A DNA stretch of 31,250 bases from Abditibacteriaceae bacterium. GTDB taxonomy: Bacteria; Armatimonadota; Abditibacteriia; Abditibacteriales; Abditibacteriaceae. Positions within the stretch are counted from its first letter, which is position 1. Each line of letters opens with the position of its first letter. Positions 1 through 31,250 of this stretch are shown in pieces. The notes under the pieces were generated by a model. It was given only the letters and a program-made list of their open reading frames with translations, had not been told where the DNA came from and searched no databases. Made by a program: the position numbers and the translations under genes. The DNA lies in contig JANPJS010000314.1 of NCBI GenBank assembly GCA_031425655.1, forward strand, positions 1 through 31,250. Reading direction: 5' to 3'.

Positions 1-138
1 CATCGCAACCCATCTCAATCACTTCGCACTCAAAGCCAAACTTTATCAAGCGGCCCTCCAAACCGCCTTTCGACAACTCAACGAACTCAAATCCAACCAC
101 GCAGCGGCCTCTATCACAGCCTGACCGCGTAAGGTGAG
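1..138 (+). mobile_element. Right end of an IS701-like insertion sequence
   Basis: Transposase stop is followed by a putative terminal IR GCGTAAGGTGAG (127-138), then TTAG (139-142), which fits the YTAR target typical of IS701. The left end is outside the window. Confidence 0.65.
2..124 (+). CDS. C-terminal fragment of an IS701-family-like transposase (truncated by window start)
   Basis: Manual translation of frame 2 gives IATHLNHFALKAKLYQAALQTAFRQLNELKSNHAAASITA* (TGA at 122-124). NHFALKxKLY resembles IS701-type transposase C-termini. Not in the ORF track. Confidence 0.75.
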   Translation: MATHLNHFALKAKLYQAALQTAFRQLNELKSNHAAASITA

Positions 139-150
139 TTAGCTTTTCAT

Positions 151-996
151 TTATGCGACAAAATTTTCCAGCGTGCCGATGCCTTCAATTTCGATTTGCA
201 CCACATCGCCGCTGCGAAGCGTGAAATCGTCGCCGGGCACCACGCCGGTGCCGGTCAGTAGAAACGCGCCTTGCGGGAACGTCAATTCGCGGAACAAGTA
301 AGCCGCGAGTTCTCGCGGCGTGCGGCGCATTTGCGCGGTCGAAGTTTCGCCTTCAAAAACCGTTGCGCCGTCGCGTGCGATGCTTAATCGAATACTTCGC
401 GGCGCGGCTTCGCCATCAATTAAAGCGATGCGCGGCCCCAGCGCGCAGGCGCCCTCGAAGACTTTGGCTTGCGGCAAATAAAGCGGGTTTTCGCCTTCAA
501 TCGAGCGCGATGACACGTCGTTGCCGATGGTATGGCCGACAATTTCGCCGCGCGACGATAATACCAAACACAATTCGGGTTCGGGCACGTCCCACGTCGA
601 ATCGCGCCGAATGCGAATCGCTTCGCCCGGCCCGACTACGCGGCGAGGCGTGGATTTGAAAAAGAGTTCGGGGCGCTCGGCGTCGTAAACCAAGTCGTAA
701 AAGTCGCCGCCGCCTTCGCTTTCTTCCATGCGCGCCACTTTCGAGCGCAAATACGTCACGCCGCAAGCCCACACTTCCTGCTCGTCAAGCGGCGCTAAAA
801 ACGCGACTTCATCCAGCGGAAATTCCCGCGCACGCGGCGCAGCTTCGCGCACAGCGGCGACGGGATCGGCTAAGGTCAGCCACGACGCGATGCCTGCAAA
901 GGCCGTTTCATCCGCCGAAGTCAAGTCGTAGTGCGCGCCTTCGAGTGTCAGGCCCACGCGCGGGCCGTTTGCAGAATTAAAGCGAAAAATGTGCAT
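151..996 (-). CDS. Fumarylacetoacetate hydrolase family protein, 2-keto-3-deoxy-pentonate dehydratase-like (XylX/KdaD type)
   Basis: Motifs EVWACGVTY, RPELFFK, VPEPEL, GNDVSSRSIEGENPLYLPQAK, LLTGTG. Start moved to ATG 996 (MHIFRF) because the 22-aa extension is read from the intergenic repeat. Confidence 0.88.
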   Translation of the reverse strand: MHIFRFNSANGPRVGLTLEGAHYDLTSADETAFAGIASWLTLADPVAAVREAAPRAREFPLDEVAFLAPLDEQEVWACGVTYLRSKVARMEESEGGGDFYDLVYDAERPELFFKSTPRRVVGPGEAIRIRRDSTWDVPEPELCLVLSSRGEIVGHTIGNDVSSRSIEGENPLYLPQAKVFEGACALGPRIALIDGEAAPRSIRLSIARDGATVFEGETSTAQMRRTPRELAAYLFRELTFPQGAFLLTGTGVVPGDDFTLRSGDVVQIEIEGIGTLENFVA

Positions 997-1008
997 GATG
1001 AAATTAAG

Positions 1009-1080
1009 AATTGAGAATGCAGAATAGTGAACGAAGAAACCGGACTGCATTTCTTCATTCACTATTCTGCATTCTCAATT
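1009..1080. repeat. Inverted repeat hairpin with weak heptamer periodicity
   Basis: AATTGAGAATGCAGAATAGTGAACGAAGAAA ... TTTCTTCATTCACTATTCTGCATTCTCAATT forms a ~31-bp near-perfect stem between two co-oriented genes. Confidence 0.9.
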
Positions 1081-1084
1081 CATG

Positions 1085-2527
1085 TTAATCCGCGCGTTCG
1101 ATAGAAATGGTTTTTGTCTGCGTGTAGAAGTCTTTGGCGGCTTGTCCCTGTTCGCGCGAAAAGGACGATGAGGCTTTCATGCCGCCGAACGGCGCCTGCG
1201 GTTCGACGCCCGCCGTTTCGCCGTTGACGCGCACTAATCCGGCTTCGATTTCGCGCGCGAAACGCAAAGCCTGATCTAAGTTGCGCGTGAAAACCGACGC
1301 CGACAAACCATACGCCACATCGTTGGCAACACGCAGCGCTTCGTCGAAATTCGGCACGCGCAAAACGGCTAAAACCGGGCCGAAAACTTCTTCCTGGGCG
1401 ATAGTCATGTCGGGCCGCACGTTGTCCAAAATGGCGGGCGCGAGATAATGACCGTGTGCCAGATCGCCGCGGTTTTCTAAAGCGCCGCCGCAGAGCAATT
1501 GCGCGCCCTCGGACTGCGCTTTTTCCAAGTTTTTCAGCACATTTTCGCGCGCCTGACTTGAAATCAGTGGGCCTAAATAGAATTGCGAATCGGTGCCCGG
1601 CCCGACTTTTAACTGCTTCGCACGCTCGACTAAGCGCCGCGTAAATTCGTCGGCGATGCTTTCGATGACGATAACGCGCGAAGTCGCTGTGCATTTTTCG
1701 CCCGCCGATTTCATAGCGCCTTGAATTGTCAGTTCGACGGCGCGGTCGAGGTTGGCGTCTTCTAAAACAACGACGGGATTTTTGCCGCCCATTTCCAGTT
1801 GATAGCGCAAACCGCGCTCAAGACAGCGGCGCGCGATGGCTTTGCCCGTCGCCACCGAACCGGTGAAGGAAATGCCGTTGATGCCGTTCGCTTCAACCAG
1901 AGCTTCGCCGCTTTCGCGCCCGCCCTGCACAAGATTAAAAACGCCCGCAGGCAGCCCGATTTCCTCGAAAACTTCCGCTAAAAGCTGCGCGGTTAAGGGC
2001 GAATGCTCAGACGGTTTCAGCACAACCGTATTGCCGTAAACGAGTGCCGGAGCCGCTTTCCACAACGGAATGGCGACGGGAAAATTCCAGGGCGTAATCA
2101 ATCCGACGACGCCCAACGGCACGCGCTCGGTGAAAAACAGCGTGCCCGCGCTGGCCGATGGCAACACTTCGCCGATAGCGCGCAAACCTTCGCCCGCGAA
2201 ATAGCGCAGCAGAACCGCGCCGCGTCCGGTTTCGCCCATCGCTTCGGGCAGCGATTTACCTTCTTCGCGCGTCAGCGCAGCGGCGATTTCGCCTTGTCGC
2301 GCAGCCAGTCGGTCGGCGGCTTTGAAGAGAAACTGCGCCCGCGCATCGGCGGACAGGGCACGCCAAGCCGGCAAAGCACGGCGCGCGGCCTCTGCTGCCG
2401 CCTGCACTTCGGCGGCATCCGAGGCCGGAAATTGCCCGATAATATCGCGCGTATCGGCGGGATTGCGCTTTTCAAAAGTCGCGCCTGTCGGCGTTGTCCA
2501 GTGTCCGTCAATGAAATGAGAAGTCAT
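1085..2527 (-). CDS. NAD(P)-dependent aldehyde dehydrogenase, 2,5-dioxopentanoate (KGSA) dehydrogenase-like
   Basis: ITPWNFP, LKPSE, FTGS, LEMGGKNP, GEKCTATSR (catalytic Cys), EEVFGPV, PFGGMKAS. Adjacent to the KDX-dehydratase-like gene. Start taken at ATG 2527 (MTSHF). Confidence 0.9.
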   Translation of the reverse strand: MTSHFIDGHWTTPTGATFEKRNPADTRDIIGQFPASDAAEVQAAAEAARRALPAWRALSADARAQFLFKAADRLAARQGEIAAALTREEGKSLPEAMGETGRGAVLLRYFAGEGLRAIGEVLPSASAGTLFFTERVPLGVVGLITPWNFPVAIPLWKAAPALVYGNTVVLKPSEHSPLTAQLLAEVFEEIGLPAGVFNLVQGGRESGEALVEANGINGISFTGSVATGKAIARRCLERGLRYQLEMGGKNPVVVLEDANLDRAVELTIQGAMKSAGEKCTATSRVIVIESIADEFTRRLVERAKQLKVGPGTDSQFYLGPLISSQARENVLKNLEKAQSEGAQLLCGGALENRGDLAHGHYLAPAILDNVRPDMTIAQEEVFGPVLAVLRVPNFDEALRVANDVAYGLSASVFTRNLDQALRFAREIEAGLVRVNGETAGVEPQAPFGGMKASSSFSREQGQAAKDFYTQTKTISIERAD

Positions 2528-2626
2528 GGAAATTCCAGCGCGCACTCACAATCCGGCGCGTCCGGCCAACAGTATGACAAGTTGTGAAGGTAGAATAAAA
2601 AGCGCACCTGCAATGAAAGGAATATT

Positions 2627-5215
2627 GTGATATTTTCGTCGCCGACCCGCCCGAAAACGGCCTTTGCCGTTTTATTCCTGCTTTTCTGCACTGTGGCCGC
2701 ACGCGCCGCGCAAATCACGCCGATTACACGCAACGAGACGACCAGCAAAATCACGCTGACGCTCGCCGCCAACGGCAAAGCTCTGCTGCCGATTGTGATT
2801 TCGGCCAAAGCCTCGGATGCCACCAAAGCCGTCGCGGGAGAACTGGCTGGGTATCTAAAACGCATTTCAGGCGCGACTTTTGAAATCACGACCGGCGATG
2901 GAAAATCCGGCATTGTGCTGGGCACGATGAACGATTTTCCGACTCCGGCACTGAATAAAGCGCTGGAAATCGTCAACGGCTTCGACGGCAAAGAAGCTTA
3001 CGCCATTCGCACGCGCGATAAAAAATTATTGCTGCTCGGCGCGTCGGATTTAGGCGCTTCGCACGCCGCGTTTCGTTTTCTTGAAGAACTCGGTTATCGG
3101 CATTTTTTCCCGGCGAAAGAATGGGAAATCGTGCCGCACATTGCCGATTTGAGCTTTAACCGCGACATCACCGACCGGCCCGCGATTTTGTCGCGCAATA
3201 TCTGGTTCGAGGCCGGTTCGGGCGGCGAACAGCAAAATCAGGATTACCGCGATTGGAAGCGACATAATTTTCAGGCGGAATCGTTTGTTTCCAACGCCGG
3301 ACACAATTTGTTTACCGTCGCCGAAATCAACAAGGCCGAATTCGATAAGCATCCCGAATATTACGCGCTTCGCAAGCAGGCCGACGGCACTTTTAAGCGC
3401 GATCCGGGCGGCTATCAACTGGAATTAGCTGATCCTGCTGTGCGCCGGATGGTCGTGGATTATGCGGTTGATTTCTTCAAGAAAAATCCCGGCGCCGACA
3501 TGGTTTCGCTTGATCCAGCGGATACGGCGGCGCATTCGGAAAGCCCCGAATCGTTGGCGATGGGCAGCGTTTCCGACCGCGTTTTCGGCATCGCTAACGA
3601 AGCCGCCAAAGCTCTGCAAAAAGCCTATCCGGGCCAGAATAAAATGGTCGGCGTGTTATCTTACAACGCGCACTGGGATCCGCCATCGTTCAAGCTGGAG
3701 CCGAATGTCCATGTTCAGCTCGCCGGCTTGGGACAAGGCAAATACACCAGTGCCGAACGCGATGAAATCTGGCCACAGCGCAGCAAAAACTTGGGTTTCT
3801 ACGAGTATTTTTCGGTCTGGCTGTGGAGCTACGACAAATTGCCCGGTTCGTGGACAAACGGCATTCACGGTGCGAAAAAGGCGATGCAAAGCCGCGTGGC
3901 GCGCAACGCGACGGCGATTTCCGCCGAAAGCACCAGCAGTTGGGGTTCCAACGGGCGCGGCTATTATGTCGTCAACCGCTTGATGTGGAATCCGGGCGCC
4001 GATGTGGACGCTTTAGCCAACGATTTTTACCAACGAGCTTTCGGAGCCGGCGCGCCCGCCATGAAGCGTTATTATCAGAGGCTCGACCCGGACAACGGCA
4101 TTTTCATGAGCGGCCATTTGCTCGGTCTGGCCTTCCGCGATGTCAACGAAGCCAGCAAAGCGACAGCAAACCGGGCCGATATTCAAGCCCGTCTCGACCA
4201 ACTCAAGCTGTATTTGCGCTTCGTGCAACTGGACTGGACGCAAAGCCGCGAAGGCATTCCCGACGACAAAAAAGCGGCACACTCAACGGCGATTATGACC
4301 AGTCTTTACCGTTCGCGCGCCTACGCCCTGACCTCGTGGGAAATGATTCGGCAGCAGTGGGGCGGCAATAAATCTCCCAGCGGCAAAGGCGAACGCGGCG
4401 ACGGCAGTATCGCGTGGGAAGACAACCGGCCTTTGACGCACGAGGAGATCGAAGCCGAGTTTCAAGACGGCGTGAAGCACTTCGCGTCCAAGATTCGCAA
4501 CGTCGGCGCGCAGCTTAAATTTTCAAGCGATGTCGTGCCCGTAGCGTGGCCGGGCGCACGCGCCGATGCCAATGTGGAAAGCCATCAATGGTATCAAGGC
4601 GGCGTGCGTTATCTGCTTTATTCGCTGCGCGGCGAGCCGCTGGAATTTACGACCGCAGCCGGCGACGCGTGGGGCGGCATCAACCGTTTCACGGTCACGG
4701 ATAGCAAAGGAACCGAGATCGCCAAAGGCCAGCCGAAAAACAAAGAAACGCTCGTCCACAAAATCGCCGTGCCCGCCGCCGGTTTGTATCAACTCGATTA
4801 CAACGACGGCGGCTCCTATTGGGAAATGACCGTCGCGCCTGGCAAAATCGTCACGATTCCCTTAGGCCAGACCAACGATTATCGCAACTCGAAAGTGATG
4901 CCGGAAATGTTTTTCTACGTGCCCAAAGGCAGCAAAAACATCGAATATTACTACACCAAAACCGCGTTTCATCCCGGCGGGCCACATAAAATTGTTGACC
5001 CAGCAGGCAAAGTCGTCAAAGACGTGGATGTGAACGGCGATTACGTTACGGTGCCCGTTCCCGCAGGTATGGACGGCAAGTTGTGGAGCTTCCGCGAGCC
5101 GGTTTTGGGCTTATTCTGGTTCAACAACGTGCCGAATTACTTCGCGGCCTCGCCCGCCGCGCTGCTCGTCCCGCGCGAAACCGCCATTAAAGACGGCCTG
5201 CCGATTCGCCGCTAA
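2627..5215 (+). CDS. Secreted DUF4838-like protein (glycoside hydrolase-like fold)
   Basis: 862-aa ORF with GTG start after AAAGGA, N-terminal signal peptide, GH20/67-like N-terminal domain (ELAGYLKRISGA, EAYAI, FLEELG), and HPEYYAL and LMWNP motifs. Confidence 0.7.
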   Translation: MIFSSPTRPKTAFAVLFLLFCTVAARAAQITPITRNETTSKITLTLAANGKALLPIVISAKASDATKAVAGELAGYLKRISGATFEITTGDGKSGIVLGTMNDFPTPALNKALEIVNGFDGKEAYAIRTRDKKLLLLGASDLGASHAAFRFLEELGYRHFFPAKEWEIVPHIADLSFNRDITDRPAILSRNIWFEAGSGGEQQNQDYRDWKRHNFQAESFVSNAGHNLFTVAEINKAEFDKHPEYYALRKQADGTFKRDPGGYQLELADPAVRRMVVDYAVDFFKKNPGADMVSLDPADTAAHSESPESLAMGSVSDRVFGIANEAAKALQKAYPGQNKMVGVLSYNAHWDPPSFKLEPNVHVQLAGLGQGKYTSAERDEIWPQRSKNLGFYEYFSVWLWSYDKLPGSWTNGIHGAKKAMQSRVARNATAISAESTSSWGSNGRGYYVVNRLMWNPGADVDALANDFYQRAFGAGAPAMKRYYQRLDPDNGIFMSGHLLGLAFRDVNEASKATANRADIQARLDQLKLYLRFVQLDWTQSREGIPDDKKAAHSTAIMTSLYRSRAYALTSWEMIRQQWGGNKSPSGKGERGDGSIAWEDNRPLTHEEIEAEFQDGVKHFASKIRNVGAQLKFSSDVVPVAWPGARADANVESHQWYQGGVRYLLYSLRGEPLEFTTAAGDAWGGINRFTVTDSKGTEIAKGQPKNKETLVHKIAVPAAGLYQLDYNDGGSYWEMTVAPGKIVTIPLGQTNDYRNSKVMPEMFFYVPKGSKNIEYYYTKTAFHPGGPHKIVDPAGKVVKDVDVNGDYVTVPVPAGMDGKLWSFREPVLGLFWFNNVPNYFAASPAALLVPRETAIKDGLPIRR

Positions 5216-5223
5216 GAGCTTTT

Positions 5224-5346
5224 AACCACGGATAAACACGGATGGACACGGATTTTGACGTATTGATTTTGCCTCGCGTATTTGACACCGCAAGGCACCG
5301 CTCACTTGTTATCTGTATCTGTGTGCATCCGTGTTTATCCGTGGTT
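5224..5346. repeat. Inverted repeat element with decamer-periodic arms (ACACGGAT type)
   Basis: AACCACGGATAAACACGGATGGACACGGAT (5224-5253) pairs with ATCTGTGTGCATCCGTGTTTATCCGTGGTT (5317-5346), 28/30 complementary. Confidence 0.9.
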
Positions 5347-5422
5347 TATTTCTTTGCTTGGCAACGGGGGCAACGGATTTGCGGTTTCGCGCGCCCGTCG
5401 TCCGAAAACGACATAAACCACT

Positions 5423-6820
5423 ATGAAACAGATCCATTTTTCCACACGCCAAAAAGCGATTTTTTTGGCAATCGGCGGCGTTGCTTGCGCCGCGACCGGC
5501 TTTCACCACTGGCAGGAAGCCCGCGCCGACGACCACACGCTTGAGGCTGCCGTGCTGCGCCATAACACCATGCAACGCGCCGCCGGCACAGTCAGTGTGT
5601 TAACCGGCGAGGCCGCGCGCGGCGATTGGACAACCGACGCTCCGGGCGTGCGCCGCCGCTTGACACCTCTCGATATGGACGCGCCCTACGCCACAAAGTC
5701 GGTGGATAACGGCCCGCGTATGATACCGCGTCCTGAAGGTGCTTGGCCCAAAGCGCCCAGCGGCTTCAAAGTCGAGCAATTCGCTACGGGCCTGAACAAT
5801 CCGCGCGTTATCGTGACCGCGCCCAACGGCGATCTTTTTATCGCCGAAAGCGGGCCGGGCCGCGTGCGAATTTTGCGCGATGGCGACGGTGATAACAAGC
5901 CCGAACTCAACGAAATTTTCGCCGAAGGACTGCGACAGCCGTTTGGCATCGCGTTTTATCCGCCGGGCAAAAATCCGCGCTTCGTTTATGTCGCCAATAC
6001 CGATTCTGTCGTGCGTTTTCCGTATCAAAACGGCGACGCTAAAGCTCGCGGCGCACAGGAAACCGTCGTAGATAACATCTCCGCCGGAGGTCGTTTGCGC
6101 GGCGGTGGACATTGGACGCGCGACATCGTTTTTTCGCCCGACGGCAAAAAAATGTTCGTTTCGGTCGGCTCTTTATCGAACGTGGACGAAAATAATGATC
6201 CGGAAGAAAAACGCCGCGCCCGCATCTTTGAATTCACGCCCGACGGCAAAAACGAGCGCGTTTTCGCGTGGGGCATTCGCAATCCGGTCGGATTGGCAAT
6301 TCACCCGCGCACCGGCCAATTATGGACTTCGGTGAATGAGCGCGACGGCATAGGCGATCATTTGGTGCCCGATTACGTGACGAGCGTTAAAGACGGCGGA
6401 TTTTATGGCTGGCCCTGGTTTTATATCGGCCCAAACCAAGACCCGCGCCACAAAGATAAACACCCCGAATTGAAAGACAAAGTCATCGTGCCGGATGTGC
6501 TGCTGCAATCGCATTCGGCTTCGCTTGACATGACTTTCTACGACGGAAAACAGTTTCCAAAAGCGTATGTGGAAGACGGTTTCGCCGCCGAACATGGCTC
6601 GTGGAATCGCGCGCGGCGCACCGGCTACAAAGTGGTTCGCATTCCGCTCAACAAAGGCAAAGCGACCGGTGAATATGAAGATTTTCTGACTGGTTTTGTT
6701 ACGCCGGAAGGCAACGTCTGGGGCCGTCCTGTCGGCGTGACTGTTGCTAAAGACGGCGCTCTACTCGTCACCGATGATGGCGCGAACAGCATTTGGCGCG
6801 TGTCTTACGCGGGCCGTTAA
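5423..6820 (+). CDS. PQQ-dependent sugar dehydrogenase (glucose/sorbosone dehydrogenase family)
   Basis: N-terminal hydrophobic export segment. Motifs GGHWTR, GIRNPVG, VNERDGIGD, FYGWPW, AEHGSWNR, GRPVGV, DGALLVTDD. Confidence 0.9.
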   Translation: MKQIHFSTRQKAIFLAIGGVACAATGFHHWQEARADDHTLEAAVLRHNTMQRAAGTVSVLTGEAARGDWTTDAPGVRRRLTPLDMDAPYATKSVDNGPRMIPRPEGAWPKAPSGFKVEQFATGLNNPRVIVTAPNGDLFIAESGPGRVRILRDGDGDNKPELNEIFAEGLRQPFGIAFYPPGKNPRFVYVANTDSVVRFPYQNGDAKARGAQETVVDNISAGGRLRGGGHWTRDIVFSPDGKKMFVSVGSLSNVDENNDPEEKRRARIFEFTPDGKNERVFAWGIRNPVGLAIHPRTGQLWTSVNERDGIGDHLVPDYVTSVKDGGFYGWPWFYIGPNQDPRHKDKHPELKDKVIVPDVLLQSHSASLDMTFYDGKQFPKAYVEDGFAAEHGSWNRARRTGYKVVRIPLNKGKATGEYEDFLTGFVTPEGNVWGRPVGVTVAKDGALLVTDDGANSIWRVSYAGR

Positions 6821-6838
6821 AAGGAACGTGGTAATATG

Positions 6839-6877
6839 AATTGGCCCGGTTTGCGGATGCAAACCGGGCCGATTTTT
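6839..6877 (+). terminator. Rho-independent terminator
   Basis: GGCCCGGTTTGC-GGAT-GCAAACCGGGCC is a perfect 12-bp stem followed by GATTTTT, about 20 nt after the stop codon. Confidence 0.8.
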
Positions 6878-6914
6878 GTCTATCGCGCGAGAAAAACGCG
6901 CCCTTAAATTACTT

Positions 6915-8165
6915 GTGAAACGAAATTCCGGCCTCACTTTCATCTTTATCACTCTGCTGATTGACATTCTCGGCATTGGGCTGCTGATTCCGATTTTGCC
7001 GGAGTTCATCGCGCAGCTCACGCAGCAAAGCCTCAGCGCCTCGGCGCGCGAATACGGCTTGTTGCTTTCGCTTTACGGCGCGATGCAGTTTCTTTTCGCG
7101 CCGCTTCTCGGCACTCTCAGCGACCAATATGGACGGCGCCCGGTTTTGCTGTTGTCCATGCTTTTCGCCGGATTCGATTACGTGCTGATGGCCCTTGCGC
7201 CGAGCATGGTCTGGCTTTATATAGGCCGCATTTTATCGGGCATTACCGGCGCCAGTTTTACCGCTGCCAACGCTTATATCGCCGATGTTAGCCCGCCCGA
7301 AGAGCGTTCGCAGAACTTCGGCTTAATCGGCGCCGCATTCGGCATCGGTTTCATCATCGGCCCGGCGCTGGGCGGTTTTTTGGGGCAATATGGGCATCGC
7401 GTGCCGTTCTGGGCCGCTGCGGTTTTGTGCTTTGCCAACTTTCTTTACGGCTGGTTTATTCTGCCCGAATCGCTGAAACCGGAAAATCGGCGGCGTTTTG
7501 AGTGGAAACACGCCAATCCGCTTGGCGCGCTGAAAATGCTGGGAAAATATCCCGTGGTGTGGGGTCTCACCGGCTCGCTGACGGCCAGCAATCTGGCGAT
7601 GAACTGCATCAACAGCACCTGGGTGCTGTTCACGATGATTCGCTTTGGCTGGGATGCGCGCCAAACCGGGTTCTCGTTGGCCGCATTCGGCTGCGTGGCG
7701 CTGGTTTATCAACTGTGGCTGGCGCGTATTCTCATCCCGCTGTGGGGCGAACGCCGCACCATGACAATCGGCCTGGCGACGGCAGCCCTTGAATTTGCGG
7801 CTTACGCTTTTTCCACGCAAGGCTGGATGATTTACGCGATCATGCTCATCGGCGGCGTGGGATTGTTGGGCGGGCAAGCGGTGCAAGGCTTACTTTCGCA
7901 GCAAGTCGGCGAAGACGAGCAGGGCACCTTGCAAGGCGCTTTGTCGAGTTTGCAAAGCTTGACCGGCATCGCCGGCCCGATCATCGCCACGGCTTTATTC
8001 AGCTATTTCACGCGCGAAAATGCCCCGATTCAGATTCCCGGCATCGCGTTTCTACTCGCGGCGGCGCTGAACGCTCTGGCGCTCGTTATAGCCTTGCGCG
8101 TGCTGGCGAAACTGCCGCCGCCTGCCGTGGAAATCAAAAGCGGCGGGGCATTGTCCGGCGAGTAA
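6915..8165 (+). CDS. TetA-like MFS efflux transporter (DHA1/TCR-Tet family)
   Basis: Motif [25 protein letters not shown], motif [30 protein letters not shown], about 12 hydrophobic segments. Start taken at GTG 6915, downstream of the terminator. Substrate cannot be determined. Confidence 0.88.
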
Positions 8166-8217
8166 GTTAGCCCTCAGAATTTCGCATTTGCTCGTATACG
8201 CTATCATTGCAAAAGCG

Positions 8218-8236
8218 GCATAATACAGAGTTCGGC
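8218..8236 (+). other. Putative integron attI simple site (crossover G|TT at 8230/8231)
   Basis: GCATAAT-ACAGA-GTTCGGC has the spacing of attI1 (CCCTAAA-ACAAA-GTTAGGC). GTTCGGCAGCTTG is the exact reverse complement of CAAGCTGCCGAAC (8978-8990) at the end of cassette 1. No attC hairpin lies upstream. Confidence 0.65.
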
Positions 8237-8270
8237 AGCTTGCGCGCGGCTTGCGCTGTGTGCCAAAACT

Positions 8271-8969
8271 ATGTGTATGGTTTCAGCAAACGTTCTTCAA
8301 AGAGTTTTCAGATTAAAATATGGGCAAAGCTGCGGCACTTGCTTCTCGGTTGATATTGATAACAGAGAATACATCGTCACTGCAAAACACGTTATTGAAG
8401 GATTCTCAGGTTCAGGAATAGTAGAAATCTTCCACGACAATAAATGGGTTCCAATCGCAGCACAGTTGGTCGGCGCTGGTGCAGGCGAAGTAGATGTAGC
8501 AGTTTTAAGTTTGGCACAACAATTAGCTCCAAACTGGCATCTCCCGCTGCCAGCAGACGATAAAGACATATTCTTTGGTCAAGACGTTTACTTCTTGGGA
8601 TTCCCCTACCACTTATTCACCGATATTGGACAAAACAACCGTAATTTTCCAATTCCCTTCATCAAAAAGGCTATTGTCTCAAGCATTTCCAAAGGTCAGC
8701 ATACAGCGCAACTTTACTACTTAGACGGCCATAACAATCCGGGCTTTTCAGGTGGCCCAATTGTGTTCACTATACCCGGCAGCCGTGACTTTCGCGTTGC
8801 CGCTGTCGTTTCTGGCTATCGTTTTGAGCAGGAATCAATTTATGCAGGAGAACAACAAACACCTTTGTCTTACCGATACAATACGGGATTAATTCTTGGT
8901 TATGGAGTTTTTCACGCAGTCGAACTGATTCAAGCCAATCCGATAGGGCTGCCAATGTCGTATTTATAA
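8271..8969 (+). CDS. Trypsin-like (S1) serine protease, cassette 1
   Basis: Catalytic triad motifs VTAKHV, DVAVL, NNPGFSGGP. No signal peptide. Start may be ATG 8277. Confidence 0.85.
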   Translation: MCMVSANVLQRVFRLKYGQSCGTCFSVDIDNREYIVTAKHVIEGFSGSGIVEIFHDNKWVPIAAQLVGAGAGEVDVAVLSLAQQLAPNWHLPLPADDKDIFFGQDVYFLGFPYHLFTDIGQNNRNFPIPFIKKAIVSSISKGQHTAQLYYLDGHNNPGFSGGPIVFTIPGSRDFRVAAVVSGYRFEQESIYAGEQQTPLSYRYNTGLILGYGVFHAVELIQANPIGLPMSYL

Positions 8970-8983
8970 CCAACCAACAAGCT

Positions 8984-9075
8984 GCCGAACAAGGCGCTGC
9001 ACCCGACCGCCTACAGCTTCGCTCGTCGTTCCTCCTCGCTACGCTTCCGGCGGCGGGTGAGCTTGGTCGTTCTGT
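8984..9075 (+). other. attC site 1 (92 bp)
   Basis: R'' GCCGAAC, L'' GCTGCACC with extra-helical G, central imperfect palindrome, L' GGTGAGC, R' GTTCTGT. Confidence 0.92.
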
Positions 9076-9113
9076 CGCGGCGAGCAATGTTCCGAAACCT
9101 GAGACAGAAAAAT

Positions 9114-9135
9114 GGTAAAATAAAAGGCGAAGAGG
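9114..9135 (+). promoter_or_regulatory. Extended -10 promoter and RBS of TA cassette 2
   Basis: TGGTAAAAT (TGn-TAAAAT) followed by AGAGGT shortly before ATG 9142. Confidence 0.5.
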
Positions 9136-9141
9136 TGCAAT

Positions 9142-9357
9142 ATGCAAACGCAGGAATTAATTGTTTCTTCGCCTGATATCTTAGGTGGCACACCCGTTTT
9201 TGTCGGCACCCGCGTTCCGGTCAGGAATCTAACGGATTACATCGAAGCAGGAGACACGCTGGATGAGTTTTTGGATGACTTTCCTTCGGTGTCACGAGAG
9301 CAAGCGGTTGAGTTTTTAGAACAGGCCAAGGAGGCTTTGCTTGCTCAACTCGTCTGA
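9142..9357 (+). CDS. DUF433 family antitoxin (VapB45-like), cassette 2
   Basis: PDILGGTPVFVGTRVPV...LDEFLDDFPSVSREQ is the typical DUF433 pattern. Overlaps the downstream PIN gene. Confidence 0.92.
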   Translation: MQTQELIVSSPDILGGTPVFVGTRVPVRNLTDYIEAGDTLDEFLDDFPSVSREQAVEFLEQAKEALLAQLV

Positions 9358-9691
9358 TTCGCTGCGTGTTCTACTGGATGAATGCTTGCCCAGGAAACTC
9401 AAGCGTGAGTTTTTCAATTGTGATGTGTCCACCGTCCCCGAAATGGGATGGGCCGGCAAAAAGAACGGCGAATTGATGAAAGTGGTTCACGGTCAATTTG
9501 ATGTGTTTGTCACGGCTGACCAGAACTTGCAGTATCAGCAAAACCTGGCTTATGCTGATGTTGGTGTTGTGGTTCTTGTGGCAATCAACAATCGCATCGA
9601 AACGCTTGCGCCGCTCATGCCGCAGGTTAACGACGCACTCAAAAGCATTTTAGCCGGTCAGGTCATCGAAATCGGAGCCGAAACCGACTAA
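9341..9691 (+). CDS. DUF5615 PIN-like toxin (VapC45-like), cassette 2
   Basis: RVLLDECLP, MGWAGKKNGEL, FDVFVTADQNLQYQQNL. Exact start uncertain. Confidence 0.88.
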   Translation: MLNSSDSLRVLLDECLPRKLKREFFNCDVSTVPEMGWAGKKNGELMKVVHGQFDVFVTADQNLQYQQNLAYADVGVVVLVAINNRIETLAPLMPQVNDALKSILAGQVIEIGAETD

Positions 9692-9696
9692 TCGCC

Positions 9697-9791
9697 ACAC
9701 AACAAGGCGCTGCACCCGACTGGCTACAGCTTCTCTCGTGCCTCGCTTCGGTCGCTACGCTTTCGGCGGCGGGTGAGCTTAATCGTTTGAC
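9697..9791 (+). other. attC site 2 (95 bp)
   Basis: ACACAAC-AAGGCGCTGCACCCGAC ... CGGCGGCGGGTGAGCTTAATC-GTTTGAC, closely similar to attC1. Confidence 0.92.
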
Positions 9792-9843
9792 TGGTGCGCG
9801 CCGCTCTCTTGAAATTGCAGCACATTTTGTGTGATCTCACGAT

Positions 9844-10068
9844 ATGAATTATCAGGATTACATTACGATTGAAGCAGACAAGCGTGGTGGCAAACCGTGC
9901 ATTCGCGGGATGCGCATCACCGTCTATGATGTTCTTGACTATCTGGCATCCGATATGACGGAGGAGGAAATTTTAGAAGACTTTCCTGATCTCACACATG
10001 AGGACATTCGGGCTTGTCTTGCTTTCGCGGCTGACCGTGAGCGCAAGTTGTTCGTAGTTGCAGCATGA
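9844..10068 (+). CDS. DUF433 family antitoxin, cassette 3
   Basis: KRGGKPCIRGMRITVYDVLDYLAS...EILEDFPDLT.EDIRACLAFAADRE. ATGA overlap with the toxin gene. Confidence 0.93.
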   Translation: MNYQDYITIEADKRGGKPCIRGMRITVYDVLDYLASDMTEEEILEDFPDLTHEDIRACLAFAADRERKLFVVAA

Positions 10069-10396
10069 AATTTTTGTTTGACCAGAACTTATCATATCGG
10101 TTGGTGCGCCTTTTGGCTGATATTTACCCAGACTGCCAGCACGTTCGCAATGTTGGTTTGAAAGAGGCCCCAGACACACAAGTTTGGGAGTTTGCTCGAA
10201 GCAACGGCTACGCTATTGTCTCCAAAGATTCTGAAGGCATCAACGGAGCCTGTTACTTGGCTTTCCGCCAAAAGTTGTTTGGGTAAGATTAGGCAACTGT
10301 TCAACTAAAGCTGTTGAACAGATTCTGCGCGCCCATTTTGAAGATGTCCAACGATTTGAGGCTGATGAGGCCGCAACTTTCCTTATCCTATTCTGA
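10065..10396 (+). pseudogene. DUF5615 PIN-like toxin, frameshifted near 10233-10238
   Basis: MKFLFDQNLS...IVSKDS continues in the -1 frame as HQRSLLLGFPPKVVWVRLGNCSTKAVEQILRAHFEDVQRFEADEAATFLILF* (TGA 10394-10396). One base is missing where D-F is expected. Confidence 0.85.
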
Positions 10397-10412
10397 AAGT
10401 CACCAACACGCG

Positions 10413-10449
10413 AAATAACAAAGCGCTACACCCGACAGCCCACAGTTCC
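10413..10449 (+). other. Truncated attC site 3 (left arm only)
   Basis: AAATAAC-AAAGCGCTACACCCGACAGCCCACAGTTC matches the left halves of attC1 and attC2. No GGGTGAGC...GTT right arm follows. Confidence 0.75.
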
Positions 10450-10547
10450 GTGTCCAACGTTTCCCTTCTCACAGTTCCCGCCGACGCTGAATACCAAAAA
10501 CCGCATCGCTTCTTTGCTTTGTGTTCTCGCGTGATACAATCCCCTTG

Positions 10548-11264
10548 ATGGAAAATCTCATTCGCGCGCAAGGTTTGGCGCGGCGCTATTCGGTTGGCAA
10601 GCACGAAGTTCGCGCCTTAGACGGCGTTGATCTCGACGTGGCGCGCGGCGAATTCGTGGCTTTGGTTGGGCCGTCGGGTTCGGGAAAGTCTACGCTGCTC
10701 AATCTTATCGGCGGGCTGGATAGGCCCAGTGGCGGCGAAATTCACGTCGCCGACTTGGAATTGGGCAAAGCCAGCGACAACCAACTGGTGCGTTATCGCC
10801 GCGAGCGTATCGGCTTTATTTTTCAGTCGTTCAATTTGCTGGCGATGCGCAGCGCCGTCGAAAACGTCGAAACGCCGCTGATGCTGGCCGAAGTGCGGCC
10901 CAAAGAGCGCCGCCAACGCGCTTTGCAACTTCTCGAATCGGTTGGGCTGGCGCCGCGCGCTCATCATAAGCCGAATGAGCTTTCCGGCGGCGAAATGCAG
11001 CGCGTGGCCGTCGCGCGTTCTTTGGCCAATCGTCCTTTGCTTTTGCTGGCCGATGAGCCGACCGGCAACCTTGATTCCAAAACCGGGAAAGGCATTCTCG
11101 ATTTGTTGCGCGAAGCCGTGGCATCGCAAGGCGTGACCCTTGTTTTGGTGACGCACGATATGCAAGTTGCGGCGCACGCCGACCGCATCGTGCATATGCT
11201 GGATGGCCGCATTCAGCGCATCGAAACGACAGGCGCAACGCGCGAGGAGCAACGTGAACTTTAG
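10548..11264 (+). CDS. ABC transporter ATP-binding protein (LolD/MacB type)
   Basis: Walker A GPSGSGKST, GFIFQSFNL, signature LSGGEMQR, Walker B LLLADEPTGNLD, VTHD. Start at ATG 10548. Confidence 0.95.
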   Translation: MENLIRAQGLARRYSVGKHEVRALDGVDLDVARGEFVALVGPSGSGKSTLLNLIGGLDRPSGGEIHVADLELGKASDNQLVRYRRERIGFIFQSFNLLAMRSAVENVETPLMLAEVRPKERRQRALQLLESVGLAPRAHHKPNELSGGEMQRVAVARSLANRPLLLLADEPTGNLDSKTGKGILDLLREAVASQGVTLVLVTHDMQVAAHADRIVHMLDGRIQRIETTGATREEQREL

Positions 11265-12513
11265 CGATAAAGCGGCTACGGCGTGGTCGAATTTGGGCCG
11301 CCGCAAAGTGCGAACCGCGCTCACTTCGATTGGCGTCATTGTCGGCATTATGACCGTGGTGACGATGGTTTCGCTCGTCAACGGCGTGCAATTGCAAGTG
11401 AAACAGCAGTTCGAGAAAATCGGTTTGGATCGCGTGACGGTGCGGCCTCAGACCGAAGGCAGCGCTTTTAATCCGTTTGATATGGGCGAGCGCACCAAAA
11501 TCATCACGCCCGCCGATGTGCGGCGCTGGCGCGCGTGGCCGCAAGTGAAACAAACCATTCCAGAAATCGAGCTGCCGTGGAGCATCGTCAGCAAATTGGT
11601 CTGGCAAGGCAAAAGCAAGCCGGTTCGCGTGTCGGGAGGCAGTTCGCTGCGTCGCGGGCCATTTTCCGAGCCGCCGGAAGTTTTGGCGGGCACTTTAGAT
11701 TTGCCGGACATGCGCGGCGCGATTGTGCTGAGCAAAGGCGTCTTAAAACGCTTTAAAGTTGATAAATCGAAATACGCTTCGCTCATCGGGCAAAGTGTCG
11801 AAGTGGTGCTGGAAGCGCCGCGCGGCGAAAAGCAAATCTATTCATTTAAAGTCATCGGCGTGTCGTCGGATGGCGCGGCGTCGGTGCAGATTCCAACGCC
11901 CGACCGCCTGGCCATGAAAGCGTGGTGGAACAACGAAGCCGATTCGCTCAAAGCCGACGGCTACGATTCCGTGACGCTGCGCGCCGAAGACGTGACCGGC
12001 GCCAAAGCGATTGTCGAGCGGCTGCGCAAAGAAAAGTTCGAGGTGATGTCCATTGACGCCATTTTAAATGTGGCAAACCGCATTTTCGCGGTCATCACAG
12101 CGATGCTGGCCCTTGTCAGCAGCGTGGCGCTTTTGGTGGCGTGCATCGGCATCGTCAACACGATGATTATGTCCATTTATGAGCGCACGCGCGAAATCGG
12201 CACGCTCAAAGCGATGGGCGCCTCGCGCAGCGACATTCGCCAGATGTTTATGATGGAAGCGGGTTTAATCGGTTTAATTGGCGGCAGCGCCGGTCTGGTT
12301 TTAAGCTGGCTTTTAGGCCGCTTGTTGAACCGCATCGCGCAATGGTTCGCGCAGCACCGCGATTTGCCTTTGCCCGATAATTTGTTCATTATCACGCCGA
12401 TTTTGGCCGTTCAAGCCTTGTTTTTTGCCCTGCTCATCGGCGTTTTAGCCGGTTTATATCCGGCCAACCGCGCCGCGCGCCTCGATCCGCTGATGGCCTT
12501 GCGCCACGAATAA
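11254..12513 (+). CDS. ABC transporter permease (MacB/FtsX family)
   Basis: GTG start after GAGGAG. RTALTSIGVIVG, GIVNTMIMSIYERTREIGTLKAMGA, GLYPANRAARLDP.ALRHE. Confidence 0.93.
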   Translation: MNFSDKAATAWSNLGRRKVRTALTSIGVIVGIMTVVTMVSLVNGVQLQVKQQFEKIGLDRVTVRPQTEGSAFNPFDMGERTKIITPADVRRWRAWPQVKQTIPEIELPWSIVSKLVWQGKSKPVRVSGGSSLRRGPFSEPPEVLAGTLDLPDMRGAIVLSKGVLKRFKVDKSKYASLIGQSVEVVLEAPRGEKQIYSFKVIGVSSDGAASVQIPTPDRLAMKAWWNNEADSLKADGYDSVTLRAEDVTGAKAIVERLRKEKFEVMSIDAILNVANRIFAVITAMLALVSSVALLVACIGIVNTMIMSIYERTREIGTLKAMGASRSDIRQMFMMEAGLIGLIGGSAGLVLSWLLGRLLNRIAQWFAQHRDLPLPDNLFIITPILAVQALFFALLIGVLAGLYPANRAARLDPLMALRHE

Positions 12514-12514
12514 A

Positions 12515-13306
12515 ATGAATCTGCGAACCGTCAACGCGACTCGCTACGTCACGCCTTTGCGCGAAGGCGGCTCTCTGCCGGCTATTGTCGAAGCCGATGA
12601 CGACGGCACTTACGTCTTGAAATTTCGCGGGGCCGGACAAGGCCCCAAAGTCCTCATCGCCGAATTGATAAGCGGCGAAATCGCGCGCGTTCTCGGTTTG
12701 CCGGTGCCCGAAATCGTGTTGATGAACCTCGATCCGGTTTTGGGGCGCAACGAGCCGGATTCTGAAATTCGCCATTTAATCAAAGCCAGCGATGGATTGA
12801 ATCTCGCGCTCGATTATCTGCCCGGCTCGATTACTTTCGATCCTCTGGTGAAAAAACCGGTGTTGGATGTGCCGAATTTGGCCTCGCGCATCGTCTGGTT
12901 GGACGCCTTCACGACTAATGTAGACCGCACAGCGCGCAACACCAATATGCTGGTCTGGCACAAGCAATTGTGGCTAATTGACCACGGCGCGTCGCTGTAT
13001 TTCCACCACAGTTGGGACGATTATTTGGAGCGCAGCCGCACGCCGTTCGGGCAAATTAAAGATCACGTTTTGCTGCCATTTGCCGATGATTTGCAGGCCG
13101 CCGACGCGGCTTTGGCGCCGATTCTGACACGCACATTAATCGAAGAAATCGTTGCGCTCGTTCCCGAAAGCTGGCTTTGCCACGATTCGCCGTTTGCGGA
13201 TGCCGCCGAGCATCGCGCGGCTTATGTGACGTATTTGACGACACGTTTGCAGGAACCGCGAAACTTCGTCGAGGAGGCGCAGCGTGCCCGTTTGCTACAC
13301 GTTTGA
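12515..13306 (+). CDS. HipA-like Ser/Thr kinase (DUF3037-associated type)
   Basis: PLREGGSLP glycine loop, YVLKFRGAG, AELI, catalytic NVDRTARNTN, LIDHG. Confidence 0.85.
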   Translation: MNLRTVNATRYVTPLREGGSLPAIVEADDDGTYVLKFRGAGQGPKVLIAELISGEIARVLGLPVPEIVLMNLDPVLGRNEPDSEIRHLIKASDGLNLALDYLPGSITFDPLVKKPVLDVPNLASRIVWLDAFTTNVDRTARNTNMLVWHKQLWLIDHGASLYFHHSWDDYLERSRTPFGQIKDHVLLPFADDLQAADAALAPILTRTLIEEIVALVPESWLCHDSPFADAAEHRAAYVTYLTTRLQEPRNFVEEAQRARLLHV

Positions 13307-13676
13307 TTACGCCATCATTCGCGTGGTGCCCAGAGTCGAGCGCGAAGAATTTCTCAACGTCGGCGCGGTGCTTTTCTGCCCGACACAGGATTATTTGAAA
13401 GCACGCATCGAGCTTGATCTGCCCCGTTTGGCGGCTTTCGCGCCCAGTTTGGAATTAGCCGCCGTCGAAGCTTATTTGAACACCATTCCGCGCATTTGCG
13501 AAGGCGCCGAGGCCGGGCCTGCGGGCCAAATGACGCAGCGAGAACGATTTCACTGGCTGGTCGCGCCGCGCAGCACGATTATCCAATTTTCGCCGGTTCA
13601 TTCCGGCGTTTGCGGAGATTTGGATTTAGCTTTGAGCCGATTGATTGAAAAAATGGTTCGCGCGCCGCGCTTATGA
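13284..13676 (+). CDS. DUF3037 domain-containing protein
   Basis: FDYAIIRVVPRVEREEFLNVG, RFHWLVAPRSTIIQ.SPVH.G. 23-nt overlap with the kinase gene. Confidence 0.9.
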   Translation: MPVCYTFDYAIIRVVPRVEREEFLNVGAVLFCPTQDYLKARIELDLPRLAAFAPSLELAAVEAYLNTIPRICEGAEAGPAGQMTQRERFHWLVAPRSTIIQFSPVHSGVCGDLDLALSRLIEKMVRAPRL

Positions 13677-13697
13677 ACGAAGCGCAGAAAGTTACCG

Positions 13698-13733
13698 CTT
13701 TGCAAGGGCGCAACCTGTTGCGCCCTTGCAAAG
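13698..13733. repeat. Perfect 17-bp palindrome (REP-like or terminator)
   Basis: CTTTGCAAGGGCGCAAC-CT-GTTGCGCCCTTGCAAAG between convergent genes. Confidence 0.85.
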
Positions 13734-13749
13734 ATTCGCCTCTATCCTC

Positions 13750-13961
13750 TTAGAAACAGTCTGAGAATTCGTTACAGAGTAACACCAAAGACTTTTCAAT
13801 GGGACGCGGAGCTTCGCTACGCGGACGTTGTGCGCTGATTTCTTTCGGCAAAACCGCGCCTTCAAAGCCGTTTCGCGCGCCCTCTGGGCAGGATATGAAA
13901 TCCGCGTCCCATTGAAAGCGACTCAACTCAGGATTAATGACTATTCTCAGACAGCTTCTAA
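13750..13961. mobile_element. MITE-like element with terminal IRs and an internal second inverted repeat
   Basis: TTAGAAACAGTCTGAGAAT (13750-13768) pairs with ATTCTCAGACAGCTTCTAA (13943-13961), 17/19, with TA at both ends. Inner perfect IR TTTCAATGGGACGCGGA (13794-13810) / TCCGCGTCCCATTGAAA (13901-13917). Confidence 0.75.
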
Positions 13962-16900
13962 GCTATTTTTGTCCCGCTACTTAACGCTGCTTGCGCTCGC
14001 TTGAGGTCGTAAACGGCGCCCAGTTCTTTAAAGAGGCTGCACGCGCGGTCGAGATGTGTCCGGCGCGCCGGGTCAGAGGACTTCATGTGGCGTGCGATTT
14101 CAAGGTGAGCGCGGCCCTGGTCGTAAGGCATATTCAGGCGTTCGGCGGCGCGCAGGGCTTGGCGCCAGGCGCGAAAAGCGAAGCGCGGTTTGCCTCGCAG
14201 CCACGCCAACTCGCCGCGCGCGAGCAAGGCGCGCGATTGTCCGAGCGGGAAAACATGGGCGAATTTCCGCAGCGCAGCGCAAGCGCGTGCGGCTTGCTGC
14301 ACAGGTGTTTTGTCGCCTGCGGGCACTTTTTGCTCCGTCGTGCAGAGCGACAAATAAACCTCGAAAGCACTGGTGTAACTGTAAAATATCGCGGCGGTAG
14401 TCGGCGGCTTCATCAGGATGGGCAGCACTTCGTCGGCGGCCTGCCGCGCCGCTTGCATTTCGCCCTGACGCAAACGCACCAAAGCCAGCGCGCCATAAAC
14501 TTCCATGCGCTCCTGAGTGCCCAAACTGGCGCCGACACTTTCATTCAACAGAATTAAAGCCGCTTCCATCAACTTGGCGGCGTGTTCGACTTCATCCAAT
14601 ACCAATAGATTGATGCTCTGAAAACAGAAACCCCAAACTTGGCCCTGAATATCTCCGTTGCGTTCTGCTGCCTCGTAGAGTCTGACGGCCTGCGCGTTGG
14701 CCTCAGCGAAGCGGCCCGCATAATGGTTGTTCAAACTTAAGAGCGCCCCGGATTCTATCAATTGCCGCCGATCTCCCAGTTCTTCGGCCATGCCAACGGA
14801 TTGCTCCATGGATTGGCGCGCTTGGTCTAAAGCCCCCACATTCATACTGCACAGGCCGGAAAGGTTGGTAACCCACGCTTGCGCGCGCAGTTCTCCGGCG
14901 AGTTCGGCGATTTCGAGGGCGCGACGATCATAATAATGCGAAAGGCGCCGCAAAGGCACGAGTCCCGTCGTGATGCTGGCGCTGGCACAGGCGCGTGCCA
15001 GTTCGGGCGATGGGCCACCGACTTCGGCCAGATTCAGCGAATGCAGGCTACAGTAAAGTGAGCGCGCCACCAAGTTATCGTGAAAATAGCTTTGAGCTAA
15101 TCGCTCATAAACGCGCGCTGCCTCGATGAAGTGGGTTTTGTCTTCTGTTTTCGCCTGCGAAACCGGGCGCACGCGCTGGTTCGCCACCTGCATAATCTGC
15201 GAGGTCAGACCTAAGGCAAGCTGCTTGGGCGTGCTGGGAACGGCATCTTGAAGCAGAATCGCGGCTTGTTCGAGGTGCGCCCGGCATTCCAAAAGACGGC
15301 CCAGGCCGATGAGAGCTTCTGCGAGTTGGCGTTCCCAGCGGGCGCGCCTCAAACGATTGCTGCTATCCGATTTGGGCGTTTCTAAAGCTTCAAGGGCCAG
15401 CGCCTGCTCAAAGAAGCCGACGGCTTCCCGATAAGCGGCATCGCGCAGCGCTTGTTCGCCGGCTTTTTCGCAGTATTCAATGGTTTTAGGACGCACTTCG
15501 GCGCGGCCCCAATGATAGGCCAAAAGCGAATAATAAGGCGTTAAATCTTCGGTGTAAGCTCGCTCATACCATTGCGCGACGGTTTGATGCAGCTCGCGGC
15601 GTTGCGCGAAAAGCATCAAATTGTAGCTCACTTCCTGCGTGATGATGTGCTTGAAAATATGCGCTAAATTCGGCTCCGGCGCATCGCGTGGCGTAATATC
15701 GAGCCGTTCCAAGCCTTCCAAATATTCCGGCAGTTGTGCGGTTTCGGCTTTGCCGGGATAAACGTCGCGCAGGATTTTAAAGGGAAAAACGCGGCCTATG
15801 ACGCTCGCGGCTTTCAAGAGAAGCTGTTGCGAGGGCGCCAGACGATCAATGCGTCCGGTAATCACGCCCTGCACGCTGTCGGGCAGCATGACCGAATCGA
15901 GACTGATATCCGGCGCGACACGGCAGTTGCCGTCGCTGATGGTAATAATGCCGGATTCGCGCAGAGAATACGCCAACTCTTCGCTAAAAAATGGGTTGCC
16001 TTGCCCTTTGTGTTGAATCAAATCGGCGACCGATTGCGCTAAAGTCGTAATTCCCAGACGTTGACAAACAAGGTCTAAAATATTGGCGGCGGGCAGCGCT
16101 TCCAACTTCAATTGCTCGGCGCCGTTTGCCTGCAAAAGCTGCTTGTATTCGGCGGGAATCGGCTCGACAAGTGGCCGCGTGGACACAACCAGCAATAACG
16201 GCTGCACTTGCTGCTGAGCGATGAGAGCTAAGGCCCACGAGGCGGAATCGAGCCAGTGCGCGTCTTCTAAGATCAAAACGGTCGGCGATTTAGCGGCGAA
16301 CGCTTGCAAAAGGCGCCGCAGCAAATCGCGCGTGTTATCGGCGCGCACCTGACCGGCCATTTCTGCGGTGAGGTCGTTTTCGGGGAAATCCAAAGGCAGA
16401 ATCGTATTTAATAACGGCACTAATCGCAAAAGTTCGGGCGTTGCCAGCTCCGGCGTGCTTTCAAAAAAATTCAAAACGTGCGTCCGCCGCGCCTGCAATT
16501 CGGCGATGGAATCTACGCCCAAAATGTGTGAGAAAACCGCGCGCCAGGCATGATACGGCGTGGAAATCTCGACGGCGTTGCCGGCGCCCAACAAATCTGC
16601 ACAGCCCTTACTTTTGGCCTGTGCGAGTAAATCGGCGACCATGCGCGACTTGCCGATGCCCGGCTCGCCTTCAATCAGCACGACACCGCTCTTCCCCGCG
16701 ACAAGTGCATCCAAGCGATGGGAAAGTTTCTCGCGTTCCGCACTGCGCCCCAGCATGGAATTTTGCTGCGTCGGAGCCGAAGTTTGCGCCAGTCCATTTT
16801 CCCGCTGAGGCCGAAATACGGGAACCGCGTCGGTGCGGCCTTTGACCGTAACAGGCGGCAGCGTCTCGAATTGCACACGCGAGTGAGCCGCCTGATAAGT

Positions 16901-18106
16901 AGCGGTATCGCACAAAATCTGATCGGGAAAGACCTGCATCAAGCGCGCGGCCAGATTGACAATGCTGCCCACAAGGGCGTATTCGCGCCGCCGTTGGTTG
17001 CCGATTGGCCCGCAAAAAGTCCGGCCCGTCGTGATGCCGATGGAACTGAGCAAGCCTTGTTTTTCCAATTGCGCTTGAATTTCTAAGGCGGCCTGCACGG
17101 CGCGGGCGGCATCGTCTTCGTGAGTGCGCGGCGGCAGTCCGAAGGCTGCAATCAGCACGGTGCCGTTGTTATCTACGATTAATTGGCGAATGCTGCCCTC
17201 GAAACGCGCCAAAGTTGACTGCATCGCGCGCACGGCGGCCTGCACTTGATCGAGAATCGCCGGCGAGTTGTAATTCAATCCTTTAATGTTGACGAACAGC
17301 ACAGTCACGCGGCGAAGCTCGGCCAACCAGTCGGTTTGATCGGCATCCAGACGAAACAAGACGGCTTGCGGCACGTAACCACGCACCGCCGCGTTTACAT
17401 TGCCATCACTCGAAATCACTGCGTCGTTTTGATTAATCGGAGGCGGCGCCTGAATTTCGTGCAGGCGACGATAGCCGAGGTCTAAGGCTTCACTGCGCGC
17501 CGATGCGCTTAAACCTTCGCCCAAATGGTGCCACGCCGCGTAATCCAGCACCAAATCGCCGGGCGCCGCCAGACTTTGCGCGACATACATTTGCGCCAGA
17601 GGCTCGCCGGCCAACTCGAACTGCCAGCAGTCATCCACGCCACCAACGTGCAAAATCTTCACTTTGCCGGCGCTGATGCCCAAGCGCAGCCTCAGTTGCG
17701 CGCCTTCGGTCGGCTCGTAATTGTTGAGTTGGGCTTGAATCGCCAGACCGCAATACGCCGCGCGTTGAGTCAGGCGCGAAAGGTTTTCGCCACTGACGGC
17801 ATCAGACCATACGGCCAACAAAGCATCGCCGGCAAAGCTCAAAACTTCCCCGCCGTGCGCGTGAACCAGTTCGACCAATTGGCCTAAATAATCGTTGAGG
17901 AGCTGCGTTAAGGCTTCGGCTCCCGCCGGGCCGCGCCGCGCAAGCGTTTCGGCGAGAGGAGTAAAACCGGAAATATCCGCAAAAAGCACCGCTGCCGCCG
18001 AATGCTCGATGGCCGCCGCCGTATGAGATGTTGCATCAGCCGCGATACGCCGCAGAATAGCGGGTGGAACGTAGCTGTTCAAGTGTTCCACGAGCGTTGT
18101 TGACAT
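13958..18106 (-). CDS. Tandem class III nucleotide cyclase + STAND/AAA NTPase + TPR-like protein (soluble adenylyl cyclase ADCY10-like architecture)
   Basis: C1: VLFADISGFT, FAGDAL. C2: LRRVTVLFV, AFGLPP.THEDDA.RAV, GITTG, VNLAARLM. GR..E, Walker A GEPGIGKS, Walker B ILEDAHW, GNPFF, RIDRL, helical C-terminus. Confidence 0.93.
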   Translation of the reverse strand: MSTTLVEHLNSYVPPAILRRIAADATSHTAAAIEHSAAAVLFADISGFTPLAETLARRGPAGAEALTQLLNDYLGQLVELVHAHGGEVLSFAGDALLAVWSDAVSGENLSRLTQRAAYCGLAIQAQLNNYEPTEGAQLRLRLGISAGKVKILHVGGVDDCWQFELAGEPLAQMYVAQSLAAPGDLVLDYAAWHHLGEGLSASARSEALDLGYRRLHEIQAPPPINQNDAVISSDGNVNAAVRGYVPQAVLFRLDADQTDWLAELRRVTVLFVNIKGLNYNSPAILDQVQAAVRAMQSTLARFEGSIRQLIVDNNGTVLIAAFGLPPRTHEDDAARAVQAALEIQAQLEKQGLLSSIGITTGRTFCGPIGNQRRREYALVGSIVNLAARLMQVFPDQILCDTATYQAAHSRVQFETLPPVTVKGRTDAVPVFRPQRENGLAQTSAPTQQNSMLGRSAEREKLSHRLDALVAGKSGVVLIEGEPGIGKSRMVADLLAQAKSKGCADLLGAGNAVEISTPYHAWRAVFSHILGVDSIAELQARRTHVLNFFESTPELATPELLRLVPLLNTILPLDFPENDLTAEMAGQVRADNTRDLLRRLLQAFAAKSPTVLILEDAHWLDSASWALALIAQQQVQPLLLVVSTRPLVEPIPAEYKQLLQANGAEQLKLEALPAANILDLVCQRLGITTLAQSVADLIQHKGQGNPFFSEELAYSLRESGIITISDGNCRVAPDISLDSVMLPDSVQGVITGRIDRLAPSQQLLLKAASVIGRVFPFKILRDVYPGKAETAQLPEYLEGLERLDITPRDAPEPNLAHIFKHIITQEVSYNLMLFAQRRELHQTVAQWYERAYTEDLTPYYSLLAYHWGRAEVRPKTIEYCEKAGEQALRDAAYREAVGFFEQALALEALETPKSDSSNRLRRARWERQLAEALIGLGRLLECRAHLEQAAILLQDAVPSTPKQLALGLTSQIMQVANQRVRPVSQAKTEDKTHFIEAARVYERLAQSYFHDNLVARSLYCSLHSLNLAEVGGPSPELARACASASITTGLVPLRRLSHYYDRRALEIAELAGELRAQAWVTNLSGLCSMNVGALDQARQSMEQSVGMAEELGDRRQLIESGALLSLNNHYAGRFAEANAQAVRLYEAAERNGDIQGQVWGFCFQSINLLVLDEVEHAAKLMEAALILLNESVGASLGTQERMEVYGALALVRLRQGEMQAARQAADEVLPILMKPPTTAAIFYSYTSAFEVYLSLCTTEQKVPAGDKTPVQQAARACAALRKFAHVFPLGQSRALLARGELAWLRGKPRFAFRAWRQALRAAERLNMPYDQGRAHLEIARHMKSSDPARRTHLDRACSLFKELGAVYDLKRAQAALSSGTKIA

Positions 18107-18279
18107 AAGAGATGGCAGAACTTGTCAAGGTCAGTTCTGCGTAATGATTGACCGCTCCGAGACGGCGGCGATGCGGAGTTGGCCACTTTCGCCGCGCTTT
18201 TCTTGATGAAGTCGTTTAAACGCGACCACGTCAAAACGGACGCGATTTGGAAAACGCATGAGACACAAAAGCGTCTTCT

Positions 18280-18397
18280 GCCACCCGGCGATGAATCGCC
18301 GGGCTGAAATACGAAGCCTCTGCGAGGCTATTGAGAGGCTTTTTCCCAGCCCCGAAGGGGCTTTGTGTGTCAGCCCGGTCATTTATGACTGGGTGGC
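18280..18397. repeat. REP-doublet (REPIN-like) multi-hairpin element
   Basis: Four mirrored hairpins: CCCGGCGATGAATCGCCGGG, AGCCTCTGCGAGGCT, AGCCCCGAAGGGGCT, CCCGGTCATTTATGACTGGG. Bounded by GCCACCC...GGGTGGC. Confidence 0.8.
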
Positions 18398-18484
18398 GTA
18401 GGCTAATGCGTTTGCCCTGACCTCACTCCCGCGTTAACCACATAAACACCCGAAATTCGCTACACTGGCAGCACACAAAAGGCC

Positions 18485-19759
18485 ATGAGTTCTCCGCAAT
18501 CCCCCGCCAATTACGGCGATGAAAACGTCATTCACGACTATGAAGCGCACGTCAACCCCAGTCTGGCGGCGCTGATGAAGTTCGTCGGCTACGATTCGGT
18601 CGAGGTTTCGGCACAAGGCTGCGTCGTGCGCGATTCGCGCGGGCGCGAGTTTCTCGACTGTTTGGGCGGCTACGGCACGATGAGCGTGGGTTATTCGCAT
18701 CCTCACGTCGTTGCCACGGTGCGCGAGCAACTGGAACGGCAGGCTTTCGGTTCGCGCGCGTTGTTTAGCGCCGCGCAAACGCGACTGGCGAAAAAACTGG
18801 CCGAAATCGCGCCGGGCGACTTGCAATACACCTTTTTTTGCAACAGCGGAACCGAAGCCGCCGAAGCCGCGATTAAGCTCGCGCGCTTGAAAACCGGGCG
18901 CACGAAATTGGTTTCGGCGACCGGCAGTTTTCACGGCAAAACGATGGGCGCGCTTTCGATTTCGGGCCGCGACCGCTATAAAACGCCGTTCGCGCCGCTC
19001 GTGCCCGACTGTGTAAATGTGCCGTTCGGCGATGCACGCGCACTGCGCGAAACCGTTGACGAACACACCGCCGCGCTGCTTTTGGAGCCGATTCAAGGCG
19101 AAGGCGGCATCCTCGTGCCGCCCGATGGTTATCTCAAAGCCGCGCGCGAAATCTGTGACCAAAGCGGGGCGCTGTTAGTTTTCGACGAAGTGCAAACCGG
19201 GCTGGGCCGGACGGGCAAAATGTGGGGCGCCGATTGGGAAAACGTGGCGCCTGACATGATGCTTTTGGCCAAAGCGCTCAGCGGCGGCTGCGTGCCGATT
19301 GGCGCAGTTTTAGGCACTCCGAACGTGTGGGAAGTGTGGACGGAGAATCCGCTTATCCATTCGTCCACGTTTGGTGGCAACCCGTTGGCTTGCGCCGCCG
19401 GATTCGCGGCCATCGAAGCTGTTGAAAACGAGAATCTCGTCGCGCGCTCGCAGGAACAAGGCGAAAAGCTGCGCGCGGCGTTTCGCGCCACGCAAGACAA
19501 GCATCCCGGCTTCGTCAAAGAAGTGCGCGGGCGCGGCCTAATGATCGGCGTCGAATTCGCGCACGACGACGTGGCCGGTTTAGTTATCGCCGGTCTCGTG
19601 GGCCGCAACGTCTTAGCTGCCTACACGCTGAATAACCCGACCGTGATTCGCTTCGAGCCGCCCCTTGTCATCAGCGATGCGCAAATCGCGCAAGTCGCCG
19701 ACGCTTTTGCCGAATCCGTCGCCAGCAGCGCCGAAATGCTTGAAGGAATCGAATTTTAG
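18485..19759 (+). CDS. Class III PLP-dependent aminotransferase (putrescine/acetylornithine aminotransferase-like)
   Basis: FLDCLGGYG, NSGTEA, SFHGKTMGALS, EPIQGEGG, DEVQTGLGRTG, LAKALSGG (PLP Lys), HSSTFGGNP, VRGRGLM, IRFEPPL. Confidence 0.92.
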   Translation: MSSPQSPANYGDENVIHDYEAHVNPSLAALMKFVGYDSVEVSAQGCVVRDSRGREFLDCLGGYGTMSVGYSHPHVVATVREQLERQAFGSRALFSAAQTRLAKKLAEIAPGDLQYTFFCNSGTEAAEAAIKLARLKTGRTKLVSATGSFHGKTMGALSISGRDRYKTPFAPLVPDCVNVPFGDARALRETVDEHTAALLLEPIQGEGGILVPPDGYLKAAREICDQSGALLVFDEVQTGLGRTGKMWGADWENVAPDMMLLAKALSGGCVPIGAVLGTPNVWEVWTENPLIHSSTFGGNPLACAAGFAAIEAVENENLVARSQEQGEKLRAAFRATQDKHPGFVKEVRGRGLMIGVEFAHDDVAGLVIAGLVGRNVLAAYTLNNPTVIRFEPPLVISDAQIAQVADAFAESVASSAEMLEGIEF

Positions 19760-19771
19760 GAGGAGGCAAAT

Positions 19772-19874
19772 AGGGATGAGGGATGAGGGATGAAGGATGA
19801 AAAGCGGCGCCTCGCGCCGGAAAACCACACGCCGCAGGCGCTTTTTCATCCTTCATCCTTCATCCCTCATCCCT
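19772..19874. repeat. Heptamer tandem-repeat hairpin
   Basis: (A[G/A]GGATG)x4 ... (CATCC[T/C]T)x4 inverted arms around a GC-rich spacer. Confidence 0.9.
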
Positions 19875-19881
19875 CCGAAGA

Positions 19882-20352
19882 ATGCCAACAATTACCAGTG
19901 AATTAACAATCGCGGCGCCGCTTGGCCTCGTGTGGGAAATCGCGCAGGACGTGGAAAAGCTGCCGGAAATCATGCCCGATCTCGACTCGGTCAAAGTGCT
20001 TGAAGAAGAGCAAACTTCGACTGCTACGCGTCGCACCGTGACCGATTGGGTCGGACGCATCAAGCAATTCAACCGCAAGGTCGCGTGGACGGAAGAAGAC
20101 ATCTGGAACTACGAAACGCACACCTGCCATTTCTGGCAATTGAAAGGCGACTTCGACGAATATCGCGGCGAATGGCGCTTCGCGCGCGACGGCGCTGGCA
20201 CGCGCGTGACTCTGGAACTGGAATATCGCTTCAACGTGCCGCTGCTCGGCGCGCTCATGGGCAAAGTCGTGCAAAAGCTGATGCAGGACAACAGCGATTC
20301 GATGTTAAAAAGTTTGAAAGCGGAAGGCGAACGCCGCGCTAAAAATGCCTGA
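19882..20352 (+). CDS. SRPBCC/START family (polyketide cyclase/CoQ10-like) lipid-binding protein
   Basis: I.APL..VWEIAQDVEKLPEIMPDL, W.EED.W, GDF..Y.GEWRF, TRVTLELEY. Confidence 0.88.
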   Translation: MPTITSELTIAAPLGLVWEIAQDVEKLPEIMPDLDSVKVLEEEQTSTATRRTVTDWVGRIKQFNRKVAWTEEDIWNYETHTCHFWQLKGDFDEYRGEWRFARDGAGTRVTLELEYRFNVPLLGALMGKVVQKLMQDNSDSMLKSLKAEGERRAKNA

Positions 20353-20369
20353 TTAGCGGGGCTGGCGCC

Positions 20370-20525
20370 CAACGGCATTAAGTTAAGCCGTTCCGACGCG
20401 TAGTTCCTCCCCCTTTGGGGGAGGTTAGGTGGGGGTGACGGCGGCAAAGCCGCCGTCTTGCCCTCCCCCAACCCCTCCCGGAGGGAGGGGAGTTACTTTT
20501 CGCTTCGCTTAACTTAATGCCATTG
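20370..20525. mobile_element. IS4-family-like MITE (156 bp) with target-site duplication
   Basis: Terminal IRs CAACGGCATTAAGTTAAGC / GCTTAACTTAATGCCATTG (18/19). Direct repeat GGCTGGCGCC at 20360-20369 and 20526-20535. Confidence 0.85.
20403..20494. repeat. Poly-C/poly-G palindromic element inside the MITE
   Basis: CTCCCCCTTTGGGGGAGGTTAGGTGGGG...GACGGCGGCAAAGCCGCCGTC...CCCCCAACCCCTCCCGGAGGGAGGGGAG. Resembles the repeats often flanking DUF559 nuclease genes. Confidence 0.75.
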
Positions 20526-20617
20526 GGCTGGCGCCCTCTTCCAAACTTGTGCCTTCAAAAGCCCCGTTTGGAAGAGGGCGCCAGCCCCGCTCACCCAGCA
20601 GTGTGAAAAATGAAGAC

Positions 20618-20657
20618 CAAAAGCGGAGCGTGCATAAAAATGCACGCTCCGCTTTTG
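20618..20657. terminator. Bidirectional rho-independent terminator
   Basis: CAAAAGCGGAGCGTGCAT-AAAA-ATGCACGCTCCGCTTTTG between convergent genes, with A/T tails on both sides. Confidence 0.85.
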
Positions 20658-20670
20658 TTTTCGTAAACGA

Positions 20671-23600
20671 TTATCGCACCGCCGCAACCGTCGTTGCGGC
20701 GCTTTTGGCCGCTTGAAAATCGCGCAGTTCGTAAGTCGCGCCCTGATGGTTGCCGCCGATGCCGGCGCGCAAATAACCGCGTTCGGGCGCCGCAAAAGCG
20801 ATGGATTCTACCTGTGCCGGCAGGCCGAGTTTGATTAAAGCTTTGTGCAAATCGAAACTTGCGCTGTGCCATTGATTGTCGGCGCTAACGCCTTCGATCT
20901 TGCCCAACCGCAGTTCGGCATCCACAGCCACAGCAGTTAAAGCGGCGCGGGCCTGATCGCCCGTAAAGCCGATTTCGCGCCAGCGTCCGCCGGATTTCAC
21001 GTAAAGGTTCAAGAACACGTTTTGCGGCACGCGATAATCGAATTTCAAAACCGGGCGCGTGGCGGCGTCGAGTTGCCCGCGCGTCACGAAAAGCGTCCAA
21101 TCGCCGCCGCTTTGCGGATTCGTCACGCGCAACGCTGAGTTTTTGCCGTCCGAGACGTTCTCAAAGCGCGCCGAAGTATGCAAAACATCATCGCGGCGCG
21201 GCGACCATTCGCCCAACGCGTTCGGCGTTTTCGGCGAAGCGGCCAGCAATTCGCCGACATTTTCGGCCCCGGCATCGGGCGCGGTTTCCAAGCCGGCGTG
21301 CCACAAGCGCACGCGCGCGATGCTCAGGCCGAAGTCGTGTGTCCAGAACGCAAAGCGGCCCGGCTTATCGAAGGCATCCGGCGGCGTTTTGGTATCAAGG
21401 TAACTGGCGATCTCCTTGCCGTTGACGACCCAGCGAAAACGCAACCCTTGCGGCGTGGCGCGCCGTTCGAGGCGAATATAATACCAGTCCTGATGAATGC
21501 TGCCGGTCACGCTCGGCATAATGGACGGCGTCTTCAGCACCACATCGGCGCCGCGCAAAATCAAGTGTTCGGCACCACCGCGCGGCGCGAAAACAAACGA
21601 ATAGCCCGAATCCAAGTCGCGTCCGTCGGCGCCGACGGTGAGGTTGAGGTCTTGCGGATTGCGCTCGCCGCGCGTTTGATCCATCGGCGTAGCGACATAA
21701 GCTTCCAGCGTCCAATCGCCTTTTGTAGAAAAGCGGCTCCACAACGTCGGAGACACGGCATTGTCACCCCTGAAAAAGCCGAATTGCGGCTGGCACGTCC
21801 AGCGTTCGGCCACTTCCCAGCGACCGCGCGCCGCGAACCAGTCGGTCGGCGCGCCGGTAAAGGTGTAATCGAGCCGCGATGCGGTCTCGGCCACAGTATC
21901 TTCGAGACTCAGTGCATTTGCGGCGACTTTAACCGGCTGGCCCGACTCGAAATTGGCGATAACCGGCGCGATGTTGAGCAAGCGCATCACGATTTTGGTG
22001 CCGGACGAGCTGGCCGGCGCGGTCTCTGAGAACAGCATTTTGCCGTCTAAAGCCACGCGCAGCGCGACTTGCTCATCCCCCACAAGCCGCCTCACGAAAC
22101 GCAGCGACGGGCGCGATTTTTCACCTTTGTCATCGCCGGGAACGCGCGGCGCGCTCGCGGTTTTGACCAGCGTTTCGCCTTCGTAAAGCTTGAATTGCCA
22201 GTTATCTCCCTCGCGCTCGATTTCCAGCCGTGCGCCGCCGGGCCGCGCGGTTTTGCCATCGTCCTGCGGAGTTTTCACCAGTTGCAAGCCTTTCTGCGGG
22301 ATGGGTTTGAAACCGGCGTCGTCGCTGAGATTGTCGCGCAGATGCAGCGTCAAGCGTGCGCCGGAAGCTATGTCAGGGACGGGCGCCGTCAATTCGGCAT
22401 CGCTGAAAAAATCGCCGGTGTGCATGAAAATCTGCTCGCGCCCGGTCGTTTTACTGCCGCCTTGCGCCAGCAGCATAAAGCGTGCTTTCAGCGCAGAATT
22501 GTCGGAGATATTGCGCCACGCCGCCGCATTCGAGGCCCACGAACGCATCAAGCGGTCTTTCTGAAAGCGGTCGGGCAAAGGCGGCTCGCCGATTCCGGGC
22601 GGCAGGGCTAAAACGCGAAACGAGGTTGCCGCCAATTCACCCGTCGGCCCATCGGCCCAAAGCCCGACTCGTCCGGCGGGGATGGCGCTGACCGTCACGG
22701 TCGCTACTGCATCTTTACTGCGCAAGGTGATTACACCGTCGCGCCATTCGACACTGAGTTGAGGCACCGGCGAACCTGCTTTACGCAGAGATTTATTAAG
22801 CTCACTGGCTAAAATGCTCCCCACGCCGTTGGTAAATTCCACGATTTCCAGCATTCCTGCGCGCTCGCGGGCTATGAAGTAGTTTTTCTCGTCGCGCATC
22901 CCGAAAGCCATACCGGCGGAGGGCGAAATAGCTTTTGGTCTCGGTGCATTGCCGGATTCAAAGCTCGCTTCAATCAACCCTTCTTCGCGTCCGGCATCGC
23001 CAGTGAGAGAAATCGCCGGCCCTGCCGAGACTTTCACGCGCCCGGCGCTCCGCGCGCCGTCTGCCTTACGCGTTTGCCATTCGCCGCTCAAATCGTCCCA
23101 ACGCCCGCCCGAAGACAGCGAAAAATCGTCGCTGAGAGCATCGCTGGCCGCGATGCGCACGTCGTCGAAATCCACGAAATTGCCGCCACCCGTCGTGGCG
23201 CGCAATGCGGCTTCGCCCTGCGCCAGAGCGCGGCTTTGCCAGCCCGCCGGGCTTGCCGGCGAGGCCACGCGCAAACGCTCGACGCCGTCCACCAAAAGGC
23301 GAATCGTGCCGGGGCCGGGATCGAGAAACACGCGATGCCACTGGTTGGGCGCGCACGAAAACGGCGCGCTTTGCGCTAACACTTCGCTGCCCTGCCGCAA
23401 ACTGGCGCGCCCGCTGCGAAAATCCACTTCGCCGACCAAAGAAAGACCATTCGTCTGCCCGTAAGCCGCCACTCCGGCCACCAGAGGCGCGTCTGGGTTC
23501 TTTAACATGGGCCGCAGGGCGACGGCAACGCTGTAATCGCTCCAAAACCACTTACCGACTGCCGAAATCGCCCCGCCCGACGCTTTGCTTTCGGCGCGAT

Positions 23601-24366
23601 AAACGAACGGATTCGGGTTCAGAGAGGAATCGAAGCGCACGCGCGTGTCCATCATCGTGCTGGTTTTCCAACTGCCGGAAACCACACGCCATTCGCTGCT
23701 CGATTGCTTAACGGGAGCCGCCACGGGCGTGACTTTCGCCAGTTTGGGCAGACCCACGCCCAATATTTCATCGGGCGGCACGCTGGCGTCCTGCGGGCCT
23801 TGCGCGGTCATAAAATCGTCTTGCTTAATCACCGGTTCGGTCGGCTGCAAACGCGGTTCGTAGAACTTCGCGCCCAGCGCCGCCGTGCCGATTTTGCCGC
23901 CTGCGAACGGACCAAAAGCGCTGAGAATCACGCGCCCGTTCCATAAAGCGCGCATCCGCCACGCCGAGCGTTGAATCGTCAATTGCCCGTCGCGCACACC
24001 GGCTAAATTCACTTGCGGCTCGCCTAAAGGCGTCACACGCGCGCCGGCCACGCGCCAAAACGAAAACGCCGTCGCCTTGCCGTCGTTGTGAACGCGCAGC
24101 AGCAAATGCTCTTGTGCGCCGGCGTAATGAAAAGCCACGCGCGCTTCAAAAGGGCCGGCATTTCCGGCCTCTAAGCGCGCGGCCCAACTCCATGTTTCTT
24201 CGAGATCATCGTCGGCAAAAGCGTAATTCCAATCCACGAGAGCCGGCATCGCCACGGCTTGCGGAGCGGGCGCGGCGAAAACGGGATTTTCAAAAACCGC
24301 AGTAATAAAGGGAACAACAAGGCAAAAGCCGAATTTTTTCAGCGCGAAAGCAAAGCGAAACTGCAT
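20671..24366 (-). CDS. Large secreted hypothetical protein, probably with repeated beta-sandwich (LamG/ConA-like) domains
   Basis: 1231-aa ORF with signal-peptide-like N-terminus and recurring W...SG.W, DDF, W.DY and NQWH motifs. No catalytic motif recognised. Confidence 0.75.
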   Translation of the reverse strand: MQFRFAFALKKFGFCLVVPFITAVFENPVFAAPAPQAVAMPALVDWNYAFADDDLEETWSWAARLEAGNAGPFEARVAFHYAGAQEHLLLRVHNDGKATAFSFWRVAGARVTPLGEPQVNLAGVRDGQLTIQRSAWRMRALWNGRVILSAFGPFAGGKIGTAALGAKFYEPRLQPTEPVIKQDDFMTAQGPQDASVPPDEILGVGLPKLAKVTPVAAPVKQSSSEWRVVSGSWKTSTMMDTRVRFDSSLNPNPFVYRAESKASGGAISAVGKWFWSDYSVAVALRPMLKNPDAPLVAGVAAYGQTNGLSLVGEVDFRSGRASLRQGSEVLAQSAPFSCAPNQWHRVFLDPGPGTIRLLVDGVERLRVASPASPAGWQSRALAQGEAALRATTGGGNFVDFDDVRIAASDALSDDFSLSSGGRWDDLSGEWQTRKADGARSAGRVKVSAGPAISLTGDAGREEGLIEASFESGNAPRPKAISPSAGMAFGMRDEKNYFIARERAGMLEIVEFTNGVGSILASELNKSLRKAGSPVPQLSVEWRDGVITLRSKDAVATVTVSAIPAGRVGLWADGPTGELAATSFRVLALPPGIGEPPLPDRFQKDRLMRSWASNAAAWRNISDNSALKARFMLLAQGGSKTTGREQIFMHTGDFFSDAELTAPVPDIASGARLTLHLRDNLSDDAGFKPIPQKGLQLVKTPQDDGKTARPGGARLEIEREGDNWQFKLYEGETLVKTASAPRVPGDDKGEKSRPSLRFVRRLVGDEQVALRVALDGKMLFSETAPASSSGTKIVMRLLNIAPVIANFESGQPVKVAANALSLEDTVAETASRLDYTFTGAPTDWFAARGRWEVAERWTCQPQFGFFRGDNAVSPTLWSRFSTKGDWTLEAYVATPMDQTRGERNPQDLNLTVGADGRDLDSGYSFVFAPRGGAEHLILRGADVVLKTPSIMPSVTGSIHQDWYYIRLERRATPQGLRFRWVVNGKEIASYLDTKTPPDAFDKPGRFAFWTHDFGLSIARVRLWHAGLETAPDAGAENVGELLAASPKTPNALGEWSPRRDDVLHTSARFENVSDGKNSALRVTNPQSGGDWTLFVTRGQLDAATRPVLKFDYRVPQNVFLNLYVKSGGRWREIGFTGDQARAALTAVAVDAELRLGKIEGVSADNQWHSASFDLHKALIKLGLPAQVESIAFAAPERGYLRAGIGGNHQGATYELRDFQAAKSAATTVAAVR

Positions 24367-24408
24367 AGCGCAAGCTTAGACAGCCCGTTGCGCGGACGGT
24401 TCCTGAGG

Positions 24409-24567
24409 CTGGATTCTGGATTCTGGATTCTGGATTCTGGATTCTGGATTCTGGATTCTTGATGCTGGATAAGCAACGCTTCTTATCGAGCATCGAGCAT
24501 CGAGCATCGAGCATCGAGCATCGAGCATCGAGCATCAAACATCCAGCATCAAGCATCAAGCATCCAG
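24409..24567. repeat. Opposed heptamer tandem-repeat arrays
   Basis: (CTGGATT)x7 plus 2 degenerate copies, a short spacer, then TATCGAG, (CATCGAG)x6 and 5 degenerate CATC[C/A]A[G/A] copies running into the GNAT stop codon. Confidence 0.95.
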
Positions 24568-25236
24568 TTCTTTTTCCATTTCCCAGCGCGTGACGCGGTA
24601 GCCGTTGGCGCGATAAAGCGCTGTCGCGGCTTCGTTGGCGGCGGTGACGGTCAGGCGCAGGCGATGAATGCCGCGTCCGCGAAAAAAATCATCGGCCTGA
24701 AGCATCAGTTCGGCGCCGAGATTCTGGCCGCGCAAATTCGGCGCGACGTAAACATTGTTGACGTAGCCGTAGCGCTCGTTCGTCCAGGTGTTTTCGCAGG
24801 CCACGACCCATAAAAAGCCGACTAATCCGCCTTCAGAGGCGCGGCCATCCAGCACGAACAGCCCGTGATGGTTATCCAGCGTGGCGCGCAGCAAATCGTG
24901 GCGAAAGGCTTGGGCGAAGCCGCGTGTGAAGTGAAAATCGGGGAAATTCAGCGAATAGGTGTCTTCCTGAAAAGCGCAGACGCTGTCGGCATCGCTTTCG
25001 ATATGAAATTCGCGCAGCGCGATGCGTCCATCGGAGCCGACCCAGCGCAGCGCCGGACGCGGCAGGGCGTGCGTAGAGCTTGCTCGTTCGACGGGCGCGC
25101 GCGCCGGGGAAGGAGCCAGGCCCAGCATTCGCGCGACTTCGCCCAACGCGCCGCCGGGCACCGTCGTGGCGGCTTCACCCGCTGCTGCGGGCCGTGAATC
25201 GGGCTGCGTGCGCTCCCAAAATCGTCGGAGTCTCAT
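24556..25236 (-). CDS. GNAT family N-acetyltransferase
   Basis: YVNNVYVAPNLRGQNLGAELM, RLRLTVTAANEAATALYRANGY. Start taken at ATG 25236, after the upstream gene stop. Confidence 0.85.
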   Translation of the reverse strand: MRLRRFWERTQPDSRPAAAGEAATTVPGGALGEVARMLGLAPSPARAPVERASSTHALPRPALRWVGSDGRIALREFHIESDADSVCAFQEDTYSLNFPDFHFTRGFAQAFRHDLLRATLDNHHGLFVLDGRASEGGLVGFLWVVACENTWTNERYGYVNNVYVAPNLRGQNLGAELMLQADDFFRGRGIHRLRLTVTAANEAATALYRANGYRVTRWEMEKELDA

Positions 25237-25247
25237 CGGATTCCAAT

Positions 25248-27548
25248 TTACTGCACCGCTACGGAGAAAGTCGTTTGCGCCAATTCTTCGACACCCGAAG
25301 CCTCGGCGGACGCGCTGCTCGTAGCCGGCGGCGGTTGATATTGACCGTTTGGCAGGCGCATTAAAGCGAAGCTGACGCGAAAACGGCCCGTTCGCGCGGG
25401 CGCTTTGAGCGAGACGTTGAGCAAAGCGCCGCCGCCCGGCGGCACGGCGGCGCGCAGCCATTCGATGCGATATTGCGTGCGGATGCCGCTTTGTGCGTCG
25501 TGCCAGCGAATGATTAAGCGCACCGGCGCGGCGCCGGAAGCTTCCCAACTTCGCCCGCTTGTGTTCCGCAGCGACACGCTGACCGGAGCGCTTTCGCCCG
25601 CGCTCATCGTCGCCGGAATGTCGCTGACAGAGATCGGCGCGCCCGATTTCCGGCTGCTCGACGCGCTCGACGCCACTTCGCGCGGCGCACTTTTTTCCAT
25701 CGCGCGCGGCGGCACAATATTACGCACCGGCGGCAACGCCGTGACGACGGGCGCTGGCGCTGGCGCCTTGTAAGGCGGCGCAGGCAGCACAGCTACTCGA
25801 TCAACCGCTTCCGGCGGGTTATCGAAGCGCACCGGATCGCCTTCTAAAATGTCCGGTCGCGTGCCGGGAGCCGGCGGCAATGGCGGCAGCGGCGCTGATG
25901 GCAGCGTGCCGGATAATGGCGCCGGAAGCGGCAACGCACCCTTTTCGGGCGCTTTGTGCGGCGGATTAGTGGAGGCCGACACTTGCTGCGTCGGCGCAGG
26001 CGTAGAAACGGGAGGCTTAACCGGCGCGACAAACGGCGGCAGCGTGGCCGCTGGCGGCGCATTACCGGGAATCGGACGCGCTGCGTCGGGAAAGGCTTTG
26101 ACGCCGTCGGGCAGCGTGCGAATTTTCGTTTCTTCGGTGCTGCTGGTTGTGCGCGGTGGCGCGGTGTGCAGTCCGCCGAAGCCGGGCGGCGTGAGTTTGA
26201 TCGAGGTTTGCGAAGACGCGATGGGTTCAGAGACGCTATCCACTCCGCCCGGCGACAACGGCAGCATGACGGTCAGCGTGGTGTGTGCGCTTTCTCCTTC
26301 GGCTCCGATTGCGCTCAGGCGCAGCGTCCATTCGCCGCGTTGGCCGGGCGGCGGAGTCCATAATCCCAAGCGTTCGCGCTGCAAAGGCGGGCGCGGCGGC
26401 GCCAGAGTTTGCCACTCTGCCGGTTCGCTTCCGCGTCCGACTTCGAGGCGCACCTGCGGCATCGCAATTTCCGGCGAGAAGACTGTCCCGATGATTTCGA
26501 TTGTCGGCGCCGCGCCATTGGCGACCGTTATCGGCAAAGCGCGCACGGCGACAATTTGCACCATCGGCGCGATCTTCAACAGCGGCATCATCCATAGCGA
26601 GCGCGCCGTGCCGACGGGTGCATCGAAGAGCAGCGTTTCGCCGCCCGCAGCATAACGCGGCGCGCGGGCGCCTTCGGTGCCGGCGATGGCGCGGGCGTTG
26701 GAGCCGTCGGAGGCCAGAAAAATCAAGCGTGCCTCGCCAGAGTTTTCTTTGTCGTCGGGCGCAAGGCAAAGCTGCCCGCCGTCGGGCGACACACTGACTT
26801 CGCCGGAGCGCGGAAAAAGCAGCGCCGGTCGCAGCGATTGCGGGCGCAACTTCGACCAATCGGTGGGCAAAGCCACGCGAAACAAGCCGTCGAAGCCCGA
26901 ACGCGCGCCCGAAAGCAAAAGCGTATTCTCGTCCTGCCAAGCGGGATGACGCGCGCCGTCCAGCACACGCCGCGCCGCGCCGCCGTTGCTCGGCATCACA
27001 TAAATCGTTTCGATTCCGCCGGCTTCGCGCACGAAAGCGAGCTTGGTTCCATCGGGCGAAAGCGCCAACTCGCGGTGCCGCGCACGCTCATTGGTGAGCG
27101 GCATAAACTGGCGCGTATTTGGGTCGAAGCGCGCGATTTGCGAAAAGTCGCCGCCCGCCGAATCTCCTGCCGCGTTGGTCACGCAATATAAGCGGCCCGC
27201 GCGATCTAAAACCGGCTCGTCGGCCCACAGCGGTGCGGCTAACGTCGTGAGAGGCGTGACTTGCCACGCCGGGCTTTCCGTTGCGATGCGCGTCCAATCG
27301 GTGATCTCGCCGGGCACGGCCTGCCAGAGATTGCGCGTGCCACCTGTTTCGCGCGTAAAAATGAGGCTCAGCCCGTTTTTGGCATCGGTGCGCACCGCGA
27401 TGCGAGTTGCTGCTCCGACACTTTGCGCCGGCCAATCGAAGCGCAAAGCGCGACTGGCGCCGGGCCGCCGCGATGCCTCAGCCGGTAAAGAGCCGAGCAG
27501 CGTGCTAAAAAGCGCGCCACAAAGCAGAAAAAATCGAAAAATAGGCAT
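25248..27548 (-). CDS. Secreted protein with TolB-like/PD40 beta-propeller, Pro-rich linker and C-terminal Ig-like domain
   Basis: Signal peptide, LSPDGTKLAFV, VSPDGGQL, proline-rich region, C-terminal VSVSLRNTSGRSW...V.PG......V.L.AP...G.F. Confidence 0.8.
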   Translation of the reverse strand: MPIFRFFLLCGALFSTLLGSLPAEASRRPGASRALRFDWPAQSVGAATRIAVRTDAKNGLSLIFTRETGGTRNLWQAVPGEITDWTRIATESPAWQVTPLTTLAAPLWADEPVLDRAGRLYCVTNAAGDSAGGDFSQIARFDPNTRQFMPLTNERARHRELALSPDGTKLAFVREAGGIETIYVMPSNGGAARRVLDGARHPAWQDENTLLLSGARSGFDGLFRVALPTDWSKLRPQSLRPALLFPRSGEVSVSPDGGQLCLAPDDKENSGEARLIFLASDGSNARAIAGTEGARAPRYAAGGETLLFDAPVGTARSLWMMPLLKIAPMVQIVAVRALPITVANGAAPTIEIIGTVFSPEIAMPQVRLEVGRGSEPAEWQTLAPPRPPLQRERLGLWTPPPGQRGEWTLRLSAIGAEGESAHTTLTVMLPLSPGGVDSVSEPIASSQTSIKLTPPGFGGLHTAPPRTTSSTEETKIRTLPDGVKAFPDAARPIPGNAPPAATLPPFVAPVKPPVSTPAPTQQVSASTNPPHKAPEKGALPLPAPLSGTLPSAPLPPLPPAPGTRPDILEGDPVRFDNPPEAVDRVAVLPAPPYKAPAPAPVVTALPPVRNIVPPRAMEKSAPREVASSASSSRKSGAPISVSDIPATMSAGESAPVSVSLRNTSGRSWEASGAAPVRLIIRWHDAQSGIRTQYRIEWLRAAVPPGGGALLNVSLKAPARTGRFRVSFALMRLPNGQYQPPPATSSASAEASGVEELAQTTFSVAVQ

Positions 27549-27671
27549 AAAAACGTCGCCTGAGCCGGGAAATCCGGCAATCGGGAAGAGAATCAGAAAA
27601 AAGTATACTCGCCACCCGTCGCCGTGTTATTATGCGCTGGCCAGAAGCAGGGCAAACGCATTGCTCCGCAT

Positions 27672-27794
27672 CTCCCGGTTAAAACCGGGAGCTATAGTTA
27701 CAAAGTCCGCTTTCGCGGACTAAAGCTTTAGTCCGCGACGGGCGCCCTCTGGGCAGGTGACTTTGTATGCATAGACCCCGATTTCAATCGGGGT
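27672..27794. repeat. REP-doublet (REPIN-like) multi-hairpin element
   Basis: CTCCCGGTTAAAACCGGGAG, AGTCCGCTTTCGCGGACT, an interrupted mirror copy, CCCCGATTTCAATCGGGG. Same layout as 18280-18397. Confidence 0.8.
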
Positions 27795-27860
27795 GACAGA
27801 ACAATGCGCTTGCGCTGGCCAAAAGCAAGTGCCTGAGTCAGCGCCTAAAAGAAGCCAGCT

Positions 27861-28460
27861 ATGTTTCCCGATACACACCAATCTTTCGGCCCGCCCTGCC
27901 TTGAAACCGCACGACTCTCGCTGCGACCGGCACGCGCCGCCGATGCTGAAGCCTTATTCGCCTACGCCGCCGACCCCCAAGTTTCCCGCTTCACAACGTG
28001 GGATGCGTATTCCAGCCTCGCCGACGCCCATCGTTTTCTGGCGACGGTTCTCGATCAATATCACAACGGCAAAATCGGCCTGTGGGCCATCGAGCATCGC
28101 GCCACGCAACGTTTTATCGGCACCATCGGGTTAAGCGGCGAAGGCGCGCCGGGGCATTTCGCTCATGGCCGCGCCGAGCTTTCCTATGCTCTGGCGCGTG
28201 AATTTTGGAATCAGGGCTTAATCAGCGAGGCCGCGCGGGCCATCAGGGACTTCGGTTTTACGCATTGGAATCTCAATCGTATCGAAGCGCACTGTCTGGT
28301 GCCCAACGGCGCATCGGCGCGCGTGATGGAAAAAATCGGCATGAAATACGAGGGCGTTTTGCGCCAGTATATTCATGTCAAAGGCGAGTTCCACGACCTG
28401 AAAATGTATGCGATTTTGAAAAGCGATTGGGATAAAATGCAAAGCGGAGGCGCGTTATGA
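27861..28460 (+). CDS. RimJ/RimL family GNAT N-acetyltransferase
   Basis: LETARLSLRP, AELSYALAREFWNQGLISEA, N.ASARVMEKIGMKYEGVLRQ. Confidence 0.92.
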   Translation: MFPDTHQSFGPPCLETARLSLRPARAADAEALFAYAADPQVSRFTTWDAYSSLADAHRFLATVLDQYHNGKIGLWAIEHRATQRFIGTIGLSGEGAPGHFAHGRAELSYALAREFWNQGLISEAARAIRDFGFTHWNLNRIEAHCLVPNGASARVMEKIGMKYEGVLRQYIHVKGEFHDLKMYAILKSDWDKMQSGGAL

Positions 28461-29017
28461 CAACTACACTTTCCAGACGGCGCGAGGCGACAATCGAAGA
28501 TTTGTGCCTGATTAAAGACAAAGCCGAACTTGTCAACGGAGAAATCATCCTCATGCCACCAACAGGCGACGAACCAAGTTACGCCAGCCTTGCGACTTCT
28601 TCCAGCTTGCTTCAGCACGCCCGTCGCACCCATCAGGGCCGCGCGGTGGGCGATAACGCCGGATTCGCGGCGAACCTGCCTCGCCGCAAATCCTTCAGTC
28701 CCGATGCGGCTTATTACGTTGGGCCGCGCGGCGGCATGAAATTCTTTCCGCAGCCGCCGGTTTTCGCGGTCGAGGTGCGCAGTGAAAACGATTATGGCGC
28801 GCCTGCCGAAATCGCCATCGCGCAAAAACGCGACGATTATTTCGCGGCAGGCACGCTCGTGGTCTGGGACGTGGATTTATTAAGCGCCGATGTCGTCAAA
28901 AGTTATCGCGCCGACGACCCGCAAAACCCGCGCATTTTTCGTCGCGGCGACATCGCGCACGCCGAACCCGCCGTGCCCGGCTGGACGATGCCGGTTGACG
29001 ATCTCTTCGACGAATAA
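28457..29017 (+). CDS. Uma2 (DUF820) family PD-(D/E)XK endonuclease-like protein
   Basis: KAELVNGEI..MPP, FSPDAAY, FAVEVRS, KR.DYFAAG..VVWDVD, VPGW...V.DLF. ATGA overlap with the GNAT gene. Confidence 0.92.
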   Translation: MTTTLSRRREATIEDLCLIKDKAELVNGEIILMPPTGDEPSYASLATSSSLLQHARRTHQGRAVGDNAGFAANLPRRKSFSPDAAYYVGPRGGMKFFPQPPVFAVEVRSENDYGAPAEIAIAQKRDDYFAAGTLVVWDVDLLSADVVKSYRADDPQNPRIFRRGDIAHAEPAVPGWTMPVDDLFDE

Positions 29018-29022
29018 TCGCG

Positions 29023-29901
29023 TTACGGCCCGCTTTGGCCCAATTCGCCCCACCATTCGTCGCGCCGGTCGAAGAAGGCGCGCGGCACGGCCAAATAAAA
29101 ATTGGTGCCTCGTAATTGCTGCCGATAAACGCCGCGTATCCAGTGACACCAGGTGAAATAATGCTCGATGGAAAGGTCGCGTGCGAGCGGCAATTCGAGG
29201 CGCGCGGCGATCTTTTCGCGGTCGGATAAATGCGTGCGCAATAACTTTGAAGGCGATGCGCCGCGCATCCGGCGCCCGATAAAACGCGGATGGCGCCACA
29301 AGCGCGACAGAAAAAAAGGACGCTGATTGTGCGTCACGTAACGCCAGAATTCCGCGTCCGGCAGCTTTTCTTGCGGCGCGCCGGGCATGGGCAAAGGCGC
29401 GGGCTTTCGCGCTTCAAAGGTCATGCGCTGTGGCCCGTCTCCGAAAAACGATTGAAAATGCACGCTGGCGGGCCACGCCTTGCCGAGCGGAAAAAACTGA
29501 TTGATTTCGACGATGCAATGCTGTTCGTCGTGCAGCATTACGCGCGCAAAAGCCGTTGATGTCTTCACCAAATCGTTATTCACGCTGTAATCGCACAAGA
29601 ACACAAAGCCCAGCGATTGCAGCTCGGTTGTAATTTCATCTAATTTCGCGCGGTCAAGAAGCGGAAAATTGTCGGGAGAAACCGGCACCGGCACTGCGTC
29701 GGCGGGCAGCGATTTCAATATTTGCTCTTTGACGGTCGGCGGCCAAACGAGCGCCACGATGAGTAGAAAAAACGACAAGCCCACCAACGCGGCGCTGAAC
29801 CACGCGAGATGAAAGGCATCGTGGGCCATCCAGCCAAAAACCGCAATGCAAAAAAAGAATACGATGAGCGTCACCGCCCACGCGTTAGTTGTCTTTTTCA
29901 T
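29023..29901 (-). CDS. Hypothetical membrane-anchored protein
   Basis: From ATG 29901 (MKKTTNAW): two hydrophobic segments, then a soluble domain with EL..LGF.F..DY. Confidence 0.7.
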   Translation of the reverse strand: MKKTTNAWAVTLIVFFFCIAVFGWMAHDAFHLAWFSAALVGLSFFLLIVALVWPPTVKEQILKSLPADAVPVPVSPDNFPLLDRAKLDEITTELQSLGFVFLCDYSVNNDLVKTSTAFARVMLHDEQHCIVEINQFFPLGKAWPASVHFQSFFGDGPQRMTFEARKPAPLPMPGAPQEKLPDAEFWRYVTHNQRPFFLSRLWRHPRFIGRRMRGASPSKLLRTHLSDREKIAARLELPLARDLSIEHYFTWCHWIRGVYRQQLRGTNFYLAVPRAFFDRRDEWWGELGQSGP

Positions 29902-31036
29902 GGAAACCAGCGCTGCGAATGCTAACGAATGCTGATTCCCAGTATAAATCGCCGTCTGCAATAGGCGTTTTAAAATGGAAGAACGCGGCGCACGCCATGA
30001 GCCAAAACCACCGCAAGAAAAAGAAGTTGCGCGCCGGCACGCCGGGCCAAAAAGTCGGCAACGGTTTTTGCGGTTGGCGCGTGGCACAAACGTGCGCTAA
30101 TCTGTCCGCCAGTTTTTCCAACCACTCGACTCCGCGCGGCCATTCATATAATCCAGCGCGCCACTCGCGGGGAATGCCTTCGCGTCCAACACGCGCCCCG
30201 ATCAGACCGCCGACTATCGCCGCCGTCGAATCGGTGTCGCCGCCGCAACCGATAATTTCTAAAACGCCTTCACGATAATTTTCGGAATGACGCAGCCACG
30301 CGTGCAACGCAGCCGGAACGGTGTGGTAAATGTAACCACTGGCGCCCTTCCAACCCATGCTGCGCACGAATTCATCGGTTGAACGGCCATTTTCGACGCT
30401 TTTCACGACTTGATCGAGCAGTAAAAGCAATTCGCGCGCGGCATCGTCGGCGGGCAAGTGAGTTCGCAGAAGATTGAGAAAATCACGCGGCTCGATTGTC
30501 TTTTCTGTCGCTGTAAAATAAGCCGCCAGCGCAATTGCCAGCGCGCCGCATTCGGCTTTGGGATCGGTGTGCGTAACGCGCGACGAAGCGCGATTGAGCG
30601 CAATTAACTGCGTTATCTCATCGTCGTGCGCCGCGCAAAACACACCCAAAATCGCAGCGCGCATCGCCGGGCCGTTGCCCGCCGAAAATACGCCGCTGCG
30701 TTGTGGCGCAACGCCAAAAACCAGTTTCCAACTTGCTTTGAGCGTGGCCAATCCGGTTCCGCCGGGCAGCATCAAAATCCAGCCGCGCAACTGGCGCGCA
30801 AAGGCATTCAAAAAGGCTTCGCTCTCGCCATTCGAGACGATAAGCGCCTGCGCCACTAAAATCGTGTGTTCAGCATCGTCGGAATAAAGGCCGCGCCCAA
30901 AAAGCAAGCGATAATCGGAGATTGTGCCGAAATAGCGGCGCTGTTTTTCGCGCGACAACCCTTCGCACGGCAAACCCAGCGCATCGCCAACAGCGGTGCC
31001 CAGCACGCAGCCGCCAATCGCATCAGGATAGTTCAT
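29885..31036 (-). CDS. ADP-ribosylglycohydrolase (DraG/ARH family), C-terminus probably frameshifted
   Basis: GTAVGDALG, YSDDAEH, SAGNGPAMR, RVTH, GGDTDSTAAIVG. Start at ATG 31036. The probable true stop is TAA at 29970-29972 in the shifted frame. Confidence 0.9.
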   Translation of the reverse strand: MNYPDAIGGCVLGTAVGDALGLPCEGLSREKQRRYFGTISDYRLLFGRGLYSDDAEHTILVAQALIVSNGESEAFLNAFARQLRGWILMLPGGTGLATLKASWKLVFGVAPQRSGVFSAGNGPAMRAAILGVFCAAHDDEITQLIALNRASSRVTHTDPKAECGALAIALAAYFTATEKTIEPRDFLNLLRTHLPADDAARELLLLLDQVVKSVENGRSTDEFVRSMGWKGASGYIYHTVPAALHAWLRHSENYREGVLEIIGCGGDTDSTAAIVGGLIGARVGREGIPREWRAGLYEWPRGVEWLEKLADRLAHVCATRQPQKPLPTFWPGVPARNFFFLRWFWLMACAAFFHFKTPIADGDLYWESAFVSIRSAGFHEKDN

Positions 31037-31175
31037 GCCGCTTTTGAGGCGCGAAAAATATCGCAAGTTCGCACCCTTATTCCAGATTCAAGGCGCGTTA
31101 AGTAGGCGGACAAAATTAAATTACATCTGAGCATCAGTTTAAAAAGTCCGATTAAGACCATGAAAGAAGAGTCTG

Positions 31176-31250
31176 GTCATCCTGAGCTTGCGAAGGATCT
31201 CGGCGTAACGGAAGCCAAAACGCCGAGATCCTTCGCAAGCTCAGGATGAC
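31176..31250. repeat. Perfect 31-bp inverted repeat (GTCATCCTGAG...GAAGGATCT family)
   Basis: GTCATCCTGAGCTTGCGAAGGATCTCGGCGT (31176-31206) pairs with ACGCCGAGATCCTTCGCAAGCTCAGGATGAC (31220-31250). May extend beyond the window. Confidence 0.9.

Follow-up and report, generated by a model that had tools for sequence, protein, structure and literature searches.

Integrase-less cassette clusters (CALINs) have been attributed, among other proposed origins, to loss of intI and to cassette integration at secondary sites, and half of them occur in intI-carrying genomes (Cury et al. 2016, PMC4889954). In the accessible text of that study, the functional link between CALINs and integrons is excision of a cassette followed by its reinsertion at the attI of the integron, and attI was sought only by exact match to class 1–3 sites. 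That IntI might act on CALINs in trans has been raised as a possibility (Ghaly 2022; Xanthomonas preprint). As far as the accessible literature goes, it is an open question why integrase-less cassette clusters are so common, most of them having no intI pseudogene, and for the majority of integrons attI has yet to be identified.

One attI-bearing CALIN is already in print. In the case of Shewanella prophage M16-3 (Qi et al. 2023, PMC9892861), a complete integron and an array without integrase are each headed by attI within one genome, and the single extra attI lies within the same 40-kb prophage. Cassettes are also found at chromosomal sites away from intI in the SALINs, where the attachment site, attG, is a short consensus unlike attI (Loot et al., bioRxiv 10.1101/2022.09.11.507474). 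Finally, delta-attI-type cassettes, in which attC is replaced by the last attI bases, are described from inside the arrays of mobile clinical integrons (Gonzales Machuca et al. 2026, PMC12901181).

The window analysed here, a 31,250-nucleotide stretch of DNA, is contig C314 of an Abditibacteriaceae genome (G000; 5.98 Mb in 327 contigs, 97% complete). Like a CALIN as described in PMC4889954, its array has two or more attC sites and lacks a neighbouring intI; unlike the CALINs reported there, it has an attI of its own, as do 12 others in the same genome. It also differs from the Shewanella case, in that the copies here are numerous, sit at unrelated chromosomal loci, have diverged spacers and are spread family-wide. 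A genome-wide network of this kind was not found in print: a search confined largely to the main text of openly accessible articles returned no published account of one integrase serving many attI copies and none of integrons in Abditibacteriaceae.

The array is carried on the plus strand between two sets of host genes. Upstream is an MFS transporter gene (6876..8165; Pfam MFS_1; TetA-like family, NCBIfam NF012174, 346 bits and thus below the cut-off of 475), and downstream are genes for an ABC ATPase and a MacB/FtsX permease (10548..12513), which show no linkage to the MFS gene in the relatives examined. The end of the MFS stop codon (8165) is 64 nt from the crossover G at 8230. A GTT triplet lies right behind the stop codon (8166..8172) and could, speculatively, be the left junction of an inserted unit. 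It is followed by a spacer without a stable hairpin (8173..8214) and by the attI core (8215..8232), which comprises an extended L box (8215–8224), a 5-nt spacer (8225–8229) and the crossover G|TT (8230–8232).

Cassette 1 (8230..9069) encodes a trypsin-like peptidase (ORF 8271–8969) and has a 13-nt end complement (8230–8242 with 8978–8990); its attC1 (8984..9075) is intact, with a core identical at 84/84 positions to an attC on contig C243. PADLOC matches of the trypsin-like ORF were not accepted as a system call, being domain-level only. Cassette 2 (9069..9785) carries a DUF433 ORF (9142–9357) and a PIN/DUF5615-like ORF (9341–9691), which likely form a toxin-antitoxin pair; DUF433-PIN pairs appear in published tables of toxin-antitoxin loci (PMC4963859). 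An 84%-identical copy of this cassette is the first behind another attI-like head, on contig C63. An extended -10-like sequence was spotted by eye at 9113–9121, 20 nt ahead of the antitoxin-like gene; its hexamer is conserved in the C63 copy and has no tool match. Cassette 2 ends in attC2 (9697..9791), complete with two outer-stem mismatches. Cassette 3 (9785..10416) has a DUF433 ORF (9844–10068) and a frameshifted DUF5615/PIN gene, whose first frame ends at the stop at 10286 and whose remainder continues in another frame up to 10396. The array closes with a terminal half attC, the left arm alone (10417..10445). An Rfam scan of 7800–10900 gave only two matches, both at chance level.

Three observations concern the surroundings of the array. 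Downstream of the ABC genes, a HipA_2 and DUF3037 pair (12515–13676) matches the PADLOC candidate defence models PDC-M66A/B and is linked to the MFS gene in G001 and G010 too. The segment 5231–5295 is a member of a different family of dispersed non-coding repeats, which is present many times over in the genome; one copy lies just past the end of intI on C103. The trypsin-like ORF shares its frame with the MFS gene, with a single stop codon between them (8163–8271) and 35 open codons spanning attI.

Both complete sites have the anatomy of attC: R'' ends in AAC, R' begins with GTT, the central spacers are 5 and 6 nt, the L boxes pair, and two extrahelical bases lie on the R'' arm with a 6-bp stem between them. 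In attC1, which runs from AAC at 8988 to GTT at 9071, the L stem (8/7 nt) is paired at 7/7 positions and the outer stem at 7/7 with two unpaired bases at the usual places, and its fold shows both bulges. In attC2 (9701–9787) the L stem is paired at 7/7 and the outer stem at 5/7 positions. The half-site at 10417–10445 resembles a left arm only. The two complete sites and the half-site of the original prediction are thus borne out, and its extra-helical G holds for the top strand, where the additional L-box base is a G; on the recombining bottom strand the extrahelical base is a C (59/66 family sites examined). The first extrahelical base is reported to be usually a G on the bottom strand (Nivina 2016, PMC5027507), and with that wording a bottom-strand C does not rule these sites out of attC. 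Fold energies are not significant for either site (z of -0.77 for attC1 and 0.22 for attC2), and the minimum-energy fold of attC2 differs from the attC fold. Folding energy alone does not single the sites out; the call is made on anatomy together with 71 family matches genome-wide.

Read in reverse complement, the 13-mer at 8230 is identical to 8978–8990, and the 5.98-Mb genome contains it once in either orientation. The original prediction describes this complement for cassette 1; it is exact and unique, and is at the same time a trait of the attC family, in which mostly 8–10 of the 10 bases past GTT are complementary. In the window the complementarity falls with position, at 10, 6 and 1 of 10. 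A positional gradient of cassette-end decay is absent across arrays (14 first-position against 25 later cassettes, p 0.54), and decay in place was rejected for the end mismatch of cassette 2, the same mismatch being present in the C63 copy. The identity of attC sites was likewise rejected as a clock, as another genus has attCs that are 97–98% identical. The right arm is missing in 19/32 terminal attCs against 1/34 internal ones (singletons and weak matches counted), which makes the half-site of the window a typical array end.

The attI-like head of the original prediction was compared with the attI beside the only intact intI of the genome, on contig C103. The two agree at 16/18 bases over 8215–8232, and only four sites in the genome match the C103 attI at 16/18 or better, each of them heading an array. 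The match coincides with the boundary of cassette 1, which was set independently by the 13-mer, and no attC-like hairpin is found there (fold z 0.65–0.77). The head therefore has both homology to the site beside a cognate intI and a junction at G|TT. That it is a decayed attC was rejected on the lack of a hairpin and on the sequence match, which is to attI; that it is a random site was rejected on the 16/18 match to an intI-linked attI exactly at the cassette 1 boundary. With a leave-one-out matrix it ranks first genome-wide, with a score that has 0 occurrences in 10 simulated 12-Mb sets; this matrix is partly circular, its training sites having first been found by resemblance to the window site. 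In an independent repeat, with the matrix retrained on nine intI-linked sites only, the window head ranks 43 of 183,403 GTT positions.

Compared with attI1 of class 1 integrons (PMC12901181), the family attI is alike in its L box, short spacer and G|TT crossover and, in full copies, in having further boxes upstream. It differs in sequence, and its upstream boxes are inverted pairs extending over up to about 130–150 nt. Genomes differ in whether the spacer has 5 or 6 nt, and the window copy is core-only. The heads on C103, C211, C100, C193 and C326 possess the accessory upstream boxes, which in the window copy are missing or out of register, and align without gaps over 67 nt; in this five-copy alignment the three boxes are 70–91% identical and the long spacers 32–49%. 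Boxes kept while spacers have become near random suggest old copies held by selection on binding sites. At the family loci L008–L020, some integrases have next to them a site with a 5-nt spacer from L box to G|TT, and others a site with a 6-nt one.

A 256-nt contig from a second study, about 89% identical, covers the MFS end up to 8226 and keeps the MFS-attI junction. It has 11 differences in 8165–8195 and at most 5 in 8196–8226 (unlisted, and shared with the other end of the piece). Since it is the same piece in two runs of one study, at a depth of 2.2 and with the differences near its ends unlisted, it offers a weak hint that the attI core may be conserved in a diverged relative. This contig also has a stop codon between the MFS gene and the frame of the trypsin-like ORF. 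Two further pieces ending near the head were assigned to the C103 and C193 heads, and contig joints between attC1 and attC2 were excluded, as they could derive from other attC copies.

A search of the genome for integron integrases gave a single TIGR02249 match above the cut-off among the 7 scored, the uninterrupted ORF on C103. The absence of intI beside the array, as originally described, is confirmed to the extent that no remnant is present in the 3 kb upstream; without an adjoining intI the array is not a complete integron. The proposed search for further arrays, made with a family-specific HMM at E up to 0.5, yielded 71 attC-like matches, including 49 full-length ones at E < 1e-4, in 37 clusters on 34 contigs. 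Counting a head where at least 8.8 bits were scored with the retrained matrix at a cassette start, 14/37 clusters are headed, namely C103 and 13 integrase-less ones; the C84 cluster, whose site scoring 10.3 does not lie at a cassette start, was left out. The remaining 23/37 clusters are without a recognisable head, and 7 of them lie within about 1 kb of a contig end. Two oddities were seen among the clusters. On C63 (13780–16700) two weak attI-like heads lie 2.2 kb apart with a short upstream segment in common by eye, the first leading an ORF-less cassette and two unannotated ORFs and the second the copy of cassette 2. On C143 (4714–5195) two attC sites stand in opposite orientation, 360 nt apart.

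The window site is one member of a genome-wide and family-wide set, which the original prediction had missed. An integrase above the cut-off is present in 15/61 genomes, and most intI-linked sites of the family have, by inspection, the same box design. A loose pattern of head plus cassette start gave 135 matches against 43 with a reversed control in 27 family genomes. Forty-two candidate heads without an intact neighbouring intI were hand-picked by eye in 14 related genomes; an attC match lies in the 1.5–2 kb downstream of 32/42 and intI fragments lie near 3/42. In G009 an intI-linked and an orphan site are on one contig, 1.06 Mb apart, so that assembly breaks do not explain the orphan pattern. 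The intI-linked attI of the same genome is the best match for 23/41 orphans and not for 18/41 (9 references, ties included), and homology between paralogues mostly ends 95–160 nt upstream, at the end of the boxes. In G008, G011, G012 and G024 (80–95% complete) heads are present and no intI scores above the cut-off. Two heads of G002, on C277 and C317 (L144, L146), have 159 nt in common and carry the G000-type spacer, not that of the intI-linked site of G002. The G000 integrase resembles integrases from other genera (about 59%) more closely than it does that of the congener G001 (52%), which hints at integrase replacement.

The reading that we favour, with a probability of roughly 60%, is that the window array is a satellite dock which would be loaded and reshuffled in trans by the single C103 integrase. 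IntI would bind the L box and G|TT of the window head and insert circular cassettes there by attI x attC recombination, and older cassettes would be displaced downstream, with the last attC eventually losing its right arm; several of the docks would be former complete integrons with an eroded intI. The original prediction had offered a trans-served dock or a relic of intI loss. Both situations occur in the genome and are not exclusive, and trans use of the window site itself remains inferential.

One sign that such docks can exchange cassettes is an orthologous orphan pair, G014:C33 and G024:C510. The 1.8 kb of upstream flank is 89% and the downstream flank 94% identical and the head is common to both, while the cassettes are unrelated and start at G|TT; in either species a divergent host gene leaves no space for intI. 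The last cassette differs too, though the half-attC and flank are common to both, and since ordinary attI insertion does not explain this, homology recombination may have contributed. A second sign is a delta-attI-type scar in the C193 array, where the R'' flank of a cassette (11/11 complementary to its start) joins the last attI bases directly. Its spacer is that of C193's own head, not that of C103, and is also found in C16; two cassettes have been added ahead of it. This scar fits the expected product of L-box x R'' recombination, as proposed for IntI in PMC12901181. It is like the delta-attI-type cassettes of that report in having attC replaced by the last attI bases; those were described inside arrays, whereas the window site stands at an array head and has the whole extended L box. 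The C193 scar was the one site to pass a strict test; C186, which copies the spacer of its head by eye, failed it. The copy of cassette 2 that comes first behind the C63 head is a further sign of use.

At the window site, signs of turnover were sought and not seen. No population variants were found at the site, and the proposed comparison of the MFS-ABC interval produced no empty or differently loaded allele at the MFS gene among relatives. In relatives, 8 MFS orthologues were inspected, 6 of them with over 1 kb of sequence downstream, and neither a head nor a convincing attC was found behind any. No attC match occurs at 99 further MFS-homologue loci, and no head lies behind the 12 closest. 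Family-wide, the lack of a positional gradient in cassette-end integrity, the four genomes that have heads and no intI above the cut-off, and the orphans that do not best match the linked attI of their own genome also count against use of the docks.

The strongest competing explanation, which we regard as unlikely, is that the heads are inert relics remaining after deletion of intI, with an insertion rate that is no longer meaningful and arrays that decay or lose cassettes. It draws on the frameshifted gene, half attC and core-only attI of the window, on the genomes with heads and no intI, and on the traces of intI at other heads. An intI remnant lies at G000:C211 (aa 4–41, 63–70% identical), with others at G005:C8, G008:C4 and G022:C104 and, by DNA similarity, at G017:C3; the G000:C186 array adjoins the gene next to which intI is found in G001 and G002, and the would-be intI position is taken by an unrelated gene. 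The remnants at five heads and the array at the congeners' intI locus indicate that intI loss produced some of the orphans. Against inertness at large stand the boxes, in register although the spacers are near random, and the G014/G024 dock, with different cassettes and no space for intI. The C193 scar, which repeats the orphan's own spacer, also argues against it, though it is undatable relative to intI loss.

Less probable still is that the boxes are a promoter or regulator site, with cassettes swapped by homologous or homology-assisted recombination at their conserved ends and IntI playing a minor part. The L box does hold a -10-like hexamer, 5–6 nt ahead of the junction, roughly 20 nt are common to cassette starts and roughly 30 nt to attC left arms, and the G014/G024 swap terminates within the left arm of the half-attC. 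On the other hand, the motif is the one that accompanies intI in 9 genomes, with the canonical G|TT at its end, a promoter scan of the plus strand over 8000–10600 returned no site, and the delta-attI scar fits the IntI reaction proposed in PMC12901181.

That the window head is an attG-type site, an ordinary chromosomal GTT resembling attI by chance at which one cassette was put and later ones followed, is very improbable: cassettes are known to be inserted at short GWT sites (bioRxiv 10.1101/2022.09.11.507474), the match at the window site is limited to the core, and no relative examined has attI or attC behind the MFS gene, but attG is described as a 3-base consensus unlike attI, whereas the heads here are attI homologues, the window site agreeing at 16/18 with the resident attI, the only 4 sites at that level all being array heads, and other orphans having 95–160 nt of multi-box sequence in common with paralogues.

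Read-through from the MFS gene, suggested originally as a substitute for Pc, is possible and is not singled out by the data. No terminator was found between the MFS gene and the head, and the upstream gene is co-directional in 32/44 called orphan sites (5 uncalled). The downstream neighbours also turn their 3' ends to the array, in 10/14 arrays (C63 was left out, its match being its own cassette), so the orientation fits simple tolerance of insertion, which confounds read-through and leaves it unsupported as a specific explanation.

As to how the satellite dock came to lie behind the MFS gene, the window dock is, on sequence comparison, a lineage-specific gain: heads are absent behind all the MFS orthologues examined. 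In G001 the MFS gene abuts the HipA_2/DUF3037 pair, and in the window the same pair comes after the array and the ABC genes. The chance is slightly better than even that the copy was gained through a former complete integron whose intI eroded. A more doubtful route is that an attI-bearing fragment was placed by IntI at the GTT behind the MFS stop codon. Among trimers within 12 nt of the upstream stop codon, GTT shows the strongest enrichment (14/33 orphan sites against a background of 16%, taken from this genome only; p 3e-4 before correction, with 4/14 overlapping attI-like boxes), and with the GTT just past the MFS stop this leaves room for integrase-driven seeding of docks.

A broader proposal, which we put forward tentatively and think rather less than evenly probable, is that Abditibacteriaceae have a distributed integron, in which one integrase would serve a dozen or more chromosomal attI docks under selection and would seed new docks by carrying attI-bearing fragments to a GTT just past host stop codons. 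Many bacterial CALINs might then be live acquisition sites, missed as attI is not generically searchable. Should orphan attI copies still be used, such clusters could acquire cassettes as well as donate them, and the integron would be a genome-wide network rather than a single locus. The Abditibacteriaceae provide a direct test set, with one cloneable integrase and more than 10 natural attI variants that range from full multi-box to core-only.
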